Shown: positions 1-64,000 of the stretch, piece after piece
Layout: each line of letters begins with the position of its first letter
Numbering within the stretch: the first letter of the stretch is position 1
Source: Candidatus Bipolaricaulota bacterium
GTDB lineage: Bacteria; Patescibacteriota; Patescibacteriia; UBA11705; DATKZF01
Direction of reading: 5' to 3'
DNA: 64,000 nucleotides
Assembly: GCA_035528115.1 (NCBI GenBank)
Contig: DATKZF010000001.1
Span: 28,508-92,507 of the forward strand
Program-made: the position numbers and the translations under genes
The notes under the pieces: generated by a model
What the model was told of the DNA's origin: nothing
Seen by the model: the letters and a program-made list of their open reading frames with translations, nothing else
The model's database searches: none

Positions 1-719
1 GCGAGTGGGCGGATAACGCCAAAATCACCGCGTATCAAAAATTATTGCTCGATAAAATTTTCGCGGGAGGATCGGAAACGGTTAAGTTGGCTGATTTGAA
101 AGAAAAATTCGATTACAAAGATTCAGCCGCGTATATCAAATCCGCCAAAGATTATATTGAAGAAAAAAAATATTACGTCAATCCCGTGGCGACCAAAGGG
201 CTGTTTATTCTTTTGGGCATGTTTATTTTAGGCGCGGGCATCATTTTTGGCGCGGGCGCGCAAAATATGGCTCTGTTTCTGGGCTGTGTTGTCAGCGCGA
301 TAATCGTCATCGTCTTTGGGATTTTCATGCCGAAAAAATCAAAAGAAGGCATGGACATGCTTTGGCATGTCAAGGGATTGAAAGAATATATCAATGTGGC
401 GGAAAAAGACAGAATCAAGGGCGAGGAAGCGGCCAATATTTTCAGTAAGGTTCTGCCGTTCGCCATGGTAATGGGCATGACTGAAAAATGGGTCACCGTG
501 TTTGACGGTATTTTAAAACAGCCGCCGGAATGGCTGGAAGTCCAAAATCCGAATGTTTTCGCCATTCCTTATTTGTACACGGCGCTAAATGGCTTTGAGT
601 CTCAAGCCAATAAAGGTTTTGCCCCTGCTTATCAAAGCGGCGGCTCATCGGGCTCGAGCGGTTTTTCGGGAGGTTCTTCAGGCGGAGGGTTTGGAGGAGG
701 AGGTGGAGGAAGCTGGTAA
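1..719 (+). CDS. Membrane protein, C-terminal fragment (DUF2207-like); frame is open to the window start; Gly/Ser-rich tail GGSSGSSGFSGGSSGGGFGGGGGGSW
   Basis: ORF 45..719 has no upstream stop in frame back to position 1; central TM segment; glycine-rich C-terminus as in DUF2207/TPM-type membrane proteins. Confidence 0.4.
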   Translation, partial: EWADNAKITAYQKLLLDKIFAGGSETVKLADLKEKFDYKDSAAYIKSAKDYIEEKKYYVNPVATKGLFILLGMFILGAGIIFGAGAQNMALFLGCVVSAIIVIVFGIFMPKKSKEGMDMLWHVKGLKEYINVAEKDRIKGEEAANIFSKVLPFAMVMGMTEKWVTVFDGILKQPPEWLEVQNPNVFAIPYLYTALNGFESQANKGFAPAYQSGGSSGSSGFSGGSSGGGFGGGGGGSW

Positions 720-734
720 ATCCCAAATCATAAT

Positions 735-1433
735 ATGGAAAATATTCGTTTGCAAAAATACCTGGCCGATTGCGGCATTGCTTCTCGTCGGAGCGCCGAA
801 GAATTGATTTTGCGTGGAAAAGTCAAAGTCAACGGAAAAACGGTTAAAGAACTTGGCGTCAAAGTTGATCTGAAAGATAAAGTTGAATTTAATGGCAAAA
901 TTGTAAAGCCCGAACAAAAGAAAATTTACATCATGCTCAATAAGCCAATCGGCTATTTATCGACTGTAAAAAAAGGCAAAGAAAAAGGCAAAACCGTTTT
1001 GGATTTGGTCAAAGTCAAAGAAAGATTATTTCCGATCGGCCGGCTGGATAAAGATTCGAGCGGACTTTTGATCTTAACCAATGATGGCGACTTGGCTTTG
1101 AAATTGACTCATCCCAGATTTGAAAAAGAAAAGGAATATTCGGTGACGGTTGATAAAGAAATCACCAAAAGTTTTATCGAGCAAATGAAAAAGGGGGTTA
1201 AAATAACGGAGGGCAAAACTTTGCCGGCCAAAGTTAAACAAACTGACTCAAAGAATTTTCAAATCGTTTTGCGAGAAGGCAAGAACAGGCAAATCAGGAG
1301 AATGTGCGAGAGTTTGGGCTATCGAGTCCGGAGTTTGAGCCGAATCAGAATCAATAAATTGAAACTGGCCGGATTGAAAAGCGGGGAATTCAGATATTTG
1401 AATGAAGAGGAGATTAAGAATCTCGTGTTATGA
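735..1433 (+). CDS. rluB: Pseudouridine synthase, RsuA/RluB family (S4 domain plus catalytic PIGRLDKDSSGLLILTNDG motif)
   Basis: N-terminal S4 RNA-binding region (LQKYLADCGIASRR) and RluB/RsuA catalytic Asp motif. Confidence 0.75.
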   Translation: MENIRLQKYLADCGIASRRSAEELILRGKVKVNGKTVKELGVKVDLKDKVEFNGKIVKPEQKKIYIMLNKPIGYLSTVKKGKEKGKTVLDLVKVKERLFPIGRLDKDSSGLLILTNDGDLALKLTHPRFEKEKEYSVTVDKEITKSFIEQMKKGVKITEGKTLPAKVKQTDSKNFQIVLREGKNRQIRRMCESLGYRVRSLSRIRINKLKLAGLKSGEFRYLNEEEIKNLVL

Positions 1434-1435
1434 AT

Positions 1436-1553
1436 ATTGTTACGAATTACAAGATTCTAAGGCATATAGCTATAGATGAATGTAATTCGTAACAAATAAC
1501 CTGAAAGCTAAATAGAATATTGTAATTCGTAACAATGCAACAATGAAGCAATG
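1436..1553. repeat. MITE-like repeat, family 1 copy A: 21-bp terminal inverted repeats TTGTTACGAATTACAAGATTC / GAATATTGTAATTCGTAACAA, ending in CAATGAAGCAATG
   Basis: Inverted repeats read directly; the same unit recurs at 4401-4573, 5903-6110 and 42169-42390. Confidence 0.7.
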
Positions 1554-1588
1554 TGCTATAATTAAAATGAATATACAAATAAAAACAC

Positions 1589-2977
1589 ATGCTCTACAAA
1601 CCATGCGGAGCGGCGCGAGAAGTGACCGGCTCCAGACATTTATTTGAAATAAATAAAAATAAAATACTGTTTGATTGCGGCTTGTTTCAGGGCGGCAAAA
1701 GGGGCGAAGCGGACAAGAAAAACCGTGAGTTTTTGTTTGATCCCAAGGAAATAAAAGCTTTGGTTTTAAGCCACGCGCACATAGATCACGCCGGCATCAT
1801 TCCGCGATTGGTAAAATTAGGTTTTAAGGGATTCATTCATTCTACGGCCATCACCAAGGAATTGGTGGAGCTATTGTTGCTTGATTCAGTAAAAATTCAA
1901 AAACAAGACGCCAGATACAGCGGCCGGCACCTGAATAGAAAAATCGAGCCGCTCTATAATGAGGTTGATGTCAGAAAGGCCGTCAGTTTGTTCGTTGTTC
2001 ATTCTTATCACGACGAGTTTAAGCCGATCAAAGGCGCGACCATCGAGTTTTTCGACGCCGGACATGTTTTGGGCTCGGCCATAACGTTGGCGAATTTCAA
2101 CGAAGCGTCTCGAAATTTGAAATTGATCTACACCGGAGATTTGGGCAGAAAAAATTTGCCTATCTTAAATGATCCGGAACAAGTCGAGAAAGGAGATGTT
2201 TTGATCACCGAAACGACTTATGCCAGCCACTTGCATGAATCAAATCTTCAAGCCAAGCAAGAGATCGAATGGATCATCAATGACGTGGTCGGCCGCGGTG
2301 GAAAAATAATCGTGCCAGGATTTTCGCTCGAGCGCACTCAGGAACTGGTTTATATTTTGAATCAGCTGTATCAGGAGAAGAAAATTCCGCCGGTGCCCGT
2401 TTTTGTGGACAGTCCGCTGTCAACCAAGATTTCCAAAGTGTTTATGAGGCATCCGGAAGCCTATGACAAAGAAACCGCGCAGGAGTTTTTGCAAAAAAAG
2501 AAAAGTCCATTTTATTTCGACAGTTTGAAATATATTACGGACAAGGAGGACTCGCAAAAATTGAATTCATTCAAAAAATCCTGCATTATAATTTCCGCTT
2601 CTGGCATGTGCGAGGCGGGCAGGATCGTGCATCACTTGAAGTTCAATGTCAGCGACGCCAAAAATTTGATCCTGGTCGTCGGCTACATGGCCAAAGGCAC
2701 CTTGGGCAGGCAATTGGTGGAAAAGCAAAATTATGTTTACATTTTGGGCGAAAAATATCCGCTGCGAGCGCAGGTGGTCGTGCTGAATTCATTTTCCGCT
2801 CACGCGGACAAGCCCGAGTTGCTTGAATTCGCCGGTAATATAAAGGGATTGAAAAAAATATTTTGCGTTCACGGCGAAGAAACGGAAAGTTTGGTGATGA
2901 GGGATAATCTGTATAATATCAATAAATTCACGGGTAAAGTCGAAGTCCCGAGATTGGGAGAAACTTTTATTTTGTGA
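1589..2977 (+). CDS. Metallo-beta-lactamase fold beta-CASP ribonuclease (RNase J / CPSF-like)
   Basis: HAHIDHAG MBL motif; beta-CASP architecture; 462 aa; stop overlaps the start of the downstream isomerase gene. Confidence 0.65.
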   Translation: MLYKPCGAAREVTGSRHLFEINKNKILFDCGLFQGGKRGEADKKNREFLFDPKEIKALVLSHAHIDHAGIIPRLVKLGFKGFIHSTAITKELVELLLLDSVKIQKQDARYSGRHLNRKIEPLYNEVDVRKAVSLFVVHSYHDEFKPIKGATIEFFDAGHVLGSAITLANFNEASRNLKLIYTGDLGRKNLPILNDPEQVEKGDVLITETTYASHLHESNLQAKQEIEWIINDVVGRGGKIIVPGFSLERTQELVYILNQLYQEKKIPPVPVFVDSPLSTKISKVFMRHPEAYDKETAQEFLQKKKSPFYFDSLKYITDKEDSQKLNSFKKSCIIISASGMCEAGRIVHHLKFNVSDAKNLILVVGYMAKGTLGRQLVEKQNYVYILGEKYPLRAQVVVLNSFSAHADKPELLEFAGNIKGLKKIFCVHGEETESLVMRDNLYNINKFTGKVEVPRLGETFIL

Positions 2978-2978
2978 T

Positions 2979-3911
2979 ATGAATTTCGTCGATCAAATTT
3001 ATAAAAAAATAGTCAATATTGAAATTCAGGGCGCGACGAGTGTCTGCGAGGCCGTGCTTTTGGCGCTGAAAAAAGAGTCGGCTGACAAAAAAATGAAAAC
3101 TTCCGCCGATTTGATAAGAAGTTTGCATCGGGTCGGCCATTATTTGAGCCGCGCCAGAGCGACCGAACCAATGGCCGAAAACGCGGTCAGGTTTGTCGAG
3201 CATCATTTGAGGCAAAATAGGGAAATGGAATTGAAAGAATTGAGAGTTTTAATAAAGCGCGGCATTGACGGATTTTTGTTTCGCTTGGCGACCAATAAAA
3301 AAAATATTCGCGATGTCGGCGAGCGGTTGATTGAAGACGAAGACAATGTCTTCACCCATTGCCATTCGTCAACGGTGATCGATGTTTTGGCCGAGGCGAA
3401 AAAGAACAAGAAGAAAATTCATGTTTTCAATACGGAAACCAGGCCTCTTTTTCAAGGCAGAATCACCTCAAAGGAATTGATTAAGAAAAAAATTGAAAAC
3501 ACGCAGGTCGTTGATTCGGCCGGACCGTTTTTCGTCAGTCAATACACAAAAGATTATGACATGGATGTTTTGTTGCTGGGTTGCGATGCTATTTCCCAAA
3601 GCGGTGACGCCGTGAATAAGATCGGTTCGCTCGGCTTGGCTTTGGCGGCCAAAGAAGCTGATATTCCCGTTTACATCGCCACGCAATCTTTAAAATTGGA
3701 TCTTGACGCCAAATATTTGAAAAATTTGGAAATTGAAAAGCGTCCAAGCAAGGAGATTTGGCCCGGCGCGCCGGAAGGCGTTGAAATAATCAATTACGCT
3801 TTTGATATTATTCCGGCCAAATACATTACCGGTTTCATTACCGAACTCGGCGTCCTAAAGCCGAAGCGTTTGGCCAAAAGCGTCAAAGCGGCTTACCCGT
3901 TTTTAATATGA
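2979..3911 (+). CDS. e2b2: Ribose-1,5-bisphosphate isomerase (eIF-2B alpha/beta/delta-like)
   Basis: eIF-2B-like family features; sits in an operon with form III RuBisCO and AMP phosphorylase, as in archaeal and CPR AMP salvage. Confidence 0.65.
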   Translation: MNFVDQIYKKIVNIEIQGATSVCEAVLLALKKESADKKMKTSADLIRSLHRVGHYLSRARATEPMAENAVRFVEHHLRQNREMELKELRVLIKRGIDGFLFRLATNKKNIRDVGERLIEDEDNVFTHCHSSTVIDVLAEAKKNKKKIHVFNTETRPLFQGRITSKELIKKKIENTQVVDSAGPFFVSQYTKDYDMDVLLLGCDAISQSGDAVNKIGSLGLALAAKEADIPVYIATQSLKLDLDAKYLKNLEIEKRPSKEIWPGAPEGVEIINYAFDIIPAKYITGFITELGVLKPKRLAKSVKAAYPFLI

Positions 3912-4354
3912 TTAAGTTGATCATTTGGGATTTGCTTGGCGTGCTCTATGAAAACGGGGAAGTCAATCCGTTTGCTCGGGCAATCTTAGCTGAATTTGAA
4001 AAAAAGAGTATTGAAAACGTTTGCGTCAGCAATCTTTCACCGGACACGGTTCATCGACTCGCTGAGCAATTAAATATCAAACATGTTATAATATGCCAAG
4101 AAGAAGGTTTTTCTAAGAAAGAAACGCCGGTTTACGAAAAGGTCTTGTCCGATTTTAAAGTAAAAGCAAATGAGGTTTTATTTATTGACGATAATGAGAG
4201 CAATTTGGCGGCCGCGCGAAAAATAGGTATAAAAACGGCCGTTTTTAGAGGAAAAAAGGGCAATGCGGATTTTGCGATTGATGATTTGGTAGATGTTTGG
4301 GGGATACTTGCACATATCATGGATCATGCCTGCCCGCCGACCTGTCCGCCGTAG
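3908..4354 (+). CDS. HAD-superfamily phosphatase (short); candidate nucleotidase or phosphoglycolate phosphatase
   Basis: DxD-type motif I (IIWDLLGVL) and motif IV (FIDDNESN); start overlaps e2b2 stop by 4 nt. Confidence 0.55.
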   Translation: MIKLIIWDLLGVLYENGEVNPFARAILAEFEKKSIENVCVSNLSPDTVHRLAEQLNIKHVIICQEEGFSKKETPVYEKVLSDFKVKANEVLFIDDNESNLAAARKIGIKTAVFRGKKGNADFAIDDLVDVWGILAHIMDHACPPTCPP

Positions 4355-4400
4355 CTTCACCGGAGGCGGAAGCTTAAGAGCGAAGGCGGGGATCACGTAT

Positions 4401-4573
4401 CATGGAGCATTGTTACGAATTAAAATCATCGAGTAGGCCGATTAATACATTTTACGAATTACATTCACTTATAGCTTTATGCCTAAGCATCTTGTAATAC
4501 GTAACAAATTACCTAAAAGCTAAATAGAATCTTGTAATTCGTAACAATGAAACAATGGAGCAATGGAGCAATC
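4401..4573. repeat. MITE-like repeat, family 1 copy B (~170 bp), ending CAATGGAGCAATGGAGCAATC, ~60 nt upstream of the rbcL start
   Basis: Near-identical to copy D (42169-42390); contains the TTGTAATTCGTAACAA core in both orientations. Confidence 0.7.
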
Positions 4574-4635
4574 TTCGCCTTGTAATCCCGGTTTCCGGTT
4601 TCAAATTACCCATTATCGATTACTAACCATAAAAT

Positions 4636-5901
4636 ATGTCCTCAATAAAATTCGTTGAAATCGGCTACAAACCAAAGGTTGAAAAGGAGCTGATCGCTAC
4701 TTTTTACATGGAGCCGCATAAAGTTAAATTTCACGAAGCGGCGGACGCCGTGGCCGGCGAAAGCTCAATCGGGTCTTGGACGGAGCTGAAAACCTTGAGT
4801 CCGAAAACCGCAGTTCGTCTGAAGGCGCGGGTGTTTTATATCAACGAGAAAAAAAAGATCATCAAAATAGCTTATCCCATGGATTTGTTCGAGAAAGGCA
4901 GTATCCCGCAGTTGCTTTCAAGTCTGGGCGGTAACATTTTCGGCATGAAAGCCGTGAAAAATTTGCGTTGGCAAGATATTGAATTTCCAAAAAAATACAT
5001 TGATTCTTTCATGGGACCGGCTTTCGGAATTGAAGGAATCAGAAAAATTTTAAAAGTGAAAAACAGAGTTCTTTTGGGCAGTATCATCAAGCCGAAAGTG
5101 GGTTTGTCCGCCTTGGCGCAAGCCAAATTATCCGCGGTCGTCTGGCTCAACGGCATTGACTTGATCAAAGACGATGAGAATTTGACGGACATGGCTTTCA
5201 ATCGATTCGAAGATCGAGTGAAAAAAGTTTTTGAATGGAAGCGCAAAGTGGAAAAGGAAACCAAACAAGAAAAACTTTACGCCTGCAATATTACGGCCAC
5301 GCCTGATGAAATGCTCAGACGCGCCAAGTTGGTTAAAAAATACGGAGGCAGGTGCGTAATGATCGATTTGGTCTCGGTCGGTTTGGACAATGTCCAGTAT
5401 TTGCGAAAACAAAAATTAGGTTTGATAATTCACGGCCATCGAGCCGGTCACGCCATGTTCACTCGGTACAAAAAGCACGGCATGAGCATGCTTGTTTTGG
5501 CCAAGTTGTCCAGATTGGCCGGCATTGATCAATTGCACACGGGCACGGTTGTCGGTAAAATGGAAGGCAATGAAGAAGAGGTCATGACAGTCAATAATTT
5601 GCTTAAAGAAGATTGGGCCGCGTATAATGTCGTCAGAGAAGATTGGAGCAATATTAAGCCGGTGATGCCGATAGCGTCGGGCGGCTTGCATCCCGGGTTA
5701 TTGCCGAAATTGATTGAGATATTGGGGCAGGATTTGATTGTTAATTTCGGCGCGGGCATTCACGGACATCCTGACGGCTCGGCTGCCGGCGCCAGAGCCT
5801 GCTATCAAGCGGCCGAAGCGATCAGTAAAGGCATTGATTTGAAAAAATACGCTGAGGATCATGTTGAATTGGCCAGAGCGTTGGAGTATTGGAAATCCTG
5901 A
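4636..5901 (+). CDS. rbcL: Ribulose-1,5-bisphosphate carboxylase large subunit, form II/III (AMP-salvage type)
   Basis: KPKVGLS, GIDLIKDDE and GGLHPG motifs; 421 aa; no small subunit; typical form III N-terminus. Confidence 0.85.
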   Translation: MSSIKFVEIGYKPKVEKELIATFYMEPHKVKFHEAADAVAGESSIGSWTELKTLSPKTAVRLKARVFYINEKKKIIKIAYPMDLFEKGSIPQLLSSLGGNIFGMKAVKNLRWQDIEFPKKYIDSFMGPAFGIEGIRKILKVKNRVLLGSIIKPKVGLSALAQAKLSAVVWLNGIDLIKDDENLTDMAFNRFEDRVKKVFEWKRKVEKETKQEKLYACNITATPDEMLRRAKLVKKYGGRCVMIDLVSVGLDNVQYLRKQKLGLIIHGHRAGHAMFTRYKKHGMSMLVLAKLSRLAGIDQLHTGTVVGKMEGNEEEVMTVNNLLKEDWAAYNVVREDWSNIKPVMPIASGGLHPGLLPKLIEILGQDLIVNFGAGIHGHPDGSAAGARACYQAAEAISKGIDLKKYAEDHVELARALEYWKS

Positions 5902-5902
5902 C

Positions 5903-6110
5903 GGATGTTACGAATTACAAGATTCACTTTGGCTTACAAACGGTTGTTACGAATTACAAGATTCTAAGGCATATTTTCTAGCTATAGATGAATGTAATTC
6001 GTAACAAATAACCTAAAAGCTAAACAGAATATTGTAATTCGTAACAGATAACCTGAAAGCTAAATAGAAGATTGTAATTCGTAACATAAACGTATTCGTA
6101 ATAAACGATT
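5903..6110. repeat. Nested or tandem cluster of family 1 MITE-like repeats (at least two units) between rbcL and the AMP phosphorylase gene
   Basis: Repeated TGTTACGAATTACAAGATTC and ATGTAATTCGTAACAAATAACCTNAAAGCTAAANAGAANATTGTAATTCGTAACA units. Confidence 0.7.
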
Positions 6111-6223
6111 AACCAAAGACCAAGGCTAGCTTATTAGCCGTAATGATTTGTAACGTATTCGTAACAAATATAACGCCAAGGCTAGCTAATTTAGAAGCAA
6201 TTATTTGTAACATGTAACGTATG
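6110..6223 (+). promoter_or_regulatory. Tandem family 2 leader element (two CCAAGGCTAGC...ATTTGTAAC units) running into the AMP phosphorylase ATG
   Basis: Same two-unit architecture found directly upstream of the VIT-family gene at 49191-49274. Confidence 0.5.
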
Positions 6224-7723
6224 GCTTTTTACCTAAAATGCAAAAAACTAGATTTCTCCACGGGCGACAAGCAAATCGTGGTGATCAATGATGAAGAAGC
6301 TGAAAGCTACGGCATTTATCCGGGAGATCGCTTGCTTTTGCAATGGAGCAAAAATAAAAAAGCGGCGGTGATCGCGGATACCACGGCCTCCAAAGTCAGG
6401 CCCGGCGAAATCGGTTTGTTTTCGGAAGTTTGGCGCAAATCCAATGTTGAATCGGGAGATATAGTGGAAGTGAATATCATGTCCAGACCTTTGTCCATTG
6501 AAACGATCAGAAAAAAGCTTTTGGGAAAACCCGTTACGTATGAAGAAATTTACGCGGTAATTAAGGATATTGTGGACGGCACGCTGGGTACCGTAGAGAC
6601 CACCTATTACGCGGCTTCAAGTTTCGTCAAAGACTATTCGATAGACGAACTTTATTATGTGGCCAAGGCCATGGCCGAAACGGGCGAGCAAATGGAATTG
6701 AAAGAGCGGATGGTGGACAAACATTCGGTCGGCGGTTTGGCCGGCAACAGAGTGACCCCTCTGGTCGTGTCCATTGTGGCTTCCTTGGGTTTGTATATTC
6801 CCAAAACGTCTTCTCGGGCGATCACGTCTCCGGCCGGCACGGCCGACACCATGGAAGTGATTTGTCCCGTTTCTTTTTCAATGGCGGAAATAAAAAAAAT
6901 AGTCAAAAAAACTCACGGCTGTTTTGTTTGGGGCGGCGGTCTTAATCTCGCGCCCGCCGATGATAAAATCATTAAAGTCTCCAGGCCGCTGGCGTTTGAG
7001 CCTTACGATAAAATGATTGTCAGCATTTTAGCCAAAAAGGTGGCCATGGGAGTTGATGATTTGGTTTTGGATATTCCGGTCGGTCCTTCGACCAAAGTGC
7101 CGGACATGGTTAAAGCCAACATGATTGAAAAAAAATTCATGGCCCTAGGCAAACGATTCGGCATGAAAATCAAAGCGGTGAAAACCAAAGCTTTGGAGCC
7201 GGTGGGCGACGGTATCGGGCCGGCCCTGGAAGCGCGCGATATTTTCCGCGTTTTGCAAAGGCATAAATTTCGACCGCTTGATTTGGAGAAAAAAGCCATT
7301 TTATTAGCGGGCGAGTTGCTCGAGCTCAATGGTTTCGCGAAAAAAGGCCATGGCAAAGCCATGGCCATGCAACAGCTTAAATCAAGCGCGGCCTGGGAGA
7401 AAATGAATGAAATCGTGGTGGCGCAAGGAGGCAAAGCCAACCAGCATTCCGAGGATTTCACTTCCGGAGCCAAGCGATATGAAATTCACGCGAAAAAGTC
7501 CGGCAAAGTGACGGCCATTGACAATAAAGCGATCAATGAAATTTGCATGAATTTGGGCGCTCCGAGCGACAAATTGGCCGGACTGCACCTCCATGTTCAT
7601 TATGGCGCCAAGGTTAAAAAAGGCGATAAATTGTTCACCGTTTACGGCTCATCGGATGACAGGCTGAAATTGGGCGTTTTGGCCAGCCGGGAGGTGGAAA
7701 TTTTCAAGATAAGCAAGAAATAA
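6221..7723 (+). CDS. deoA: AMP phosphorylase (thymidine phosphorylase family with archaeal-type N-terminal extension)
   Basis: 500 aa; pyrimidine-nucleoside phosphorylase fold plus the N-terminal extension typical of AMPpases; syntenic with rbcL and e2b2. Confidence 0.75.
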   Translation: MAFYLKCKKLDFSTGDKQIVVINDEEAESYGIYPGDRLLLQWSKNKKAAVIADTTASKVRPGEIGLFSEVWRKSNVESGDIVEVNIMSRPLSIETIRKKLLGKPVTYEEIYAVIKDIVDGTLGTVETTYYAASSFVKDYSIDELYYVAKAMAETGEQMELKERMVDKHSVGGLAGNRVTPLVVSIVASLGLYIPKTSSRAITSPAGTADTMEVICPVSFSMAEIKKIVKKTHGCFVWGGGLNLAPADDKIIKVSRPLAFEPYDKMIVSILAKKVAMGVDDLVLDIPVGPSTKVPDMVKANMIEKKFMALGKRFGMKIKAVKTKALEPVGDGIGPALEARDIFRVLQRHKFRPLDLEKKAILLAGELLELNGFAKKGHGKAMAMQQLKSSAAWEKMNEIVVAQGGKANQHSEDFTSGAKRYEIHAKKSGKVTAIDNKAINEICMNLGAPSDKLAGLHLHVHYGAKVKKGDKLFTVYGSSDDRLKLGVLASREVEIFKISKK

Positions 7724-7788
7724 TCGGCGCTGTTGCATTGCCGGATATTCTTTGATAATATATATTCATAAATAATAATTTCTATACT

Positions 7789-8532
7789 ATGGAAAAAAAT
7801 AAATCGAATTTTTGGATGGGATTTTTCGTGGGCTTGGCTTGCGTCAGTTTATTGTGTTTTTTGGGCTTGTTGATTTTCGTCTTCAGTCAGGGTGAAAACG
7901 TTAATTTGGCGGAGAAGGTTCAAGCGCAAGACGAACAGGATGTTGTCAGCGACATTAATCCGGTCGAGCAATATGCCGCGATTCCTCCATTGACGGCCGA
8001 TGACTATGTCAAAGGCGATCCGAACGCCAAAGTCGTTTTAATCGAATATTCGGATTTTGAATGTCCTTATTGTTTAATGCATTCGCAAACCATGGAACAA
8101 ATTGAAGATTTTTACGGCAATCAAATTGCCATCTCGTTCAGAAATTTTCCGCTGTCGTTTCATCCCGAGGCTCAAAAAGCGGCTGAAGCGGCTGAATGCG
8201 CGGGAGTTCAAGGCAAGTTTTGGGAAATGCATGACAAGCTTTTTGACATGAATGAGGCCGGAACACTTGGTTTGGATAATTTCAAGGCCGCGGCCAAAGA
8301 GTTGGGTTTGAACACGACAAAATTCAATCAATGCTTGGATGGCGGCGAAATGGCGGCCAGGATCGCAGAGCAGGCTTCCTTGGCGCAACAAGCCGGAGTA
8401 TCCGGCACGCCGGCGACTTTCGTGAACGGAGATTTGGTCAGCGGAGCCAGGCCGTTAGAGGATTTTACGGATCAAGATGGAAATTTGGCGCCGGGATTTC
8501 AAACTATTATCGAAACTTATTTGGGTGAATAA
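7789..8532 (+). CDS. DsbA-like thiol:disulfide oxidoreductase (thioredoxin fold, CPYC active site) with N-terminal membrane anchor
   Basis: FECPYC motif; N-terminal TM helix. Confidence 0.7.
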   Translation: MEKNKSNFWMGFFVGLACVSLLCFLGLLIFVFSQGENVNLAEKVQAQDEQDVVSDINPVEQYAAIPPLTADDYVKGDPNAKVVLIEYSDFECPYCLMHSQTMEQIEDFYGNQIAISFRNFPLSFHPEAQKAAEAAECAGVQGKFWEMHDKLFDMNEAGTLGLDNFKAAAKELGLNTTKFNQCLDGGEMAARIAEQASLAQQAGVSGTPATFVNGDLVSGARPLEDFTDQDGNLAPGFQTIIETYLGE

Positions 8533-8546
8533 TTACAACGAAACAT

Positions 8547-8576
8547 AAAAAGACCGCGAGAAGCGGTCTTTTTAAA
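8547..8576. terminator. Bidirectional intrinsic terminator (AGACCGCGAGAAGCGGTCT hairpin flanked by A/T runs)
   Basis: Perfect 7-bp GC-rich stem with T-run on + and A-run upstream; lies between convergent genes. Confidence 0.6.
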
Positions 8577-8610
8577 ATTAAAAAAGGTCAGCCGTGATGA
8601 TAGCTGAACC

Positions 8611-8814
8611 TTAGGCGAATTCGCGAGTTTTGCCCGTGCCTTCGCACTTGGGGCAGGGGGCGTCCGTTTCGACCGTGCGCTCGCCGCGGCAGTTCGTGCA
8701 GACGAAAAGCACGGACGTCTTGTTGTTGCCATTGCCGCCGCAGGTCGGGCAGGGTTCGATTTTTTTCCCGGTTCCCAAGCAATCCGTGCAAGTGACTTCG
8801 CAGATCCTCGTCAT
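8611..8814 (-). CDS. Standalone DnaJ-type cysteine-rich zinc-finger protein (4x CxxCxGxG), 67 aa, GC-rich
   Basis: CTDCLGTG, CPTCGGNG, CTNCRGER and CPKCEGTG repeats match the DnaJ central CR domain. Confidence 0.6.
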   Translation of the reverse strand: MTRICEVTCTDCLGTGKKIEPCPTCGGNGNNKTSVLFVCTNCRGERTVETDAPCPKCEGTGKTREFA

Positions 8815-8946
8815 GGCATTGTTCCTTTCCGCGGGTTGTTGTTTTGCCTCGAAAAGTTAATTTAGCACGATATTTGGAATTTGTAAAGAGTTGGCTTTTG
8901 GGAAATTTTAGATAAAAAAACGCTTAAAAATAAGCGAAAAAGGCTG

Positions 8947-9034
8947 TGGCGGAGAGGACAGGACTCGAACCTGCAAGTCCCTTGCGGGACGCACGCTTTC
9001 CAAGCGTGTGCCTTACCATTCGGCGCACCTCTCC
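8947..9034 (-). tRNA. tRNA-Ser (anticodon GGA) with long variable arm
   Basis: Cloverleaf folds by hand: acceptor GGAGAGG, anticodon stem CACGC/GCGTG, loop TTGGAAA, long variable arm, T-loop TTCGAGT, CCA end. Confidence 0.8.
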
Positions 9035-9265
9035 GTATTTGAATTTTGTGAATTCATTCGTTACTCGCTTCGATTACTTTTATAGACTATCAAATCTTCT
9101 TCGAAAAATCAATTGTTTTGGCCAGGCTAGCCCGAAAACCTTTTTTATTCGGGTTTCTTTAAATTACGGCGATTGCTCAATGCTTGTAAAAATGATATTG
9201 TGCCGATAAGGCATGGCGAAAAGCGAGTGAAGGAAGTTTTGACCATTAGATAATTTGAAAATGAA

Positions 9266-9787
9266 TTGTCGATAAAGTTTAAAAATAATAAAATTAAAAT
9301 TATGGCCGACCAAACAATCAAACCAACCGGCTGTTGCGATCCGTTTAACCCCGAGCCGTGGGACAATAAAGAGATCGTCTGGGAAAATAAAATTTTTGTT
9401 AAAGACCATGTGACCAGTTTTTTTCATATTCCGCTGAATATGGGAAAGAAAATAATTAAAAATATGGCTTTGATTGAAAAAGCCGGAGCAAAATCTTCGT
9501 ACCAGCTGATGCTCACCGATGAAAAATCGCTTTGGGGCGCTGATATTTACATTGATGTGGCCAAAGAAGTCCCCGAAGCGCAGATGGCTAAGCTTTCCGG
9601 CACGTTTTTGACAAAGGTTTTTGAAGGACCTTATCAGAATGCTGGTAAATGGGCGATGGAGATGAAAGAATATGTTAAGTCTGAAAATAAAGAATTGAAA
9701 AAGCTTTATTTTTCATATACCACTTGCCCGGCCTGCGCCAAAGCGTATGGGAAAAATTACGTGGTGCTTTTCGCGCAAATAGATTAA
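9266..9787 (+). CDS. Hypothetical protein (probable start at the M at 9302)
   Basis: ORF only; no recognisable family. Confidence 0.4.
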   Translation: MSIKFKNNKIKIMADQTIKPTGCCDPFNPEPWDNKEIVWENKIFVKDHVTSFFHIPLNMGKKIIKNMALIEKAGAKSSYQLMLTDEKSLWGADIYIDVAKEVPEAQMAKLSGTFLTKVFEGPYQNAGKWAMEMKEYVKSENKELKKLYFSYTTCPACAKAYGKNYVVLFAQID

Positions 9788-9798
9788 TAAATTTTTTT

Positions 9799-10113
9799 AT
9801 GAGTAAAATACTTTTAGGAGTAATCTGCGGTTTGGCTTTTGGGATAATCGATGTACTGATCATGATCCCGCTCAAATATGAAAGCAATCGAAAAAGAAAT
9901 GAGGCGATGAGCTCCGCATTTATTGAACGATTTATGTTGGGTTTTTTGATTCCAAATATTGATTTGGGCATGCATGCGGCCTTGTCCGGATTCTTATTGG
10001 GCATTGGTTTAAGCGTTCCCACGGCTATTATTACCAGAGTTTACGCGCCAATAATCGCGATAGGAGCCGTGGGCGGCATAGTCATCGGTTTTGTGGTTAG
10101 CGCTGTGCTGTAA
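9799..10113 (+). CDS. Small multi-pass membrane protein (hypothetical)
   Basis: Three hydrophobic helices; ATG at 9799 in frame with ORF 9724..10113. Confidence 0.45.
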   Translation: MSKILLGVICGLAFGIIDVLIMIPLKYESNRKRNEAMSSAFIERFMLGFLIPNIDLGMHAALSGFLLGIGLSVPTAIITRVYAPIIAIGAVGGIVIGFVVSAVL

Positions 10114-10123
10114 TTGATGATTT

Positions 10124-10372
10124 ATGTACAACCTTTATATTCTTCAATGTTCGGATAAAACTTTATACACGGGCATTGCCATTGATTTGGAAAAGAGAGT
10201 AATAGAGCACAACGAAAGCAAGCTCGGCGCCAAATACACTCGCGGCCGGAGGCCGGTTAATCTTGTATATTCAAAAAAATTCCGCGACCGCTCCGCCGCC
10301 TCCAAAGAAGAAGCGCGGGTGAAGAGATTGTCGAGGAAAGAGAAGTTGGCTATGGTTAAAACAATTTGTTAA
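10124..10372 (+). CDS. GIY-YIG nuclease-family small protein (UPF0213/YhbQ-like)
   Basis: MYNLYILQCSDKTLYTG...IEHN matches the GIY-YIG core. Confidence 0.7.
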   Translation: MYNLYILQCSDKTLYTGIAIDLEKRVIEHNESKLGAKYTRGRRPVNLVYSKKFRDRSAASKEEARVKRLSRKEKLAMVKTIC

Positions 10373-10378
10373 AATAAA

Positions 10379-11229
10379 ATGAATATGGTCAATGAAATGG
10401 CCGCAACAAAAATAGCTTTATTTAAAGGCTGAAAAATCCGCAAAACGCTTTATCAAAACGAGTGGTGGTTTTCGGTTATAGATGTGGTTGAAGCGCTTAC
10501 GGATAGTGTAAAACCCCGTGTTTATTGGAATGCAATGAAAACAAGAGTGAAAAGCGATGATGGGATTGAGTTGTCTACAATTTGTAGACAACTGAAATTG
10601 GAATCCGCTGACGGTAAAAAGTACGAAACAGACTGCGCCAATACGGAAGGCATTTTTCGCATAATTCAGTCAATCCCGTCCCCCAAAGCCGAGCCATTAA
10701 ACGCTGGCTCGCTAAAGTTGGTTATGAAAGAGTGGCAGAAATCGAAAATCCGGAGCTGGCCACCAAACGGACGAGAAGGCTTTACAAACTTAAAGGCTAT
10801 TCCGACGATTGGATTGAAAAGAGAATGCGCGGCATCGCGATTCGGGAAGAGCTTACCGATGAGTGGCGGGAACGCGGCGCGCGGGAGCAAAAAGATTATG
10901 AAATTCTGACTGCTGAAATTTCCCAGGCGACCTTTGGCATGACACCAAACGAATATAAGAAACTTAAAGGATTGGAAAGGGAAAATTTGCGAGATCATAT
11001 GGATGATTTTGAGCTGATTTTTACAATGCTCGGAGAAAGATCGACAACGGAAATTCATCGCGCAAAAGATTCTAAAGGAATAAAAAAATTAAAAGACGAT
11101 GCCAATGCCGGCGGGCAAATAGCGGGAAACGCGAGAAAAGAATTGGAGAAAAAAATAAAAAGGCCGATTGCAACAAAAAATAATTATTTAAAGAAACCTG
11201 AAAATAAAAAATTATTATCGGGCGAGTAA
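10379..11229 (+). pseudogene. dinD: DNA-damage-inducible protein D (DinD) / Bro-N family gene, disrupted by an in-frame TGA at 10430-10432 and a -1 frameshift near 10698
   Basis: Three reading segments (MNMVNEMAATKIALFKG*, KIRKTLYQNEWWFSVIDVVEAL...SPKAEP, then AIKRWLAKVGYERVAEIENPELA...YSDDWIEKRMRGIAIREELTDEW) together rebuild a DinD-like protein. Confidence 0.6.
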
Positions 11230-11239
11230 AAAATCAACT

Positions 11240-12862
11240 ATGCTTGAACAACAGCTGGAAAAATATTTTAAGCTTAATCAATTCCGTCCGGGGCAAAAAG
11301 AAATCATCGAAGCGATTTTGGACGGCAAAGACACGGTGGCCTTGATGCCCACCGGCGGCGGCAAGTCGTTGTGCTATCAATTGCCAGCCATTTTGCAGGA
11401 TAAACTGACCATTATCATTTCGCCCCTGATCGCGTTGATGAAAGATCAAGTGGACGGCTTAAACGCTCGAGGCGTGGCCGCCACTTTTATCAACAGTTCG
11501 ATTTCCGTGGCGGAAATACAGTCGCGAATGGAAAAAATTTTGGCGGGAGAGATAAAAATTTTATACGTGGCGCCGGAAAGACTGGACGCTCTGCGAGCCA
11601 ATAAGTTTTTTTCCGATTTGACCGTCAGTCTTTTGGCTGTGGATGAGGCGCACTGTGTTTCCCAGTGGGGGCACGATTTTAGGCCCGATTATTTGCAAAT
11701 AAAAGAGTATATTCGAAGTTTCAAATCGCGTCCGACAGTCGCCGCCTTTACCGCCACGGCCACGCCCGAAGTTAAGCAAGATATCATGGATAGGCTGGGC
11801 ATGGTCTCGCCCGTAGTTTTTACCAGCGGATTTGATCGCCCGAATCTGAAATTTTTTGTCCAGAAAGACATTAAGCCCAAGCAAAGAGTGGATGAAGTTT
11901 TAAGATTGGTGAAATCAATCGAAGGCTCGGGCATTGTGTACGCATTGACCAGAAAAGAGACCGAAGCCATCGCCGATCATCTCAACCGCCACGGCATTGG
12001 CGCGGCCGCTTATCACGCGGGCATGGTAGGAGGTCGGCGGGAAAAAATTCAAGATGAATTCATGGAAAATAAACACAAAGTGATCGTGGCCACGATCGCT
12101 TTCGGCATGGGAGTGGATAAGGCCGATATTCGATTTGTCATTCACTCGGGCATGCCCAGAAACATGGAAGGCTACTATCAGGAGGCCGGCAGAGCGGGGC
12201 GGGACGGCGAACCGGCCTATTGCGTGCTTTTGCACAGCAAAAAGGATGTGACGGTTCACAACCATTTTATTTTTTTGGACAGGCATGGAATGCTCAGTCA
12301 AGGAAAAAGCTGGGAAGAAACGAATCAATTGATTAATCTTAAAAAAGATAAATTGGAAAAAATGGTTGAATACGCCACCGCTGACACATGCAGAAGAAAA
12401 ATGATTCTTGAATATTTCAATGATCCGGCCGCGCGGCAATTGAATCACGATTGCCAAGGCTGCGACGTTTGCCTTGAGTGGGAGAAAAACAGCCGGCTGC
12501 CAGACGAAAAAGAGATTCCCGATCAAGTCGGGAATGACGGTAATTTGGTTGAATTGAGCGAGACCGTGGCTCAAACGATAAATTTGTATAAGCAAAATTA
12601 TTCAATGGAGCAAATCGCCAAAGCGCGGTCACTCGGCGAGAGCACTATTTTCGGCCACCTTATAAAGTGGTATTTGGCCGGCGGCGAAATTGATTTGGAC
12701 AACATGATCACGAGAGATGAAGAAAATTTGATATTATCCGCCATGGCCGCGGCTGATGATTATCGGTTTTTGTCCGCGATCAAGCGGCATTTGCCCGAGG
12801 AAATCGGTTATGAAAAGATAAAATTGGTGCTGGCCAAGATTAAAAGGATTGAGTTGCATTAA
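11240..12862 (+). CDS. recQ: ATP-dependent DNA helicase RecQ (helicase core, RQC Zn-binding, HRDC)
   Basis: TGGGKS Walker A; DEAH (AVDEAHCVSQWGHDFRPDY); 4-Cys region; C-terminal HRDC-like segment. Confidence 0.85.
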   Translation: MLEQQLEKYFKLNQFRPGQKEIIEAILDGKDTVALMPTGGGKSLCYQLPAILQDKLTIIISPLIALMKDQVDGLNARGVAATFINSSISVAEIQSRMEKILAGEIKILYVAPERLDALRANKFFSDLTVSLLAVDEAHCVSQWGHDFRPDYLQIKEYIRSFKSRPTVAAFTATATPEVKQDIMDRLGMVSPVVFTSGFDRPNLKFFVQKDIKPKQRVDEVLRLVKSIEGSGIVYALTRKETEAIADHLNRHGIGAAAYHAGMVGGRREKIQDEFMENKHKVIVATIAFGMGVDKADIRFVIHSGMPRNMEGYYQEAGRAGRDGEPAYCVLLHSKKDVTVHNHFIFLDRHGMLSQGKSWEETNQLINLKKDKLEKMVEYATADTCRRKMILEYFNDPAARQLNHDCQGCDVCLEWEKNSRLPDEKEIPDQVGNDGNLVELSETVAQTINLYKQNYSMEQIAKARSLGESTIFGHLIKWYLAGGEIDLDNMITRDEENLILSAMAAADDYRFLSAIKRHLPEEIGYEKIKLVLAKIKRIELH

Positions 12863-12892
12863 GATGGGCGATGGCTGGTTGTGTTGTTTTAG

Positions 12893-12921
12893 TTGACAAA
12901 AGTTTAATAAAGTCCTAAAAT
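12893..12921 (+). promoter_or_regulatory. Sigma-70-type promoter for typA: TTGACA-N17-TAAAAT
   Basis: Consensus -35 at 12893-12898 and -10 at 12916-12921 with exact 17-nt spacer, ~50 nt upstream of typA. Confidence 0.5.
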
Positions 12922-12973
12922 TAATAAATCGAATATTTATTCGCTAATTATTGCGAATTTTTTATTTTCAAAT

Positions 12974-14803
12974 ATGAACAATAACATCAGAAATGTGGCG
13001 ATTATCGCTCACGTTGACCACGGGAAAACCACTCTCGTGGACGCTTTGCTTCGTCAAACCAAGGTAAAATTGAACAAAGACGTCGCTTCGTCCGATTTGA
13101 TCATGGACAGCAATGATTTGGAAAAAGAGCGTGGCATCACCATTTTTTCCAAAAACGCTTCCGTGGTTTGGGACGGCGTTAAAATCAACATTATCGACAC
13201 GCCCGGACACGCGGATTTCGGCGGGGAAGTCGAACGCGTTTTGAATATGGCCGACGGCTGTTTGCTTTTGATTGACGCGCAGGAAGGCCCCATGCCGCAG
13301 ACCAGATTCGTTTTGAAAAAAGCTTTGGCCATGGGACATAAAATTATCGTGGTCATCAATAAAATCGACAAGCCGAACGCGCGCCCGAGTTTTGTTTTGG
13401 ACAAGACCATTGATTTGTTCATTGAGCTGGGAGCCGATGATCAGGCTTTGAATTTCCCCATCGTTTACGCGGCCGCCAAAAAAGGCGTGGCCGGATTGGA
13501 ACCCGAGCTTGATAAAATGACAGACATTACTCCCGTATTCGAATCCATTTTAAAAAATATTCCCGCGCCTACCGGCGACGCCGGCGAGCCTTTGCAGATT
13601 TTGGTTTCCAATATTATGGGCGACAATTTCAAAGGCAGAATCGCCATCGGCAGAGTGCATAACGGCATTGCCAAAACCGGACAAGAAATCATGCATATAA
13701 ATAGACTGGGACAGATGAAAAAGCACAGACTGGTGTCTTTGATGACCTACGATGGTTTAGCTCGCGTGGAAGCGGATCAAGTGCCTGCGGGCGACATCGT
13801 GGCCATTGCCGGCATCCCGGAAATCACCATCGGTGAAACTTTGGCGGACGCGGAAAATCCGAAAGCATTGCCGCTTTTGAACATTGATCAACCCACGGTT
13901 AAAATGACTTTCATGGTTAATGATTCGCCGTTTGCCGGTCAAGAAGGTCAATTCACCACTTCAAGGCAGGTCAGAGAAAGGCTTTACAAAGAATTGGAAA
14001 ATGACATGGCTTTGCGAGTCGAAGACACCGCTGACGGCAAATGGATCGTTTCCGGCCGCGGCGAGCTTCATTTATCCATTTTAATCGAAAGAATGCGCAG
14101 AGAAGGCTTTGAATTTCAGGTTTCTCGGCCGCAAGTGATTAATAAAAAAGAAAACGGCAAAACTTTGACTCCTTACGATCATTTGTTTATTGAAGTTCCT
14201 GAAACTCATTATGGTTTGGTGGTTCAAAAATTAAACAGCAGAAAAGGGGAATTGCAAGAAATGAAAATAATCGACGGCATCGCGCATCTTGAATACATTA
14301 TTCCCACCAGAAGCCTTTTCGGTTATAGATCCGAGTTTTTAACCGATACGCGAGGGCTGGGTATTCTCAATTCCGCGTTTCATGATTATTTACCCGATCC
14401 GGGCAATTGGGCGGAGCGGGAACAGGGTTCGCTCGTGGCTCATGAAACGGGCACGACCAATCTTTACGGTTTGGTTAATATCCAATCGCGAGGAGTGTTG
14501 TTTTTCGGCCCGGGCGTGCAGATTTACATGGGGCAGGTGGTTGGGCAAAATACCCGCGGCGACGATATTAGAGTAAATGTTTGTAAAACAAAACAGCTGA
14601 CCAATATGAGATCAAAGGGCGACGGCGCCACTGAGCATTTCAATGTCCCGAAAGAAATGAATGTGGAAGCGGCCATAGAATACATCGGCGATGATGAATT
14701 GGTGGAAATTACGCCTAAAAATGTTAGAATCAGAAAAGTTTATTTGGATGAATTATCGGCCAAGAGAGCCAGGTTCGCGGAGAAATCCGATCATGAATCA
14801 TGA
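12974..14803 (+). CDS. typA: Translational GTPase TypA/BipA
   Basis: AHVDHGKTT G1 motif; EF-G-like domains; 609 aa. Confidence 0.85.
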   Translation: MNNNIRNVAIIAHVDHGKTTLVDALLRQTKVKLNKDVASSDLIMDSNDLEKERGITIFSKNASVVWDGVKINIIDTPGHADFGGEVERVLNMADGCLLLIDAQEGPMPQTRFVLKKALAMGHKIIVVINKIDKPNARPSFVLDKTIDLFIELGADDQALNFPIVYAAAKKGVAGLEPELDKMTDITPVFESILKNIPAPTGDAGEPLQILVSNIMGDNFKGRIAIGRVHNGIAKTGQEIMHINRLGQMKKHRLVSLMTYDGLARVEADQVPAGDIVAIAGIPEITIGETLADAENPKALPLLNIDQPTVKMTFMVNDSPFAGQEGQFTTSRQVRERLYKELENDMALRVEDTADGKWIVSGRGELHLSILIERMRREGFEFQVSRPQVINKKENGKTLTPYDHLFIEVPETHYGLVVQKLNSRKGELQEMKIIDGIAHLEYIIPTRSLFGYRSEFLTDTRGLGILNSAFHDYLPDPGNWAEREQGSLVAHETGTTNLYGLVNIQSRGVLFFGPGVQIYMGQVVGQNTRGDDIRVNVCKTKQLTNMRSKGDGATEHFNVPKEMNVEAAIEYIGDDELVEITPKNVRIRKVYLDELSAKRARFAEKSDHES

Positions 14804-15194
14804 AGCATGGAACATGGAGCAAAATAACGCATATATAACGCCTCATCCGGGGCGTTTTGTTTTAGACAAAACAGGAGGGTTTCGTCTCGCGCATTTGGCG
14901 CTTCGTCGACCCACTTTTTGACGCCAAAAAGTGGGCAAAAAAGCGCTGGGGGAAAATGATTCGCAAAGCGTCGATTAAATGGCAAAGATCTCGCCATGGC
15001 TCAGCATTTTCCCCCAGACCCCCAGTGCTATTCATGATCAAATCGTCGATATTAGGATTTGTATTTTGATAAAGTTATTTATACGCCCAATTCGGGCGGT
15101 TTTGTTTTAGACAAAAATCGCGGTTTTTGGTATGATAATTCCAAGAATTGAGATGACCATTTATATAAAATAATTAATTTCATGTAAAAAATCT

Positions 15195-15506
15195 ATGGAA
15201 AATGAAGGAATTTTGCAACAATCGCCGGAACAAATGTTCCATCAGGACAAAGTCGTAAACGGTATAAAGATGGAGGTTTTTTTCGATGATCAATATAAAA
15301 GCTTCGTGCTTTATTTCTCGGATTTGGAAATGAATCTTGAAAGAGGGGTCCATGATCAAATAATTTTTATAAAGGGCGGTGAGGCAGAGGCCAAGAATGT
15401 TTTTGACAAAGCTAAAGAGCTCGCGGAAGCGGAAAAGGATGGCGATATCGAACGGGTTTATAAGCAAGCGGAAGCCTTTGTTAAAGGGCTGGATGGAAAA
15501 GAGTAA
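15195..15506 (+). CDS. Hypothetical small protein
   Basis: ORF only. Confidence 0.35.
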   Translation: MENEGILQQSPEQMFHQDKVVNGIKMEVFFDDQYKSFVLYFSDLEMNLERGVHDQIIFIKGGEAEAKNVFDKAKELAEAEKDGDIERVYKQAEAFVKGLDGKE

Positions 15507-15516
15507 ATAGAAGGTT

Positions 15517-16221
15517 ATGAAAAAGTTGAAAAAACAATTTCAAAAATCCGTTGATTTTCTCAAAACTAAAAATAAAATTTTGTTTTTGACCACTTCCAAT
15601 CGCTGGTTCGGAGAAAAAGGGGGAGAAAAGCCGAAAAGTTTCAGATTGGGGGAAAAGATGGCGGAAAAAATAGGAAAAGACAAAGTCGAAATTGTTGACG
15701 TTCCCAAACTAAAAATTTATCCCTGCGAAGGCAATGTCTCCACTGAGCGGGGCAATACTTGCGGCCTGAAAGAAGCGGCGCTCAAAGACGTGGAGAAAAA
15801 TCCGAGCGGCCACCATCGCTGCTGGGCCAGCATCAATAATCCTGATGATGAATTGTGGAAAGTGTCAAAGCCACTTTTGGAATGCGACGCAGTCGTTTTC
15901 TTCGGTTCAATCCGCTGGGGACAGCTGAATTCGTTTTACCAAAAATTAATTGAACGGCTCGATTGGCTGGAAAACAGGCACACGACCTTGGGCGAAGAAA
16001 ATTTATTAAAAAACAAGGTGGCGGGTATAATCGCGCTGGGGCATAATTGGAACGTGGAAAACGCGGTTAAAACGCAGGAAAAAGTTTTAGAGTTTTACGG
16101 TTTTCAGGTCGCACCCGAGCTTTGTTGGTTTTGGCAGTTTACCAAAGACAGCTTTGATGAAAGCGATCAAACTTATAAAAAAGCGGCTGACTCGTTTGAG
16201 GAATTATTGAAAAATTTATAA
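15517..16221 (+). CDS. Flavodoxin-like fold protein (NAD(P)H-dependent FMN reductase / iron-sulfur flavoprotein-like)
   Basis: ILFLTTSNRW phosphate-binding-like N-terminus, Cys pair, AVVFFGSIRWGQL. Confidence 0.4.
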   Translation: MKKLKKQFQKSVDFLKTKNKILFLTTSNRWFGEKGGEKPKSFRLGEKMAEKIGKDKVEIVDVPKLKIYPCEGNVSTERGNTCGLKEAALKDVEKNPSGHHRCWASINNPDDELWKVSKPLLECDAVVFFGSIRWGQLNSFYQKLIERLDWLENRHTTLGEENLLKNKVAGIIALGHNWNVENAVKTQEKVLEFYGFQVAPELCWFWQFTKDSFDESDQTYKKAADSFEELLKNL

Positions 16222-16249
16222 AATCAGTTGCTGGATTTTAGCTTTTGTT

Positions 16250-16360
16250 GGAATGACAGGCCACAATGAGTCTGCATGGAATGGAAAGCCCGGATGAGTC
16301 TGAGAAAACTAATTATTATGCCGACCCTTTATCGTCATTCCCGCGAAAGCGGGAATCCAC
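16250..16360. repeat. MITE-like repeat, family 3 (~110 bp), copy 1: starts GGAATGACAGG, ends GTCATTCCCGCGAAAGCGGGAATCC hairpin
   Basis: Near-identical direct copy at 16725-16835; inverted partial copy at 16681-16738. Confidence 0.7.
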
Positions 16361-16388
16361 AAGAGTATCGTCGGCATCAGTATTGTTT

Positions 16389-16676
16389 ATGCGCTCCTAT
16401 TATGTTTACATGTTGGCCAATAAAAGAAATGGAACCCTTTACACAGGAGTTACCAATGATCTTGCCAGAAGACTCGATGAGCATAAGAACGATGTTAATG
16501 AATCATTTACGAAAAGGTATCAAGTCCACACATTGGTTTATTTTGAAGAACATGAGTGCATTGATGAAGCTATTTGGAGGGAGAAATGCATTAAAAAGTG
16601 GAGAAGAAAATGGAAGTTAGCATTAATTGAAAAAGAAAATCCTGATTGGAGGGACTTATCGAATGAATTAATTTAG
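16389..16676 (+). CDS. GIY-YIG nuclease-family small protein (second paralogue); ORF track start at 16266 lies inside the repeat
   Basis: YYVYMLANKRNGTLYTGVTNDLARRLDEH GIY-YIG core; first 31 codons of the track ORF are repeat-derived (duplicated at 16742). Confidence 0.65.
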   Translation: MRSYYVYMLANKRNGTLYTGVTNDLARRLDEHKNDVNESFTKRYQVHTLVYFEEHECIDEAIWREKCIKKWRRKWKLALIEKENPDWRDLSNELI

Positions 16677-16680
16677 GCCT

Positions 16681-16738
16681 GGATTCCCGCTTTCGCGGGA
16701 ATGACAGGTCAGGTTAGTCTGTGCGGGAATGACAGGCC
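16681..16738. repeat. Inverted partial copy of the family 3 repeat end (GGATTCCCGCTTTCGCGGGAATGACAGG)
   Basis: Reverse complement of the repeat terminus. Confidence 0.6.
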
Positions 16739-16835
16739 TAAATGAGCCTGCATGGAATGGAAAGCCCGGACGAGTCTGAGAAAACTAATTATTATGCCGA
16801 CCCTTTATCGTCATTCCCGCGAAAGCGGGAATCCA
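16725..16835. repeat. MITE-like repeat, family 3, copy 2 (direct repeat of 16250-16360)
   Basis: ~95% identical over ~110 bp; accounts for spurious ORF 16742..17047. Confidence 0.7.
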
Positions 16836-16871
16836 GAAAACACAGTTTGAAATTAAACCAAACAAATACTT

Positions 16872-17819
16872 ATGAAACATTTAATCTCACTCAAAGAAAA
16901 TTCGAAAGAAGACATTTTGAAAATGATCGATCTGGCTCAAAAACTGAAACAAAAAAAGAACAACGGCGAATTGACGCGCTATCTGGAAGACAAGACTTTG
17001 ATCATGCTTTTTCAGAAAACTTCCACCCGCACCCGTTTGTCCTTTGAATCTGCCATGACCGAGCTGGGCGGTCACGCGATTTTTCTTGACTCGCGCACCA
17101 CGCAGTTTTCTTTGTGCGATTTTCGAGATGAGATTCAGGCGGTGATGCGATTTGGCGCGACCTTGATGTTTCGCGCGCAAAAGGCGGCTGACGTTATGAC
17201 CGCGGCTTCTTTCAATAAAATTCCGGTCATTGACGCTTGCAGCGAGAAATATCATCCGGCTCAGGCGATCACTGACATGCTCACGATGATTGAAAAGAGC
17301 GGGGGACTTGAAAACATAAAAAAAGTGGTTTGGCTGGGAGTTGAAAATAACGTCATGAATACTTTGATGCTGGTTTGCGTGAAATTAGGCGTCAAATTCA
17401 CCATTATAGCGCCGGAAGCTGATATTGACAGCGTTGATGAGGAGTTAAAGCGCCAAGCCGCGGAAACGAGCCTGGTCGAGCGGACGCTGGATTTGGCCGA
17501 GGGGTTAAAAGACGCGGATTTTGTCCACACCGACACTTGGATGAATATGGAGTTTTTTGACAACGGCCAAGTCAAACCGCAAATGCAAGCGGAATATGAA
17601 AGAAGAAAAGCCACGTTTTCTCCTTATCAAATCAACGCCGATTTAATAAATAAATACTGTCCTCAAGCCAAAATAATGCACTGCATGCCTTGCCACATCG
17701 GTTATGAAATTTCTCGCGACGCCATGGATCATCCAAACAGCGTTGTCTTTGATCAAGCGGAAAATAGGCTTCACGCTCAAAAAGGCATTTTAATGTGGCT
17801 TTTGGACAGGGAAGTTTAA
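16872..17819 (+). CDS. argF: Ornithine carbamoyltransferase-family enzyme (divergent substrate-binding motif)
   Basis: STRTR carbamoyl-phosphate motif; HCMPC (HCLP-like) motif; 315 aa; TDTWMNME replaces the canonical DxxxSMG. Confidence 0.6.
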   Translation: MKHLISLKENSKEDILKMIDLAQKLKQKKNNGELTRYLEDKTLIMLFQKTSTRTRLSFESAMTELGGHAIFLDSRTTQFSLCDFRDEIQAVMRFGATLMFRAQKAADVMTAASFNKIPVIDACSEKYHPAQAITDMLTMIEKSGGLENIKKVVWLGVENNVMNTLMLVCVKLGVKFTIIAPEADIDSVDEELKRQAAETSLVERTLDLAEGLKDADFVHTDTWMNMEFFDNGQVKPQMQAEYERRKATFSPYQINADLINKYCPQAKIMHCMPCHIGYEISRDAMDHPNSVVFDQAENRLHAQKGILMWLLDREV

Positions 17820-17842
17820 TTTATTTCAATACTTGCAAATTT

Positions 17843-18256
17843 ATGTTCCAATTCCATTATCCGATTAGAATCAAATCATTGATGATCCCTTCGCTGTTCT
17901 GGCTGGCCTGGATGGTCAGCTGGATTTGGATTCCGGCTGAAGAGCTGATTTGGGCGCCGCTAAAATGGATATTCATTGTTGTTTTCGCGCCGATCGGCTT
18001 GATAATTTTGGGAACGATATTGGGATACAAAGTGGAATTCGATCAGCAAAAGTTAAAAGTCGGATTTTTTCCGTTGATTCGAAGAGTTGATGTGTCGAAA
18101 TTAACGAGCATTAAAAAAGGTTCGGTTTATCCTTTGACTGTTTGGAAAACCACGGAGTTCGTGACCTTGGAATTTAAGCAAGGCAAGCCATTTTCTTTTC
18201 CGTGCAATGAGGCTGGGCAGATAGTTGATACGGTCAAAAGATTTATTACGCCCTAA
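17843..18256 (+). CDS. Hypothetical membrane protein
   Basis: Two N-terminal TM helices; ORF only. Confidence 0.35.
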   Translation: MFQFHYPIRIKSLMIPSLFWLAWMVSWIWIPAEELIWAPLKWIFIVVFAPIGLIILGTILGYKVEFDQQKLKVGFFPLIRRVDVSKLTSIKKGSVYPLTVWKTTEFVTLEFKQGKPFSFPCNEAGQIVDTVKRFITP

Positions 18257-18309
18257 AATTCAGGGTTGAAATAATGCTTGGAATTTGATAAGCTTTAATC
18301 TGAAATAAG

Positions 18310-18385
18310 GGCGTATGGCTCAGCTGGTTAGAGCGCTACCTTCACACGGTAGAGGTCTCTGGTTCGAATCCAGATACGCCCACCA
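18310..18385 (+). tRNA. tRNA-Val (anticodon CAC)
   Basis: Cloverleaf: acceptor GGGCGTA, D-arm GCTC/GAGC, anticodon stem CTACC/GGTAG, loop TTCACAC, T-loop TTCGAAT, CCA. Confidence 0.8.
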
Positions 18386-18556
18386 CGTCGTTCGCGAACG
18401 ACGTGGCCCACCAATTTTCTCTCCGTGGAGCGAAAATTGCCCTGAGTGAGGAGCGCGGCGACGAATCGAAGGGCATTTTATATTATTTATGTAATCTCCA
18501 TAAAGCTGCCATTACCGGCGGTTTTTATAATTTTAAAATGACGGCTTGTGAAGCTG

Positions 18557-19168
18557 TCATTCTTTGATGTGTCGAAATAGACTTGCGCAGGCCAGCGCCA
18601 GTGAAGGAATCAGGACGATGTAGGCCAAGATCAGCCAGATCGTCAGATCGGTCATGGCGAAAAGGTAGATCAAGAGCAGGCCTATCATTTCGCCCCAGGA
18701 TTTGACTTTACCTACGGGAAACGCGCTGATTTTCGCGCGCTTTTTTAGTTTTTTTGCCGAGAGCAATTTGAACACTCGGCAAACGACCAGTCCGGATTCG
18801 ATCAGCCAAAAGGCAATGATCAGCGGCAGCCAGACGGTCTTGCTGAAAAACAAGGTCAGCGGCACAAGAAAGCGGATCTTGTCGACCAGCGGGTCAAGGA
18901 ACGCGCCAGCTTGAGTTTGTTTGTTGAAGATTCTGGCGAATTTTCCGTCCAAAAGATCGAGTGGCCAGATGACCGCGCCGATCAGCAGGCATGACATCAA
19001 TACCTGGCTCCTAAAGTAAAGCCAAACTGCCACCATGAGCAGGGGCAGTTGAACGAGGGTGATGATGATGGGATGGATCTTGGCGCAGACCCGATTTCTC
19101 CGGATCGCATTGTCGATACCGGAACTCTCGGCGTAAAATACATCTTCGGATTTCGCTATCATTCGCAT
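18557..19168 (-). CDS. pgsA: CDP-alcohol phosphatidyltransferase (PgsA-like)
   Basis: DLLDGKFAR...G...D...D motif; multi-pass membrane protein. Confidence 0.7.
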   Translation of the reverse strand: MRMIAKSEDVFYAESSGIDNAIRRNRVCAKIHPIIITLVQLPLLMVAVWLYFRSQVLMSCLLIGAVIWPLDLLDGKFARIFNKQTQAGAFLDPLVDKIRFLVPLTLFFSKTVWLPLIIAFWLIESGLVVCRVFKLLSAKKLKKRAKISAFPVGKVKSWGEMIGLLLIYLFAMTDLTIWLILAYIVLIPSLALACASLFRHIKE

Positions 19169-19221
19169 CCTCCGTGTGTATTTGTTCGGTTATTGAATTA
19201 TAATGAGATGAGTTTCAAAAG

Positions 19222-20436
19222 TCAAACTTGCTTTTTGAATTTTTTGGAGAGATTTTTGTAGGTGTAATTCCACAAAAAGTAAATCACGCCGGACAATATT
19301 ATGGTCAATAAACCGAAGGCGATGAGCACGGGCACGCTATAAGATGACAGCTCTCCTTGCAGGAGCAATTTACCGTCTTGAAACACCTCAAAGCCGGCGC
19401 CCATGATGGTGCCCAAGGAAATAAAAGAAACCACGACGCTGACGAGAAACAACATTTGCAGTTTATTCATGGCTTCGCGTTGATTTTGTCGATATAAAGA
19501 ATTCAGATAACTGGTGTTGCTTTTTATGAAACCCGAGGTCATGTCGAAAAGATTTTTAATGTAAGCCGCTTCTTGATTGGATTTTTTCAGTTTGTTGGCA
19601 AAGTAGTTTTGCCATTTCCCGCGCGTGATGTTTTCCACTGTTTGATTTCTGGTTTTTAACACCACCATGATTTGGTCGATTCTGGCATTGATATTGGAAA
19701 CGTTTTTCGAATATTCGGTCAGCTTGTCTATATACAATGGAATATCAACATTTTTTATGAAACGAGAGCTCAATATTTTTTCCGTGTCATCCCAGATCAA
19801 GCGGTGATTTTGAACGAGCCAGTACAAGTGGCGGTTGAGCTCGGACAAGAAAATCAATTCTTGCGACAGTTCATCGATGATATGCTCCGATATTTTACCC
19901 AATGCGTTTAAGATAACCAGGTTGTCCGAGTAGTATATTTCAAAGGTGCCGAAGTCGTAGTTTTTATCCAATTTTTCGTTTTCCGATTTGAGAAATTTCA
20001 AAATCGAAGCCTTGGTTTCTTTTTCCGTGCAGAGAAACAATCTTTTGGGCAATTTGGGCGTTCTGATGATTTCCAAACCGCCCGCTCCTCGGCTGAAAAG
20101 AAAAGCCAGGCAGGGAGACAGCGTGTTTTGATAAAAATCGACTATTTGTTTTTTGTCTTTTTTGAAATCTTTTATTTCCCTTTTTAAAAACAATAATCCG
20201 TCTTCTTGATACAAATATTCATAGCCTTTATCGGAGTGGGCGCAAACCACGGCCATGTCTTGCTTGGAAAGGTATAGATTGACCTTTTCCGGATTCAGCT
20301 TCTTTTTTAAAGCCGCGGCCATTTTAGAATCAAGCGCCGGATGGACGGCCGCGGAATCCAAAAAAGCCTTGAATTCATCAAGATGAATTCTGATTTTGGG
20401 AAACCAGCTGCCGATGTAAATGTTTTTTATTTTCAT
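19222..20436 (-). CDS. Hypothetical protein with two C-terminal TM helices (start taken at MKIKNIY)
   Basis: ORF; the long N-terminal extension to 20610 overlaps a GC-rich antisense ORF and is probably not coding. Confidence 0.45.
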   Translation of the reverse strand: MKIKNIYIGSWFPKIRIHLDEFKAFLDSAAVHPALDSKMAAALKKKLNPEKVNLYLSKQDMAVVCAHSDKGYEYLYQEDGLLFLKREIKDFKKDKKQIVDFYQNTLSPCLAFLFSRGAGGLEIIRTPKLPKRLFLCTEKETKASILKFLKSENEKLDKNYDFGTFEIYYSDNLVILNALGKISEHIIDELSQELIFLSELNRHLYWLVQNHRLIWDDTEKILSSRFIKNVDIPLYIDKLTEYSKNVSNINARIDQIMVVLKTRNQTVENITRGKWQNYFANKLKKSNQEAAYIKNLFDMTSGFIKSNTSYLNSLYRQNQREAMNKLQMLFLVSVVVSFISLGTIMGAGFEVFQDGKLLLQGELSSYSVPVLIAFGLLTIILSGVIYFLWNYTYKNLSKKFKKQV

Positions 20437-20502
20437 CTTTTTATTTGACAACGAATTTTTATTTTTGTATTGTTTATATTCATGGAGATGGAAGGGGAAA
20501 TC

Positions 20503-20712
20503 ATGAAACTGCCGCAAGATGCTCGTTGTTCTACGATGCACAGAGAGTTTGGAGCTCGACTGGCCGGCAAAGTCAATTGCAAATACCTCAATGACGATCG
20601 GACATGCCAAGCCATGTCCGGCAACCCTCTGTGCACATGTCTAGCCATGGCCAGAGACGTTTTAGACATCGACACTGCCAAAAGGTACTGGCAAGTGCCC
20701 CAAGGCGATTGA
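20503..20712 (+). CDS. Small Cys-rich protein (69 aa, 6 Cys) in a GC-rich patch; hypothetical
   Basis: GGAGATGGAAGGGG Shine-Dalgarno-like site upstream of the ATG; local GC above surroundings. Confidence 0.3.
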   Translation: MKLPQDARCSTMHREFGARLAGKVNCKYLNDDRTCQAMSGNPLCTCLAMARDVLDIDTAKRYWQVPQGD

Positions 20713-20737
20713 GCGACTCAGTCGTCTTTTAAAATTA

Positions 20738-21217
20738 TTATTTATTTTTTCGAGACCAGAGACGTTTAAACCATGATTTTTTTGGCGCCGGATTAATCGG
20801 CTCATTGACTTGTGTTTTCATTGCTTGCAAAGGGTTGTCAAATATTCTAACTTCTCTGTCCGTGGTGGCGATGTTCGGGGCGTCTTGAGGCTTTTCCTTG
20901 ATTGGCTCCTTGAAAAGTTTCGCCTTATACAGCTCGGGATCTTCAATGTTAACGGTTTTTTGTTCGGTGCTGTTTTCTCCGACTCTCCTGACTTTGGCGT
21001 CTCCGGTATCAGGATCAATGCTTGAAATTTCCCATTCGGGTGTTTTTTCCAAGTGACTCAGTCTGATAAAATCACCGACTTTAGCGCCAAGCGAATTTTT
21101 TTCAACAAAATTGCGCGGGACAGTTGGCTTATCAACATATCCTAATGGTCTCATAACTTGAACATCTTGCGGGCCTTTGGGGCGTAACGGTTGGGGAGTG
21201 GGGGTTTCAAAACTCAT
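20738..21217 (-). CDS. Hypothetical protein (Pro-rich N-terminus)
   Basis: ORF only. Confidence 0.35.
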   Translation of the reverse strand: MSFETPTPQPLRPKGPQDVQVMRPLGYVDKPTVPRNFVEKNSLGAKVGDFIRLSHLEKTPEWEISSIDPDTGDAKVRRVGENSTEQKTVNIEDPELYKAKLFKEPIKEKPQDAPNIATTDREVRIFDNPLQAMKTQVNEPINPAPKKSWFKRLWSRKNK

Positions 21218-21345
21218 ATGATTTCATTAAGAATAAATCCGTTTATATTTTACCATTTTTTTCAAGTTTGATAAATAAAAACTTGGGATAACTTTGAATC
21301 GGCCGACCGCATTGTATTTCTCAGCCATTTTGTTAAGATTATGCT

Positions 21346-23112
21346 ATGTCAGACGTTGATGAAATAAAACAAAAAATAGACATTATCTCGCTGGTTGGCG
21401 AATATGTTCAGCTCACGCAAGCCGGTTCCAATTGGAAAGCGCGTTGTCCGTTTCATAATGAAAAAACGCCCAGTTTTTTGGTTTCTCAAGAAAAACAGAT
21501 TTTTCACTGTTTCGGTTGCGGCAAGGGCGGAGACATTTTTACTTTTGTTCAGGAAATGGAAAATTTGGATTTCCCCGAGACCTTGCGGCTGTTGGCGAAA
21601 AAAGCGGGTGTGGAATTGAGAAATACGGATCCTCGCGTTCACAGCCAAAAGACCAGATTGCTGGATATTCATCGCTGGGCAACGGCGTATTTCATGAAAT
21701 CCTTGGAAATTTCCAAGTCCGCCGAGCCGGCCAGGAAATATTTGGAAAAACGAGGCTTGTCCGCCGAGACGATAATGGATTTTAAAATCGGTTTCGCGCC
21801 GGACAGCTGGGACAAATTGCTTAATTTTTTGAAATCAAAAAATTACACCGAAAGCGAAATAGGTTTGGCCGGCTTGATCACCAGAAAAAATCAAGGCAGC
21901 GGCTGGTATGACCGTTTCCGAAACAGGGTGATTTTCCCGATCGCCGATGTTCACGGAGCCATTATCGGTCTTGGGGGCAGAATCATGGAGGCCGAGGGAG
22001 GCGCCAAATATTTGAACAGTCCGCAAACGCCGATTTACGATAAAAGTTCGGTTGTTTACGGCATGGACAAGGCCAAGCAGGAGATCAAGCAAGTAGACCA
22101 GGCGATTTTCGTTGAAGGTTACATGGATGTCATTTCTTCGCATCAAGCCGGAGTGAAAAACGTGGTGGCCACTTCGGGCACGGCTTTGACTCCCGGGCAT
22201 TTGAAAATGGTCAAGCGATACACCAATAATGTGGCTTTTTGCTTTGATCAAGACGAAGCCGGGCAAAGAGCGGCCGCCAGATCCGTTGACATCGCTTTGG
22301 CCGAGGACATGAATATAAAAATTGTTCGGGTGCTTTTCGGCAAGGATCCCGATGAGTGCATTCAAAAAGATCTCGCCTTGTGGCATCAATCCATCGCCGA
22401 AGCCAAACCGTACATGGAATATTTTATGGAAGCGATTGACGGAAAATATGATTTGAACGATATCAATCAAAAAAAGGCGGCGGCCAAAGAACTGCTTACT
22501 CAGGTGGCGAAGATGACCTCAAAACTCGAACAGGATTTTTGGTTGAGAAAATTGTCCGATCTTTTGGGCGTTGACGTGGCGCTGCTTTGGGAATCCATGC
22601 CCGGCGCCAAAACTTTGACCAGAACCGAGCATGCCGGTTTTGTCGCGCAAAAATTGAGAATAGATGTTTATCAGACTCTTTTCGGACTGGTCGTGTCCAA
22701 TCTTGATAATATCGAATATTTGGCGGAAAATTTGGAAGCCGGCATGATTTTCGATGAGAAATGGCGAAGATTTTACAATAATTTGATTTTGTTATATAAT
22801 AAAGACAAGAAAACGGATCGAAATAATTTTGATCAATGGCTAAAGATTCAGGATAATGAGATTTTTAACCAAGGCTTTTTTGATAGCCTGTTTTTGCTTA
22901 TTAAAAGAGAATTTGACGGTTTCTCTCTGGAAGATATTCAAACGGAAGTGATTTGCTTGGTGAAGAAAATAAAAAAAGATTTTTTTCAATATCGAATAAA
23001 TGAAATATCCTCGGAAATAAAAAAAGCGGAAAGCGAAAAAGACGACGACGGCATTAATCAACTTTTTAAACAACTTCAATCTTTCATCCGGCAAAGATCA
23101 CAATTGGACTAA
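21346..23112 (+). CDS. dnaG: DNA primase DnaG
   Basis: CHC2 zinc finger (CPFHNEKTPSF...CFGCG); Toprim (EGYMD); followed by rpoD. Confidence 0.9.
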   Translation: MSDVDEIKQKIDIISLVGEYVQLTQAGSNWKARCPFHNEKTPSFLVSQEKQIFHCFGCGKGGDIFTFVQEMENLDFPETLRLLAKKAGVELRNTDPRVHSQKTRLLDIHRWATAYFMKSLEISKSAEPARKYLEKRGLSAETIMDFKIGFAPDSWDKLLNFLKSKNYTESEIGLAGLITRKNQGSGWYDRFRNRVIFPIADVHGAIIGLGGRIMEAEGGAKYLNSPQTPIYDKSSVVYGMDKAKQEIKQVDQAIFVEGYMDVISSHQAGVKNVVATSGTALTPGHLKMVKRYTNNVAFCFDQDEAGQRAAARSVDIALAEDMNIKIVRVLFGKDPDECIQKDLALWHQSIAEAKPYMEYFMEAIDGKYDLNDINQKKAAAKELLTQVAKMTSKLEQDFWLRKLSDLLGVDVALLWESMPGAKTLTRTEHAGFVAQKLRIDVYQTLFGLVVSNLDNIEYLAENLEAGMIFDEKWRRFYNNLILLYNKDKKTDRNNFDQWLKIQDNEIFNQGFFDSLFLLIKREFDGFSLEDIQTEVICLVKKIKKDFFQYRINEISSEIKKAESEKDDDGINQLFKQLQSFIRQRSQLD

Positions 23113-23149
23113 GCGATAAAAATAATCAATCATTTGCCTTTGATAATTT

Positions 23150-24433
23150 ATGCCAAGGACAGCAAAAAAGGCCACAATTAAAAGAGGTCGGCCCGCTCAA
23201 AAGAAACAGAGCCGTCCGACAAAAAAGAAAGCGGCCGCCAGACGCGCCGCTCATCATGTTAAAAAAGCCAAAGGGGAGAAAAAAAGACCCCAAAAAAACA
23301 CCCGGGTCGTCATGCGGGGAAGACCCAAAAAAGCCACCCCGCCGAGTAAAGATGAAATAGATGAATTGGTTCAAAAGGGAAGAAAAAGAGGTTTTATCAC
23401 GGAAAAAGAAGTGCTTAAACTTTTTCCGGAAATGGAAAGTTATCTGGAAGCTTATTTGGATTTTGAGGAAGAATTGGAGTCGAGCGGCGTTCAAATCGTC
23501 GAATTGAAAGGCGGCGTGCTGGCTTCTCCCGCTGAAAGGGAAAAAATCATTTCCAGCGCTGCCGGAGTCGGCATAGGATCGCCCGCGCAAAAATACGACA
23601 TTCCGGAATTGACCGCTGATTCGATTCAAATGTATTTGAGAGAAATCGGGAAGATCGATTTGCTGACGGCTGAAGAAGAATTAGCCTTGGCCAAAAGAAA
23701 AGAAAGAAACGAGAGGGAAGCGGAAAAGCGTCTGATCGAAGCCAATTTAAGATTGGTCGTTTCCATCGCCAAAAAATTCGTGGGCAAAAGTTTGTCTTTG
23801 CTTGATTTGATTCAGGAGGGCAACATCGGGCTTTTTCGCGCGGTTGAAAAATTCGAGTATCGCAAGGGGTATAAATTTTCAACTTACGCGACTTGGTGGG
23901 TCAGGCAGGCGATCACCAGAGCTTTGGCCGATCAGTCGAGAACGATCAGAATTCCCGTGCACATGGTCGAAACGATCAATAAATTCCAGCAAGTCGAGCG
24001 ACGTTTGATTCAGGATTTGGGCCGCGAGCCGCTGCCCGAAGAAATCGCCGCAGAAATGAGCGAGGACGTGAACAAAATCAGATATATCATGAAAATATCG
24101 CAAGAAACGATTTCGCTCGAAACTTCGGTCGGCGATGACGACGAAGACAGCACTCTTGAAGATTTCATTGAGGACGTGAAAAACGTCACGCCCGATCACG
24201 CGGCCGCTCTGCGCCTGTTGAAGGATTATGTCAGGGAAACGATCAAGGACTTGTCTCCGAGAGAACAAAAGATTTTGGAAATGAGATTCGGACTTGTTGA
24301 CGGAGTGGCGCATACTTTGGAAGAAGTCGGACAGGAATTCGACGTCACCAGAGAAAGAATCAGGCAGATCGAAGCGAAATCTTTGGAGAAAATTCAGAAC
24401 ATGAAAGGAATAGAGAAATTAAGGGATTATTAA
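23150..24433 (+). CDS. rpoD: RNA polymerase primary sigma factor (sigma-70 / RpoD) with Lys/Arg-rich N-terminus
   Basis: Region 2 ([40 protein letters not shown]) and regions 3/4 conserved; dnaG-rpoD synteny. Confidence 0.9.
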
Positions 24434-24451
24434 TCAACTGCAAGAAATAAT

Positions 24452-24482
24452 AAAATCCGTTCCATAAGGGACGGATTTTGTG
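24452..24482 (+). terminator. Intrinsic terminator after rpoD (ATCCGTTCC..GGACGGAT hairpin + T-run)
   Basis: Read directly. Confidence 0.6.
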
Positions 24483-24523
24483 TTATAATATAATCAAACA
24501 AATCGCAAAAAAGGAGAGATGCC

Positions 24524-24751
24524 ATGATAAACGAAGATTTGATGGAGTGCCATTACTCTTTCGAGAGATTGGCCAGGGAAGGCAACATTGGTCAGATTCC
24601 GGACGAAACATTGAGGGTTTTTTTGGGGAGATTGAGTCATGCTCGAAAATCTCCTTTGCGAAATTTGGAAAGTCAAGATCAGGCTTGGCTTGACGCCGCG
24701 CTCTCGTTTTGGAGAGATTTTTTCAACGGGAGCAAGCGCCGGACGGCTTGA
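24524..24751 (+). CDS. Hypothetical small protein (75 aa)
   Basis: AAAGGAGAG Shine-Dalgarno-like site; followed by a strong terminator. Confidence 0.4.
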   Translation: MINEDLMECHYSFERLAREGNIGQIPDETLRVFLGRLSHARKSPLRNLESQDQAWLDAALSFWRDFFNGSKRRTA

Positions 24752-24767
24752 TGAAAGGAGGAGGGAG

Positions 24768-24795
24768 GGGCGAGATGCGCGCATCTCGCCCTTTT
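24768..24795. terminator. Bidirectional intrinsic terminator (GGGCGAGATGCGCGCATCTCGCCC + TTTT)
   Basis: 10-bp perfect GC stem between convergent genes. Confidence 0.7.
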
Positions 24796-24817
24796 AAAAT
24801 TTCAATAATGTCGGATT

Positions 24818-25402
24818 TTATTTTTGAGGCTGATTGTTATCATTTTCTTTCTGTGCTTTGTTTTCCGCGATCGCTCCTTTAATGGTGGAAAAGATTTCTC
24901 CCATGTTCGGCAGGGCAGATTCATTTAAAGGTTTTCCCATAAATTCCGCCATTTGGCTGGCCAGCTGTCGGCTTTTCCCGCCGGTCTGAAAGCCTTTTTT
25001 CATTTGTCCCGGGTTGAGTTTTATTTGTTCATTTGAATTTGTCGTCAGATAAAGATCATAATAATTTTGGCGCTGGCCGTTGACGATTCTGGACATGGGC
25101 TGAAGAGTGACGGCCTTTACGTCCGCAAAGCTTAATATCCGGTCGGTTTTTTTAAGCATTGATTTGTGAAAAAGCATTATCTTTTGTTCGCCTTTGCTGA
25201 TTTGAATGGTGGTGGTTTTAATGAAAATGACGAGCAAGACGCCGACGATGATGAAGGCGAGCGCGATCAGCGAGGTGTAGCCAAAGTCCGAGTTGATGAA
25301 AATGATAAAACCGATGAGCGTCAATAATAATCCGCCGAAATAGCCGGCGACGTTTTGGTCTTTGATGACCATTGCGTTTGAGTCTTGGGAGACGATTTTC
25401 AT
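24818..25402 (-). CDS. Hypothetical membrane protein (two TM helices, charged C-terminal tail)
   Basis: ORF only. Confidence 0.4.
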   Translation of the reverse strand: MKIVSQDSNAMVIKDQNVAGYFGGLLLTLIGFIIFINSDFGYTSLIALAFIIVGVLLVIFIKTTTIQISKGEQKIMLFHKSMLKKTDRILSFADVKAVTLQPMSRIVNGQRQNYYDLYLTTNSNEQIKLNPGQMKKGFQTGGKSRQLASQMAEFMGKPLNESALPNMGEIFSTIKGAIAENKAQKENDNNQPQK

Positions 25403-25560
25403 AAAAGCGAGGTTAATATTATATGTTTATATTGAATCATTTATTCGTCAATAAATCAAAGGAAGCCGTCATTTGGCGGGGGATATAAAAATACCAAAAA
25501 ATTGATTTGAGGTGTACAATATAAAGAGCGATCAATTAATAAAATTAAAAATAAAAATTT

Positions 25561-25908
25561 ATGGCGCAAAATCCCATGCCGTCATCGGGCGGCCAGTCGT
25601 CGAAAAAACAAAACACGGCCATGGCCGTGGTGGCTTACATTTTATTTTTCGTTCCGCTTTTAACCGGTGATGCCAAAAAGGATGACTTTGTGAAATATCA
25701 CACGAAACAAGGCTTGGTTCTGTTTTTGCTCGCGGTTGCCCTGAATGTTATTAATTGGATAATGCCGTTTTTCGTCTGGTGGATGATCAATTCTCTTTTG
25801 AGCTTGGGCGTTTTGGTTTTGTTGATTATCGGCATAGTCAACGCCGTGAACGGCAAGAAAGAGCCTTTGCCGATCATCGGAGGTTTGGCTGATGTGTTTA
25901 AGTTTTAA
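25561..25908 (+). CDS. DUF4870-like small membrane protein
   Basis: AYILFFVPLL...KQGLVLFLL pattern. Confidence 0.45.
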   Translation: MAQNPMPSSGGQSSKKQNTAMAVVAYILFFVPLLTGDAKKDDFVKYHTKQGLVLFLLAVALNVINWIMPFFVWWMINSLLSLGVLVLLIIGIVNAVNGKKEPLPIIGGLADVFKF

Positions 25909-25926
25909 ATCCACTTTCGAACATAT

Positions 25927-25953
25927 AAAAAACACCGAATTTTTCGGTGTTTT
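25927..25953. terminator. Intrinsic terminator (AACACCGAA-TTTT-TCGGTGTT); same motif recurs at 28046-28083 and 28195-28226
   Basis: Read directly. Confidence 0.55.
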
Positions 25954-26016
25954 TATAATATAAGCTTCAATAATTCAAAACAAAAACAGAGGCGTTAACC
26001 TCTGTTTTGCAATGAA

Positions 26017-26577
26017 TTATTTCTTCTTTTTGGTTGTTTTCTTTTCTTTGATCTTAACCGGTTTTTTAGCTTTCTCTTTTTTAACAACTTCTTTCTTTTC
26101 AACAGCCTTTTCTTTTTTGACAACCTTTTTGTTTTTGCAAGGAGTCGCAACAGCCGCCGGCTTTATCGCTTTTAGAATCTCGTCGAGTTTGGCATTTATT
26201 GTCTCAAGTTGCTTTTGAGTCTGGTCGCCGCCGCCGTCGCTTTTTTTGCCTTTACTGAAACAATCGCTGCAATAAACCGCTTTTTCTCCGGTGGGCTTAA
26301 AGGGCACTTCGCAGACTTTATTGCAAGTGGCGCAAACAGCCTTGTGCATTTGTTTATCGCGCGATTTGAATCCTTTTTGATCACCGGGTTCTCTGCCGCT
26401 GAAGCAGTCGGAACAAAAAATCGGCTTGCCTCCCATCGGTTTAAACGGCACTTCGCAATTTTTGCCGCATTCGCTGCAAATTGCTCTGTGCATTCCCTGA
26501 CGCGAAGAATCCCGCCCCCCAAAGTCTTTTCTGTCTCTCTTGCGATCAAATCTACTATTTTGTTGATAATTTCCCAT
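26017..26577 (-). CDS. Tandem zinc-ribbon protein (2x CxxC-x17-CxxC with VPFKPxGxKPxxCSDCF) with Lys-rich histone-H1-like tail; likely nucleic-acid binding
   Basis: Two repeats CSECGKNCEVPFKPMGGKPIFCSDCF and CATCNKVCEVPFKPTGEKAVYCSDCF; KKEK-rich C-terminus. Confidence 0.5.
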   Translation of the reverse strand: MGNYQQNSRFDRKRDRKDFGGRDSSRQGMHRAICSECGKNCEVPFKPMGGKPIFCSDCFSGREPGDQKGFKSRDKQMHKAVCATCNKVCEVPFKPTGEKAVYCSDCFSKGKKSDGGGDQTQKQLETINAKLDEILKAIKPAAVATPCKNKKVVKKEKAVEKKEVVKKEKAKKPVKIKEKKTTKKKK

Positions 26578-26647
26578 ATTTTTAATTAAATATTAATTTC
26601 TCACTTATTCAAGTATATGCTTGTTTTTAATAAAAAGCAACGATTAT

Positions 26648-27973
26648 TCAATTATCTCCAAAACTCTTTACTCTTTGATCCATAATTATGCTAGATCGAA
26701 AAAATTTCTTTTTCAAAACAATTCCGTTTAACGTGGTGCATCGGCTCAAGGCGACATAGGTCTGGCCGTGGACAAATGTGCCGCTGCCCAAATCAATAAT
26801 CACTTTTTCAAATGTTTTGCCCTGACTTTTATGAATCGTAATCGCCCAGGCCAGCTTGATCGGGATTTGGGTGTAGGATCCCATAATATCTCTCTTGAAT
26901 TCACCGTGGTCATAGACATAACGCGATATTTCCCAGGTGTGCTGGTCAACTTCAACGATTTTTCCATCGGTTTTTTCAACAATAACCACGATTTTTTCTT
27001 CTCCGGTTTCTTCATCGATGATATTATCGATTCCAATCACTTCTCCGATCGTGCCATTGACCCACCGCCGCTGCGAATCATTGCAAATAAACATCACTTG
27101 CGCGCCGACGCGCAGAGTCACCGTTTCGCTGTTCGGATATAAATTTGGGGCTATGGCGCCGGTTTTCTTCGCTTTAAAGATCGCTTCTTTTTGGTTTAAT
27201 TTTCTTAATTGGGCGAAATTAATGGAATCGGCCATGGCGTTGGTGGTCACCAGATAAATGTATTTGTCTTTTTTGTTCGGAATAAAGCCCGGTGAAAAGC
27301 GGCTGTTTAATATGTTTAGATGATTATCGGTGACATTGTCCTCTCTGACCGCGTTTAAAATTTCTATGAATTTATTATCCTTTTGGCGATATATTTTTTT
27401 TAATTCAATAATTTTCAGTTTAAATTTTACAATGAATAAATTTCCCTGGCCTCCGGCGGTAAAAACATCGGCGTTAAAAAAGTATGGAGCGTCATATTCG
27501 GAATAAAATTTGTCTTTATCCGCGCCGGTCACCACCGGTGGCAGTTGATATAAATCGCCGAAGAAAATCATTTGCGCTCCGCCAAACGGTTCATTGTTTT
27601 TTCTCGCCCGCCGAAGCACGGTGTCAACCGCGTCCAGCAAATCGGCTCTCACCATGGAAATTTCATCGATCGCGATGGTTTTAATTCGATTGAGTTTTTG
27701 TTTCATTTTATCGCTAATATTCATTTTCCTGGCTTCATCAAGCTCGAATCCGGGCTTTAGGGTGAAAAAGGAATGAATTGTTTCGCCGTTTACGTTGATG
27801 GCGGAAATGCCGGTCGGCGCCAGCACAATGATTCTTTTTTTCGAATGCAGTCTGATGTGCTCGAGTAATGTCGATTTTCCCGTCCCGGCTTTGCCGGTAA
27901 TAAAAAAATGCTCATTGGTTTCTTCAATTCCTTTAATGATTTGCTTGGCTTGTTTGGATAATTTGTTTATCAT
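26648..27973 (-). CDS. PIF1/RecD-like superfamily 1 DNA helicase
   Basis: Walker A GKAGTGKST, IDEISMV, C-terminal HKSQGKTF motif (AAA_30 plus UvrD_C_2 type). Confidence 0.7.
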   Translation of the reverse strand: MINKLSKQAKQIIKGIEETNEHFFITGKAGTGKSTLLEHIRLHSKKRIIVLAPTGISAINVNGETIHSFFTLKPGFELDEARKMNISDKMKQKLNRIKTIAIDEISMVRADLLDAVDTVLRRARKNNEPFGGAQMIFFGDLYQLPPVVTGADKDKFYSEYDAPYFFNADVFTAGGQGNLFIVKFKLKIIELKKIYRQKDNKFIEILNAVREDNVTDNHLNILNSRFSPGFIPNKKDKYIYLVTTNAMADSINFAQLRKLNQKEAIFKAKKTGAIAPNLYPNSETVTLRVGAQVMFICNDSQRRWVNGTIGEVIGIDNIIDEETGEEKIVVIVEKTDGKIVEVDQHTWEISRYVYDHGEFKRDIMGSYTQIPIKLAWAITIHKSQGKTFEKVIIDLGSGTFVHGQTYVALSRCTTLNGIVLKKKFFRSSIIMDQRVKSFGDN

Positions 27974-28045
27974 AATTTCGCGCCGTATACGTTCAATTCT
28001 AAACGAAAAACAACATTTTTTCAAGGACCGCGCGGCTTAAACTCA

Positions 28046-28083
28046 AAAAAAGTCACCGAAATTTAATTCGGTGACTTTTTTTG
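28046..28083. terminator. Palindromic intrinsic terminator (GTCACCGAAATTTAATTCGGTGAC with flanking A/T runs)
   Basis: Read directly. Confidence 0.5.
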
Positions 28084-28194
28084 GCTCCGCGCCCGCCTGC
28101 CGATAGGCAGGGGCCGGACTTCCTCCTTCACCCCCTCGACTATGCTCGGGGCTTCGGAGGATAAACTTCTCGTCCGTCCGGATTAAAACAACGA

Positions 28195-28226
28195 AAAAAC
28201 ACCGAATTTCGTTTCGGTGTTTTTTC
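28195..28226. terminator. Intrinsic terminator downstream of tRNA-Asn on the minus strand (AACACCGAAATTTCGTTTCGGTGTT)
   Basis: Read directly. Confidence 0.5.
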
Positions 28227-28227
28227 G

Positions 28228-28304
28228 TGGCTCCGCGGGCCGGACTCGAACCGGCGACCCACTGATTAACAGTCAGTTGCTCTAACCAACTGAGCTACCG
28301 CGGA
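28228..28304 (-). tRNA. tRNA-Asn (anticodon GTT)
   Basis: Reverse complement folds: acceptor TCCGCGG, anticodon stem ACTGA/TCAGT, loop CTGTTAA, T-loop TTCGAGT, discriminator G + CCA. Confidence 0.8.
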
Positions 28305-28636
28305 ATGATGTTAAATAGAATTTGTTTCCGATGTAACCCGCTCCATGACCGAGCCCCGCCCTGAGCGAGCCGAGCTTGCGAGGGGAGTCTAAGGGTACCG
28401 CGGAATGATTTTAAATAGAATTTGTTTCCGATAAAACCCTATCCATGACTGAGCCCGGCGGAATAAATTCAATTTTGTCCGATTATCCGACTTGAAGCTT
28501 GGCGGATAATTGTGACAAAAATATAATATCAAGGAAAAAGCGATTTGTCAATATATATGCCCGTTTAAATTTGGTCGGATTGTAAAAAAAATCGCGATAT
28601 TATATAATATTCGCAGAATAACCATAATCAAATTTT

Positions 28637-29590
28637 ATGCAAATGAAAAACAATAAAACCAAGAAAAAAGAAAACAAATCCCCATTAATCATTTTGCTGA
28701 TTTTGATCTTACTGCTTTTATCCGCTGTTGTATTTTTACTGTTGAGAGGCCGGGAAGACGCTTGGATTTGCGAAAACGATCAATGGGTCAAACACGGCAA
28801 TCCGACGGCCGACAAGCCGTCTTACGATTGCGGGATTTTGGAAAAGTTTCCGGTCGAGCCGGCATCCAATGAGATTCAAGTGTTTTCTCCCACAATAAAT
28901 CAAGTGATTACCAGTCCTCTGGAGATTTCGGGCAAGGCGACCGGCAGTTGGTTTTTTGAAGCCAGTTTTCCAGTGGAATTGCTGGATGGCGACGGCAAGC
29001 TTTTGGCCAGCGGTATAGTGTCCACGCAGGACAGATGGATGACCAAGGATTTGGTGCCGTTCACGGGCAGTTTGGAATTCGATCCCGGGAAGGCTGACGG
29101 TGGCATGTTGGTTTTAAGGCGCGACAATCCTTCGGGGTTGCCGGAAAACGATAAGGCGATAATCGTGCCGGTAAGATTCGAACAAGTCGAATCCGAAGAG
29201 GAAAAAACCAACGTCAAGGTTTTTTTCAACAACAGTATATTGGATCCCGAGATATCGTGCGTCAATGTTTTTTCCATTAATCGCGAAATAGAAAAGACGC
29301 CGACAGTGGCCAAAGCGGCCATTGAAGAATTGCTCAAGGGCCCGACTGAAGCTGAAAAAGCGGACGGTTACAATACCAGCATCACCCGAGGAGTGAAGTT
29401 GAACTCCATCACCATTCAAAACGGCACGGCTTTCGTTGATTTTGATGAAAAATTGGAAGCGCAAACCGGCGGATCCTGCCGCGTTGGGGCTATTACTTCA
29501 CAAATAACAGAAACGCTTAAACAATTTTCCAGCGTGCAAAGCGTGGTTATTTCCATCAATGGCAGAACCGAGGACATTTTGCAGCCGTAA
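28637..29590 (+). CDS. Secreted/anchored GerMN plus Gmad2 (Ig-like) domain protein
   Basis: N-terminal TM; Gmad2-like SPTINQVITSPLEISGKATGSWFFEASFPVELLDGDGKLLA; GerMN-like TVAKAAIEELLKGPTEAEKADGYNTSI. Confidence 0.5.
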   Translation: MQMKNNKTKKKENKSPLIILLILILLLLSAVVFLLLRGREDAWICENDQWVKHGNPTADKPSYDCGILEKFPVEPASNEIQVFSPTINQVITSPLEISGKATGSWFFEASFPVELLDGDGKLLASGIVSTQDRWMTKDLVPFTGSLEFDPGKADGGMLVLRRDNPSGLPENDKAIIVPVRFEQVESEEEKTNVKVFFNNSILDPEISCVNVFSINREIEKTPTVAKAAIEELLKGPTEAEKADGYNTSITRGVKLNSITIQNGTAFVDFDEKLEAQTGGSCRVGAITSQITETLKQFSSVQSVVISINGRTEDILQP

Positions 29591-29804
29591 TAAATAAAAA
29601 TGTTTTGAAAACCGCTGTTTGAATTTTTTTTCAAGGCGGTTTTTTTTATGGCGCGGTCGGCGGCGTATTCGCCGCCGATGTAGAGACGCGCCGCGGCGCG
29701 TCTCTACACGCGGTCGGGATCGCCCGCGGTCGCGCCATTGTGAATAACATTTTTAAAAAAATGTCATTCATTGCTATAATGAATTCATTGAATTAATAAA
29801 AAAT

Positions 29805-30896
29805 ATGAAAAAAACAGCAATACTATTGATCGCCGCTTTATTTGTTTTTGGATCGGCGCATGGCGTAGTGGCCGAAAATTACGATTTTGTTTCTAGTAAT
29901 ATCTGGGTTTCGGAAACCGCGCCGCTGGAAGGGGATATTTTGAAAATTTCTTCCGTGGTAATAAATGACGGAGATAGAAGATTCAATGGCGATTTGGTGT
30001 TTTTGGACAATGATCAGCTAATCAGTTCGCAAATCGCGTTTTCGCTCGGCGCCGGAGAGTCCAGCAAGGTTTTGACCACGAGCTGGACGGCCGTTCGCGG
30101 GGAGCATAGATTCAAAGCGGAAATTAGAGATGCTTATTTTATAAATGAAGAAGGACTCAATGAAGCGATTGACGGTACTTTTTTCAGTCAGGTGACGGAC
30201 GTGATTTACGTTGACGTTGACAGCGATGCCGATGGTCTGCCCGATTTGGAGGAAGAAGAGCAGGGAACGGACCCGACGAATCCGGACACGGACGGAGACA
30301 CCGAAAACGACGGGGATGATCCCAATCCGACAAATCCGCAAGTTTTCAACGGTCCCGATACGGACGGCGACGGCATTATAGATACCTTGGATACGGATAT
30401 TGATAATGACGGTTTGTATAATTGGGATGAAGATGATAGCGGTACCGATCCGAAAGAATACGATACGGACGGAGACGGCTATAGTGACAAAGAAGACTCT
30501 TTTCCACTCGATTCTAAAAAATGGAAAGAAGAAGTGAAAGTGGCGGTGGTTGAAAAAAAAGATGATTCCAAGTCGGACGACAAAGAAACAAAAAAAGTGA
30601 AAGATGCTTTGGCGGATGACTCGGATTTGGCCAGTTCGGATCAAGTTTTTGACAGCGTGAGCGATTTTTTCGCCAATCAAAAAAATAACGATAAAAACGT
30701 TGAAAATACGGAAGCTGAAAATTCCGGTGACGCTAGTAATTTTGACAAAGCGGGCAAAGGCTATTTGGCCAGTCTGACCAAACGCGACAATTTATTGAAA
30801 TTGGCTTTGATTCCTTTGATTTTGATGTCCGCGATCATCGCCAGACAGCTGGTTAGAAAACCCAAATCAAAAAATAAGGACAATGATCAGGTTTAA
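29805..30896 (+). CDS. Surface protein with thrombospondin-type-3-like Ca-binding repeats (DTDGD / DxDxDGxxD), signal peptide and C-terminal TM anchor
   Basis: Repeated TDPTNPDTDGDTENDGDD, DTDGDGIIDTLDTDIDNDG, DTDGDGYSDKED; hydrophobic C-terminus plus basic tail. Confidence 0.55.
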   Translation: MKKTAILLIAALFVFGSAHGVVAENYDFVSSNIWVSETAPLEGDILKISSVVINDGDRRFNGDLVFLDNDQLISSQIAFSLGAGESSKVLTTSWTAVRGEHRFKAEIRDAYFINEEGLNEAIDGTFFSQVTDVIYVDVDSDADGLPDLEEEEQGTDPTNPDTDGDTENDGDDPNPTNPQVFNGPDTDGDGIIDTLDTDIDNDGLYNWDEDDSGTDPKEYDTDGDGYSDKEDSFPLDSKKWKEEVKVAVVEKKDDSKSDDKETKKVKDALADDSDLASSDQVFDSVSDFFANQKNNDKNVENTEAENSGDASNFDKAGKGYLASLTKRDNLLKLALIPLILMSAIIARQLVRKPKSKNKDNDQV

Positions 30897-30977
30897 AAGA
30901 TCTTGTATATTGTAAAAAATGCCGGCCCTGCCCGGGATTTTTTATTAAATATTTGTTATAATGACAATATAATTTGA

Positions 30978-31538
30978 ATGCGCATGAAAAGGAAATATTT
31001 AAAATTTTTAATTATCATGACCTTGCTAATCGCTTGGAGCGTTTTTATTTACTTTGTCGATCCGGTTAAAATTATCGATTTGATCGGCGTGCAAAACTCT
31101 TATATTTTCGGCTTTTTGATTTCCGTCTTCGGAGGTTTAACCACCTTCACCGCCACTTCTTTTATCGCCACTCTGGTTACCCTGGCGCTTGGCGGGGTGA
31201 ACCCTTGGCTTTTGGGACTTTTTGCCGGGCTGGGACTGGCGATAAGCGATAGCGTGTTTTATTACTTCGGCAAAAAGGGCAGTGAAGTCATTTCGAAAAA
31301 AACCGAAAAAAGACTGAGCAAATTTTTTGCATGGTTGAAAAAGCAGCCGGAATGGCTTATCCAAATATTGGTTTTTCTATATATCGGTTTTACTCCATTG
31401 CCCAATGACATCGTGACCATCTCGCTATCTTTCAGCCGTTTTCCGTATAAAAAATTCATTATCCCGGTATTTTTTGGGGACTTGACGTTTGCCACGTTGG
31501 TTTCGGTCGCGGCCAGCTTCGGTTATCACGTTTATTGA
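30978..31538 (+). CDS. DedA/TVP38 (VTT domain) membrane protein
   Basis: LISVFGGLTTFTATSFIATLVTLALGG...GLAISDSVFYYFGKKG VTT-type pattern. Confidence 0.55.
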   Translation: MRMKRKYLKFLIIMTLLIAWSVFIYFVDPVKIIDLIGVQNSYIFGFLISVFGGLTTFTATSFIATLVTLALGGVNPWLLGLFAGLGLAISDSVFYYFGKKGSEVISKKTEKRLSKFFAWLKKQPEWLIQILVFLYIGFTPLPNDIVTISLSFSRFPYKKFIIPVFFGDLTFATLVSVAASFGYHVY

Positions 31539-31580
31539 TTTAAAAAAGAGATAGAGTTTGCTATAATTCAAACATAATTT

Positions 31581-32444
31581 ATGAGAGAGCAATTATTGAT
31601 AATGCCTTTTGATCACCGGTCATCATTGATCAGGGATTCGATAGGCGTCAAAACCAATGTTGCCGTCCAAAAGGCCACTTTAAAGCTTTTTAAAGAAATC
31701 ATTTACGCGGCTTTTTTGATTGTTCAAAAAAAATATCCCCGAAAAAATGACTTGGCGATTTTGGTTGATGAAAAATATGGAGCAGCTATCCTGAAAGATG
31801 CCAAAAAAAGAAAGATAAAAATTTGCTATACCGTTGAAAAAAGCGGAGGCAAGGAGCTGGCTTTCGAATATGGCAATTCATTCGGCGCCCATATCGCAAA
31901 ATTCCAGCCTGATTTTGTAAAAGTTTTGGTCAGATACAATCCTTCGAATAAAGAAATCAACAAGAGGCAGTTGAAAAAGTTGAAGCGACTCGGAGAGTTT
32001 TGCGAAAAGAAAAATTATAGATTATTATTGGAATTGCTGGTGCCGCCGACGAAAAATGATTTGGCAATTGCCGGTTCACTCGCGGCGTTTGATAAAAATT
32101 ATCGCATAAAAAAGACGGTCGACGCGATCGGAGAAATAAAAAAGGCCGTAAAAGTGGATGTTTGGAAAATGGAAGGCTTTGATAAGTCGAATTGGCGAAA
32201 GATTTTCAAGGTTGTGCCCGAATATTCCAAAATTATCGTTTTGGGCAGAGGAGAAAATGAAAAGAACGTGATGAAATGGATTATGGACGCCAAAATATTT
32301 TCCAAAATAATAGGTTTCGCCGTCGGCCGGACTATTTTTCTCAAACCTTTGCTCGAATACCATAAAAAACGGGTATCGAAAAAGCGAGCTGAGGAACTGA
32401 TCGCGGCCGATTTTTCAAAATTCGTGAAGTTGTGGAATTCATAA
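31581..32444 (+). CDS. DUF2090 / LacD-like class I aldolase-family TIM-barrel protein
   Basis: N-terminal MPFDHRSS motif as in DUF2090 and tagatose-bisphosphate-aldolase-like proteins; 287 aa. Confidence 0.4.
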   Translation: MREQLLIMPFDHRSSLIRDSIGVKTNVAVQKATLKLFKEIIYAAFLIVQKKYPRKNDLAILVDEKYGAAILKDAKKRKIKICYTVEKSGGKELAFEYGNSFGAHIAKFQPDFVKVLVRYNPSNKEINKRQLKKLKRLGEFCEKKNYRLLLELLVPPTKNDLAIAGSLAAFDKNYRIKKTVDAIGEIKKAVKVDVWKMEGFDKSNWRKIFKVVPEYSKIIVLGRGENEKNVMKWIMDAKIFSKIIGFAVGRTIFLKPLLEYHKKRVSKKRAEELIAADFSKFVKLWNS

Positions 32445-32473
32445 TATTAAATAATAATTAATTTTAGAAAATT

Positions 32474-32902
32474 ATGAAAAAGAAAATTTTCACCGTTGCT
32501 TTGGCGATGATGACAATGGCTGTTTTGGCGGGATGCGGCGCCGTGTATTCGACAGGGGAAGTCTTGGAAGCCAAAATGTGCGTGGCCGCCGATAGAGAAG
32601 GCCTTTTATGCACACGCGATTTGGCCAGCTTTTACGCGGACACGGACGTAATTTACGCCACCGCCATCTTGGCCAACGTTCCGAGCGGCACCAAAGCCAC
32701 GGGCACTTGGTACTATTTCGATCCAGAACAAGGAGTTACGACCATCGGTTCCTACATTTTGGAATCGGAGGAAATCAATTCCGATCTCGCGTATTCTCTT
32801 TCCAAACCGACCAATGGCTGGCCGGCCGGTAATTATCAGGTGGAAATCGCGGTCGATGGATACCCGGATATAACGGTTTATAAGGATTTTTCGATTCAAT
32901 AA
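32474..32902 (+). CDS. Lipoprotein (hypothetical)
   Basis: Signal peptide with lipobox LAGCGA. Confidence 0.5.
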   Translation: MKKKIFTVALAMMTMAVLAGCGAVYSTGEVLEAKMCVAADREGLLCTRDLASFYADTDVIYATAILANVPSGTKATGTWYYFDPEQGVTTIGSYILESEEINSDLAYSLSKPTNGWPAGNYQVEIAVDGYPDITVYKDFSIQ

Positions 32903-32972
32903 ATTTTGAATTTCTAGGTTGATGGCGCCTTTTGCCGCGAATTTCGTTTTGCGGCAAAAGGCGTTTGGATAT

Positions 32973-33749
32973 ATGAAGCAATCTCCTATCGAAAGCAAAG
33001 ATAACGAGCGGATCAGATTTTTGAGAAAATTGACTTACAAAAAACACAGAGAGAAGTTCGGTCGTTTTTTTGTTGAAAACATCAAAATTATTCATGACGC
33101 GGCGAAAAATGGAATTTTTCCGGAAAGCGTTTTTTGCACGGAAAATTTTTTTGATCGACATAAAAAAGAAATTGAGTTCGTCATTCAAAAAGCAGGTGAT
33201 GAAAATTTGTGTTTTATCGGCGACAAAGTCAATAAATCTTTCAGTGAATTAACCACGCCGTCCGGCGTGGCCGTGATTTATGTCATACCGGAATTTCAAA
33301 TCAAGGAAAACAAGCCGGTTGTTTATCTGAACGGCATAAATGATCCGGGTAATCTGGGAACGATAATCAGGTCGGCCGCGGCTTTTGATTTTGGCAACTT
33401 AATATTGGATGAATTATGCGCCGACGCTTTTAATTATAAAACCGTTAATGCCTCAAAAGACGCCATTTTTAAAGTGAACATCGCTTATGACGAGAATTTG
33501 AAGAAAATAAAACAATTGAAAAAGAAAATGAGTATTTATTCAACGGCGATTAAATCGGGGGAAGACGCGGCCAAGATAAAAAAGGGCAAGGCGTTTTGTT
33601 TGGTTTTCGGCAGCGAAGCCAGGGGAGTGGATGATAAGATTTTGAAATTATCCGACGGCTTGATCAATATAAAAACAAACGGACAGGTGGAATCTCTGAA
33701 CGTGGCCTGCGCGGCTTCGATTATTTTTTCCAAATTATATAAAGGGTGA
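32973..33749 (+). CDS. TrmH/SpoU-family RNA 2'-O-methyltransferase
   Basis: SPOUT motifs NPGNLGTIIRSAAAF and ESLNVACAASIIFS; the track ORF starts earlier at 32919. Confidence 0.7.
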   Translation: MKQSPIESKDNERIRFLRKLTYKKHREKFGRFFVENIKIIHDAAKNGIFPESVFCTENFFDRHKKEIEFVIQKAGDENLCFIGDKVNKSFSELTTPSGVAVIYVIPEFQIKENKPVVYLNGINDPGNLGTIIRSAAAFDFGNLILDELCADAFNYKTVNASKDAIFKVNIAYDENLKKIKQLKKKMSIYSTAIKSGEDAAKIKKGKAFCLVFGSEARGVDDKILKLSDGLINIKTNGQVESLNVACAASIIFSKLYKG

Positions 33750-33780
33750 CAAACGGTAAAAGTTGAAATTTTTTAAAATA

Positions 33781-33810
33781 AAAAAGCCCCTTTGTTCGGG
33801 GCGTTTTTTA
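33781..33810. terminator. Bidirectional intrinsic terminator (AAAAAGCCCCTTTGTTCGGGGCGTTTTTT)
   Basis: Read directly. Confidence 0.6.
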
Positions 33811-33815
33811 TAAGA

Positions 33816-33980
33816 TTAAAATCTATTCGTTTTTCTTTGTTGGTGACAATCTTTGCAGAAAATAGGTCTGTCGCCATCCGGTTTAAACGGCAATTCCGTG
33901 ATTTCTTTACCGCAGCCGGAACAAGTCCAGTTGCCTTGAACCATCGGTCTTTGGGCGCCGAAATTTTGTCGGTCTTCCAT
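33816..33980 (-). CDS. Small zinc-ribbon protein (54 aa): CSGCGKEITELPFKPDGDRPIFCKDC; paralogue of the repeats in 26017..26577; not in the ORF track
   Basis: Hand translation of the minus strand: MEDRQNFGAQRPMVQGNWTCSGCGKEITELPFKPDGDRPIFCKDCHQQRKTNRF*; CxxC-x18-CxxC spacing. Confidence 0.55.
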   Translation of the reverse strand: MEDRQNFGAQRPMVQGNWTCSGCGKEITELPFKPDGDRPIFCKDCHQQRKTNRF

Positions 33981-34157
33981 GTGATTTGTTGTTTTGAAAC
34001 TTTACGATTTAATCGCTCTTATGAAGGCTAATAAAATTGTAAGTTTTAACAAAACTTTTAATTATTATGAGGCCATTTTATCATGTTTTTAATAATTTGT
34101 CAATATGCGCCTTGATTTTGGGTGTTTTATTTCTAAAATGTTTGTCATAATAAAGAC

Positions 34158-35408
34158 ATGACTGAAATATTATCAAAATGCAAAATTAAAGAATTTGACC
34201 TGCTTTTAGCTGAAAAAAAGAACGTTTTGGCTCTCGGACCCGAATCGGCGGGTAATTTCTCCGTTTATATCAACGGAAAAGTTTATTATTGCTCAGATTT
34301 TGGCGATTTATTGGAGGAAGAGCGTTTTGATGTCTATAAAAAGGCTTTATTTGAGCTTATTGATAGAAATAACCTGATTCCCGATATTATTCGCGTTGAC
34401 CTTCATCCGGCCTATAAAACCTCAAAATTGGGCGAAGAATTGGCTCTTAAATTCAACTGCCGCCTGGAAAGAGTCCAGCACCATATAGCGCACGTTTATT
34501 CGGCTGTATTTGATCAATTTGCGGGCTACGAATCTACCAAAGATTTACCAATCCTGCGAAAACAAGGAGAATACGAATCTACGAATACTTTACGAATACG
34601 ACGAAAGCATGGAGATATGACTCTACCGACAAAATTTTTAGGCATAGCCTGCGACGGCACCGGCCTTGGGTTGGACGGCAAAATATGGGGAGGAGAAGTA
34701 TTTCAATATCAAATATCAAATATTAAAAATAAACTAACGCGAATCGGGCATCTTGAAAACCAGTTGCTGTGCGGAGGCGACGCGGCCATTAAAGAGCCGG
34801 CTCGAATGCTACTTTCCATACTTTTAAATATAAAAAAGCCGGCTGAGGTTTGGCCGATTTTTAGCGCATTTTACACCGAACAACAATTTGATACATTGGT
34901 AAAAATGCGTGAACAAAAATTTAATTCACTGGAGACTTCAAGCGCGGGTAGGGTGCTGGACGCGGTTTCGGTTTTGCTCGGATTTTGCGGCAATGAGAGA
35001 AAATACAAGCATGAGCCCATTGACTTGCTGGAGAAAAATTCAACGCAGCCTTTTGAGCTGGAGCCTGTGATAACTGAAGAACAAAGAAACAAAGAAACCG
35101 AGGAACAATGGAGCAATGGAGCAATGAAGCAATATGTCCTTAACACCTCTTATTTATTTGAATGGTTGCTTGAGAATTTAGATAAAGATAAGGGCAGACT
35201 GGCGGCGACAGTTCAAAAATATATTATCGAAGGCTTGATTGAGATAGCCAAAAGAACTGATCCGAATTTGCCGATTTATTTTAGCGGTGGAATGGCCAAT
35301 AATCGAATTATGAGTCAAATTGCCATGAATAATGGCTTAATCATGGCTGAAAACATCGATCGGGGAGACAATGCCTTGAGTTTGGGGCAGTTGACTTTAT
35401 TTTTGTAA
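34158..35408 (+). CDS. hypF: HypF-like carbamoyltransferase, Kae1/TsaD-like domain only (no acylphosphatase, Zn-finger or YrdC domains)
   Basis: QHHIAHV His motif, GIACDGTGLGLDGKIWGGE, C-terminal FSGGMANNRIM; in-frame insertion of the MITE terminal motif at 35103-35135. Confidence 0.6.
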   Translation: MTEILSKCKIKEFDLLLAEKKNVLALGPESAGNFSVYINGKVYYCSDFGDLLEEERFDVYKKALFELIDRNNLIPDIIRVDLHPAYKTSKLGEELALKFNCRLERVQHHIAHVYSAVFDQFAGYESTKDLPILRKQGEYESTNTLRIRRKHGDMTLPTKFLGIACDGTGLGLDGKIWGGEVFQYQISNIKNKLTRIGHLENQLLCGGDAAIKEPARMLLSILLNIKKPAEVWPIFSAFYTEQQFDTLVKMREQKFNSLETSSAGRVLDAVSVLLGFCGNERKYKHEPIDLLEKNSTQPFELEPVITEEQRNKETEEQWSNGAMKQYVLNTSYLFEWLLENLDKDKGRLAATVQKYIIEGLIEIAKRTDPNLPIYFSGGMANNRIMSQIAMNNGLIMAENIDRGDNALSLGQLTLFL

Positions 35409-35444
35409 AATTATAATATTCGCTTTCAACAAAGGAGGGCGATC

Positions 35445-35681
35445 ATGAAGTTTCTGGCGGCATTGCTGGCCATGCTCACCATATATTCCGGATGGCAGGC
35501 GACCAAAAACATCATATTTCTTTTCGGCGCGGTCAAGGACCGTGAAAGGTATGAAGAACTTCGAAGTACTGTCCATGGTCCGTTCGCATTGGTGGAGTCC
35601 TACGTCATTTTGCCAGTCAGCGTTTGTCTGATATTTTTCTTTATGACGCTTTTGGCGGCGGGAATCGCTCTGGAAACATAG
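35445..35681 (+). CDS. Small membrane protein (hypothetical)
   Basis: AAAGGAGGG Shine-Dalgarno-like site; two TM helices. Confidence 0.4.
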   Translation: MKFLAALLAMLTIYSGWQATKNIIFLFGAVKDRERYEELRSTVHGPFALVESYVILPVSVCLIFFFMTLLAAGIALET

Positions 35682-35901
35682 CCCGTTCGGATCATTTCGC
35701 GCGGGTTTTAAATTTGACAGATATTGGTAAATTAATTAAGTTTAAATACGACGGGTGACGCGCGTAAAGTTCAAGAGTTTGGACCCGACGTCACCTGAAT
35801 TAGCATCACCTGATGCCACCGACGTGCCGCGCGTCACCCGTCATCTTCTCTTGCTCCTCCCCACGTGGCGGAGCATTCTTTTTTAAAGAAAAAATCAAGG
35901 A

Positions 35902-35930
35902 TTGACTTAATTATGCAAAATTGCTTAAAT
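35902..35930 (+). promoter_or_regulatory. Putative promoter TTGACT-N17-TTAAAT for ORF 35966, followed by AGAGGAGGA Shine-Dalgarno-like site
   Basis: Read directly. Confidence 0.35.
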
Positions 35931-35965
35931 ATTATATTAACGGGTGAAAACAGAGGAGGACGGTC

Positions 35966-36223
35966 ATGACCTTGAATGAGGTTTATCTTAAATACCAGGT
36001 GGAAAAAGAAATTAGGGAATTCGCTGATTGTTCGCGAGCCTGGCTGCGCAAGGTTGGCTTGGCCATCAAAAGAGTGGTCGCGGCAATCATGAAGGAACGT
36101 CGCATCAGTTTTGAGGAAGTAAAGCGGCTACCAGGCAATACGATTCTGGGGCCAATCTCCGAAGCGGCGGCCAACGAGTTCTTCGCCTTGCTGGCCACGG
36201 GTAGCGAGTGGCGGAACAAATGA
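35966..36223 (+). CDS. Hypothetical protein (85 aa)
   Basis: Strong Shine-Dalgarno-like site plus downstream terminator. Confidence 0.45.
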   Translation: MTLNEVYLKYQVEKEIREFADCSRAWLRKVGLAIKRVVAAIMKERRISFEEVKRLPGNTILGPISEAAANEFFALLATGSEWRNK

Positions 36224-36226
36224 TTC

Positions 36227-36258
36227 AACCCGCGGATGAACGTATCTTGCGGGTTTTT
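36227..36258. terminator. Bidirectional intrinsic terminator (ACCCGC...GCGGGT + TTTTT)
   Basis: Read directly. Confidence 0.6.
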
Positions 36259-36261
36259 AAA

Positions 36262-37122
36262 TTAGTGATTAATAACTTTTCGCATTAATTCATTTACGAA
36301 CTGAAAATTACCATCGCCGGTCAAAACAACGTCAAAATTTTCGTCAAACGCTTTTTTCATCGCCGTGTTTTCAATATTAAGAAAACCCAAAGAAATCATG
36401 TTTTTATAATAAAATCCTTTGACCATGCCCGGATCTCCGAGAGAGTCCCCGAGCAAAATGACATTGGGACGGTTTTTAATCTTTTCAAAAACCGACGGAA
36501 TTTCTTTCAAGACCGTTTCGTCTTTATTTAAACTGTGAATGATCGGCTCGAGCGGACGCAAGGCTTTGCCGTTTTGATCCCACTCGAATTTATTGGTCAC
36601 CTAATAAATATTCGGGAAATTCAATTTATTTTTTTCGAAGAATATGGGAATGGCGTCTCCGCAGCCGCTGGCGGACATTATAATCAAAGGAATGTTTTTT
36701 TCATTGAGCAGAGTCAGAAATTCCATCGCGCCGTCTCGAAACTTCAAATGTCCGTTGGCCACGATATCCGCCAAATCGTTTTTTGACAGTCCGGATTCAA
36801 TCAGCAGACGGTCGTGTTTGTCCCACCATTGCCGCATTGCCGTTTTCTTTTCGTTGATTGAAATACTTAGATCAAGTTCAATCGGATGATAATGATCGAA
36901 CAGTGCGTGAGCTTTGGCCGCGTAATCTTCGGTCAGATGTTTGCCGTCGCGCAGCATTGAAATAATGGAAGGAGTTTTGACCCCGTCAATTGTGCCATAA
37001 GTCAGGGTGCCGTCGAAGTCCGATAAAAAGTGTAATCCATTCGCGCCATCCATTTGAATGGATTTTTTTAATTGTTCGAATTTTGTGGGATTTTGAATGG
37101 ATATTTGCATAAAATTTAACAA
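36262..37122 (-). pseudogene. UMPH-1/NT5C3-like pyrimidine 5'-nucleotidase (HAD) interrupted by a single in-frame TAG at 36601-36603
   Basis: ORFs 36601..37122 (motif I FLSDFDGTLT) and 36262..36600 (motif IV VILLGDSLGD) are contiguous in one frame, separated only by the TAG; together ~286 aa with one HAD domain. Confidence 0.6.
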
Positions 37123-38084
37123 ATCCTCGGAATCAATTTTCCTCTCGGCTCTTCGATTTGTCTTTCCGATCCAAGTTTTGTTTTCAAAAAAACGCCTTCG
37201 CCTTCAAAGCATTTGCCAATAATTTTGGCCTCGGGATTGAATTCTTGGAGCTTTTTTAATGCTTCATCAGTGTTTTGAGGACTGACCGCGGCGATAAAGC
37301 GGCCTTCGGAGGGCAATGTAAAAAGCTCAATGCCTAAAAGTTCGGTCAAGGCAAAAACTTCTTTTTTATAAGGCAATTTGTCTTCATCCAAAACAATTTT
37401 TATTTTTGATTTGGCCGCGATTTCATTCATGTTGGCGGCCACGCCGCCGCGAGTCGGATCTTTGGCCGCGTTTAGAAGATGCCCGACCGCCTGAAACTCG
37501 GCCAAGAGCGGCCGGCAGTCGCTTATTAAATCGGTTTGATAGTCAAAGCGATAGGCGAGAAGCGTCAGTCCATGTTCGCCCAAATCTCCGGAAGTTATGA
37601 TGTTATCGCCGGCTTTGGCTCCGCCATTGTCAATCACTCTTTCAACCAAGCCCACGCCGGCCGTGGTTATTTCAATTTTATCGATTTTGCCTTTTTCCAT
37701 CACTTTGGTGTCACCGGTGACAATGGGAATATTCGTTAACTTTGAAATTTTATCAATCGATTCGGCGATTTTGAATAAGTCTTTTTTAGAAAAACCTTCT
37801 TCAAGCACAATGCTCAGCGATAATCCCAGCGGTTTGGCGCCCATCACCGCCAAGTCGTTTATCGTGCCGCAAGCGGCGATTTTGCCAATGTCGCCGCCCG
37901 GAAAAAATATCGGATCCACAATGAAAGCGTCAGTGGTGAAAACCAGCTTTTTGTCTCCCAAATCGAAAATCGCCGCGTCATCTTCGGTGTTGGTCCAGTT
38001 TGTTTTCAGATTAATGATTTTCCTGAGCTCGCGGATAAGTTCATTGTTTTTGAATCCGCCGCCGCCGTGGTCAAGGTCAATCAT
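37116..38084 (-). CDS. hypE: Hydrogenase maturation protein HypE (PurM superfamily), C-terminal PRIC motif
   Basis: TTDAFIVDPIFFPGGDIGKIAACGTINDLAVMGAKP and terminal ...GKLIPRIC. Confidence 0.8.
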   Translation of the reverse strand: MIDLDHGGGGFKNNELIRELRKIINLKTNWTNTEDDAAIFDLGDKKLVFTTDAFIVDPIFFPGGDIGKIAACGTINDLAVMGAKPLGLSLSIVLEEGFSKKDLFKIAESIDKISKLTNIPIVTGDTKVMEKGKIDKIEITTAGVGLVERVIDNGGAKAGDNIITSGDLGEHGLTLLAYRFDYQTDLISDCRPLLAEFQAVGHLLNAAKDPTRGGVAANMNEIAAKSKIKIVLDEDKLPYKKEVFALTELLGIELFTLPSEGRFIAAVSPQNTDEALKKLQEFNPEAKIIGKCFEGEGVFLKTKLGSERQIEEPRGKLIPRIC

Positions 38085-38093
38085 ATTAATAAT

Positions 38094-38141
38094 TTCTACC
38101 CCACTTTAGTGGGTGAATACAAAGGCCCACTAAAGTGGGGT
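38094..38141. other. Perfect 18-bp stem-loop (CTACCCCACTTTAGTGGG...CCCACTAAAGTGGGGTAG) at the hypD/hypE junction
   Basis: Read directly; overlaps the last hypD codons and the intergenic gap. Confidence 0.5.
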
Positions 38142-39170
38142 AGAATTTTTATATTTATATTCAATTTGGCAAGATCCCTCAACCGACACCATACAAGCCC
38201 CTTGCGGGTTTTCCGGTGTGCAAATTTTAGCGAAAAGGGGACAGTCAGCCGGTTTGGCCAGACCTTGCAGTATTTTACCACAAATGCAGGCGCTTGGCCT
38301 ATATTCGGTGTTTTTTCTTATATTTTCAATTAAATCGTGATGAATAAACTCGGTATCCTGATTTTGAAATTCCTTTCTAATTTTTAAGCCTGAATTTGGT
38401 ATGTTTCCGAGGCCGCGCCAGCGCGCATCTGAAATTTCAAAGACTTCATTGATTAATTTTCGCGCTTCAATATTGCCTTCGGGTCGTACGACGCGCGTAT
38501 ATTCGTTCTTGAGTTCATTTTTTCCGCTGACAATCATTTCAAGCAACCACTGAATCGAAAGCAAGACGTCTTCGGGTTCAAATCCTGAAATCACTTGCGG
38601 CACATTAAATTGCTTAAAAGGCTCCTCTCCGATAATGGCCGCAACATGGCCCGGATCAAGGAATCCGTCGATTTGAATATTAGGGCTTGAAAGTAAAGCG
38701 GCCATGGCCGGCGGGAACAGTTTGTGAGCTGAATATACCTTTAAACCTTGCTTGATCGCCCAGGCTGACATGGGTGTGGTGGTCTCAAATCCTATGCCAA
38801 AAAACGCCAAATCATTTATTTGTTCAGCGAGTTTTACAGCGTCGAGAGTGGAGTAAACCACTTCGATTTTTTTGCCTTGTTGCCTTAATTTTTCAAGGCT
38901 TGAATTTGTCCCGGGCAAGGATAGAGCGTCGCCGTAAACGGCGATGGGCACATCGTTTTCCGCCAGGCCGATGACAACATCAATGTCAGTCTGATCGGTG
39001 ACGCAGATCGGACAGCCGGGCCCGGAAATAAGCTCAACGTTTGGCGGAAGCAAACTTTTCAAACCGTACTTGGCCACGGTTTGCGAATGCGTGCCGCAGA
39101 GTTCCATCAGTGTGACCGGGCGGTTGATTTGAGAAGCGAGTGTGTTAATTTTATTGATGATTTTTTGCAT
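38130..39170 (-). CDS. hypD: Hydrogenase maturation protein HypD
   Basis: GPGCPICV motif, CGxH-type N-terminal region, C-terminal Cys cluster; 346 aa. Confidence 0.8.
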   Translation of the reverse strand: MQKIINKINTLASQINRPVTLMELCGTHSQTVAKYGLKSLLPPNVELISGPGCPICVTDQTDIDVVIGLAENDVPIAVYGDALSLPGTNSSLEKLRQQGKKIEVVYSTLDAVKLAEQINDLAFFGIGFETTTPMSAWAIKQGLKVYSAHKLFPPAMAALLSSPNIQIDGFLDPGHVAAIIGEEPFKQFNVPQVISGFEPEDVLLSIQWLLEMIVSGKNELKNEYTRVVRPEGNIEARKLINEVFEISDARWRGLGNIPNSGLKIRKEFQNQDTEFIHHDLIENIRKNTEYRPSACICGKILQGLAKPADCPLFAKICTPENPQGACMVSVEGSCQIEYKYKNSTPL

Positions 39171-39283
39171 GAATGTTATTTAATCGCGAATCTATTGAAT
39201 TTTTTATAGTAAATGTTATAATAAATAAAACTTACTGCAGGCGCTGTGTCAATACATGGAGTTATTGTATTATAAGGGGGATA

Positions 39284-39517
39284 ATGATGGCTGGGTATGG
39301 GTTTAGGCCTGGTGTGGCTGGAAGTGGTGGGTCGCCGATAGACTGGGAAGAGAGGGCGAGACAGAGGAAGATGTCACAGGCCGGCCACATCATAGTTAAG
39401 GCCGTCTTTGCCAGAGGAGGCACTGATGAGGATTGGATGAGAATTTTCCATGACCGAGGCCTGGTAGATCGCCTGGCAGAAATGATCATTCAAAAGCCCG
39501 AGCCCACCTCCAAGTAG
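39284..39517 (+). CDS. Hypothetical small protein (~77 aa) in a GC-rich patch between hypD and hypC
   Basis: AAGGGGGA Shine-Dalgarno-like site before ATGATGG; local GC ~55%. Confidence 0.3.
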   Translation: MMAGYGFRPGVAGSGGSPIDWEERARQRKMSQAGHIIVKAVFARGGTDEDWMRIFHDRGLVDRLAEMIIQKPEPTSK

Positions 39518-39552
39518 GGGCAGCATATCTTGACTCTTGAAGTTCCCGCGCG

Positions 39553-39759
39553 TCATTCGCGCCGGAGCTTTTTAATTTCATCAGCTTCGTTTTTATCAAC
39601 AATTTCAATGGCAAACCCCGCGTGCACAATCACAAAATCTCCCGGATTTGGTGTTATCAGGCTTATATTAACTCTTTTTTTCAGGCCGTTAAAATCAACC
39701 AGCGCGGTTTGGCTTGTTTTATCCATTGATTCAATTTTTCCGGGAATGGCTAAGCACAT
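39553..39759 (-). CDS. hypC: Hydrogenase maturation protein HypC (HupF/HypC family)
   Basis: N-terminal MCLAIP; 68 aa. Confidence 0.8.
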   Translation of the reverse strand: MCLAIPGKIESMDKTSQTALVDFNGLKKRVNISLITPNPGDFVIVHAGFAIEIVDKNEADEIKKLRRE

Positions 39760-39898
39760 AATTTTAAGAGGGATTAAGGTTGGTTTATATGTCCTTTTGT
39801 TTCATGATTCATGCTCCATGACGTTATGTTGATAACTTTTGATGATAATTGTTTAAGATGCTATAATTTTAACAGAAACATTATTAACTTCAAATTTT

Positions 39899-40222
39899 AT
39901 GAATGGTGACACCACTCCGGCTCCATCAAGCGAGTCTTCAAAAATGCAGTTAAAAGTTGAGGTTCCTTGGAGAGAAAAGATTTCTCGTCTGTTTATTTTT
40001 AGATTTCTCTGGGTATTCGTGCTCGTTTGGGTGCTTTATGTTTGGATGATTTGGATCGGCTTGGTAAATTTTGTTCATTTTTGGTACATGTTGATTTTAG
40101 GCAAAAAACATCAAGCCATGTGGAAGAAAAACGTCAGATTTTTCAAAACCATGACCGAATGGAATTCGTATTTATCGAATTTAACTGATGAAAGGCCGAA
40201 ATTCATTGGCGATAAGGTTTAA
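39899..40222 (+). CDS. Hypothetical membrane protein
   Basis: ORF; two TM helices. Confidence 0.35.
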   Translation: MNGDTTPAPSSESSKMQLKVEVPWREKISRLFIFRFLWVFVLVWVLYVWMIWIGLVNFVHFWYMLILGKKHQAMWKKNVRFFKTMTEWNSYLSNLTDERPKFIGDKV

Positions 40223-40270
40223 TCGACGAAATAAAAAATCAGCGATGAAAAATACGCTGATTTTTTATAT

Positions 40271-41857
40271 TTACATTTGAAGCAGATTGGTTCCGGTCAT
40301 TTCCGGAGCCGGGGGAATGCCGACTTGCGCTAAAATTGTGGGCGCCACGTCAGAGAGAATGCCCAGCGGGCTGTTTAAGGAAAGATCCCCGTTTTCACCG
40401 GTTTGAATGGTTTGACCGGCGTGTTTATTGCTCACGGCGATGAATGGCACCGGATAAATGCTGTGCTCTTTGTCTATTTTGCCGGTTTGAAGATTAACCA
40501 ATTCTTCGGCGTTGCCATGATCTCCGACAATAAAGGCCATTCCTTGCTTGGCCAAAATCGCGGAAATGACTTTTTCCAAACATGAGTCAACTGCGTTAAC
40601 GGCTGAGACTGTGGCTTGCAAATTGCCCGTATGGCCGACCATGTCGGGGTTGGCGTAATTAATGGCCATGAATTGATATTTATCCGAAGCCAAGGCTTTT
40701 AATATTTCATCGGTCACTATATTGGCGGACATTTCAGGCTGTTTATCATAACTGTCAACCAGCGGCGACGGAATGAGCATTCTGTCTTCTCCGGGGAATT
40801 TTTCTTCGATTTGTCCGTTCAAAAAATAAGTGACATGCGCGTATTTTTCCGTTTCCGCGATATGGAGCTGTTTGAAACCGTTGTCGCTGAAGACTTTGGC
40901 CAAGGGATTGGCAATGGTTTGCCGCGGATAGGAGACTTTAACCGGCAAACCCGTTTTGTAATCCGTCAAAGTGACGAAGGTCAGTCCGTCAATGAAATTT
41001 CGTTGGAATTTATCAAAATTCGGTTCAACGAAAGCTTGCGTCAATTGCACGGCTCGATCAGCTCTGAAATTGAAGAAAATCACCGCGTCTTCTTCGGAGA
41101 CCATGGCGAGCGGCTGGTTTTTTTTGTCCACCACAGCGCAAGGCGGGAATTCTTCGTCGAATATTTGATTTTGATAAGACTCTTTTAACGTTTTTAACGG
41201 ATCGGTGGTGGAAATGGCTCCTTTGCCTTCGGCAATGGCCGAATAAGCCTGGCTTGTCTTATCCCAATTTTTATTTCTGTCCATGCCGAAAATTCTCCCA
41301 GTGATCGAAGCGACCTCTCCGCATTTTTGTTTTTTGCAAAATTTCATGATGTCTTCCAAAAATCCCGCGCCGGAGTCTCTGGCAGAGTCGCGGCCGTCAA
41401 GAAACAGATGTAAAAAAGTTTGTTTTTTCAATTTGTTTTCTTTGCAAAGCTTTATCAGCGCTTCCAAATGCCGCTGGTGCGCGTGCACGCCTCCGTTGCC
41501 GAGCAAGCCGATCAAATGAATTTTCGATTTGTTTTGAACGGCTTTTTGAACGGCCGCAAGCAGATTTTCATTTTTGAAAAAATTCCCGTCTTCGATTTCT
41601 TTATCGATTCTGGGCAAGCTTTGATAATGAAGAACGCCGGAGCCGATATTCAAATGGCCCACTTCGGAATTGCCGACTTCACCCCAAGGCAGTCCCACGT
41701 TCACGCCGGACGCTTCAAGCAGCATGGTCGGATAAGATCCGATGAGTTTTTTGTAAAACGGAGCCGAGCTGAGGCTGATGGCGTTCGATTGGCCGGGAGT
41801 GGCAATGCCAAAGCCGTCCAGCACAATCAAAACAACGGGATTGTATGATAACTGCAT
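40271..41857 (-). CDS. gpmI: 2,3-bisphosphoglycerate-independent phosphoglycerate mutase
   Basis: VVLIVLDGFG and GNSEVGHLNIGSG motifs; 528 aa. Confidence 0.85.
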   Translation of the reverse strand: MQLSYNPVVLIVLDGFGIATPGQSNAISLSSAPFYKKLIGSYPTMLLEASGVNVGLPWGEVGNSEVGHLNIGSGVLHYQSLPRIDKEIEDGNFFKNENLLAAVQKAVQNKSKIHLIGLLGNGGVHAHQRHLEALIKLCKENKLKKQTFLHLFLDGRDSARDSGAGFLEDIMKFCKKQKCGEVASITGRIFGMDRNKNWDKTSQAYSAIAEGKGAISTTDPLKTLKESYQNQIFDEEFPPCAVVDKKNQPLAMVSEEDAVIFFNFRADRAVQLTQAFVEPNFDKFQRNFIDGLTFVTLTDYKTGLPVKVSYPRQTIANPLAKVFSDNGFKQLHIAETEKYAHVTYFLNGQIEEKFPGEDRMLIPSPLVDSYDKQPEMSANIVTDEILKALASDKYQFMAINYANPDMVGHTGNLQATVSAVNAVDSCLEKVISAILAKQGMAFIVGDHGNAEELVNLQTGKIDKEHSIYPVPFIAVSNKHAGQTIQTGENGDLSLNSPLGILSDVAPTILAQVGIPPAPEMTGTNLLQM

Positions 41858-41861
41858 AATA

Positions 41862-42095
41862 TTAAGCTTTTATTTCTTTGATTATTTCGTCTATTTTTTT
41901 GTCCAGATCCGTCGCGTCCTTGATTATTTGAGTTTTCTTGTATCCATCGTCCGTTTTTTCCGCCTGCACCACGTAAATGTTGCGATCGTAAATGATGCGC
42001 GTCAAATCCGGCAAAAGTTTGGCTTTTTGATCCGGATCCGTGACTTTGTAATCGGCAAAATATTGCTCGATGGATTTTTGTTTCAAGGTGTCCAT
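41862..42095 (-). CDS. Hypothetical small protein
   Basis: ORF only. Confidence 0.3.
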   Translation of the reverse strand: MDTLKQKSIEQYFADYKVTDPDQKAKLLPDLTRIIYDRNIYVVQAEKTDDGYKKTQIIKDATDLDKKIDEIIKEIKA

Positions 42096-42168
42096 AAGTA
42101 TTTTTATTAATTCAATTAAATTATACTTGATTTGAGTTATTAAATCAAAAAGTTAAGTGGTATAATGT

Positions 42169-42390
42169 TCATGGAGCCAATGGAGCATTGTTACTAATTA
42201 CAATCATCCAGTAGGCCGATTGATATATAATTACGAATTACAAAAAGCTGATTAGCTTTAAACGATTCTTACTAATTACTTTCACCTATATCCTTAAGCC
42301 TGAGAATGTTGTAATTCGAAACAAATAACCTAGAAGCTAAATGGAAGATTGTAATTGGTAACAATAAAACAATGAAGCAATGAAGCAATC
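42169..42390. repeat. MITE-like repeat, family 1 copy D (~220 bp); its terminal CAATGAAGCAATGAAGCAATC supplies the start codon of the next gene
   Basis: Collinear with copy B (4401-4573). Confidence 0.7.
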
Positions 42391-42685
42391 TTTTCTCCAA
42401 ATATATATGCAAAAAGAAAAAGAAAACGAAAAAAAATCCATCAAGCTTGAAGTGCTTGAGAAATTGTCCGCGCTTATTATCGCGGGCTTTGGTTTGGTCG
42501 CGGCCTTGGCTTGGAATGACGCCATTAAGGCGTTGTTCAATAAGTTTTTTCCGGCGCCTTCCGGCAATCTGGTCGCCGGATTGATTTACGCGGTCGCCAT
42601 AACCGCGATTGTGGTAATTGTCACCATCCAATTCGGCCGGATGATCAGGCGCGCCAAAAACGTGGTTGATAAATTGGACAAATAA
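42380..42685 (+). CDS. Small membrane protein (hypothetical); ATG lies inside the repeat terminus
   Basis: ORF; two TM helices. Confidence 0.4.
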   Translation: MKQSFLQIYMQKEKENEKKSIKLEVLEKLSALIIAGFGLVAALAWNDAIKALFNKFFPAPSGNLVAGLIYAVAITAIVVIVTIQFGRMIRRAKNVVDKLDK

Positions 42686-42771
42686 ATAATATCAACAACT
42701 TCGCCCGACGAATCGTATAAAAAATGCTATAATCTAAACATCTTTTATTTTTTATTATGCGGAGAAAATTC

Positions 42772-44694
42772 ATGATCGCCGCAATAATGGTGTTGATGAC
42801 CGTTGCTTTGGTCGGCAACGGATTTTGGCGTCAAGAAACATTGGCCGCCGAATTGTACGCGGCCTCGGACTCCGTGTCTTCGCATCAACCCGGAGCAAAA
42901 TCAAACCATACCATAAGTTTCAAAACGCCGTCCGGCGTTCACGCGCCCGCTTCAAGCATTACCATCGGATTCGCTTTGGATTTTAATGTCAGCGGGCTTG
43001 ATTTCAGTGACCTTGATTTGACTCACGGTCCGATCAGCGGTTCCGAAACATCCGAGGCCTTGGCTGCTGCCGCTGGCGTCAATGTTTGGGGGGCGTTTTT
43101 CGCCGGCAATGTTTTGTTTTTAATGCCGCCGACCAATGCCGGCATCAATGAAATCGCGCCAAGCGATACCGTAATTTTAGGCATTGGGTCGCAAACGGAC
43201 ACCGGCGCAAATGACATAGAAAATCCGGCGGTCGTCGGCTCTTACGATGTTTTGATCGCCGGGGATTTCGGCGACGGCAAGACCATTTCCGTGGCCATAG
43301 CCGATACCACGGTAAGTGTCGGCTCGACCGTGGTGGAGTCGGGCAGCGGGATTTACGGAGATACCACGCCCCCGATTATTTCAGATGTCGAGGTAATCAA
43401 TATTACTCCTTATGCCGCCACGATTACCTGGGTGACCAATGAAGCGGCGAATTCGAGAGTCGAATACGGATTGGATCGCGCTCATGACGCGGTTTCCGTT
43501 TTTAACGGCTCGTTCGTTGTGTCGCACTCGATTGATTTAATGAATTTGAAACCCGATACCGTTTATTATTTTCAAATAATCTCTTTGGATCAATCTGGCA
43601 ATCAGGCAATCGCCGGAAATCTCTCTTTTACCACCTTGCCGGAAGTGGAAGAGTTGTTTGTTTATAATATTCGAGTCAGAAATATTACCGCTCATTCGGC
43701 GGATGTTTTATGGGAATCAAACAGAGAAGCGGATTCGAGAGTGGACTTCGGTCTGACCGAAGAAGCTGAGACCGGTTTTTTTTACGATGAGGCTTTTGTT
43801 CGCGAACATGTAATTCATCTTAACGGACTTCGCGCCGAAACCAAATATTATTTCAATGTCACTTCCGAAGATGAATTCAAAAATGAAGTTACTGGCACCG
43901 GCCATTATTTCACCACCAAAAGTGAAGAATTGTTCGTGCCGAACGTGAAAAATTTCGACGCTAAATCCGATGTTGAAAATTATCGCGCGATATTAACCTG
44001 GGAAAACCCCATTTATCCCGAATTTCACGGCGTGACCATAAAAAGAAGTCTCGCCGGTTATCCGGCTTATCCGTCCGAGGGAGACTTTGTTTACGGCGGC
44101 GCCGCTCAAATCGCCTACGACAATAATCTTGCGCTGGGAGTGATATATTATTATTCGGCTTTCGCTTATGACGGATCCGGGAATTTTTCATCCGGCGCGT
44201 TCAGTTGGACGATTTTGATTCCGAAACATTATTTGACGATTAAAGCCAAGCCCGAGAAAAGAGTCCCGAAAATCGGCAATTGGGACACGAGCGCGGTCGT
44301 GACTTTTAAAACACCCGGAGAAAATTTTTCTTCAAATCTTTATTTGGTGGAAACAAACGCCCAAGGCGAGGCTGATTTGGTCATTGATGATTTAATACCG
44401 GGAATCTACGATTCCACGTTTAAGGGCTTGTCTCATTTGAAAAAAAAGCTTTACGGTTTGGACATTCGAATCAATGGAAATAATTTTTTGGACTTTACGC
44501 AAGGCGACACTTTTCACCTTTTGGCCGGAGACGTTCAGCGATCCAAAGACAATTACGTCAACGGATTGGATATCGCGGCCATGGAAAATAATATATACAC
44601 CGGAGATGTTGACGTTGATTTGAATCAAGATTACGTGGTTAATGGGTTGGATTTCAGCGTCCTGTCGGCGAATTTTTATAAATGGGGAGACTGA
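42772..44694 (+). CDS. Secreted multi-Fn3 (purple-acid-phosphatase-N-like) protein with C-terminal dockerin-like domain
   Basis: Signal/TM N-terminus; repeats ITWVTNEAANSRVEYGL, VLWESNREADSRVDFGL, LTWENPIYPEFHGV; C-terminal DxNxYVNGLD x2 dockerin-like repeats. Confidence 0.5.
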   Translation: MIAAIMVLMTVALVGNGFWRQETLAAELYAASDSVSSHQPGAKSNHTISFKTPSGVHAPASSITIGFALDFNVSGLDFSDLDLTHGPISGSETSEALAAAAGVNVWGAFFAGNVLFLMPPTNAGINEIAPSDTVILGIGSQTDTGANDIENPAVVGSYDVLIAGDFGDGKTISVAIADTTVSVGSTVVESGSGIYGDTTPPIISDVEVINITPYAATITWVTNEAANSRVEYGLDRAHDAVSVFNGSFVVSHSIDLMNLKPDTVYYFQIISLDQSGNQAIAGNLSFTTLPEVEELFVYNIRVRNITAHSADVLWESNREADSRVDFGLTEEAETGFFYDEAFVREHVIHLNGLRAETKYYFNVTSEDEFKNEVTGTGHYFTTKSEELFVPNVKNFDAKSDVENYRAILTWENPIYPEFHGVTIKRSLAGYPAYPSEGDFVYGGAAQIAYDNNLALGVIYYYSAFAYDGSGNFSSGAFSWTILIPKHYLTIKAKPEKRVPKIGNWDTSAVVTFKTPGENFSSNLYLVETNAQGEADLVIDDLIPGIYDSTFKGLSHLKKKLYGLDIRINGNNFLDFTQGDTFHLLAGDVQRSKDNYVNGLDIAAMENNIYTGDVDVDLNQDYVVNGLDFSVLSANFYKWGD

Positions 44695-44700
44695 GTTGAT

Positions 44701-46932
44701 ATGAAAAGCATTTTTAAATCATCATTTATCCTGCTGTTTTTGGCCGTGATTTTGATTTTCGGGCAAGACGCTTTGGCCGCCAAATTTTATTTTGCCCCTG
44801 CCGGAGGCTCAATGTCTTCGAATTGCGAAAATTCGCTCGATATCATGATTGATACCGAAGGCGCCGGCACGATAGCGGCGGACGCCATTATTGAATTTAA
44901 TCCGGACGATATTGAGATTATCGATCAGTCGCCCGCTCCGGGCATCCAAATAAAAACCGGTGGCGCGTATGAAATGTATCCGGGTAATAAAATTGATCCT
45001 TCGGGCAAAATATTTTTGACCGGGTTTGATTCTTTGCAAGTATTCAACGGCACCGGAATTTTCGGCTCGATTGTCTTCAAAAGCAAGCCGGGAGTTCAAA
45101 ATACCGAATTCAATTTTTATTTTCAACGGAATCTGACGACCGACAGCAATGTCGCCAACCTCAACAGCGAGGATGTTTTGACAGCGGCCTCGGGCGCGAA
45201 TTTTTCTTTTCTGGCAATGGCTTGCGACAAAGATTTGTCCCCGCCGAGATTGGAAAATATCAGTCCCGCGGTATCCGCCAAGAACGTGGCTTGGGATTCC
45301 AAAGTGGCTTTTAACATCGTCGATGACGGGGCTGGCGTTGATTTGTCCACGGTCAAGGTCGTGGTGGACGGTGTGCGTTACGCCGTTGACGAAGAAGTGT
45401 CGTTTGATTTCACCGGAGACAAAAATGATTATAAAATAATTATTGACCCGCTCTATGATTTTTTTGAAAATGACACGATTAACGTGGAAATAAAAGTCGC
45501 GGACTTAAAAGGGAATGTCATGCCGACATTTTTTTACTCATTTTCAACGGGCAAAGCAATCGATCAAGAGCCCGTTTTACCCGCGGATTTTATGTCCGAG
45601 GAGGTTACCGTGCCGCAAGATTTGAGGCTTGATTTGTCTCAAGTCGAATTTTGGGCGGCCGCGCACACCGTGCCTTTGCTCCAGAGCAAGACCGGCGTCA
45701 TTTCGATTTTGCCTTTGAGCGTCTTTACCGCGGAATTTAACGCCTCCGCCTTATCAAAGCCGGTTAAAGACGCGCAATTGGCAATCGGTTCATCGATTTA
45801 TCAATTCGCGAAAACCAGCGACGGTTTGTTGTATAAAGTCAGTCTCCAAAGCGATGCGGAACCGGGATTTTATCCCGCTAAAATCATTATCAGGTATCTG
45901 GACGGTTCCATCGACGCGGTGGATTTCGCCGTCAATGTTTTGCCCTGGGGTGATATTTATGAGACGATAAGCGGGGAAAAGTCATTCGTGCCGGACGCGA
46001 CAATAATGTTAACGGATGATACCTCCAACGCGATTTGGCCGGGTTCGGCTTTTTCGCAAGCCAATCCGTCGCAAAGCGATCTTGAGGGCTCTTTCGGTTT
46101 TTTGACCGCGCCCGGACAATATAAAATCAAAATAGAAAAGGAAGGCTATAAAACAAGAGAAGTTTTTTTCGACAACGGGTCGATAATAAATCCCTCGATT
46201 GAATTGCTCGCTCTGCCGAAACCTTTAGCGACCGCGGGCGGCGCGATTGGATATATCAAATCTTTCGGCAAACTGATCAAATTCAAAATGAAATCGTTGG
46301 CTCAGACGTTGAGTTTGCCCGGAGTCACTCGGTTCGCGGCCAATGTCTTGTTCCCGGCCGCTTTGATCGCCACCTTGGTCAATTTGTTGAACGCCTTGGT
46401 TTCTCTGCGCTGGTTGGTTTATTTGTTCCTCTGGAGTCCGATGGCTTTTGTTCGAAAGCAACACAAGGATGGTCTGGTCTTTGACGCGAAAACGAATCGT
46501 CCCGTGCCGCTGGCCGTGGTTCATCTGATAGATATTGAGACGGACAAAATCGTCGCCACTCAAATCACGGGCAGAAACGGCCATTACAGTTTCAGAGCGA
46601 AAAAGGGTTCGTATAAAATTTTTGTCAGAAAACCTCATTACAAATATTCTCCCGACAATGAGACGATTGAAGTGACCGAGCCGATCGGCATTATCGCCAA
46701 AAACGTGGCGATGGAGCACGTCGGAGAATCAAAATTGCCGAACGGATTGATCAAATTCGGTATTTTCGCGCAAAAAACCGTGGCCATGATCGCTTGCTTT
46801 ATCGTTTTGGCCGAATTTATTTTGGACAGGACTTATTTTAATTTGTTTTTATTAATCGTTAATCTGGCGATTGTAATATTAATATTTGGCGTGGCCAAAA
46901 AAAAGGCAACGCGAAATTTTAACAAAATATGA
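44701..46932 (+). CDS. Large surface protein with N-terminal cohesin-like domain, carboxypeptidase-regulatory-like domain and C-terminal TM helices
   Basis: Signal peptide; cohesin-like SMSSNCENSLDIMIDTEGAGTIAADAIIEFNPDDIEII; CarbopepD_reg-like HLIDIETDKIVATQITGRNGHYSF; C-terminal TMs. Confidence 0.4.
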   Translation: MKSIFKSSFILLFLAVILIFGQDALAAKFYFAPAGGSMSSNCENSLDIMIDTEGAGTIAADAIIEFNPDDIEIIDQSPAPGIQIKTGGAYEMYPGNKIDPSGKIFLTGFDSLQVFNGTGIFGSIVFKSKPGVQNTEFNFYFQRNLTTDSNVANLNSEDVLTAASGANFSFLAMACDKDLSPPRLENISPAVSAKNVAWDSKVAFNIVDDGAGVDLSTVKVVVDGVRYAVDEEVSFDFTGDKNDYKIIIDPLYDFFENDTINVEIKVADLKGNVMPTFFYSFSTGKAIDQEPVLPADFMSEEVTVPQDLRLDLSQVEFWAAAHTVPLLQSKTGVISILPLSVFTAEFNASALSKPVKDAQLAIGSSIYQFAKTSDGLLYKVSLQSDAEPGFYPAKIIIRYLDGSIDAVDFAVNVLPWGDIYETISGEKSFVPDATIMLTDDTSNAIWPGSAFSQANPSQSDLEGSFGFLTAPGQYKIKIEKEGYKTREVFFDNGSIINPSIELLALPKPLATAGGAIGYIKSFGKLIKFKMKSLAQTLSLPGVTRFAANVLFPAALIATLVNLLNALVSLRWLVYLFLWSPMAFVRKQHKDGLVFDAKTNRPVPLAVVHLIDIETDKIVATQITGRNGHYSFRAKKGSYKIFVRKPHYKYSPDNETIEVTEPIGIIAKNVAMEHVGESKLPNGLIKFGIFAQKTVAMIACFIVLAEFILDRTYFNLFLLIVNLAIVILIFGVAKKKATRNFNKI

Positions 46933-47546
46933 AAAAATTAAAAAACGCGTTATTGATTTTGGGTATTGTCGCTTTGATCGGAGCAAGTATGTATGTGGGT
47001 TGGTCAGTGGCCAAGCCGGAAAAGACTCAACGCCTCGTGACCGCTGAGGTTATTTTGACGACTCTTCACGCGCAGGGTTTTTTAATCAGCGAGAAATATG
47101 TTTTTGACGAACCGATCACCATTGAAAACACCCAGGGCACCTGGAAAGACTTGTTCTTCGGTCAAACGATCGAAGCTCGCGGCGTGGTAGAGGTCAGTAT
47201 GGGAATTGATTTGCAAAAAGTCAAAGAAGAAGATGTTGATTTTCAATTGAATAAAGTGATTCTTTATTTGCCGCAAACGGAAATTTACAATACTCGTCTG
47301 GTCGGCAGAATCGACGTGCAAAACAAGCAAGGCATATTAAAGCGGCTTTTGGACAGCGACGACGGTTATAATCAAGCCTTGGAAGAGCTGACCGTTCAGG
47401 CCGAAGCCGCGGCGAAACAAGAAAATTTGCAAAAAATAGCGGATGAAAACGCGGTGGCGGAAATTACCAGAATATTGAAGCTGGTGGTTAAGGATAAAGA
47501 GATTGAAGTTCGTTTTAAAAATAATGAAAAAAACGAGGGGATATAG
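46929..47546 (+). CDS. DUF4230-like membrane-anchored protein
   Basis: N-terminal TM plus ~180 aa domain with the DUF4230 pattern. Confidence 0.4.
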   Translation: MKKLKNALLILGIVALIGASMYVGWSVAKPEKTQRLVTAEVILTTLHAQGFLISEKYVFDEPITIENTQGTWKDLFFGQTIEARGVVEVSMGIDLQKVKEEDVDFQLNKVILYLPQTEIYNTRLVGRIDVQNKQGILKRLLDSDDGYNQALEELTVQAEAAAKQENLQKIADENAVAEITRILKLVVKDKEIEVRFKNNEKNEGI

Positions 47547-47549
47547 TCT

Positions 47550-48455
47550 ATGAAGCGACTGATGATATTTTTTTGGTTGTTTATATTGTTTTCGGCCTTG
47601 CCCGTTTTGGCGGCGAACAAAAACATCGACGTGCCGTTCACGGTGCAAGCTCCCGACGGCTGGTACTCGCCGTTTGACGAAGCGTGTGAAGAAGCGGCCA
47701 TTGTCATGCTGGATAATTTTTATCAAGGCAAAAATTATATTGCCGATCCCAAAAAAGAAATTTTAGCCGTAGTGAGTATTGAAAATAAACTCTGGGGGTA
47801 CAATAAAGACACGGACGCTCATCAAATGGCTCATATTATCAATAATTTTTTCGCTTTTGAAACGGACACGAAAAATAACTCGACTTTGGCGGCGATAAAA
47901 AATGAAATTGATAATAATCGTCCGGTGTTGGTGCCGGTTTACGGCCGCGGCTTGTCAAATCCCAATTTTCGCGGGGCCGGTCCGATTTATCACGTGGTTA
48001 TAATCAAGGGGTATGATGATTCGACCAAAGAATTCATTGTTAATGAACCGGGTACTATTCATGGTCATGATTGGCGATACGATTTCGATGAAATGATGAA
48101 CGCGATTCATGATTTGAATTATTCCAATCAGCAGGAAGGCGCCAAAGTTGTTTTATTCACGCATGACGACATTAGACATTCGGGCTGGAGCGACGCGGAC
48201 AAAGACGGCTTTTCAAAATCCGAAGAAATGAAATCCGGCACTGATTTAAAATCGGCTTTGTCATTTCCCGGACAAAATTTCGCGATCTATAACAATAAAA
48301 TTTTGCGAAGTTTCACCGATCCCAGAGTATTTTTAATTAATAACGGTCATAAATCCAGAATTTATTCAGCGAGAGAGCTTTTTGCCAAAGGCTTTGATTG
48401 GAGGGATTTGCTCAGAGTCGAGCAAAACGTTTTGGATTTGATACCCAATCAATAA
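47550..48455 (+). CDS. Secreted C39-like (Peptidase_C39_2) cysteine peptidase-domain protein
   Basis: Signal peptide; VPFTVQAPDGWYSPFDEACEEAAIVM resembles the C39_2 catalytic Cys region. Confidence 0.45.
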   Translation: MKRLMIFFWLFILFSALPVLAANKNIDVPFTVQAPDGWYSPFDEACEEAAIVMLDNFYQGKNYIADPKKEILAVVSIENKLWGYNKDTDAHQMAHIINNFFAFETDTKNNSTLAAIKNEIDNNRPVLVPVYGRGLSNPNFRGAGPIYHVVIIKGYDDSTKEFIVNEPGTIHGHDWRYDFDEMMNAIHDLNYSNQQEGAKVVLFTHDDIRHSGWSDADKDGFSKSEEMKSGTDLKSALSFPGQNFAIYNNKILRSFTDPRVFLINNGHKSRIYSARELFAKGFDWRDLLRVEQNVLDLIPNQ

Positions 48456-48459
48456 AAAT

Positions 48460-49047
48460 ATGGTTGAATCGATTCGCGAATCTTTGCCGGCGGCCAAACC
48501 CGCTCGAAGACCCGGTAAAAAAAATATCAGGCCGGTCTTGTCCAGTTTTGAGCTGGATAAAATCAGCTCGGAAGATGAAAAAATAATCAAATCTTTTTGG
48601 CGGGCGATTGACATGGACGTCGACCCGGCCGCCAATATTGTGATTTATTCTCAAGATTTAATAGAGGGCGATCCGGAAGCCAGAAAACAAATGGAAAACG
48701 CTTTTGACAGATTGAGAAATAAAAAAGCCTTGAATTTTCCCGATCAGCGCAAATTGCATTTTGAGCAAATAGTTGATGAAATCGCTTTGGCCGATTTTTT
48801 ACCGGTCGGAATTCGAACCAGAAAATCAGATCCCATTCCAACAAACGGCAAATTGTATTTGATTGATGAATATGGAAAGTTAAATTGGTATTTCGGTGAG
48901 GCAAAAGAAGATAAGGTCATGGATTTGCGTCCATTTGAAGCCATAGGCGCTTCGATGCTGCCGTCGTTTGGCGAAGGAGCGCTGAAAAAGTTGATGGATG
49001 CTGTAATCGAAAAACAGATGGCGGCCGCGGAGAAAAAAATGTCATGA
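48460..49047 (+). CDS. Hypothetical protein
   Basis: ORF only. Confidence 0.35.
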   Translation: MVESIRESLPAAKPARRPGKKNIRPVLSSFELDKISSEDEKIIKSFWRAIDMDVDPAANIVIYSQDLIEGDPEARKQMENAFDRLRNKKALNFPDQRKLHFEQIVDEIALADFLPVGIRTRKSDPIPTNGKLYLIDEYGKLNWYFGEAKEDKVMDLRPFEAIGASMLPSFGEGALKKLMDAVIEKQMAAAEKKMS

Positions 49048-49190
49048 ACAACCGTTTATGGTTAGCGGGAGTTTTCCAATTTAAAATCAAAAATAAAAAC
49101 AGGCAATTGAAAGGTTGCTTTATTTTTCCCAAAGGGATTCTGTTGGGATAAATTTGTGACCATTGGTAACGAAACAAGAAATACTACAAC

Positions 49191-49274
49191 CAAGGATAGC
49201 TTAATAGACGTGGTAATTTGTAACTAATATAACGCCAAGGCTAGCCAATCGGCGGCAATCATTTGTAACGTATG
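49191..49274 (+). promoter_or_regulatory. Tandem family 2 leader element (two CCAAGG[CA]TAGC...ATTTGTAAC units) ending at the VIT gene ATG
   Basis: Aligns unit for unit with 6110-6223 upstream of the AMP phosphorylase gene, including AATATAACGCCAAGGCTAGC and TTTGTAACGTATG. Confidence 0.5.
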
Positions 49275-49970
49275 AATAAATTCGCCAAAAAAATTTTAAA
49301 TCAAATTCGAAACGTGGTTTTCGGCGTTGAAGACGGCCTGATTTCCACGCTCGGAGTATTAACGGGCATTGCCGGAGGCACGAACAACAAGGCAATCGTG
49401 ATTTTAACCGGCTTCGTGGTCGTTTTTGTGGAAGCGTCATCAATGGCCGTGGGCACGTTTCTTTCATCCAAATCCGAAAGACAAGCCAAGGTTAAAAAAT
49501 TAAAGGAAGAATTGGAAAAAATCAGGGAAAATCCTGAAAAAGAAAAGCTGGAATTGGTTGAATTTTATAAAAGAAGAGGTTACAGCGAAAAAGAAATCAG
49601 CATGATGGTGAAACGAGTCAGCGGCAGTGAAAAATTGATTTTGGAAGAAATGGCCAATAAGGAACTGGGCATTTCCATGAAAAGAGAATATAAAACAAAG
49701 CGAGGAGCGTTTTATATGTTCTTTTCATATATGATCGGTGGTTCAATCCCCGTGTTGCCTTATTTTTTCTTTTCGGTAAATATTGGCATTGTTTTTTCAA
49801 TAATATTAACCTCAATCGGACTTTTCTTTTTGGGATATTACAAGGGCTGGTTGACTGGAGTGCCTAAGGTTAAAAGCGGTTTGGAAATGTTTGTCATGGC
49901 GGCCGTGGTGTCAGGATTGGGATTTGCCGTAGGCAAAATAATCGGCCACTTCATTGGCTTGGTTTCATAA
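49272..49970 (+). CDS. VIT1/CCC1-family (DUF125) Fe/Mn transporter
   Basis: GVEDGLISTLGVLTGIAG motif; C-terminal TM bundle. Confidence 0.7.
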   Translation: MNKFAKKILNQIRNVVFGVEDGLISTLGVLTGIAGGTNNKAIVILTGFVVVFVEASSMAVGTFLSSKSERQAKVKKLKEELEKIRENPEKEKLELVEFYKRRGYSEKEISMMVKRVSGSEKLILEEMANKELGISMKREYKTKRGAFYMFFSYMIGGSIPVLPYFFFSVNIGIVFSIILTSIGLFFLGYYKGWLTGVPKVKSGLEMFVMAAVVSGLGFAVGKIIGHFIGLVS

Positions 49971-50418
49971 TATGACTTTGGTTAATTACAAAAAGAAAAG
50001 AAAATTTGAAAAAACATCGGAACCCAAAGCCGTGGTGGCAAGTTCGAAAAAAGGAAATATTTATTCCATTCAAGAGCATCATGCCAGAAATTTGCATTGG
50101 GATTTGAGGTTGGAAGAAAAAGGCGTTTTAAAATCCTTCGCCATTCCCAAGACTCCGCCGAGAAAAACGGGACTGAAGCGTTTGGCGGTTCAGACCGAAG
50201 ACCATCCGGTGGCTTACGCGTTTTGGCAGGGAGAAATTCCCAAAGGAGAATACGGAGGCGGTAAAGTTAAAATTTGGGATAGGGGGGAATATAAGACGAT
50301 TGAAAAAGATAAGAAAAAATGGTTGATTGAAATTTCCGGTAAAAAATTAAAAGGCAAATACGCCCTGATTCATTTTAGAGAAAAAAATTGGTTGTTTTTC
50401 AAAATGAAAAAAGATTAA
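49954..50418 (+). CDS. Standalone DNA ligase D 3'-phosphoesterase (PE) domain protein
   Basis: HHARNLHWDLRLE...GVLKSFAIPKTP matches the LigD PE signature. Confidence 0.7.
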   Translation: MAWFHNMTLVNYKKKRKFEKTSEPKAVVASSKKGNIYSIQEHHARNLHWDLRLEEKGVLKSFAIPKTPPRKTGLKRLAVQTEDHPVAYAFWQGEIPKGEYGGGKVKIWDRGEYKTIEKDKKKWLIEISGKKLKGKYALIHFREKNWLFFKMKKD

Positions 50419-50458
50419 AATTACAAATTATAAAAGCCTCGTCGAGTTTCGGCGGGGC

Positions 50459-50683
50459 TTATTGGTTTTCGGGGGTGCCTTGTAGGTACCCCATGAGATA
50501 TTCCGGCGTGCTACCGGAGTTGGCGCGACGTTCGAACGCGTCTTTTTTGCCGTGATTCCATTCACGGAAATTCCCCGTGATGTGCGGGCACTCGGACTCG
50601 TGAAACCCTTGATTTCTCAGACAATACGCGCACTTCATCGGGAGCAAGATTACCGCGAGATCGATGTCATTTGGACGCATCAC
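50459..50683 (-). CDS. Hypothetical small Cys/His-rich protein, GC-rich
   Basis: ORF; local GC well above background. Confidence 0.3.
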   Translation of the reverse strand: MMRPNDIDLAVILLPMKCAYCLRNQGFHESECPHITGNFREWNHGKKDAFERRANSGSTPEYLMGYLQGTPENQ

Positions 50684-50806
50684 AAGCTCTTCCTTTCACG
50701 CCTTGGCGTTGTAAACATTGTTATTATGCATAGATTAATATTTTTTGTCAAGTTTGCGTTTTATTCGAAAATTGTATAAATTATAGTGTGCATAGGAGGT
50801 GAAGCG

Positions 50807-51142
50807 ATGAGTGTAAACTCTGAAATTGTAAGACTGCACGGAAAATTGGTTGGCCGGAGAAGACGCGATGCAAAAAGATGGGAGCTTTCTTTGTCGGACA
50901 CGACATCAAGAGATGACCTGATTGCGCTACTAGAGTATTTGCGTGAAGAAACTCCGCGGTTTTGCCGAATACCCGGGGTGAACTTCTTGAAAGACAGAGA
51001 TCCTCGCTCGCTCATTTTGAAGCTGTTGGCGATCAAAAACGACAAGAGAAGATCGCGAAAAAAATACGAGCGCAGAACGGCAGTCATGATTTCCAGAATC
51101 GATAATTGCATCGAAATACTGATCCAAATCTCGCGAAGCTGA
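50807..51142 (+). CDS. Hypothetical protein, GC-rich
   Basis: GGAGGTGAAGCGATG Shine-Dalgarno-like site. Confidence 0.35.
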   Translation: MSVNSEIVRLHGKLVGRRRRDAKRWELSLSDTTSRDDLIALLEYLREETPRFCRIPGVNFLKDRDPRSLILKLLAIKNDKRRSRKKYERRTAVMISRIDNCIEILIQISRS

Positions 51143-51279
51143 TTCATAATCGGCTTTTTAAAATTTTAAAAGACAGATCGTGAATCTGTCTTAGAACGTC
51201 GATTGACTGATATCAACAGTTTTTTTGACAGAAAATGCGAATATTTATACGCTTTAATCAGGAAGGTAGGAGGTCACAC

Positions 51280-51540
51280 ATGTGTTATGTCAAGCTCAAG
51301 GGAGGGAAACAGGTTCACAGACTGTTTTTTTTGGCCGTGTTGAATCAGGTGCGAACGCTGGCCATATTTTATCCTGAAGCTTTTGTCGCTTTGCGGCAAT
51401 GCTGCATCGAGCCCGGACAAGAGCTGCCGTCTGATATTCTGGAAACGCTAAACAGCGAGCTTTATCTCGTTGACGTAGGAGGCAATGTTTGCCCTGAATT
51501 AAGAGACATAGTAATCTCTCTAATGATCAAAGACGGATAA
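51280..51540 (+). CDS. Hypothetical protein, GC-rich
   Basis: GGTAGGAGGTCACACATG Shine-Dalgarno-like site. Confidence 0.35.
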   Translation: MCYVKLKGGKQVHRLFFLAVLNQVRTLAIFYPEAFVALRQCCIEPGQELPSDILETLNSELYLVDVGGNVCPELRDIVISLMIKDG

Positions 51541-51818
51541 ACTTATCCGTTTTTTCAATCTTGACTTCGGGTCGGTTTTGATGTATATTGTATTTTGTAA
51601 TCGTTATGCATTGGCCGGCATAGCTTCCGCCTTCGCTCCTCGCTTTGCTCAGAGCTTCGGCGGACAGGTCCGCCTACGTTGAAACTTCGGCGGACAGGCA
51701 GTGGTTTTGCCCGCTCGACTCAGTGGAGCTTCGCGAGCGGGTCCGCTCAGCAGCGAATCTGCGTGAGCGGATAAACCATTGGTTGTATTGCCCTTTGTAA
51801 TTAATCACTATTTATCGT

Positions 51819-51893
51819 GCCAGCGTAGCTCAGTGGCAGAGCAGTGGTTTTGTAAACCATTGGTCGTGGGTTCGACTCCCTCCGCTGGCTCCA
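51819..51893 (+). tRNA. tRNA-Thr (anticodon TGT), with one T-stem mismatch
   Basis: Acceptor GCCAGCG/CGCTGGC, D-arm GCTC/GAGC, anticodon loop TTTGTAA, T-loop TTCGACT, CCA. Confidence 0.65.
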
Positions 51894-52106
51894 CTCTAAA
51901 TTTTGAAAAAGAGTATAACGTGGGTTCCCACCTGCGCTCCTCGCTCCGCTCGTAGGAGTTACGCCTGCCTTCGTCCCTCGACAAGCTCAGGGCTTCCGCC
52001 TACGCCAATGCTTCGGCGGACAGGTCGGCTGGCAGGCCATTTCGCCCTTGATTTGTTTTGAAATAAGGTGTATAATTAAAAACGTTGAATATTTAATATA
52101 GAAAAT

Positions 52107-52262
52107 ATGTCACAAGACAACATGATTAAATTGGAGTGCAAGGAATGCAAGCAAATCAATTATTACTCTCATAAAAACAAGAAAATTTTGAAAGAAAGAC
52201 TTGAGATGAAAAAACATTGCAAGCATTGCAAAAAGCACACCATGCACAAAGAAATCAAGTAA
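52107..52262 (+). CDS. rpmG: 50S ribosomal protein L33 (51 aa; not in the ORF track)
   Basis: [51 protein letters not shown]; CxxC...CxxC zinc ribbon and L33 signature KNK...LE.KK.C..C.KHT.H.E.K. Confidence 0.8.
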
Positions 52263-52264
52263 AT

Positions 52265-52294
52265 AAAAAACCTCTCGACAAGAGAGGTTTTTTG
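52265..52294. terminator. Bidirectional intrinsic terminator (CCTCTCGACAAGAGAGG + T-run)
   Basis: Read directly. Confidence 0.65.
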
Positions 52295-52300
52295 TTTTTC

Positions 52301-54385
52301 TTAATATTTGAAAATGTAAATTTGATCGTCTATGGATTTTGATTCCAAGGAGTTGGCAATTGCTTGCGTCACCGTATTATTGAAATTATTCCAGTATTTC
52401 GGAATCACGAAATAAACCGTGTCCGCGCCCGTTAAATTTTTAACTTCATTGACGTATTCGATCTTGGGGGCATCGTTGACCATTTTAAGAAAATATTGAT
52501 ACAGCTCGCCGCCGGTGGGAACGGGATAATAAAAATAGCCGTTTAAGGTCGGCGCAAAGCCGTACAATCTAACGGCCGCGGCTGAAGTGTTTTGATTCGC
52601 CAGCACCACATATTTTTCGCTTTCGTTTTTATTGATATATTCGGCCGCGGCAAAATCGTATTTGCTGACATTGACGGCCGGGTCGGCTGAGACATTGTCG
52701 AATCGCGGATAACTCAGGTAAAAGCCGGCGCAAATCAGCAGAGAAGCCATGACTTGAAATGAAATTTCGGCCAACCTCTTTTCTTTGATTTTATCAATCA
52801 ATAGATTCCATGCTGAAATAAAAACAGGGGTCATTATGATAAACATTAAGAAAATCAGCCGCTGAGCGTAATCCGAGCGTTCGTAATAAATCAGCTCGTT
52901 GAAGGCGAAAATATTTTTTAGAATCAAGTAATTGATTAAAATAAGGAAGAAAGCGCCGAGGTAAATGCTGAAAACGCGCGTTTCTTTTTTTCGCTCGGCG
53001 GATTTTTTTATGGCGAATAAAATAAAGATGGCGATAAATATCAAAAAGAAAAATTTCCAATTGAAGCCGTAAAAATAAACCAAGTCAAGGATGTATCTGA
53101 AATTGTTTTTCCAGTAAAATACGTGCGTGAAAAAATGTCCGGCCGATTCAACCATTGCCTGCAAATCAAAAGATAAAATTGTTCGCTGGCCGCCCAGAAG
53201 CCCGGCCGCCATAAAAGCGAGCGGCGCTATTGTCGCGGATAAAATAATATAGCCGATTTTTAAAGCTTTGATTCCAATCGACTCGCTGCGTTTTTGAAAG
53301 ATTAAAATTCCGATGGCGAATAAAAAGGCAGGCAGGCCGGACAGCGGATGGACGCAAATGGCGGCCGCGGCGAAAAAAATCGGCCACAGCCAAGAAATGC
53401 TTTTTTCCTTTAAATATTTGAAACAGAGAAAAGAGACGATCAAACAAAATAAAAAAGAAAGATATTGGGGAGTGGTCACGATCAAAAAAGAGCAGGGAAC
53501 TGTCAGAAATAACAGCGCGGCCGCCGGTTTGATTCTTTTTACGCAGCTCAGAATAAGGTGAGGCAAGGCCGCCGCGGCCAAAACGGGTAAAAGCAATCTG
53601 TCCAGCCAGTCGATGGGAACTGCCAATACTTTATTGGCGAATACTTCAATGGCGTATTGGCCCAGATAATAAAACGGTTTGGGCGAGACAAAGCCGTCTT
53701 TGACGATGAGCTCGACCGTTTTTTGATGAATGAACGGATCATAACCGAAACCGAGTTTATAAACGATAACCGCCACTGAAAATGACAGAAAAAAATGAAT
53801 GGACAAAAATATTTTTTGCCAGAATTTTTTGAGCTTCACCCGGGTCAGAAAAACTATAAGAATGAAAGTGGCGATGAAATAAACGATAAAAATTCTTTTG
53901 TCGATAAAAGCCCATGGAGTTGGCGCGGCAATGTCGTTTCTACCGTCAATGATGATTTTGAAAGCGAAACCGGCCGCGATCAGATAGCTTGTAGCGCATA
54001 AAAATTCCCTGAAGTCCAATTTCAATTTCGGCCAAGACGGCCTTTTCAGCGGCGCGCCAAACTTAAGCCATAGCGCTGAAATATGCCCGCCAAGGAAAAC
54101 GGACATTAATGCAATGGCCAAATCGTTCAATTGATAAATAAAATAAACCACTGATCCCAAAATCGCGATTTCTCCGATCATGATCAACGCGGCCCACAGC
54201 CATGAGCGCAAAGCGGTTTTGCCCAACAGCGAGTAAAGAAGATATAAATTCAGCAAAATAAACAAAAGTCCGGAAATCAAATGCCAGATCATGTTGACGG
54301 CCGCGTATTGATTGACGCAGACGGCCGCGGTCAATAAAAGGTCGAAGAATAAAACGAGAATTTTAATTTTCATATCTGAGACCAT
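52301..54385 (-). CDS. Large polytopic membrane protein with extracytoplasmic C-terminal domain (possible YfhO/GT-C-like glycosyltransferase)
   Basis: More than 12 predicted TM helices then a ~150-aa soluble C-terminus; family assignment uncertain. Confidence 0.35.
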   Translation of the reverse strand: MVSDMKIKILVLFFDLLLTAAVCVNQYAAVNMIWHLISGLLFILLNLYLLYSLLGKTALRSWLWAALIMIGEIAILGSVVYFIYQLNDLAIALMSVFLGGHISALWLKFGAPLKRPSWPKLKLDFREFLCATSYLIAAGFAFKIIIDGRNDIAAPTPWAFIDKRIFIVYFIATFILIVFLTRVKLKKFWQKIFLSIHFFLSFSVAVIVYKLGFGYDPFIHQKTVELIVKDGFVSPKPFYYLGQYAIEVFANKVLAVPIDWLDRLLLPVLAAAALPHLILSCVKRIKPAAALLFLTVPCSFLIVTTPQYLSFLFCLIVSFLCFKYLKEKSISWLWPIFFAAAAICVHPLSGLPAFLFAIGILIFQKRSESIGIKALKIGYIILSATIAPLAFMAAGLLGGQRTILSFDLQAMVESAGHFFTHVFYWKNNFRYILDLVYFYGFNWKFFFLIFIAIFILFAIKKSAERKKETRVFSIYLGAFFLILINYLILKNIFAFNELIYYERSDYAQRLIFLMFIIMTPVFISAWNLLIDKIKEKRLAEISFQVMASLLICAGFYLSYPRFDNVSADPAVNVSKYDFAAAEYINKNESEKYVVLANQNTSAAAVRLYGFAPTLNGYFYYPVPTGGELYQYFLKMVNDAPKIEYVNEVKNLTGADTVYFVIPKYWNNFNNTVTQAIANSLESKSIDDQIYIFKY

Positions 54386-54457
54386 TGTAGCCTCAAATCA
54401 AAGGCTTTTCAAACGGTTAGCTTGATAATTACGATTTTTTTGGTAGAATGGCATTAT

Positions 54458-56038
54458 ATGATTAAACCGGTTGAAAATTTATTGGCCGCTTATTTCGAGG
54501 AATCCAAGCCGTTGGAATATGAAGAGGAAAGCACTATTGGCGTGAATGAAGTGATTGCCAAGGCTGTTTTGGCTTATGAAAAAATTAGAAATATCGTGGA
54601 CTACCGCGATGAACATCTTTTGCGAAAAAGCGCCATTCAGCGCATTTGCAAAAGAAGGTTTTCCGAAGTGCTCCGAGGCGCTCAGATCGGCGATACATTG
54701 ATCAGGGAGTTGATTCGAGCCGGCTACGTGGCCAACCATTCTCTGCCGGAGACCAAAGTCAACGAATTGAACGGCGCTTTGAATAAGACGGCCAATCTGT
54801 GGCTGGCCGTAAAAGACTCTTTGACTTTTTCCGAACAAAAGAAAATTAAAAATTGGCTGCTGGGAATTTTATCGGTCGAGATTGAAGAATTGATCATAAA
54901 AACGGATTTCAAACGCGCGTTGGTCAATGCGGCGTTTTCGATCGCCAAATTGCAAACGGAAATTTTGGACGAAAAGATGTCCGATGATGAAAAGGATCTT
55001 CAACTTTACGTGGGCATTCAGCGGGCGTTGTTTAAGTCGGACAATGAGATGATCTCTTACGCTCTTTTACGTTTGTATTATCCGGCTTGGTTTGAAAATC
55101 CTGATGAAATTTTCGATGAAATTAAAATCAATATCCTGGGCATAAAGAAAATGATCGATCATCAGATTAAGCACCCGCTGGGCCGAAAGATCCAAAGATA
55201 TTGCAAATCATTCAGCGTTTATTTTTACGTCATTAAGGATTTGATTGAAGAAGATCCCGACCAAATCGAAGAAATTTTTTCCGACCCGGAGGCGACCAAG
55301 GAATTATTGAAGGGGATTATTGAAAAGAAAAAAATAGCGGTGAACAGTCGTCTGAATAAAAGCATTTGGCGCGCCATGATTTATATTTTGCTGACCAAAA
55401 TGCTGATCGCCTTGGCGCTGGAAGTGCCGTTCGAATATTTTTTATTCAAGGAAATTAACTTGATTCCGCTTTTCATAAATTTGTTCGGCCCCATTGTCTT
55501 GTTGTTTTTTATCGGCAAAACCATAGTTGTTTCATCAAGCAAAAACGCGGAGAAAATTCTGACGCAGACGATGAGTATTATTTACGGTTGGACCGAGAAT
55601 ATGAAGAAAACGATTATCAAGCCGCCGAGAAATTGGGGAGCGCTGAAACATATCATTTTCGGACTTTTTTACTTTTGCACTTATTTTATCAGCTTCGGCG
55701 CCATCGTCTGGGGTCTGGCCGAGCTTGAATTCAATGTGGTCAGCGGCGCGATATTTTTGGTGTTTTTGAGCATTGTCAGCTTTTTCGGCTACCGTTTGCG
55801 CCAAAATGCCAAAGAAATGTATGTGCTCAAGGAAAAAGGCGGTTTTTTGTCCAGCTTGATGGAATTTTTCTTCATGCCCGTTATAAAAGTGGGGCAGGAG
55901 ATTTCCACCAATTTTTCTAAAATAAACGTTTTTATTTTTATTCTCGACTTTATAATTGCCGCGCCGTTTAATATCATCATTGACATCATTGACGACTGGT
56001 TCGCGTTTTTGAAGGAGAAAAAGGATGAGATTTACTAA
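54458..56038 (+). CDS. Hypothetical membrane protein (soluble N-terminal domain, C-terminal TM bundle)
   Basis: ORF only. Confidence 0.4.
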   Translation: MIKPVENLLAAYFEESKPLEYEEESTIGVNEVIAKAVLAYEKIRNIVDYRDEHLLRKSAIQRICKRRFSEVLRGAQIGDTLIRELIRAGYVANHSLPETKVNELNGALNKTANLWLAVKDSLTFSEQKKIKNWLLGILSVEIEELIIKTDFKRALVNAAFSIAKLQTEILDEKMSDDEKDLQLYVGIQRALFKSDNEMISYALLRLYYPAWFENPDEIFDEIKINILGIKKMIDHQIKHPLGRKIQRYCKSFSVYFYVIKDLIEEDPDQIEEIFSDPEATKELLKGIIEKKKIAVNSRLNKSIWRAMIYILLTKMLIALALEVPFEYFLFKEINLIPLFINLFGPIVLLFFIGKTIVVSSSKNAEKILTQTMSIIYGWTENMKKTIIKPPRNWGALKHIIFGLFYFCTYFISFGAIVWGLAELEFNVVSGAIFLVFLSIVSFFGYRLRQNAKEMYVLKEKGGFLSSLMEFFFMPVIKVGQEISTNFSKINVFIFILDFIIAAPFNIIIDIIDDWFAFLKEKKDEIY

Positions 56039-56202
56039 GTGTTTTTCACTTAGCAATCCCGCTTTTGGCGGGGTTTTTTTTATTTGACTAAATTTAGTTT
56101 TGATTAGCATTCGACGAACCTTGGCGTGTCTGCTGGAATTCAGTCTGCGGCAGCGCGGGCTGTAAAGATCCAGAGCTGCCGGACGGATACAAACAATGTT
56201 GG

Positions 56203-56250
56203 GCAAAGGCCGCGTCCTTGCCCTTTTTTAATTGAAAAAATCGGCATTTT
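56203..56250. repeat. Left copy of a ~45-bp direct repeat (TTGGGCAAAGGnnnnnnnCTTGCCCTTTTTTAATTGAAAAAATC) flanking the GC-rich cassette
   Basis: Matches 57177-57230. Confidence 0.65.
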
Positions 56251-56342
56251 GAGCGCGATTTTGTTGTTGACAAAATGTTGAATATGGCGTATTATTAACT
56301 CTTGTCGTTGATTGCTGGAAACCGCAACTGTTGGAGGGCGGA

Positions 56343-57150
56343 AATGACGCTTATTTTCGATGAACGAGTTCAGGTCGAGCTTCTAGGTAGGGCATGGGGT
56401 GATTTTCACCCGACGAAGAGTGCGGAGGCTCACATACTCCTTGTCAGGGCCTCGGTCAGTCACAAGTTCGCCGAGCTGTTTTTGCCCAGCGTTGCTTTCA
56501 CGAACAGGGTGGCGGGCAGGCTGGACTCAAACGCTTTCCGTCTGGACGATGTACCTCCCTTGGCGTGGAGGACAACCACGAAGGCTGATGGCGGAATCAT
56601 CGTCAACGATCCGAGTGTGGCCGTGGGCATCTGCAACGCGGATTGCCACATCGGAGTGATCTACGAGCCACGTAGGCACATTCTGTGCGTTGTGCACTTG
56701 GGCCTCAAGTGCTTCCATCGACCGGACGGAGAGCCGAGCATTCTCCAGGAGGCCATCAAGGTGCTCCGTTGCGACTCTTCGGACCTTCTCTTTACCTTCG
56801 GCGGCGGAGCGGGCCCGTGTTGCTTCGGCTACGACCTCCATGATCCCAAGTTCGGCGATCAGAACATTCGCCAGGCCCAGGATCTCCGGAATCGGTTCGG
56901 AGAAGACGCGGTCAAGGGTGAAGTCGAGCGCGGGCCGCGTCGCGGTTTTGCCGCGCATGATCTTCCGACCATGATTTTGCGGCACGCGCAAGATCTCGGC
57001 TTGGCGATTCAAGACATCGATTTCACCTGTACTTCCTGCGCCGGCTTGAAGGTGGAGGGGGAGAACGAAGTCGGCGAGCGCATGTTCTGGTCGAATTTGC
57101 GAGGAGACGTGAACAACCGCAATTTCTTTTTCGCGCGCTTGGTCGGGTAG
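56343..57150 (+). CDS. YfiH/PgeF/LACC1-family purine-nucleoside enzyme (DUF152 laccase-domain protein); GC ~58% against genome ~40%
   Basis: ADCHIGV...VVHLGLKC and GGGAGPCCFGYD match the family motifs; GGAGGG Shine-Dalgarno-like site before the ATG. Confidence 0.55.
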
Positions 57151-57176
57151 CCGGCCGCGATCTGGAAGGAGACACT

Positions 57177-57230
57177 TTGGGCAAAGGACGCAGTTCTTGC
57201 CCTTTTTTAATTGAAAAATCCCGAGTTTTA
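57177..57230. repeat. Right copy of the ~45-bp direct repeat flanking the GC-rich cassette
   Basis: Matches 56203-56250. Confidence 0.65.
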
Positions 57231-57248
57231 AGCTAAACTGTGATTAAT

Positions 57249-58895
57249 ATGAAGCAATGGTTGAAAAAAAATCGGTTTGTCGTTATTTTGGCCGGCATTG
57301 GCATTGTGTGTTTTTTTATTTACGGCTTTTTGGCATTTACCGCGCCCAAGGAAATTTTCAATTCTCCGGATGAAACGGCCAATTATGTTTTTTCCAGCGC
57401 TTATTCGCGCGGCTCCATGGCCATGGCCGAGCCGGACAATTTAAGGGTTCAAGGAATCATTCATCCCAGAAGCGCCACGGTCAATGAAAAAGGGGACATA
57501 GTGCCCGGATATTTTTTGGGACTGCCGATTATTTTGGGTTTTTTGGCGAAAATTTTCGGCAGCGGGATCATTTCCTTTGTCACGCCGATTGTTTCGGCCA
57601 TAACGCCTTTGTTTTTTTACTGGGCCCTGAAAAATATTTTTGAAAAAAAAGTCGCTTTCATTTCAGCTTTGCTTTTATATTTTCATCCCATTTTTATTTA
57701 TTACAGCGCCAAAAGCTTGATGCCCAATGTTTTGTTCATTGATTTTTTGATAATTTCTTTGGCTTTTATTTTGAACGCCGGTTACAAGAAAGGCTTCAAA
57801 AATCAATTCAGAATCAAACCGATTTTGTTTTATCTATTGGCCGGCGCTTTTTTGGGTCTGGCCATGAGCATCAGACCATCGGAATTTTTCTGGGTGGTTT
57901 TTTTGTATTTGATTTTATTTCTTTTTGGAATTAAAAAAGTCAATTGGCCCGGTTTGATTTTGGGTCTTTTGGCCGCCGCTGCCGCGCAAATCCCGACCTT
58001 ACTGGAAAATATGGCGCTTTACGGCGGTTATTTGAAGCTGGGCTATAATACCAGGCTGCTGGGAGTCGAGCTTGATCAAGGCGGCGTTTTGGGATTGTTA
58101 AAATCAATTTTTTCATGGTCAACCGTTTTTCCGTTCGGCATCAAGCTCGCGGCCAGCGCCAATGTTTTTATCAATTATTTCTGGAGATTTTTAGGCTGGT
58201 ATCATCTTTGGCTTTTGCCCGGCCTGGCAGCTTCTGTCGTTTATTTGAAATTCAATTGGTCGCGCAAAATCGTTTACGCGATCGGCATTTTGGGAGTCGG
58301 CGCGTATTTGATTTTATATTACGGCGCTTATGTTTTTCAAGATAATATCAATTCCTCGCAGATTTCCATCGGCACGTCATATTTACGATATTGGCTGCCC
58401 CTGATGATCATGATTTTGCCCGTCATGGCTTATTCGATATACGCTGTTTGGCGTTTGTCCGAAAAATTCGGATTGAAAATAAAAGCGGCTTTCACGATTT
58501 TATTTTTTTTAATTTTGAATCTGTACACCTTTCAAATCGTCTTTGCCGAGACCAATGAAAGCTTGCTCGCCGTTAAAGAAAATTTGAAAAAATACGATTT
58601 TATTCGAGAAAACGTTTTGGCCGTTACCGAAGAGGACGCCATTATCATTTGCGACCGCTCTGATAAAATATTTTTCCCAAAAAGGCAAGTGATTGTTTTT
58701 CAGGAAAATTACGAGATTTTCCCGCTGATCAATCGGATCGTTTCACGCCGGCCCGTGTATTTTTACACCATGTTGCCGCCCGAAGACCTTAATTATTTGT
58801 CACAAAATAAAATCGCGAAAAGAAATTGGCAATTTTTCATTATCAACCGATTCGATAATTTTTATCTTTATAAATTGATCGGCGACAAGGATTGA
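57249..58895 (+). CDS. GT-C fold membrane glycosyltransferase (ArnT/PMT-like)
   Basis: ~12 TM helices in the N-terminal 400 aa then a soluble C-terminal domain; next to dehydratase, GT2 and DUF2304 genes. Confidence 0.45.
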   Translation: MKQWLKKNRFVVILAGIGIVCFFIYGFLAFTAPKEIFNSPDETANYVFSSAYSRGSMAMAEPDNLRVQGIIHPRSATVNEKGDIVPGYFLGLPIILGFLAKIFGSGIISFVTPIVSAITPLFFYWALKNIFEKKVAFISALLLYFHPIFIYYSAKSLMPNVLFIDFLIISLAFILNAGYKKGFKNQFRIKPILFYLLAGAFLGLAMSIRPSEFFWVVFLYLILFLFGIKKVNWPGLILGLLAAAAAQIPTLLENMALYGGYLKLGYNTRLLGVELDQGGVLGLLKSIFSWSTVFPFGIKLAASANVFINYFWRFLGWYHLWLLPGLAASVVYLKFNWSRKIVYAIGILGVGAYLILYYGAYVFQDNINSSQISIGTSYLRYWLPLMIMILPVMAYSIYAVWRLSEKFGLKIKAAFTILFFLILNLYTFQIVFAETNESLLAVKENLKKYDFIRENVLAVTEEDAIIICDRSDKIFFPKRQVIVFQENYEIFPLINRIVSRRPVYFYTMLPPEDLNYLSQNKIAKRNWQFFIINRFDNFYLYKLIGDKD

Positions 58896-58898
58896 GTT

Positions 58899-59441
58899 AT
58901 GAAAGAAAAATATTTCAAAATATTGAGAGTGGCGATTTGGTTGATGGCGGTTGGAGTTTTGGCTTATTTTTTCGCCGATTATTTTTCGATTGACGGCTCC
59001 TTTTATTTGAAATACGAAGTTGGCCGGCCGATTGGCCAAGTGTCCCGATTTTATGCGCCTGAAAATTATCAAATCATCTCCGACGCCGAGAAAACATTCG
59101 TTGAAATAAATAAAACTCCGACCGCCTTTGATTTGAAATTACCGACAAAATTCGAAAAAGCGACAATCGTTTTGACATACAGGACCGAGGATTCGGACGG
59201 TTTTCGCTTCGGACCGATTTCGGATCAAGGAAAAACACGATTTGAAACGGAAAAGATCGAGACTTCGGCCAATTGGCGAGAGCAAGCCTTTGAATTTAAT
59301 CTGGCCGATGCTTACTTTTCCAAAAACCAAGGCTATTCCTTCGTTTTCGAAACATCCGGCGGAACAATTGAAGTTGCTTCAATTCAATTTGATTTGCAAA
59401 GAAAAAAATTATGGCAATCGATTGGCGAAAAATTAAAATGA
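58899..59441 (+). CDS. Hypothetical protein with N-terminal TM anchor
   Basis: ORF only. Confidence 0.35.
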   Translation: MKEKYFKILRVAIWLMAVGVLAYFFADYFSIDGSFYLKYEVGRPIGQVSRFYAPENYQIISDAEKTFVEINKTPTAFDLKLPTKFEKATIVLTYRTEDSDGFRFGPISDQGKTRFETEKIETSANWREQAFEFNLADAYFSKNQGYSFVFETSGGTIEVASIQFDLQRKKLWQSIGEKLK

Positions 59442-59779
59442 GCGAGCAAGCCGGCGTTTTGTCCGCGGATTTTTATTTGATCGGCGCGCTCGCTCTGATA
59501 AGCTATTTTTGTCTGGAGAAAATTTGGCCGGGCATAATCGGCAATTATTTTAATCCCGCTTGGCTGATCGTTTATTGGCTGATTTCTTTCGCCGCTTTTT
59601 GTTTTTTCAGGCCGGATAGAACCTCGCCGATGCGGATACTTTTAGGCTGTTTGGCCGCGGCCGCCGGGCTGCTGTATTTCAAATTATCATTGGGTCCGTG
59701 GTTTGGCTTGTTGATTCTTGTTTTCCCGGTTGTCTTGCTGTTAATTTCGGAGAGGCGCAACGAGATTGCCAAAAGATGA
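59438..59779 (+). CDS. Small polytopic membrane protein (hypothetical)
   Basis: ORF; three TM helices. Confidence 0.35.
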   Translation: MSEQAGVLSADFYLIGALALISYFCLEKIWPGIIGNYFNPAWLIVYWLISFAAFCFFRPDRTSPMRILLGCLAAAAGLLYFKLSLGPWFGLLILVFPVVLLLISERRNEIAKR

Positions 59780-59822
59780 TTTTTTAACTAAAATGTCTAT
59801 GTATAACTCTTAATGAATTTTT

Positions 59823-60860
59823 ATGGCGAAACAAAGCAAAAATATTTTGGTTTTGGGCGGCGCGGGTTTTATCGGTTCATATCTGTGCGAGAGACTGGTC
59901 AAGGCCGGTTTTAACGTGATTTGCGTGGATAACTTTTCAAGTTCCAGTCAGTTAAACATCAATCATTTGCTGCAAGAGTCCAATTTTGAATTGATAAAGC
60001 ATGATATGGCCGAGCCATTGCTTGATTTGGAGGAAATAGAGGACGTGGCCAAATTTCAAATTAATGTTTACGGCATTCAGGAAATTTACAACTTGGCCTG
60101 TCCGACTTCGGTGAAAAATTTTGAAGCGCATCAAATCCAGACGATCCTGGCCAATACGATCGCGGTGAAGAACGCTCTTGATTTGGCCGTGAAATACAAA
60201 GCGAAATTCATGCAGTTTTCATCTTCGGTGATTTACGGCGACGTGCCCAAAAGCACCATTGGCAAGCCGAATTTCATCAAAGAAGATTATCGCGGCCTGA
60301 TTGATCATTTGGAGCCGCGCGCCTGCTACGACCAAGGCAAAAAATACGCGGAGACCATCGTTGACGTGTATCACCGCCAGTTTGATTTGGACACCAAGAT
60401 CGTCAGAATTTTTCGAACGTTCGGTCCGCGCATGCTGCTTAAAGACGGACAGATGATTCCCGATTTCATTATCAACGCGTTGGATAATAAAGATTTGGAA
60501 ATTTTCGGAGATGAAAATTTCATCACTTCGATTTGCTATGTATCCGACATTGTCGAGGGCGCCGTGACCTTGATGGACAGCCCGCTCAATGATCCGGTCA
60601 ATATGGGCGGCACGACTGTGCATAAGTTAGTCGATGTGGCCAATAAAATTAAAGAATTGACCAATTCATCATCGAATATAGTTTTCAAGGAAAGCTTATT
60701 GTTTATGAGAGAACTGGGTTATCCGGATATCGGCAGGATCAAGAAAGCCATCGGTTGGTTTCCCATCGTCAGTTTGGAAGACGGCCTGAATAGAACCATT
60801 GAATATACCAAGGCGCACAAAAATTTGGTTAATTTCTCTTCAAACAATGACGAAGCGTAA
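59823..60860 (+). CDS. NAD-dependent sugar-nucleotide epimerase/dehydratase (UDP-glucuronate decarboxylase / UXS-like SDR)
   Basis: GGAGFIGS Rossmann motif; YxxxK region; 345 aa. Confidence 0.7.
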   Translation: MAKQSKNILVLGGAGFIGSYLCERLVKAGFNVICVDNFSSSSQLNINHLLQESNFELIKHDMAEPLLDLEEIEDVAKFQINVYGIQEIYNLACPTSVKNFEAHQIQTILANTIAVKNALDLAVKYKAKFMQFSSSVIYGDVPKSTIGKPNFIKEDYRGLIDHLEPRACYDQGKKYAETIVDVYHRQFDLDTKIVRIFRTFGPRMLLKDGQMIPDFIINALDNKDLEIFGDENFITSICYVSDIVEGAVTLMDSPLNDPVNMGGTTVHKLVDVANKIKELTNSSSNIVFKESLLFMRELGYPDIGRIKKAIGWFPIVSLEDGLNRTIEYTKAHKNLVNFSSNNDEA

Positions 60861-60866
60861 AAAATT

Positions 60867-61532
60867 ATGTCAAAAGTGATTATCGTTTTGCCGGCGTACA
60901 ATGAAGAAAAAACAATCGCGGCGGTGATTGAAGATTTGTTGCGAGCTGATTTTCAAGAAATCGTGGCAATTGATGACGGATCTTCGGATAATACGCTTGA
61001 AGTTTTAAAAAAATACCCGGTTCATTGCTTGGCGCATAAAATTAATTGCGGCCAAGGCGCTTCGCTGCGCACGGGCACGGAAATGGCTCTGGCGCTGGGC
61101 GCGGACATTATCGTGCATTTTGACGCGGACGGACAGCATCAGGTCAAAGACATTGAAAAATTCGTCGAAGCGATCGAAAGCGGCCATGATATCGCCATCG
61201 GATCCAGATTTTTTGGGGAAAACCAAAATATTCCATTCACCAAAAAATGGTTCATTTTAAAACCGGGCATTTTGTTCAACTGGTTTTTTACGGGGTTAAA
61301 ATTAACTGACGCGCACAACGGTTTTCGCGCCATGTCGCGATTGGCCGCGCAAAAAATAAAAATCACCCAAAATCGCATGGCTCATAACACGGAAATTCCC
61401 TCGGAAATATTCCGCCATGGATTGAAATACGCCGAAGTGCCCGTGGAAATAATTTATAAAGAATACGGCCAGACTTTTCGCGGCGGCATAAATATAATCG
61501 TTGATTTGATTAAACATAAAATGTTTCATTGA
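60867..61532 (+). CDS. GT2-family glycosyltransferase (polyprenol-phosphate sugar transferase, DPM1/GtrB/ArnC-like)
   Basis: VLPAYNEE plus IDDGSSD (DXD) motifs. Confidence 0.75.
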   Translation: MSKVIIVLPAYNEEKTIAAVIEDLLRADFQEIVAIDDGSSDNTLEVLKKYPVHCLAHKINCGQGASLRTGTEMALALGADIIVHFDADGQHQVKDIEKFVEAIESGHDIAIGSRFFGENQNIPFTKKWFILKPGILFNWFFTGLKLTDAHNGFRAMSRLAAQKIKITQNRMAHNTEIPSEIFRHGLKYAEVPVEIIYKEYGQTFRGGINIIVDLIKHKMFH

Positions 61533-61906
61533 TACTTATGAATTTGATTCAGATTTTCATTTTATTGTTCGTGGCCTACGTGATTTATCGATTGACCAAG
61601 AAATTGACCAAGCGCGAATTGAGCGCGGAAGTGTTTGTTTTATGGTTGATTTTTTGGCTGCTCATGGCGCTGGTGGTGATTTTGCCTCAGACTTCGCAGT
61701 TTGTCGCGGATTGGCTGGGCGTGGGCAGAGGAGTCGATGTGATGATTTATATTTCAATTATCGTTTTGTTCTATATAGCTTTCAGGATTTTCGCGCGCTT
61801 GGAGAAAATGGAAAAGGATATTACTTTGCTGGTGAAAGATTCGGCCATCAGGGAAGCGATGAAAAATAAGATTGGCAGAGCTGAAAATAATTTTAAACAA
61901 GATTGA
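61529..61906 (+). CDS. DUF2304-family small membrane protein (GT2-associated)
   Basis: Four TM helices; the usual partner of GT2 genes. Confidence 0.5.
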   Translation: MILMNLIQIFILLFVAYVIYRLTKKLTKRELSAEVFVLWLIFWLLMALVVILPQTSQFVADWLGVGRGVDVMIYISIIVLFYIAFRIFARLEKMEKDITLLVKDSAIREAMKNKIGRAENNFKQD

Positions 61907-61994
61907 ACGCGGCGGAGAGATATCCTCTCCGTTTTTAAGTTAAATGAATTTTTGATATAATTAGAGAGCTAAATATTTTTTATTCCAATAATCT

Positions 61995-62564
61995 ATGGAG
62001 GAAACGGAATTTAAGACAGGACTCGAAAATGAGGCGGATTTGGTGGAGCGCGCCAAGACCGATGACGGAGCTTTCGGCGTTTTGTACGGCTATTACTTTC
62101 CGAAAATTTACGGTTATATTTTTAAAAGAGTCGGCAACCGAGAAACCGCCGAGGACTTGGTGTCGGAAATTTTCATGAAAGTTTTTTGCAATCTCGAACG
62201 ATACTCGGCTCGCGGTTTTGGTTTTTCGACCTGGCTTTATAGGGTGGCCACCAATCATCTGACTGATTTTTATCGAAAAGCGGCCAATAGAAAAATTGTC
62301 GATATTGATCAAGTGGCTGAACCGGCCGACAAAATGCAGGGGATTGAAGATAAAATCCAAGTCGATCAAGATCGCGGTAAAATTCAATCAATTATTGCCA
62401 AACTCAAGCCAAACTATCAAAAAGTCTTAAATTTGAAGTATTTTGCGGAATTATCCACTTTTGAAATAGCGGATATTTTTAAAATAACTGAAAATAACGC
62501 TCGGGTGCTATTGCATCGGGCGCATAAAAGTTTTAAAAATTTATATGAAAAACATGGAAAATAA
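61995..62564 (+). CDS. ECF-type sigma-70 family sigma factor
   Basis: Region 2 (ETAEDLVSEIFMKVF...STWLYRVATNHLTDFYRK) and region 4 HTH (ELSTFEIADIFKITENNARVLLHRA). Confidence 0.8.
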   Translation: MEETEFKTGLENEADLVERAKTDDGAFGVLYGYYFPKIYGYIFKRVGNRETAEDLVSEIFMKVFCNLERYSARGFGFSTWLYRVATNHLTDFYRKAANRKIVDIDQVAEPADKMQGIEDKIQVDQDRGKIQSIIAKLKPNYQKVLNLKYFAELSTFEIADIFKITENNARVLLHRAHKSFKNLYEKHGK

Positions 62565-64000
62565 CCTAAAAAATGACGGTTTTAATCAAGAAATAAATTC
62601 TCAAAATCGTAATGATTTTGAGACTGAGCCGTTGAAAGAAGCAGATATGATTAACAAAGCTAAATTTAAGGCTGAACCTGCTTCTCAAGATTTTCAACAG
62701 GCTTTAAAGTCGAAAATCTTGGCGGCCAGATCAGCCAAACAAAGTATGAATAAGTTCGATTTCAGCAAGGTCATCAGCGCGATCAAGCCCAAAAATTTCG
62801 CGCCGGTCATGGCTTTTATTTTAATTATCGCCATTGTTTTCACCACCGTCCATTTTTGGCCGGATTCCAGAATTTCCGGACCATTCAAAACTCTCTCGGG
62901 TCTGATGATAAGTCCGGCTCACGCCGAGGATAATTTCGATGTCCAGCCCACTTTGAGCGATTCAATCGGAGTTGAAACCTCGACCGCGTTCATTATTAAA
63001 AGTAAAGACAAACTCGATTCCGATTTATTGAAGGAAAATATCAGCTTGATCCCGCAAACCGAGTTTGATTTTGAAAAAATCAGCGATTATGAATTTAAGG
63101 TGACTCCGAAAAACATTCTCGAAGGCAAAAAGGTTTATAATTTAAAAATCGAAGCCGCTTACGTCAATGATAACGGCATTGTTATCGCTCGCGATTTTTC
63201 ATGGGCTTTTCAGGTGAAGGATCAATTTAAGATCATAAACACTTTGCCGAAAGACAAAGCGTACAATGTTCCGTTGAACAGCGGAATCGAAGTGACTTTC
63301 AGTCATGAAGACATCAAAAATTACGAAAAGAATATTTTGATTGAACCTAAAGTGGAGGGCAGATTTGAAAAACATAAAAGAACCGTGGTTTTCGTGCCCA
63401 AAGGTTTGAGCGCCGGCACGATTTATACGGTCACGGTAAAAAAGGCTATTGAATTGCCCGGATCCGATAGCAAAATGGAGAACGATTATGTTTTTCAATT
63501 TGAAACCACCTCATCGGTCAATAAAAATTATTACAGCGGCGTAAGCTTTGTTGACAACTACATGGAATTTACGACCTCAAATCAAGCCGCTTTTCAGGTG
63601 TATTCATATGGCAACGAATTGGAGACCGCGGCTCAAATTCCAATGACGATTTATTCGTTCAAAAGCGAAAATCAATTTGTTGACGCGATCAACAAGGTCA
63701 ATGACATTCCTTCCTGGGCTTATTACAGCAATAGAATGTACTCGTACGATATATCGGCGTTGAATAAAGCCGATTCCTTCGAGCTGGCATTGCAGGAGTA
63801 CGGTTATTCCAATTACTTATTATTGCCTGAAAATTTGTCCGCCGGTTATTATTTGGCTGAAGTGGATTATCAAGGCCGCCGAGCGCAGACATATTTCGTG
63901 GTGACCGATATTTCCGCGTACAGCATGCTTTCGGAAAATAAAATCTTGGTCTGGGTCAATGATTTAAAGACCAAAGAGCCGATCGCCAACGCCGATGTTC
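62555..64000 (+). CDS. Membrane-anchored large extracytoplasmic protein, partial (runs off the window); candidate anti-sigma factor and/or alpha-2-macroglobulin-like MG-domain protein
   Basis: Open frame from the ATG at 62555 to the window end; ~85-aa cytoplasmic N-terminus, one TM (FAPVMAFILIIAIVFTTVHF), then beta-rich repeats; start overlaps the sigma-factor stop. Confidence 0.45.

Follow-up and report, generated by a model that had tools for sequence, protein, structure and literature searches.

Canonical HypF, known from E. coli, T. kodakarensis (4G9I), and C. subterraneus (3VTH/3VTI) and represented by TIGR00143, is a four-domain protein in which a Kae1-like fold with HxxxH, DGTG, and GDxxxxxGQ motifs follows about 400 N-terminal residues that hold an acylphosphatase domain, two zinc fingers, and a YrdC-like domain. 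The O-carbamoyltransferases TobZ, NodU, and CmcH share with HypF the carbamoyl-adenylate chemistry and both domain types (PMC6022934); they carry the two domains on one chain, albeit in reversed order, and lack hyp linkage. In t6A synthesis, separate proteins are used: the YrdC-family enzyme TsaC/Sua5 makes TC-AMP and the Kae1-family enzyme TsaD/Kae1/Qri7 uses it, the acceptor being tRNA A37 rather than the protein cysteine served by HypF.

A HypF consisting of the Kae1-like domain alone has one studied precedent, the 394-aa HypF1 of Cupriavidus necator (Ralstonia eutropha) H16, encoded on pHG1 within hypA1-B1-F1-C-D-E. HypF1 was described as having "only one of three domains" and as a protein that "likely requires carbamoyl adenylate," and it was seemingly inactive in anaerobic E. 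coli (PMC9100943). Even for HypF1, carbamoyl-AMP supply in trans is a proposal, and C. necator also has full-length HypF paralogs on the same plasmid.

A HypF homolog reduced to its Kae1-like domain

We analyzed a 64-kb stretch of DNA (the window) from an uncultivated, ultra-small bacterium of the CPR/Patescibacteria type, which shows normal dense coding under code 11 and in which all ORFs named in an earlier, sequence-only reading lie where that reading had placed them. The 416-aa protein encoded at 34158..35408 (plus strand) had been described as a HypF homolog reduced to the Kae1-like domain, here the S-carbamoyltransferase domain, and devoid of the acylphosphatase, zinc fingers, and YrdC-like domain; both statements were borne out by domain mapping with Pfam and NCBIfam models and by alignment, the former also by structure prediction. 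Pfam detected only the HypF-specific families PF17788 (residues 19 to 118) and PF22521 (residues 162 to 411), while the match to TIGR00143 was confined to profile positions 490 to 738 of 741 and scored 201.8 bits, below the cutoff of 466.1. The protein aligned with residues 398 to 757 of the 772-aa T. kodakarensis HypF (PDB sequence alignment), and in an alignment with five full-length HypFs, its residue 24 corresponded to residues 398 to 425. Without the roughly 400 N-terminal residues, this short HypF is left with one of the three active sites of the canonical protein, has no internal tunnel (PMC6022934; PMC12134894), and therefore cannot itself run its acylphosphatase and YrdC steps. The metal/nucleotide-site motifs (H108-x3-H112, D166-G-T-G-x-G, and G403-D404-x5-G-Q) are intact, as are all 56 family-invariant residues. 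With the AF2 model (pLDDT of 87.9), the nine best Foldseek matches were all HypF structures (E values of 6e-26 to 2e-22).

The failure to reach the TIGR00143 equivalog cutoff and the NCBI annotation as "hypothetical protein" could suggest that the protein only looks like HypF and is a different carbamoyltransferase, of the Kae1/TsaD or TobZ/NodU type. Such an identity is nevertheless strongly disfavored, and we consider it extremely improbable: the HypF-specific Pfam matches are strong (E values of 9e-43 and 4e-18), the TsaD model yields only 19 bits against a cutoff of 207.8, and Foldseek E values are about 1e-25 for HypF structures versus about 1e-7 for TsaD/Kae1/Qri7. No TobZ, NodU, or CmcH structure appears among the 50 Foldseek matches listed for the model, and HypE and HypD neighbor short HypF in 71/82 and 58/82 sequences, respectively, with the window and its duplicate (L001) counted in.

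The truncation is no artifact either, because coding is dense, the region upstream is occupied, and the gene is identical in an independent Logan assembly (L001). This A+T-rich region of 177 bp (33981..34157) bears a divergent gene and back-to-back putative sigma-70-like sites, recognized by consensus matches only, one for the divergent gene (minus strand, 34103->34075, 11/12 matches) and one for short hypF (plus strand, 34112-34139); there is therefore no room for further HypF.

Short HypF as a conserved family in CPR bacteria

A search for homologs of the short HypF returned 1,456 sequences, the best 120 of which are all 357 to 444 aa long with PF17788 and PF22521 only. Among the 81 short HypFs whose first Kae1 motif could be located, 74 have a distance of 15 to 72 residues, typically 17, between the earliest possible start and that motif. 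The CPR sequences group together as a separate clade in 200/200 bootstraps. Rather than a local truncation, short HypF is a large monophyletic family that serves Parcubacteria/Moranbacteria-type CPR bacteria as their standard HypF. HypF1 of C. necator resembles it in having PF17788 and PF22521 only, in the point at which the Kae1-like region starts, and in being encoded with hypC, hypD, and hypE. However, their identity is only 27 to 28%, and HypF1 nests among canonical full-length HypFs (32 to 37% identity), joining the CPR clade in 34/200 bootstraps; the two truncations are therefore independent. The locus is real, but it does not represent a new kind of system.

In relatives, short HypF is tightly linked to HypA and [NiFe]-hydrogenase: at 80 GTDB loci, a small subunit is found nearby in 51, a large subunit in 46 (with both Ni-binding motifs in 46/46), and HypA in 26, the usual gene order being HypA-L-S(-)/short HypF(+)/HypE-D-C(-). 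The linked subunits are closest to sulfhydrogenase alpha and delta, with beta and gamma subunits at some loci, and the hydrogenase adjoining short HypF in these relatives is of the group 3b type.

The hyp cluster and a model for cofactor assembly

The three remaining genes, all on the minus strand, are intact, as had been claimed, judging by curated-model scores and motifs. The gene for the Fe(CN)2CO chaperone HypC (39553..39759; PF01455, E value of 7.5e-24; TIGR00074, 69.5 bits versus a cutoff of 48) encodes an N terminus, MCLAIPGK, that includes the essential Cys2. The [4Fe-4S] scaffold protein HypD (38130..39170; TIGR00075, 409.9 bits versus 192.8) has the CGTH, GPGCPIC, and GFETT motifs and the C-terminal Cys cluster. 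The carbamoyl dehydratase HypE (37116..38084; TIGR02124, 340.8 bits versus 251.6) ends, as do the partners of canonical HypF, in PRIC, the cysteine of which is the carbamoyl-group acceptor; this terminus is common to 70/71 HypE homologs in related loci. The description of the set as incomplete did not hold, as short HypF with HypC, HypD, and HypE is the usual complement of the group and adjoins HypA and [NiFe]-hydrogenase subunits in relatives.

Considering these data, we find it likely that this Parcubacteria-type CPR bacterium encodes here the usual set for assembling the Fe(CN)2CO cofactor, with the client [NiFe]-hydrogenase and hypA elsewhere and with carbamoyl-AMP made in trans. In this model, the conserved metal/nucleotide site of short HypF would bind a carbamoyl donor in activated form, most probably carbamoyl-AMP, and the protein would use it to carbamoylate HypE at its C-terminal Cys. 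With ATP, HypE would dehydrate the carbamoyl adduct to a thiocyanate, HypCD would take the cyanide onto iron, and the completed unit would be delivered to a group 3b-type cytoplasmic [NiFe]-hydrogenase.

One feature of the window protein counts against this model. An in-frame 45-bp tandem repeat of 2.5 copies (34527..34637, plus strand; TRF) encodes a disordered insertion of about 35 residues (about residues 119 to 153; pLDDT of <50 at residues 126 to 153) that lies between the active-site motifs HxxxH and DGTG and close to them. HypF1 of C. necator shows a gap at this position in the BLASTP alignment.

Source of the carbamoyl group

Supply in trans is suggested by the missing acylphosphatase, zinc-finger, and YrdC domains together with the lack of any such module in the window or within ±10 kb of short HypF at 86 loci, in a search run with a positive control. 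The same result speaks against a HypF split into neighboring parts, as had been envisaged. Carbamoyl-AMP provision by another protein is a reasonable proposal, already made for HypF1 (PMC9100943), but no YrdC-family partner was identified. The two-protein arrangement of t6A synthesis serves as a working analogy for supplying a Kae1-only HypF, and by comparison with its diffusible TC-AMP intermediate, the best candidate supplier would be the housekeeping YrdC-family enzyme TsaC/Sua5. Weighing against the model, HypF1 seemed inactive in anaerobic E. coli, and CPR bacteria with group 3b/3d hydrogenases, unlike the aerobe C. necator, are described as likely obligate fermenters (PMC10811913).

Alternatively, short HypF may be self-sufficient, its Kae1-like (ASKHA-fold) domain carbamoylating HypE from carbamoyl phosphate, with or without ATP, and needing neither a partner nor free carbamoyl-AMP. 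The 86 loci also lack any other conserved partner gene of unknown function near short HypF, the nucleotide/metal motifs are kept, and Kae1-only forms arose at least two times independently, which would be easier if the domain worked alone. We nevertheless regard self-sufficiency as rather unlikely, since canonical HypF and TobZ make the adenylate in the YrdC-like domain and tunnel it to the Kae1-like site (PMC6022934; PMC12134894), TsaD/Kae1 enzymes in the same way depend on TsaC/Sua5, and HypF1 seemingly failed in anaerobic E. coli (PMC9100943).

Two further genes had been put forward as partners. The divergent 54-aa protein (33816..33980, minus strand) does have the CxxC-x18-CxxC spacing noted earlier, but it is no detached HypF zinc finger. 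It is a member of the zf_Tbcl_2/CxxC-x17-CxxC zinc-ribbon family (PF23477, E value of 1.6e-13; TIGR04272, 50.2 bits versus 36), has no zf-HYPF match at an E value of ≤0.01, and is missing at about 75/80 related loci. Compared with genuine HypF fingers, hhalign gave a probability of only 8.4% over 5 columns. Its gene appears monocistronic, with its own promoter-like site and a bidirectional terminator (33786-33802). The OTC-family gene is likewise present (16872..17819, plus strand; PF00185 and PF02729) but is an ordinary ornithine carbamoyltransferase gene, 17 kb off and unlinked to hyp, with slightly subthreshold scores (TIGR00658, 276.7 bits versus 280.85; NF001986, 285.9 versus 306); it is a possible source or sink of carbamoyl phosphate.

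Probable whereabouts of the client hydrogenase

As had been stated, no hydrogenase subunit, hypA, or hypB occurs in the 64 kb, within 30 kb to either side of the hyp genes. Pfam scans covered about 60 ORFs of ≥107 aa. In addition, every six-frame ORF of ≥30 aa was searched with custom HMMs derived from CPR NiFe large and small subunits, HypA, NuoE/F, HydA-like, and 3b beta/gamma proteins, and HypC was the sole match. None of these genes lies within ±10 kb in four other genomes of the subclade (L002, L003/L085, L087, and L088; five loci) either, and this counts against our preferred model. A large subunit that could be assigned to this MAG was sought among the best 120 of 7,660 matches.

One reading of this absence is that the hyp genes are decaying relics in a subclade that has lost its hydrogenase. 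Neither the window nor the ±10-kb surroundings in those genomes hold remnants of a hydrogenase, HypA, or diaphorase; variable small cargo genes have invaded the cluster; and the window hypF carries the repeat insertion. However, none of the four genes is disrupted and no catalytic motif is lost across five diverged genomes, and the window short HypF retains 56/56 family-invariant residues. The hyp genes of the subclade are under strong purifying selection: HypE (81 to 89% identity) and HypD (71 to 79%) are more conserved than the adjacent housekeeping, glycolytic iPGM (68 to 72%), which argues that they are no relics, and we consider decay quite unlikely. Moreover, related CPR lineages (L094, L095, and L097) have hydrogenase loci without hypD, hypE, or hypF within 10 kb; unlinked loci are therefore normal.

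Such selection in five genomes without a nearby hydrogenase or hypA (nickel insertion) might instead point to a different client, such as another protein that contains Fe-CN/CO or needs thiocyanate. This we judge highly unlikely, as the short-HypF family is directly linked to hydrogenase in 46 to 51 of 80 relatives, no alternative client gene is conserved beside the cluster (only iPGM, a DUF4389-like protein, and variable cargo), and genomes are roughly 1 Mb, so that absence within ±10 to 30 kb says little. Under the cofactor assembly model, the client hydrogenase is probably encoded elsewhere in the genome, and hypA would lie at another locus.

The cargo comprises 23S-rRNA-IVP proteins, HicAB, and, in the window, a split HAD-IE/UMPH-1-type 5'-nucleotidase gene (36262..37122, minus strand). 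At its start, this gene overlaps the stop of hypE by 7 nt, and an in-frame TAG (36601-36603) interrupts it both here and in the independent assembly L001. Sister loci lack the gene and hold other cargo at that position; it is variable cargo outside Hyp function. As a separate observation, HypC-HydE-HydG fusion proteins recur within [NiFe]-hydrogenase operons of related loci.

Hyp genes of the window and the reality of the short HypF

Our analysis confirmed that the window encodes intact HypC, HypD, and HypE, together with a HypF homolog reduced to its Kae1-like domain. The open reading frames (ORFs) lie where the sequence-only reading had placed them, and the three accessory genes, all on the reverse strand, pass their curated NCBIfam cutoffs with the catalytic motifs present: hypC (39553-39759; 69.5 bits against a cutoff of 48) keeps Cys2; hypD (38130-39170; 409.9 against 192.8) keeps CGxH (as CGTH), GPGCPxC (as GPGCPIC), GFETT, and the C-terminal cluster of Fe-S cysteines; and hypE (37116-38084; 340.8 against 251.6) keeps its terminal PR[IV]C (as PRIC). 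The absence of a hydrogenase subunit, HypA, or HypB from the 64 kb was likewise borne out, both by Pfam scans of about 60 ORFs of at least 107 aa and by HMMs built from the hydrogenase subunits, HypA, and diaphorase subunits of CPR (Patescibacteria-type) bacteria, for which HypC was the sole match among the six-frame ORFs of at least 30 aa.

The short hypF gene (34158-35408, forward strand) encodes 416 aa with two Pfam domains only, PF17788 (residues 19 to 118) and PF22521 (residues 162 to 411), and TIGR00143 scores 201.8 bits, below its cutoff of 466.1, over profile positions 490 to 738 of 741. The acylphosphatase domain of canonical HypF has no Pfam or NCBIfam match in this protein, which also lacks the two CxxC-x18-CxxC zinc fingers (zf-HYPF) and the YrdC-like domain that forms carbamoyl-adenylate; no YrdC/Sua5 Pfam domain occurs in any scanned ORF of the window. 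The protein starts at the equivalent of residue ~375 to 400 of full-length HypFs: in an alignment with five of these, its residue 24 falls opposite residues 398 to 425, and residues 398 to 757 of the structurally solved, 772-residue Thermococcus kodakarensis HypF align with it. An AlphaFold2 model computed from the family alignment has high confidence (pLDDT 87.9, pTM 0.87). When it was searched against the PDB with Foldseek, HypF structures filled the first nine places (E values of 6e-26 to 2e-22), with TM-scores of 0.71 to 0.76 relative to the query but only 0.41 to 0.51 relative to the target. The transfer domain with its metal/nucleotide site is present (PF17788 plus PF22521; E value of 6e-26 to HypF 3VTI), and the family shows no variation at H108, H112, D166, and D404. 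Across 30 diverse members, 56 residues are invariant, including H108, H109, H112, D166-G-T-G, and D404, which match the metal and nucleotide site of the HypF structures.

Three other explanations for the short protein were considered. A t6A transferase of the TsaD/Kae1/Qri7 type is rejected by TIGR00329 (19.2 bits against 207.8) and by Foldseek, with E values of about 1e-7 (TM-scores of 0.37 to 0.48) as opposed to about 1e-25 for HypF. An N-terminal extension hidden upstream has no space, since the gap preceding hypF is 177 bp long and bounded by a divergent gene, and A+T-rich, with promoter-like sites back to back. In all 74 of the 81 family members from the collected loci whose motif could be placed, moreover, the first Kae1 motif lies 15 to 72 residues (typically 17) from the earliest possible start codon, and none of these 74 has room for an extra N-terminal domain. 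An alternative genetic code, which might have shortened hypF or split a neighboring nucleotidase gene, was discarded because coding density under code 11 is normal and the in-frame stop in the nucleotidase is a single TAG. As the same short hypF and neighborhood recur identically in an independent assembly (Logan SRR8554512), we regard the truncation as real.

Within short hypF, a 45-bp in-frame tandem repeat (34527-34637, forward strand; 2.5 copies, 73% matches) encodes an insertion of some 35 disordered residues (YESTKDLPILRKQG / YESTNTLRIRRKHG) that separates two active-site motifs.

A hydrogenase-linked family in Patescibacteria

A search of 5.8 billion proteins returned 1,456 homologs of the short HypF. 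The best 120 of these are all 357 to 444 aa long and consist of the two Kae1-like HypF domains only, and their sources, where named, are mostly Patescibacteria. We sampled the gene neighborhoods of 80 loci, drawn from GTDB species representatives that are for the most part Moranbacteria and other members of Parcubacteria, clustering the ORFs and annotating the conserved clusters; HypE and HypD were counted in 82 sequences, which include the window and its duplicate assembly. All neighbor counts are lower bounds because many contigs are short. HypE lies beside short HypF in 71 of the 82 sequences, HypD in 58 of the 82, and HypC in 46 sequences; the [NiFe]-hydrogenase small subunit (PF01058) adjoins it in 51, the large subunit (PF00374) in 46, and HypA in 26 of the 80 loci. 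The usual order places HypA and the large and small subunits on one strand and short HypF on the opposite strand, followed by HypE, HypD, and HypC. Both Ni-Fe-binding motifs are present in all 46 large subunits, and the large and small subunits are closest to the alpha and delta subunits of sulfhydrogenase (group 3b), with beta and gamma also found in some loci. Given these neighbors, the short HypF is the hydrogenase-linked HypF of these organisms. Group 3b [NiFe]-hydrogenases are known from Moranbacteria and Berkelbacteria, in a paper that never mentions their maturation (PMC10811913).

The family members score under the NCBI HypF cutoff and are labeled "hypothetical protein," so that hydrogenase-maturation capacity is under-called in CPR genomes, and hyp gene sets with a short HypF look incomplete though they are not. 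The sequence-only reading, which had called the window's set incomplete, was right that no hydrogenase or HypA lies nearby; otherwise the locus is an ordinary member of the short HypF plus HypC/D/E family.

Several features of the related loci deserve mention. Forty-four of the 46 CPR large subunits (cluster 5; for example, L037:7311-8570 and L046:7374-8636) terminate with the His of DPCxxCxxH or very close to it (DPCISCAVH being the terminus in 35), so that there is no C-terminal extension that an endopeptidase would have to cleave off; in line with this, these CPR loci lack a HycI-type protease gene. Downstream of hypC, many Moranbacteria (L023, L025, L026, L031, L051, L054, L070, and L078) encode a shortened protein like the group A6 [FeFe]-hydrogenases (344 to 507 aa; NF040763 at 309 bits, under its cutoff), followed by NuoF- and NuoE-like genes and then the glycolytic genes for FBA and TIM, with GAPDH on the opposite flank.

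Comparison with HypF1 of Cupriavidus necator

A Kae1-only HypF with HypC, HypD, and HypE is an already known concept, and the locus is of this HypF1 type. HypF1 of C. necator H16 (L082:10034-11218; 394 aa), encoded inside hypA1-B1-F1-C-D-E, has exactly the Pfam architecture of the window protein, both consisting of the Kae1-like domain alone and starting at the domain boundary; residue 10 of HypF1 aligns with residue 18 of the window protein (28% identity, E value of 4e-28). As in the HypF1 type, the family is encoded with hypC/D/E and [NiFe]-hydrogenase genes, the former in the window itself and the latter next to short HypF in its relatives but not in the window.

The likeness does not extend to descent. 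In a neighbor-joining tree of Kae1-like domains, drawn from a small taxon sample, the CPR short HypFs form one clade in 200 of 200 bootstrap replicates, whereas HypF1 falls among the canonical HypFs and clusters with the CPR proteins in no more than 34 of 200; HypF1 is also 32 to 37% identical to canonical HypFs, compared with 26 to 27% to the CPR proteins. Common descent of the CPR proteins with HypF1 is therefore not supported by this tree, and the separation of the two would mean that the Kae1-only state arose at least twice, a conclusion that the small sampling and simple method make indicative rather than final.

The large CPR family seems to have gone undiscussed in the literature that we searched, which yielded nothing on HypF in CPR bacteria and nothing directly relevant on hyp genes without hydrogenases; in a 2025 review of [NiFe]-cofactor biosynthesis, the words "truncated," "Kae1," and "YrdC" are all absent (PMC12134894). 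An entire bacterial radiation, and not only one proteobacterial paralog, appears in nature to manage without three of the four HypF domains.

Source of the activated carbamoyl group

In canonical HypF, carbamoyl phosphate is hydrolyzed in the acylphosphatase domain, carbamoyl-AMP is formed in the YrdC-like domain, and this intermediate moves along a tunnel within the protein to the Kae1-like domain, which carbamoylates HypE's C-terminal cysteine (PMC6022934, PMC12134894). The window protein retains only the last of these sites, intact, alongside an intact HypE acceptor and HypCD scaffold. If, as it seems, a Kae1-only HypF evolved at least twice, the old question of where it obtains its activated carbamoyl group becomes sharper.

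The sequence-only reading had proposed a split pathway, with the missing functions on separate proteins, and its observations (the genes, the domain reduction, and the absences) were confirmed. Its interpretation was supported in part only; the partners that it named were not borne out. An HMM of the acylphosphatase, zinc finger, and YrdC region, built from five full-length HypFs, had no match at an E value of ≤1 in the six-frame ORFs of the window and 86 CPR loci (1.2 Mb), although it detected an unseen, naturally split acylphosphatase/HypF pair from Sulfurovum used as a positive control (E values of 2.7e-47 and 1.7e-93). In the Sulfurovum mangrovi plasmid NZ_CP087125.1 (L089:1303-3544), the annotation divides HypF between two adjacent genes, one for an acylphosphatase of 141 aa and one for a HypF of 595 aa; the N-terminal domain is either naturally split off or separated by a frameshift.

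The 54-aa zinc-ribbon protein divergently upstream of hypF (33816-33980, reverse strand), suggested to be a free-standing HypF finger module, belongs to a different family (PF23477/TIGR04272). A profile-profile comparison (hhalign) with genuine HypF fingers gave a probability of 8.4% over five columns; conservation is poor, and the distance of such genes from hypF drifts between 0.2 and 4 kb within the window's subclade. The gene is equipped with a promoter-like site of its own, as well as a bidirectional terminator. We therefore rejected this role, and a weak positional association is what remains. The ornithine carbamoyltransferase (OTC)-like gene at 16872-17819 (forward strand), which that reading had also mentioned in the context of the cyanide-ligand route, scores just under the equivalog cutoff (276.7 against 280.85 bits), lies 17 kb from the hyp genes, and has neither arc nor hyp neighbors. 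Its product could make or use carbamoyl phosphate, but as an ordinary OTC-like enzyme unlinked to the hyp genes it was dismissed as a dedicated HypF partner.

Small zf_Tbcl_2 genes such as that for the 54-aa protein are rare: 1.2 Mb of CPR loci hold 11 such domains, and every small single-domain gene lies upstream of a short HypF. Besides 33816-33980, the subclade has L002 ~8341-8463, L003 ~6076-6198, L087 ~7217-7339, and L088 1875-2045, divergent from short HypF and 0.2 to 4 kb away; outside it, L010:9694-9918 and L071:307-546 (both forward) lie on the same strand as short HypF, 125 to 171 bp upstream, and encode RGG-rich tails. This association, confined to two or three lineages, may reflect chance or a regulatory or RNA-binding neighbor. 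Elsewhere in the window, a 186-aa protein (26017-26577, reverse strand) with two zf_Tbcl_2 fingers, an arginine-rich N terminus, and a very lysine-rich C-terminal tail is likely to bind nucleic acids.

We infer that the short HypF takes carbamoyl-AMP made by another protein. By analogy, our favored candidate supplier is the housekeeping YrdC-family enzyme TsaC/Sua5, which normally delivers TC-AMP, a related adenylate, to a distinct protein of the Kae1 family. The alternative, in which the Kae1-like domain alone uses carbamoyl phosphate, the compound hydrolyzed by the acylphosphatase domain in canonical HypF, strikes us as rather improbable. For HypF1, which probably needs carbamoyl-adenylate according to the literature and seemed inactive in anaerobic Escherichia coli, it has been suggested that carbamoyl-adenylate is available only aerobically (PMC9100943). 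Since CPR bacteria with group 3b/3d hydrogenases have been described as likely obligate fermenters (PMC10811913), this is unlikely to be the whole story for the CPR proteins. Because CPR genomes are tiny and the organisms likely fermenters, there are few candidates for the carbamoyl-AMP supplier, and a lineage-wide, apparently independently evolved, and probably anaerobic one-domain HypF makes the HypF1 puzzle more tractable.

The window's subclade and the lack of a nearby hydrogenase

The window is a typical segment of a CPR/Patescibacteria chromosome, with type III RuBisCO, an e2b2-family isomerase, AMP phosphorylase, and housekeeping genes. An archaeal-type nucleotide-salvage trio typical of CPR bacteria occupies 2979-7723 (forward strand) and comprises a ribose-1,5-bisphosphate isomerase-like e2b2 protein, type III RuBisCO (TIGR03326, 518 against 497 bits), and an AMP phosphorylase-like protein. 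NCBI labels the source MAG "Candidatus Bipolaricaulota bacterium" (protein P0001, locus tag VMX18_00310); this label is probably wrong because both the gene content and every close relative point to Patescibacteria/CPR.

The short HypFs of four further members of the window's own subclade (L002, L003/L085, L087, and L088) are 57 to 62% identical to that of the window. The subclade shares the order short HypF (forward), variable small cargo, HypE, HypD, and HypC (reverse), a DUF4389-like gene (forward), and the glycolytic gene iPGM (reverse), and none of these four has a hydrogenase or HypA within ±10 kb. In no other respect does the window look incomplete. The absence could be read as the mark of relic genes, but HypE and HypD are 81 to 89% and 71 to 79% identical, respectively, across the same genome pairs in which the adjacent iPGM is 68 to 72% identical. 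Selection on the hyp genes is therefore at least as strong as that on a glycolytic enzyme, which speaks against relics.

A hydrogenase encoded elsewhere in the genome would be in keeping with other CPR lineages (L094, L095, and L097), where beta, gamma, HypC, delta, alpha, and HypA are followed by PGK, enolase, and iPGM, with hypD, hypE, and hypF all missing within 10 kb; structural and maturation genes evidently often occupy separate loci. The long-contig hydrogenase loci L094 and L095 do not themselves represent the window's lineage, their iPGM being 39 to 50% identical, compared with 68 to 72% inside the subclade. The large subunit of the nearest relative, L019, used as a query, gave 7,660 matches, and none of the best 120 of these was attributable to the source MAG. 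That [NiFe]-hydrogenase is lacking altogether from the subclade (at least five genomes), and that HypC-D-E and the Kae1-only HypF supply an Fe-cyanide/carbonyl unit, thiocyanate, or cyanide to another client, we consider highly improbable. The picture is reassuring for the most part: the locus looks like a functional, ordinary member of the family, and the hydrogenase is simply not nearby.

The gaps between hypF, hypE, hypD, and hypC in the subclade (35445-37122 in the window) are a hot spot for small cargo, including 23S rRNA intervening-sequence proteins (PF05635), HicAB toxin-antitoxin genes, a PDDEXK nuclease, a methyltransferase, and a split nucleotidase, and the hyp genes are intact. The split gene (36262-37122, reverse strand), for a HAD-IE/UMPH-1-type pyrimidine 5'-nucleotidase, is divided by one in-frame TAG (36601-36603) into ORFs of 173 and 112 aa; its start overlaps the hypE stop codon, and the independent assembly shows the split as well. 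A pseudogene or a gene in two pieces is the probable explanation.

HypC-HydE-HydG fusions in related hydrogenase loci

Inside the CPR group 3b operon of L095, an 883-aa ORF (4613-7264, forward strand) joins HypC, HydE, and HydG in frame, each module passing its curated cutoff (TIGR00074, 51.7 against 48 bits; TIGR03956, 363 against 255; TIGR03955, 633 against 312). Further triple fusions occur at L097:8191-10833, L096:10001-12766, L098:10001-12721, and L099:10001-12769; in all, 17 proteins (P0241 to P0257; 880 to 946 aa, down to 41% identity) from MAGs labeled CPR, Nitrospirae (Nitrospirota type), and Omnitrophota have this architecture, and another dozen or so are HypC-HydE-like fusions of two modules. 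In the triple fusions, the Cys2 of HypC and the two radical-SAM CX3CX2C motifs are conserved, and 13 of the 17 also have the HydG-type C-terminal CX2CX22C. In the five contexts examined, no [FeFe]-hydrogenase, HydF, HypD, HypE, or HypF lies within ±10 kb, and the literature searched contained nothing on such fusions. Each of the five is located within or immediately behind a [NiFe]-hydrogenase cluster that includes HypA and/or HycI; these clusters are group 3b operons or of the Mrp/Mbh type. HydG converts tyrosine to CO and cyanide, and the fusion therefore suggests that, in some [NiFe]-hydrogenases, the Fe(CN)2CO unit is supplied by a radical-SAM/tyrosine route.

Follow-up and report, generated by a model that had tools for sequence, protein, structure and literature searches.

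The iterated ATG-containing motif in the stretch of DNA analysed here (64,000 nucleotides, hereafter the window) is real and lies far beyond chance expectation. It forms the right-hand tail of a small palindromic repeat of the MITE/REP-like kind in an uncultivated Patescibacteria-like genome, and we consider non-coding repeat DNA, with ATGs that are a by-product of the unit sequence, to be its best explanation. Octamers of the same type are found in frame in a HypF-like gene. We favour, with a probability of about one half, a reading in which the coding repeat is a hot spot and sequence has passed between it and the element tails, the tails being the non-coding ends of the MITE/REP-like element. 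Two known kinds of sequence come together here, a MITE/REP-like palindrome that ends in tandem repeats and a repeat-bearing disordered loop in a protein. Of the interpretation given in the initial annotation, residence of the motif in frame in a tolerant loop has stood; its use as a portable start module is not supported.

The 23-mer AACAATGGAGCAATGGAGCAATG occurs without mismatch at 35104-35126 on the + strand and with one to three mismatches at 1531, 4543/4551 and 42368, every match being on the + strand; these six window matches compare with 0.00 expected from 100 shuffles. A degenerate two-unit pattern, ATGRAGCAATGRAGCAA, matches five times in the window against 0.01 expected from shuffles. 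Tandem Repeats Finder reports a period of 8 at 1531-1553, 4545-4572, 35102-35133 and 42360-42389. The unit of the array is an octanucleotide, (A/G)(A/G)CAATG(A/G), with three to four tandem units in each element tail, and its length of eight bases puts each ATG out of frame with the next. The motif had been described as the end of a multi-copy element that lies ahead of rbcL and the beta-CASP gene. Both descriptions are correct: five copies of the palindromic repeat are known, three of which end on the right with the tail, and the tails of copies e2, e1 and e4 are located ahead of rbcL, the beta-CASP gene and also the DUF5654 gene, respectively (Table 1).

Table 1. Positions of the repeat copies, their tails, neighbouring promoter-like boxes and the genes discussed.
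Feature	Position in window	Strand	Remarks
e1	1434..1553	+	between pseudouridine synthase gene and beta-CASP gene (ATG 1589)
e1 tail	1531-1553	+	AACAATGC AACAATGA AGCAATG
Extended -10 box, putative	1554-1562	+	TGCTATAAT; adjoins end of e1 tail; TGTTATAAT in relative
e2	4401..4573	+	upstream of type III RuBisCO (ATG 4636); left unit CATGGAG, then CATTGTTAC
e2 tail	4543-4573	+	AACAATGA AACAATGG AGCAATGG AGCAATC
e3	5904..6086	+	between rbcL and AMP-phosphorylase-like gene; five perfect cores; without CAATG tail
HypF-like protein	34158..35408	+	416 aa; Pfam HypF_C residues 19-118, HypF_C_2 residues 162-411
In-frame octamer tract	35080..35135	+	AACAAAGA AACAAAGA AACCGAGG AACAATGG AGCAATGG AGCAATGA AGCAATAT
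Extended -10 box, putative	42158..42166	+	TGGTATAAT; ends 3 nt before e4; TGATATAAT in element-free relative
e4 left direct units	42170-42185	+	CATGGAGC CAATGGAG; left inverted repeat CATTGTTAC from 42186
e4 body	42170..42359	+	four 14-nt cores; right inverted repeat ends GTAACAAT
e4 tail	42360..42390	+	AACAATAA AACAATGA AGCAATGA AGCAATC; ATGs at 42372 (MKQ-stop) and 42380
DUF5654 gene	42407..42685	+	NCBI start; 92 aa, MQKEKEN...

The element is a palindromic non-coding repeat of 120-220 bp whose body consists of units of about 40 bp with a 14-nt core, TGTAATTCGTAACA. The core is found 16 times in the window, against 0.43 expected, on the - strand in left halves and on the + strand in right halves, at intervals of about 40 bp. 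Four of the five known copies are in the window and can be aligned with one another; the fifth, which has no tail, is some 1.1 kb upstream of the window and comes from L261, a short-read contig of the window's own genome. Both ends of that contig are inside copies of the element, as expected for a multi-copy element. Terminal inverted repeats are present, the left end CATTGTTACGAATTACA pairing with the right end TGTAATTCGTAACAATG, and when folded as RNA both e2 (-36.7 kcal/mol, z -2.2) and e4 (-53.3 kcal/mol, z -4.55) give a long imperfect hairpin. The inverted repeat extends to CATTG...CAATG in the tail-bearing copies e1, e2 and e4 and does not do so in e3 or the upstream copy, while units of the CATGGAG type are present on both flanks of e2 and e4 and not of e1 or e3. 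All three tails have their unit variants in an identical order, with the AAC unit AACAATGN first and the AGC unit AGCAATGN after it, so the tail was inherited from a shared ancestor copy and not remade at each site. The tail unit is a repetition of the eight bases with which the inverted repeat ends (...GTAACAATG), first as AACAATGN and then as AGCAATGN.

The closest genome with long contigs, GCA_049319825.1, has a RuBisCO that is 85% identical and a HypF-like protein that is the sister of the window protein in a neighbour-joining tree. It is syntenic at all four window sites and lacks the element at each of them. Its spacers measure 92 nt at the beta-CASP gene (e1), 61 nt at rbcL (e2), 121 nt at the AMP-phosphorylase-like gene (e3) and 90 nt at the DUF5654 gene (e4), and the corresponding spacers in the window measure 155, 281, 319 and about 285-312 nt. 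Two of the sites are also element-free in a second relative (L260). Among 261 loci examined for the core, none from another genome has it, the sole match being the window's own genome on L261. As the four sites are empty in the closest relative, the copies are recent insertions, and these genome comparisons are best explained by a recent spread of the element among intergenic sites in this genome. No clean target-site duplication was found at the four window copies, the intergenic DNA of the relatives being too diverged to define the junctions. No Rfam 15 family matches the elements at gathering score or at E <= 1, and only tRNAs reach gathering score in the window. A distant blastn search of a plasmid library with e2 gave no match, nor did metagenomes scanned for pairs of cores at a spacing of 24-27 nt, and no related autonomous element was found in the 64 kb plus 1.1 kb of this genome.

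Two of the copies adjoin extended -10 boxes that are conserved in the relative and that may be working promoters. The copies differ in their position relative to the box, e1 being upstream of it and e4 downstream. With its first base only 3 nt past a conserved box, e4 would form a structured leader at the 5' end of the DUF5654 transcript; the tail of e1, being upstream of its box, would not be transcribed from the beta-CASP promoter. A portable promoter within the 40-bp unit was considered and rejected, since the candidate match, GTAACA-18-TAGAAT, is unconserved among the copies. Scans for promoter and terminator consensus sequences gave the same counts as shuffles.

Intergenic palindromes of the MITE and REP types include the Correia elements of Neisseria and the REP/BIME sequences of enterobacteria. 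The window element is MITE/REP-like: it is small (120-220 bp), non-coding, multi-copy, dispersed and intergenic, it has terminal inverted repeats and a long hairpin, its sites are filled or empty between relatives, and assemblies break in it. It differs from those elements in having a body of tandem 40-bp units and, in three copies, an octamer tail outside the inverted repeat, and also in that no target-site duplication is seen and no partner transposase is known.

The HypF-like gene encodes the HypF Kae1-like C-terminal domains only, and its product has more than 1,400 homologues, mostly in Patescibacteria. The string at 35103-35135 had been said to encode EQWSNGAMKQY in frame. It does, as part of a longer array in which seven octamer units (56 nt) correspond to residues 308-326, EQRNKETEEQWSNGAMKQY, and the open reading frame reads EEQWSNGAMKQY through the array with the frame kept. 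The CAATG block in this tract occupies 35104-35127, its 24 nt amounting to three units or eight codons. The loop of the window protein has a first block, EQRNKETE, which resembles KQKDIKTE and KLKNKKTE in relatives, and a second, EQWSNGAM (35103-35126), which is the CAATG block. The description of this stretch as poorly conserved is confirmed by the homologue alignment, where the loop is hypervariable and flanked by two conserved strands. An AlphaFold2 model built from the family alignment has a mean pLDDT of 87, whereas residues 311-320, between strands 305-309 and 324-328, reach only 51; on the favoured reading the octamer tract encodes a disordered loop between two beta strands.

The loop is also repetitive in other members of the family. 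Its DNA has a period of 8 in the window (28 residues), in L002 and L254 (20 residues each), in L003 (36 residues) and, weakly, in L253 (20 residues); the period is 7 in L258 (25 residues) and 9 in L256 (19 residues), and there is none in the sister, L128 (13 residues). The octamer-bearing loops of 20, 28 and 36 residues differ in steps of exactly 8 residues, that is 24 nt or three units. The same loop has quite different repeat-derived inserts in other lineages. The presence of such different repeats and inserts at one place identifies the loop as a hot spot where short tandem repeats are tolerated. Length changes persist there only in multiples of three units, as these keep the frame, and the CAATGG variant persists since none of its frames contains a stop codon. 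If our reading is right, the HypF tract is a clean example of a repeat with a unit that is not a multiple of three surviving in a gene, and the terms of its survival are a disordered loop only, three-unit steps and a stop-free unit variant. Metagenomes scanned for genes of the HypF-like protein yielded no confirmed match.

The evidence for exchange between this hot spot and the element tails lies in the CAATG block itself. For 22 nt the block equals the e2 tail (4551-4572), even in the switch from an AAC to an AGC unit, with one mismatch over the 23-nt query, and in local alignment to the elements the loop segment has a score of 45, where the rest of the HypF-like gene has segments scoring about 20. 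The elements and the block are both absent in the sister orthologue (P0007). We infer both the direction and the mechanism of the exchange: the 22-nt identity is best accounted for by ectopic copying, with the tail arrays and the octamer tract already present in the loop as partners, either by gene conversion or by template switching during replication, with the conserved AA(A/G)CAATAT codons (Lys-Gln-Tyr) as an anchor. The earlier proposal that the element can insert, or leave footprints, in coding sequence is uncertain: a tail-type block is in frame in the gene, but the open reading frame contains no 14-nt core of the element body and the loops of orthologues bear repeats too.

As to whether the block is a lineage-specific insertion, alignment finds it absent from 118 of 120 homologues and present, besides the window protein, in P0003. 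This protein, encoded on a 3.2-kb contig, is not the sister of the window protein and groups with P0005 and P0002. It reads KQWNNGTMKQY, from the DNA AAACAATGGAACAATGGAACAATGAAACAATATG; the octamers are those of the window, set in the same register, and they agree with the Lys-Gln-Tyr codons of P0003 itself (AAACAATAT), as those of the window agree with AAGCAATAT. The residues of this orthologue tell in part against the earlier proposal of an insertion or footprint, as far as a contig of 3.2 kb can show. A block in the same register that matches its own codons fits expansion in place in each lineage without a donor, and this weighs against exchange. So do the small number of copies known (five), the want of a definable target-site duplication and of a related autonomous element, the complete identity (100%) of the sole other long assembly, and the failure of both metagenome scans to give a match.

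The main rival is a purely local origin, which we regard as doubtful. According to this explanation the block arose by slippage and duplication of the AA(A/G)CAATAT codons together with nearby A-rich octamers, and its likeness to the tails is convergence on one of the few variants that are free of stop codons. The repeats of 7, 8 or 9 nt at the same spot in orthologues and the 24-nt length steps are what such a process would leave, and the non-sister P0003, where the same block again matches the lineage's own codons, is readily accommodated. In its favour, too, 7 of 16 AACAATNN units are stop-free in tandem (by enumeration of stop-codon constraints; six units were actually translated), and octamer arrays built on a variety of units are common in the DNA of bacteria and viruses. 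A local origin is less easily reconciled with the 22-nt identity to the e2 tail, which extends to the AAC-to-AGC change, with a sister genome that has neither block nor elements, or with the restriction of QW[SN]NG to 2 of 120 homologues, namely the window protein and P0003.

Octamer arrays also occur in other genomes. A scan for two and a half CAATGRAR units, with one genome per species, found arrays at at least 120 loci in many phyla, where we estimate that random sequence would give about 17. Among the matches listed, 91 of 131 arrays elsewhere are intergenic, and an inverted CATTG array lies within 150 nt upstream of 24 of the 131 and downstream of one. The polarity of these inverted pairs is that of the window element's ends, CATTGTTAC...GTAACAATG. 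Orthologous arrays in related species have the same number of units (L021/L022, L047/L101 and L025/L038/L103), so the arrays are not obviously hypermutable; the other long assembly of this genome is identical over 15.7 kb and offers no strain variants of the arrays for comparison. Control octamers behaved in like manner: loci in viral contigs numbered 101 for GTAACRAR, 15 for CAATGRAR and 8 for ACTAGRAR, and GTAAC arrays are polar as well, in the direction opposite to that of CAATG arrays. The arrays in many phyla therefore reflect octamer repeats as a general class and not a single homologous family of CAATG arrays, and we discarded the idea that CAATG octamers are uniquely special, GTAACRAR being the commoner in viral contigs. 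The idea that arrays generally follow a separate hairpin was also discarded, as upstream and downstream folding energies differ only marginally (p = 0.058). String searches of the literature for octamer arrays returned nothing relevant.

These arrays, which often form inverted pairs of fixed polarity, (CATTGNNN)n-spacer-(NNNCAATG)n, and are sometimes attached to unrelated palindromes, could mark an uncharacterised and widespread DNA transaction that might also write 24-nt in-frame blocks into tolerant protein loops. Such a transaction would account for the recurrence of the block in two HypF-like genes that are not sisters, and it might consist of transposase or recombinase binding at site arrays or of templated repeat addition at CAAT-containing ends; we judge it unlikely. 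The nearest arrays described in print are those of Geobacter metallireducens, where 24 pairs of four tandem octanucleotides ('class 1', GTTGCTYN) occur on opposite strands at variable distance, have insertion sequences at a fixed distance, and were proposed to be landmarks for insertion of ISGme8/9 and binding sites for IHF/HU (PMC2700814). The reverse complement of that octamer, NRAGCAAC, is close to the window unit GRAGCAAT, and in both cases the arrays are intergenic, have about four tandem units and often form inverted pairs. In contrast to the Geobacter arrays, those of the window have neither a binding protein nor an insertion sequence to be seen with them, and the copies in the window have one inverted unit on the left and three to four units on the right. 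An octamer-array architecture that was noted once in Geobacter recurs across phyla, and it may merit a dedicated survey for which the polarity of array pairs is a possible lead.

The proposal with which the motif was introduced, that it is a portable translation-start module, is distinctly unlikely. In that explanation the tail supplies initiation codons or short upstream reading frames (MKQ-stop, ATGA overlaps) that set downstream translation, in an organism presumed to make hardly any use of Shine-Dalgarno sequences. Such sequences do precede only 5 of 40 genes in this genome. All five copies have a right half that points towards a + strand gene, the start of which is at a distance of 17-135 nt; e4 lies just 3' of a conserved -10 box, so that its tail ATGs would be the first AUGs past a stable leader hairpin; and the ATG at 42380 is open and in frame. 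Against this, the orientation of five copies out of five gives only p = 0.06, e1 is upstream of its promoter -10 box, two copies (e3 and the upstream one) have no tail, and the 131 arrays elsewhere show no orientation bias among the matches listed, 44 facing the downstream gene and 37 not.

The reading frames also argue against a start module. Of the eight ATGs in the three tails, only that at 42380 runs into a gene, which is about chance level; the other seven open frames that run for 3-34 codons and either terminate or miss the frame of the gene. The frames comprise 3, 34 and 4 codons in e1, 12, 23 and 31 in e2, none of which reaches rbcL, and 3 and 101 in e4. Translation of six specific units showed that (CAATGGAG)n is open in all three frames and that in (CAATGAAR)n TGA closes all three, and the tail ATGs are mostly dead ends because CAATGAAR units carry this TGA. 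The start of the DUF5654 gene had been placed at 42380, the second and last ATG of the e4 tail. The longest open reading frame (101 codons) does begin there, adding MKQSFLQIY, but its use as the start was an assumption: the NCBI model of the identical gene has 92 aa and starts at 42407, and the closest syntenic orthologue, which is element-free, starts with MKKIFEQPESLKLEV and aligns with 42407. The N-termini of homologues are short, hydrophilic and unrelated to MKQSFLQIY. With Shine-Dalgarno sequences so little used, neither the ATG at 42380 nor that at 42407 has a recognisable ribosome-binding site. In e4 the last tail ATG appears simply to be in frame by accident, 27 nt upstream of the ancestral start, where it may or may not be used, and if used it adds at best an accidental extension of nine residues. 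If our reading of the tails as non-coding repeat DNA is right, ATG-rich repeat tails can yield spurious N-terminal extensions in gene calls; the DUF5654 gene, with 101 aa from one caller and 92 aa from another, is a cautionary case for the calling of start codons beside such repeats.

True transposition, in which the whole element entered the HypF loop and was later excised or decayed to leave its tail as a footprint, is very unlikely: other repeat-derived inserts do occur in loops of the HypF-like family, and another Patescibacteria-like genome has a palindrome with a CAATG tail (60 nt, LDPRFHGDDNNGTMKQWNNE) that keeps the frame within one loop of a PIG-V-like mannosyltransferase, but no core or inverted-repeat remnant lies beside the HypF block, the surrounding tract is an older octamer array common to orthologues, and a palindrome of 120-220 nt would have had to insert and then make a precise exit. 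The first loop of the HypF-like protein, a 45-nt tandem repeat with TACGAAT, was rejected as a degraded element body, its local alignment score (22) being not significantly different from that of shuffles (19.7 +/- 2.4). The PIG-V-like case means that in-frame residence of such repeats is not unique to the window.

Several known systems bear comparison with these arrays. Phase-variable contingency loci include the lic genes of Haemophilus influenzae, in which 5'-CAAT-3' repeats are associated with alternative ATGs. The tails described here likewise stand at the 5' end of a gene, have a unit length indivisible by three and present ATGs in different frames. They differ in having three to four units with no evidence of length variation, in that most of their ATGs are closed by TGA, and in lying in leader or promoter DNA and not in the open reading frame. 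The STRR heptanucleotide tandem repeats of heterocystous cyanobacteria, and coding simple-sequence repeats generally, share with the present arrays short units (7-8 nt) scattered in the genome and coding copies that change by three units only; the arrays here differ in having three to seven units and a unit number that is constant between related species. The Rickettsia palindromic elements (RPE) that Ogata and co-workers are said to have described in 2000 reportedly lie in frame within protein-coding genes. The HypF block resembles them as repeat-family sequence that is in frame at what is probably a structurally permissive surface position and has not destroyed the protein; it differs in that only a 24-nt block of the tail type, and no palindromic element, is in the open reading frame, and in that orthologues are already repeat-bearing at the same place. 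If our reading is right, small, streamlined genomes of the Patescibacteria type have several repeat families that reach into the ends and loops of genes.

Several repeats in the window reach the ends or the starts of genes. The CCAAGGCTAGC...ATTTGTAACGTAT repeats terminate exactly at the ATG of two genes, one AMP-phosphorylase-like and one VIT1-like, and this family is a closer example of a repeat end meeting a start codon than is the octamer tail with its ATG at 42380, which had been proposed as a start-codon module for the DUF5654 gene. At the other end of a gene, the HAD-like ORF 3908-4354 finishes inside a copy of a GC-rich repeat. The C-terminus of its product (...HACPPTCPP-stop) is unlike that of relatives (...LNKLNT-stop or ...MKIISH-stop), so the repeat supplies the last ~9 codons together with the stop codon.

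Coordinates of repeats and associated ORFs (window positions unless a locus is named)
Feature	Position	Remark
GC-rich repeat family	4328-4373, 51639-51698, 51992-52037	
CCAAGGCTAGC...ATTTGTAACGTAT repeat family	6120-6222, 49190-49273	
AMP-phosphorylase-like ORF	ATG 6221	end of CCAAGGCTAGC...ATTTGTAACGTAT repeat
VIT1-like ORF	ATG 49272	end of CCAAGGCTAGC...ATTTGTAACGTAT repeat
Small GIY-YIG-like ORF	16276-16620	in region 16276-16836
45-nt tandem repeat, YESTKDLPILRKQGE / YESTNTLRIRRKHGD	34527-34637	HypF-like residues 126-153
Palindrome GGATCCCCGTTTTCACGGGGATGAC, then four CAATG octamers	L061, 1620-1690	another uncultivated genome

Among the matches listed in our scan of other genomes for CAATG-type octamer arrays (loci L006-L125), the inverted pairs have a strong fixed polarity: the inverted array lies upstream in 24 cases and downstream in 1, with spacers of 1 to 121 nt, and these pairs come from Patescibacteria, Nitrospirota, Saprospiraceae, Acidobacteriota and others. 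The control GTAAC arrays of viral contigs have the opposite polarity (4 versus 16). The palindrome and octamers of L061 lie in frame (LDPRFHGDDNNGTMKQWNNE) within a PIG-V-like mannosyltransferase, and a similar combination is intergenic in L105.

The HypF-like protein consists of the Kae1-like C-terminal domains only, without the acylphosphatase, zinc-finger and YrdC parts. Its gene lies near hypC, hypD and hypE in a neighbourhood that is conserved across the clade (window 34158-41857 and loci L003, L126, L253 and L254); the window and L126 both have the DUF5654 gene, which is missing at that position in the other three loci. Between its two Pfam domains the HypF-like protein has a second loop of low confidence, which the 45-nt tandem repeat fills. 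The similarity of this repeat to the palindromic elements was not significant on alignment, even though both contain TACGAAT heptamers (19 in the window, with 4 inside the 45-nt repeat and 14 in the elements).

Shine-Dalgarno motifs are rare in the window (5 of 40 genes). TATAAT-like boxes frequently lie just 8-15 nt 5' of the ATG (many ORFs, e.g. 30978, 31581 and 34158), which suggests that the source organism has very short leaders or leaderless mRNAs. The named close homologues of the HypF-like, DUF5654 and RuBisCO proteins are labelled as Patescibacteria or CPR lineages, so that, judged from these proteins, the NCBI label of the contig, 'Candidatus Bipolaricaulota bacterium', looks doubtful.

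Perfect GTCATTCCCGCGAAAGCGGGAATCC palindromes stand on both sides of the GIY-YIG-like ORF, and a 125-nt segment flanking it occurs twice, at 16238-16362 and 16714-16838.

Follow-up and report, generated by a model that had tools for sequence, protein, structure and literature searches.

A probable non-cellulosomal cohesin/X-dockerin docking pair encoded by two adjacent genes

What is understood of cohesin-dockerin pairs concerns, almost exclusively, how they hold cellulosomes together, in which a multi-cohesin scaffoldin is combined with dockerin-bearing carbohydrate-active enzymes and a carbohydrate-binding module (CBM). In Clostridium (Acetivibrio) thermocellum, the type II complex tethers a component that has been secreted to a cohesin protein anchored to the cell. 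In Ruminococcus flavefaciens, CttA is a non-enzymatic surface/adhesion protein whose X-module-dockerin (XDoc) end docks on a single-cohesin, envelope-fixed protein. The X-dockerin/cohesin bond is unusually force-resistant. Solved structures exist for the C. thermocellum type II XDoc of CipA, which pairs with SdbA, OlpB or Orf2p cohesins (PDB 2B59, 5G5D, 5K39, 5M0Y, 3KCP, 4FL4), and for the ScaE cohesin (PDB 2ZF9) to which the R. flavefaciens type III XDoc of CttA binds. What non-cellulosomal cohesin and dockerin modules do has been a standing question for more than 15 years; the survey of Peer et al. 2009 is said to have found such modules scattered outside cellulolytic organisms, usually as single copies.

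The window, by which we mean the whole 64-kb stretch of DNA that was analysed, contains one cohesin and one XDoc, encoded by the first two genes of a tight run. The ORF listing confirmed five same-strand ORFs at this locus: gene 1 (42757..44694, 645 aa), gene 2 (44701..46932, 743 aa), gene 3 (46929..47546), gene 4 (47550..48455) and gene 5 (48460..49047), all on the + strand, as are all features given below. The co-directional arrangement and the junctions described in an earlier note on this DNA (44694/44701, 46932/46929, 47546/47550 and 48455/48460) were found as claimed, with successive spacings of 6, -4, 3 and 4 nt, the 6 nt lying between gene 1 and gene 2. Gene 1 has an alternative start at 42772, an in-frame ATG five codons 3' of 42757, and an identical database protein (P0001) begins there. 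A hydropathy scan detected an N-terminal hydrophobic segment in each of genes 1–4. We consider it likely that the products of genes 1 and 2 dock on each other as a cohesin/X-dockerin pair of the non-cellulosomal sort.

Gene 1 encodes a signal peptide, an N-terminal domain, Fn3/PAP-N-like repeats and a C-terminal X-module-dockerin, as assigned from the ORF, Pfam and orthologs (53%–58% identity). The repeats (43381..44211, residues ~209–485), which make up the variable cargo part, had been read from the sequence as purple-acid-phosphatase-N/Fn3 repeats, and Pfam agrees, with two significant stretches each of Pur_ac_phosph_N (1.3e-11) and fn3 (5e-11); a third repeat is suggested by sequence pattern and alignment. 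By fold and sequence profile, the C-terminus, where the earlier note had placed two dockerin-like segments, comprises an entire X-module-dockerin dyad of type II. The X-module (44215..44499, residues 487–581) is a beta-sandwich packed on the dockerin, delimited by AF2, fold match and profile alignment. The dockerin (44512..44691, residues 586–645) consists of two loop-helix repeats, identified from AF2 helices, Pfam matches in the family, conserved columns and profile matches.

The two dockerin loops differ in form. Loop 2 (44617-44652, DLNQDYVVNGLD, residues 621–632) has the canonical D1-N3-D5-N9-D12 pattern, and these ligands are invariant or nearly so across the XDoc family. Loop 1 (44527-44571, AGDVQRSKDNYVNGLD) has an extended, type II-like form and includes the motif KDNYVNGLD at residues 597–605; when it is aligned without an insertion, positions 1 and 3 have no canonical ligand. 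The profile shows the same extended first loop, AGD-x5-DN-x-[IV]N-xx-D, in the gene 1 family and in solved type II dockerins.

Structure prediction for the gene 1 C-terminus and the gene 2 N-terminus, as the earlier note had proposed, gave XDoc and cohesin folds, respectively. AF2 modelled the 159 C-terminal residues of gene 1 (487–645) with a pLDDT of 94.8 and a pTM of 0.88 as one compact sandwich with two helices, the strands falling within residues 5–93 of the modelled piece and the helices at 117–125 and 144–152. The ten best Foldseek matches of this piece in the PDB, drawn from nine distinct entries, each include a type II XDoc. Seven of the ten are XDoc chains on their own, among them 2b59_B, 5g5d_B, 4u3s_B, 4wi0_B, 5m0y_B and 5k39_B; in the other three, from 3kcp and 4fl4, the chain is a CipA cohesin-XDoc. 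Alignments span ~165 columns against XDoc chains of 156 residues and run full length. By sequence, a profile of the XDoc family matched 5k39_B (4.4e-6), 4wi0_B (2.2e-5), 4u3s_B (6.8e-5) and 2b59_B (1.6e-4) in the PDB, and the alignment extends into the X-modules of 4wi0_B, 4u3s_B and 2b59_B. Dockerin_1 (Pfam) matches 81 of 87 XDoc family members. Gene 1 itself stays sub-threshold for Dockerin_1 (E 0.057 for the whole protein; 17.4 bits for the C-terminal piece versus a cut-off of 22.9), and a single-sequence PDB search with gene 1 returned no dockerin match.

Gene 2 encodes a stalk protein that is anchored in the membrane and carries one cohesin at its N-terminus, as assigned from the ORF, Pfam and homologues. 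Its signal peptide (44701-44778) lies directly 5' of the cohesin domain (44779..45225, residues 27–175), where a cohesin-like pattern had been pointed out before. The cohesin fold is a nine-stranded flattened beta-sandwich (jelly-roll) of about 140–150 residues, and a helix is an elaboration typical of type II cohesins. The AF2 model of residues 24–182 (pLDDT 94.6) is all-beta, with 12 strand segments and no helix, and its top 50 Foldseek matches in the PDB are all cohesins (probability 1.0, TM 0.6–0.78, E down to 4.8e-9), so at the level of the predicted structure the cohesin fold of residues 27–175 is confirmed. The best matches are type I cohesins, with types II and III close behind; the ScaE cohesin (2ZF9) and an Archaeoglobus fulgidus cohesin (PDB 2XDH) are among them.

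Homologues of gene 2 came from a full HMMER search, which returned over 1000 proteins at E<=1e-10 from a library clustered at 50% identity; a word-index homology search with residues 1–190 found nothing. The cohesin domain is covered by 118 of the 150 best HMMER matches, and residues 1–283 form a conserved block in the homologues. Pfam Cohesin (PF00963) had no match to the gene 2 domain itself at E<=1 and matched 13 of 32 domains homologous to it, at best with 3.5e-11. Against the PDB, the family profile had cohesins as its best matches at non-significant values (E 0.6–0.9), and the single-sequence search with gene 2 gave no cohesin match.

A Big_5-like Ig domain (45238..45549, residues 180–283) stands after the cohesin in gene 2, as in most family members; its Pfam match is weak and below the cut-off (E 4.8e-4). 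The carboxypeptidase-regulatory-like beta-sandwich reported earlier was recovered as CarboxypepD_reg (6.8e-13) in two stretches. The membrane-anchoring region (46324..46905), located by hydropathy scan and Pfam, holds hydrophobic stretches at residues 542–577 and 686–735, with a CarboxypepD_reg-like beta-sandwich (46471-46644, residues 591–648) between them. The C-terminal tail is basic, and by the positive-inside rule the second CarboxypepD_reg-like domain would lie in the cytoplasm; the topology is ambiguous. Anchoring by sortase was considered and rejected, as visual inspection of genes 1 and 2 showed no LPXTG motif and sortase genes occur near the pair in only two loci.

One of the closest known systems is the type II complex of C. 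thermocellum. As in CipA, gene 1 joins an Ig-like X-module to a dockerin of two repeats against which the module packs, and the likeness extends to the long first loop, the full-length fold match and the significant profile-level sequence match. Sequence identity to solved chains is only 13%–21%. The gene 2 cohesin differs from C. thermocellum type II cohesins in that its model lacks the helix and best matches type I cohesins; its protein is anchored by C-terminal transmembrane helices rather than SLH domains, and the partners here are a fixed adjacent gene pair.

A further difference from C. thermocellum is that the gene pair comes without enzymes, CBM or multi-cohesin scaffoldin. A miniature cellulosome, that is, a polysaccharide-degrading complex on a scaffoldin, would explain the presence of both cohesin and dockerin, and the Fn3/PAP-N-like domains of gene 1 are also known from glycoside hydrolases and phosphatases. 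However, Pfam and NCBIfam searches of genes 1 and 2 returned neither a catalytic domain nor a CBM, glycoside hydrolase neighbours are absent, many partners consist of an XDoc alone, and 64 kb of sequence hold one cohesin gene and one dockerin gene. Since no carbohydrate-active enzymes accompany the pair, we rejected the cellulosome reading, which we regard as having almost negligible probability.

For the proposed function of genes 1 and 2, the closest analogy is CttA/ScaE of R. flavefaciens. The comparison has limits at each part: ScaE is sortase-anchored to peptidoglycan, unlike gene 2; the R. flavefaciens X-module is differently elaborated and absent from the top XDoc fold matches of gene 1; and the cargo binds cellulose in R. 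flavefaciens and is Fn3-like or missing in the gene 1 family.

We propose that gene 2 is exported and retained in the membrane through its C-terminal hydrophobic helices. Ig-like domains (Big_5, Rib-like and CarboxypepD_reg-like) would form a stalk whose far, N-terminal end bears a lone cohesin. Gene 1 would be secreted without an anchor of its own, and its X-module-dockerin would dock directly onto the gene 2 cohesin, probably in a Ca2+-dependent manner, placing the N-terminal domain and Fn3-like repeats on the cell surface for display or adhesion. This would follow the logic of dockerin-tagged components on an anchoring scaffoldin, cut down to one socket and one plug and stripped of enzymes. 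Across relatives, the pair remains the same and the cargo is swappable, being none, Fn3, DUF4215 or Big_13.

Conservation of the gene pair was surveyed in metagenomes and genomes, as the earlier note had recommended. In surveys seeded from the XDoc side, an XDoc gene is followed directly downstream by a same-strand cohesin-domain gene at 44 of 47 non-redundant testable loci. The cohesin gene adjoins the XDoc gene divergently at L048, and the XDoc genes at L055 and L057 are without an adjacent cohesin gene. In the reverse direction, for which four cohesin genes were sampled, an XDoc gene lies directly upstream of three of the four gene 2 homologues; the cohesin gene at L073 has no adjacent XDoc gene. 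Genes flanking the pair otherwise differ between loci. Roughly half of the partners consist of nothing but the XDoc, many of them ~200 aa long, and the rest carry varied N-terminal domains, including Fn3 and DUF4215/Big_13. In many stand-alone XDoc partners, a hydrophobic segment lies at the N-terminus without an evident cleavage site; if still membrane-tethered, these proteins do not fit a simple picture of display at the tip. Compared with the scattered non-cellulosomal modules described before, the arrangement here is a stereotyped XDoc-then-cohesin cassette of two genes, found in many lineages with swappable cargo.

We note that conserved adjacency proves that the two genes are functionally linked, not that their products touch. 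Both folds could be real and yet have their partners elsewhere, for example wall glycans, whether of the cell itself or of a host, or other proteins, with adjacency reflecting co-regulation of envelope genes. The cohesin shares its jelly-roll fold with many carbohydrate-binding modules, partners are often not known for dockerins outside cellulosomes, and orphan genes of both kinds occur (XDoc at L055 and L057, cohesin at L073); the WxLIP-matching family described below also hints at wall association. Even so, same-strand adjacency persists at 44 of 47 loci in lineages without other common neighbours, and all solved XDoc structures matched are cohesin binders. In a mirror-tree analysis of 38 pairs, moreover, cohesin and dockerin distances correlated better than those of any other domain pair (r 0.61; partial r 0.47 when Big_5 is controlled for), even better than those of domains in one polypeptide, although this co-variation supports pairing weakly. 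We therefore consider separate partners unlikely, and prefer docking of gene 1 on gene 2.

A third family recurs upstream of the pair in 16 of 41 loci and has a weak match to a WxLIP peptidoglycan-binding domain. No published description of the XDoc/cohesin gene pair was found. SEML1_0315 of Southlakia is an essential dockerin-domain protein (PMC10633639); its locus was considered as an instance of the same cassette and set aside, its neighbours being a tRNA and an opposite-strand hydrolase.

Since the XDoc-cohesin pair recurs in many tiny, uncultured CPR-type bacteria, it looks like a general way to hang proteins on the cell surface. Syntenic relatives of the locus and most family members are labelled as Patescibacteria lineages, and the NCBI label of the protein identical to gene 1 is Candidatus Bipolaricaulota. 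A role in host attachment, raised by the earlier note, may apply if the cell is, as was presumed there, an episymbiotic CPR bacterium. A broader, speculative and rather doubtful possibility is that the cassette is a general modular device for surface display or attachment across Patescibacteria. Lineages would exchange the cargo, the force-resistant bond would hold adhesins (or a cap) at the stalk tip, for example in attachment of an episymbiont to its host, and in many lineages the cassette would act together with the upstream WxLIP-like wall-associated protein. The carriers are bacteria with a mostly uncharacterised cell surface and a way of life believed to rely on attachment, and the pair offers them a minimal one-socket, one-plug version of the cohesin-dockerin system, encoded as a fixed unit. 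It is also a testable system, in that both domains are small, a Ca switch is predicted and the cargo varies in nature, and could supply new orthogonal cohesin-dockerin pairs for protein engineering.

The earlier note had proposed a surface assembly module that took in the downstream genes, and its domain calls for these were sound. Gene 3 is a DUF4230 membrane protein (Pfam 5.6e-13, 49.7 bits versus a cut-off of 27). Gene 4 is a secreted Peptidase_C39_2-like protein (2.7e-12, 47.9 bits versus a cut-off of 24) matching profile positions 1–142 of 143, and a single-sequence PDB search found no solved relative of it. Its Q33, C46, H148 and N165 are candidate catalytic residues in a papain-like Gln/Cys/His/Asn arrangement. 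In a five-gene surface module, the C39-like peptidase would process gene 1, gene 2 or the host wall, and DUF4230 would be a membrane partner. The tight one-strand packing, with a 4-nt overlap and gaps of 3–4 nt, fits such a unit, as do the hydrophobic N-termini of genes 1–4, the nearly full-profile C39_2 match with its four candidate residues and the gene order kept in two ortholog groups (L001 and L004).

However, DUF4230 and C39_2 homologues occur near the pair only in these two groups, the closest to this locus, where a methyltransferase-like gene intervenes between gene 2 and DUF4230. The entire 20-kb region is syntenic in both, so gene order common to them says nothing specific. No homologue of DUF4230, C39_2 or gene 5 was found near the pair in ~45 other non-redundant loci, nor at the Pfam-annotated loci L005, L007, L008 and L071–L076. 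Because the association is confined to the two closest lineages, membership of these genes in a module is not supported; a five-gene module is very unlikely and, as a conserved unit, largely refuted. What stands of the surface assembly proposal is the gene 1/gene 2 pair, with its folds and conserved adjacency. Gene 3 is probably a co-transcribed neighbour of the pair, and both the DUF4230 protein and the C39-like peptidase are operon neighbours restricted to particular lineages rather than core parts.

The window carries five co-directional genes, at 42757–44694 (gene 1, 645 aa), 44701–46932 (gene 2, 743 aa), 46929–47546 (gene 3, 205 aa), 47550–48455 (gene 4, 301 aa), and 48460–49047 (gene 5, 195 aa), with successive junctions of 6, −4, 3, and 4 nt. 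ORF calling reproduced the arrangement described in the earlier note, which had begun gene 1 at 42772, an in-frame ATG five codons downstream of 42757 and the start used by an identical database protein (P0001). Pfam confirmed the families named there, namely Pur_ac_phosph_N/fn3 (gene 1), CarboxypepD_reg (gene 2), DUF4230 (gene 3), and Peptidase_C39_2 (gene 4); it matched gene 5 to no family, and an NCBIfam search of the window genes returned nothing beyond Pfam. In Pfam, gene 2 had no Cohesin match of its own and the gene 1 dockerin was sub-threshold (E = 0.057), so the claim of a cohesin–dockerin system needed further tests. We note that a 101-aa DUF5654 membrane protein (42380–42685, + strand, E = 1.3e-22) is encoded directly upstream of gene 1, and that a TATAAT-like hexamer (gcTATAATc) lies ahead of gene 1 at 42728–42733.

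The N-terminus of gene 2, previously described as cohesin-like, is predicted to have a cohesin fold. When 1.8 billion representative proteins were scanned in full with HMMER, 1325 homologues had E ≤ 1e-10, and the best 150 hits included 118 matches (among them a few proteins with two copies) covering the N-terminal 160–180 residues at 30–53% identity. Of 32 aligned domains from these homologues, thirteen individually gave a Pfam Cohesin match, the best at 3.5e-11, and the best matches of the alignment profile to PDB sequences, which were not significant, were R. flavefaciens scaffoldin cohesins. From this alignment and without templates, AlphaFold2 gave an all-beta model (pLDDT 94.6). We call the fold a cohesin because the top 50 Foldseek hits of this model in the PDB were all cohesins (E down to 4.8e-9, TM 0.6–0.78), including the non-cellulosomal cohesin of A. 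fulgidus along with cohesins of types I, II, and III. A helix is typical of type II cohesins; since the model has none, the domain looks more like a plain cohesin than type II. In gene 2 numbering, the residues that mark the family are G87, D148-S149-N150, D158, and L160. Some family members carry two cohesin domains ~450 residues apart (L032:5048-6865; P0080, P0082, P0096, P0098, P0102) and, judged by sequence, are putative two-socket mini-scaffoldins. The closest orthologs of gene 2 (L001:11997-14729, L004:7423-10449) are considerably longer, at 910 and 1008 aa; in P0075 the additional ~220 residues sit between the cohesin and Big_5-like domains.

The two dockerin-like segments noted earlier in gene 1 proved to be part of a complete, predicted type II-like X-module–dockerin dyad (XDoc), as indicated by its model, Foldseek and profile matches, and loop form. 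Four orthologs conserve the C-terminal 159 residues of gene 1, which AlphaFold2 modeled as a beta-sandwich followed by two helices in one compact unit (pLDDT 94.8, pTM 0.88). The ten best Foldseek matches in the PDB (nine distinct entries) all contain an XDoc from a type II cohesin–dockerin complex, seven as isolated XDoc chains (2b59_B, 5g5d_B, 4u3s_B, 4wi0_B, 5m0y_B, and 5k39_B, among others) and three as CipA cohesin–XDoc chains whose XDoc part is covered by the query (3kcp_A, 4fl4_C/I/L). These alignments span ~165 columns; the next matches were unrelated transthyretin-like sandwiches, with only half of the query matched. From sequence alone, the family profile recovered the same solved XDoc chains at 4.4e-6 to 1.6e-4, with alignments running across the X-module–dockerin boundary. 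Although the first loop, AGDVQRSKDNYVNGLD, looks odd, its extended form recurs in these solved type II dockerins (e.g., AGDVERKGVQDNAINMVD); the second, DLNQDYVVNGLD, is canonical. The window XDoc fell short of the Dockerin_1 cut-off (17.4 against 22.9 bits), and 81 of 87 aligned members matched Dockerin_1 at E ≤ 0.1 (best 7.6e-6). A profile search with the gene 1 module found 85 further proteins, mostly ~190–230 aa, and in the ones examined the XDoc module alone follows an N-terminal hydrophobic segment; labeled members came from Dojkabacteria, Shapirobacteria, and 'Patescibacteria group'. Several inspected stand-alone partners (~200 aa, P0227–P0298) have no obvious Ala-X-Ala cleavage site after this segment, and these proteins may stay membrane-tethered instead of being released and docked.

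Adjacency of the XDoc and cohesin genes was conserved across lineages. We gathered loci by exact look-up and pattern scans of one-genome-per-species contigs and JGI metagenomes, and scanned all their ORFs with HMMs of both domains, obtaining 51 XDoc modules non-redundant at 90% identity, 47 with enough downstream sequence to test. This survey, proposed in the earlier note, showed that a cohesin domain opens the next same-strand gene in 44 of the 47, starting 59–623 nt after the XDoc module. One exception had a divergently adjacent cohesin gene (L048), and L055 and L057 were orphan XDoc genes without an adjacent cohesin gene. In reverse sampling, an XDoc gene lay directly upstream of three of four gene 2 homologues (L073 had none). 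Flanking genes differed wholly between lineages (competence genes, LysM, sortase, tRNA synthetase, ribosomal proteins), and the 64-kb window contains exactly one cohesin and one XDoc. Roughly half of the XDoc proteins carry no cargo, the others Fn3/PAP-N, as in the window, or DUF4215/Big_13. In a mirror-tree test of 38 pairs, distance correlation was highest for cohesin versus dockerin (r = 0.61), compared with 0.56 for cohesin versus Big_5 in the same chain; the partial correlation was 0.47 for cohesin–dockerin given Big_5 and 0.22 for Big_5–dockerin given cohesin. The sequences share ancestry, so this counts as weak support for a cohesin–dockerin link. Separately, 16 of 41 non-redundant loci (L005:5012-5971, L011:3047-4033, L071:956-1984, and 13 more) have a member of a third recurrent family immediately upstream of the XDoc gene; the window has none. 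Proteins of this family (~320–420 aa) have a signal peptide, C-terminal TM helix, and charged tail, match the WxL-interacting-protein peptidoglycan-binding domain weakly and below cut-off (WxLIP_PGBD, PF06030; E = 1.4e-4 and 6e-3), and may be an optional third cassette component.

Domain order suggests how the pair could work. Gene 2 comprises a signal peptide, cohesin, Big_5, Rib-like and CarboxypepD_reg-like domains, hydrophobic stretches at 542–577 and 686–735, and a basic tail, and would form a membrane-anchored stalk with the cohesin socket at its far end; by the positive-inside rule, the domain at residues 591–648 may be cytoplasmic. Gene 1, which carries a signal peptide and lacks an anchor, would plug its XDoc into this socket with Ca2+. 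In structure and sequence, the type II cohesin–XDoc of C. thermocellum comes closest, and the nearest functional analogue would be CttA-XDoc of R. flavefaciens docked on the ScaE cohesin, itself anchored to the cell. We rejected a cellulosome reading because the pair includes neither enzymes nor a CBM and has a single cohesin. Full-text literature searches found no description of an XDoc–cohesin gene pair in Patescibacteria/CPR; the one relevant mention was of a dockerin-domain envelope protein that is essential in Southlakia (PMC10633639) and whose gene has no adjacent partner gene. Database names for the pair proteins are 'Ig-like domain-containing protein' and 'hypothetical protein'.

The window is likely of CPR origin. 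The database protein identical to gene 2 (HUT21844.1) carries the NCBI label Candidatus Bipolaricaulota bacterium, and syntenic relatives at 57–58% identity are labeled Patescibacteria or, implausibly for an 886-kb chromosome, Gammaproteobacteria. Further labeled members include Falkowbacteria, Gracilibacteria, Shapirobacteria, and Dojkabacteria, several on contigs of 0.67–1.04 Mb. That chromosome is one of two binchicken MAGs labeled Gammaproteobacteria. Both the Bipolaricaulota and Gammaproteobacteria labels look like taxonomic mislabels.

Genes 3 and 4, genuine members of their Pfam families, had been included with the pair in one surface module; their identities stood and their membership was not supported. 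Only in L001 and L004, the two closest ortholog groups, do homologues of genes 3, 4, and 5 occur with the pair; none lies near it in the Pfam-annotated distant loci. Genes 3 and 4 are probably co-transcribed with the pair in the window, and nothing supports a functional tie to it. Synteny in L001 and L004 extends over everything from the hyp genes to VIT1/LigD_N, and gene 2 is separated from DUF4230 there by a methyltransferase-like gene (174 aa) that is missing from the window; the DUF5654 gene is also upstream in L004. The window's hydrogenase maturation genes, upstream of the pair (36601–39170, − strand), encode HypE-like AIRS/AIRS_C and HypD, and relatives also have HypC and HypF. In L001 (5348–5758, 6932–7240) and L004 (1960–2340), small genes for four-helix bundles of the 23S_rRNA_IVP family (PF05635) are scattered between the hyp genes, with none between the window AIRS/HypE-like (37116–38084) and HypD (38130–39170) ORFs. 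In gene 4, the candidate catalytic residues Q33, C46, H148, and N165, read from the sequence, follow the order expected of a papain-like enzyme. Its C39_2 domain is followed by a C-terminal extension of ~100 residues (48150–48452, residues ~200–301), made up of an acidic DADKDGFSKSEE stretch that by eye resembles a Ca-binding repeat and a region without a Pfam match; it is possibly a targeting or binding domain.
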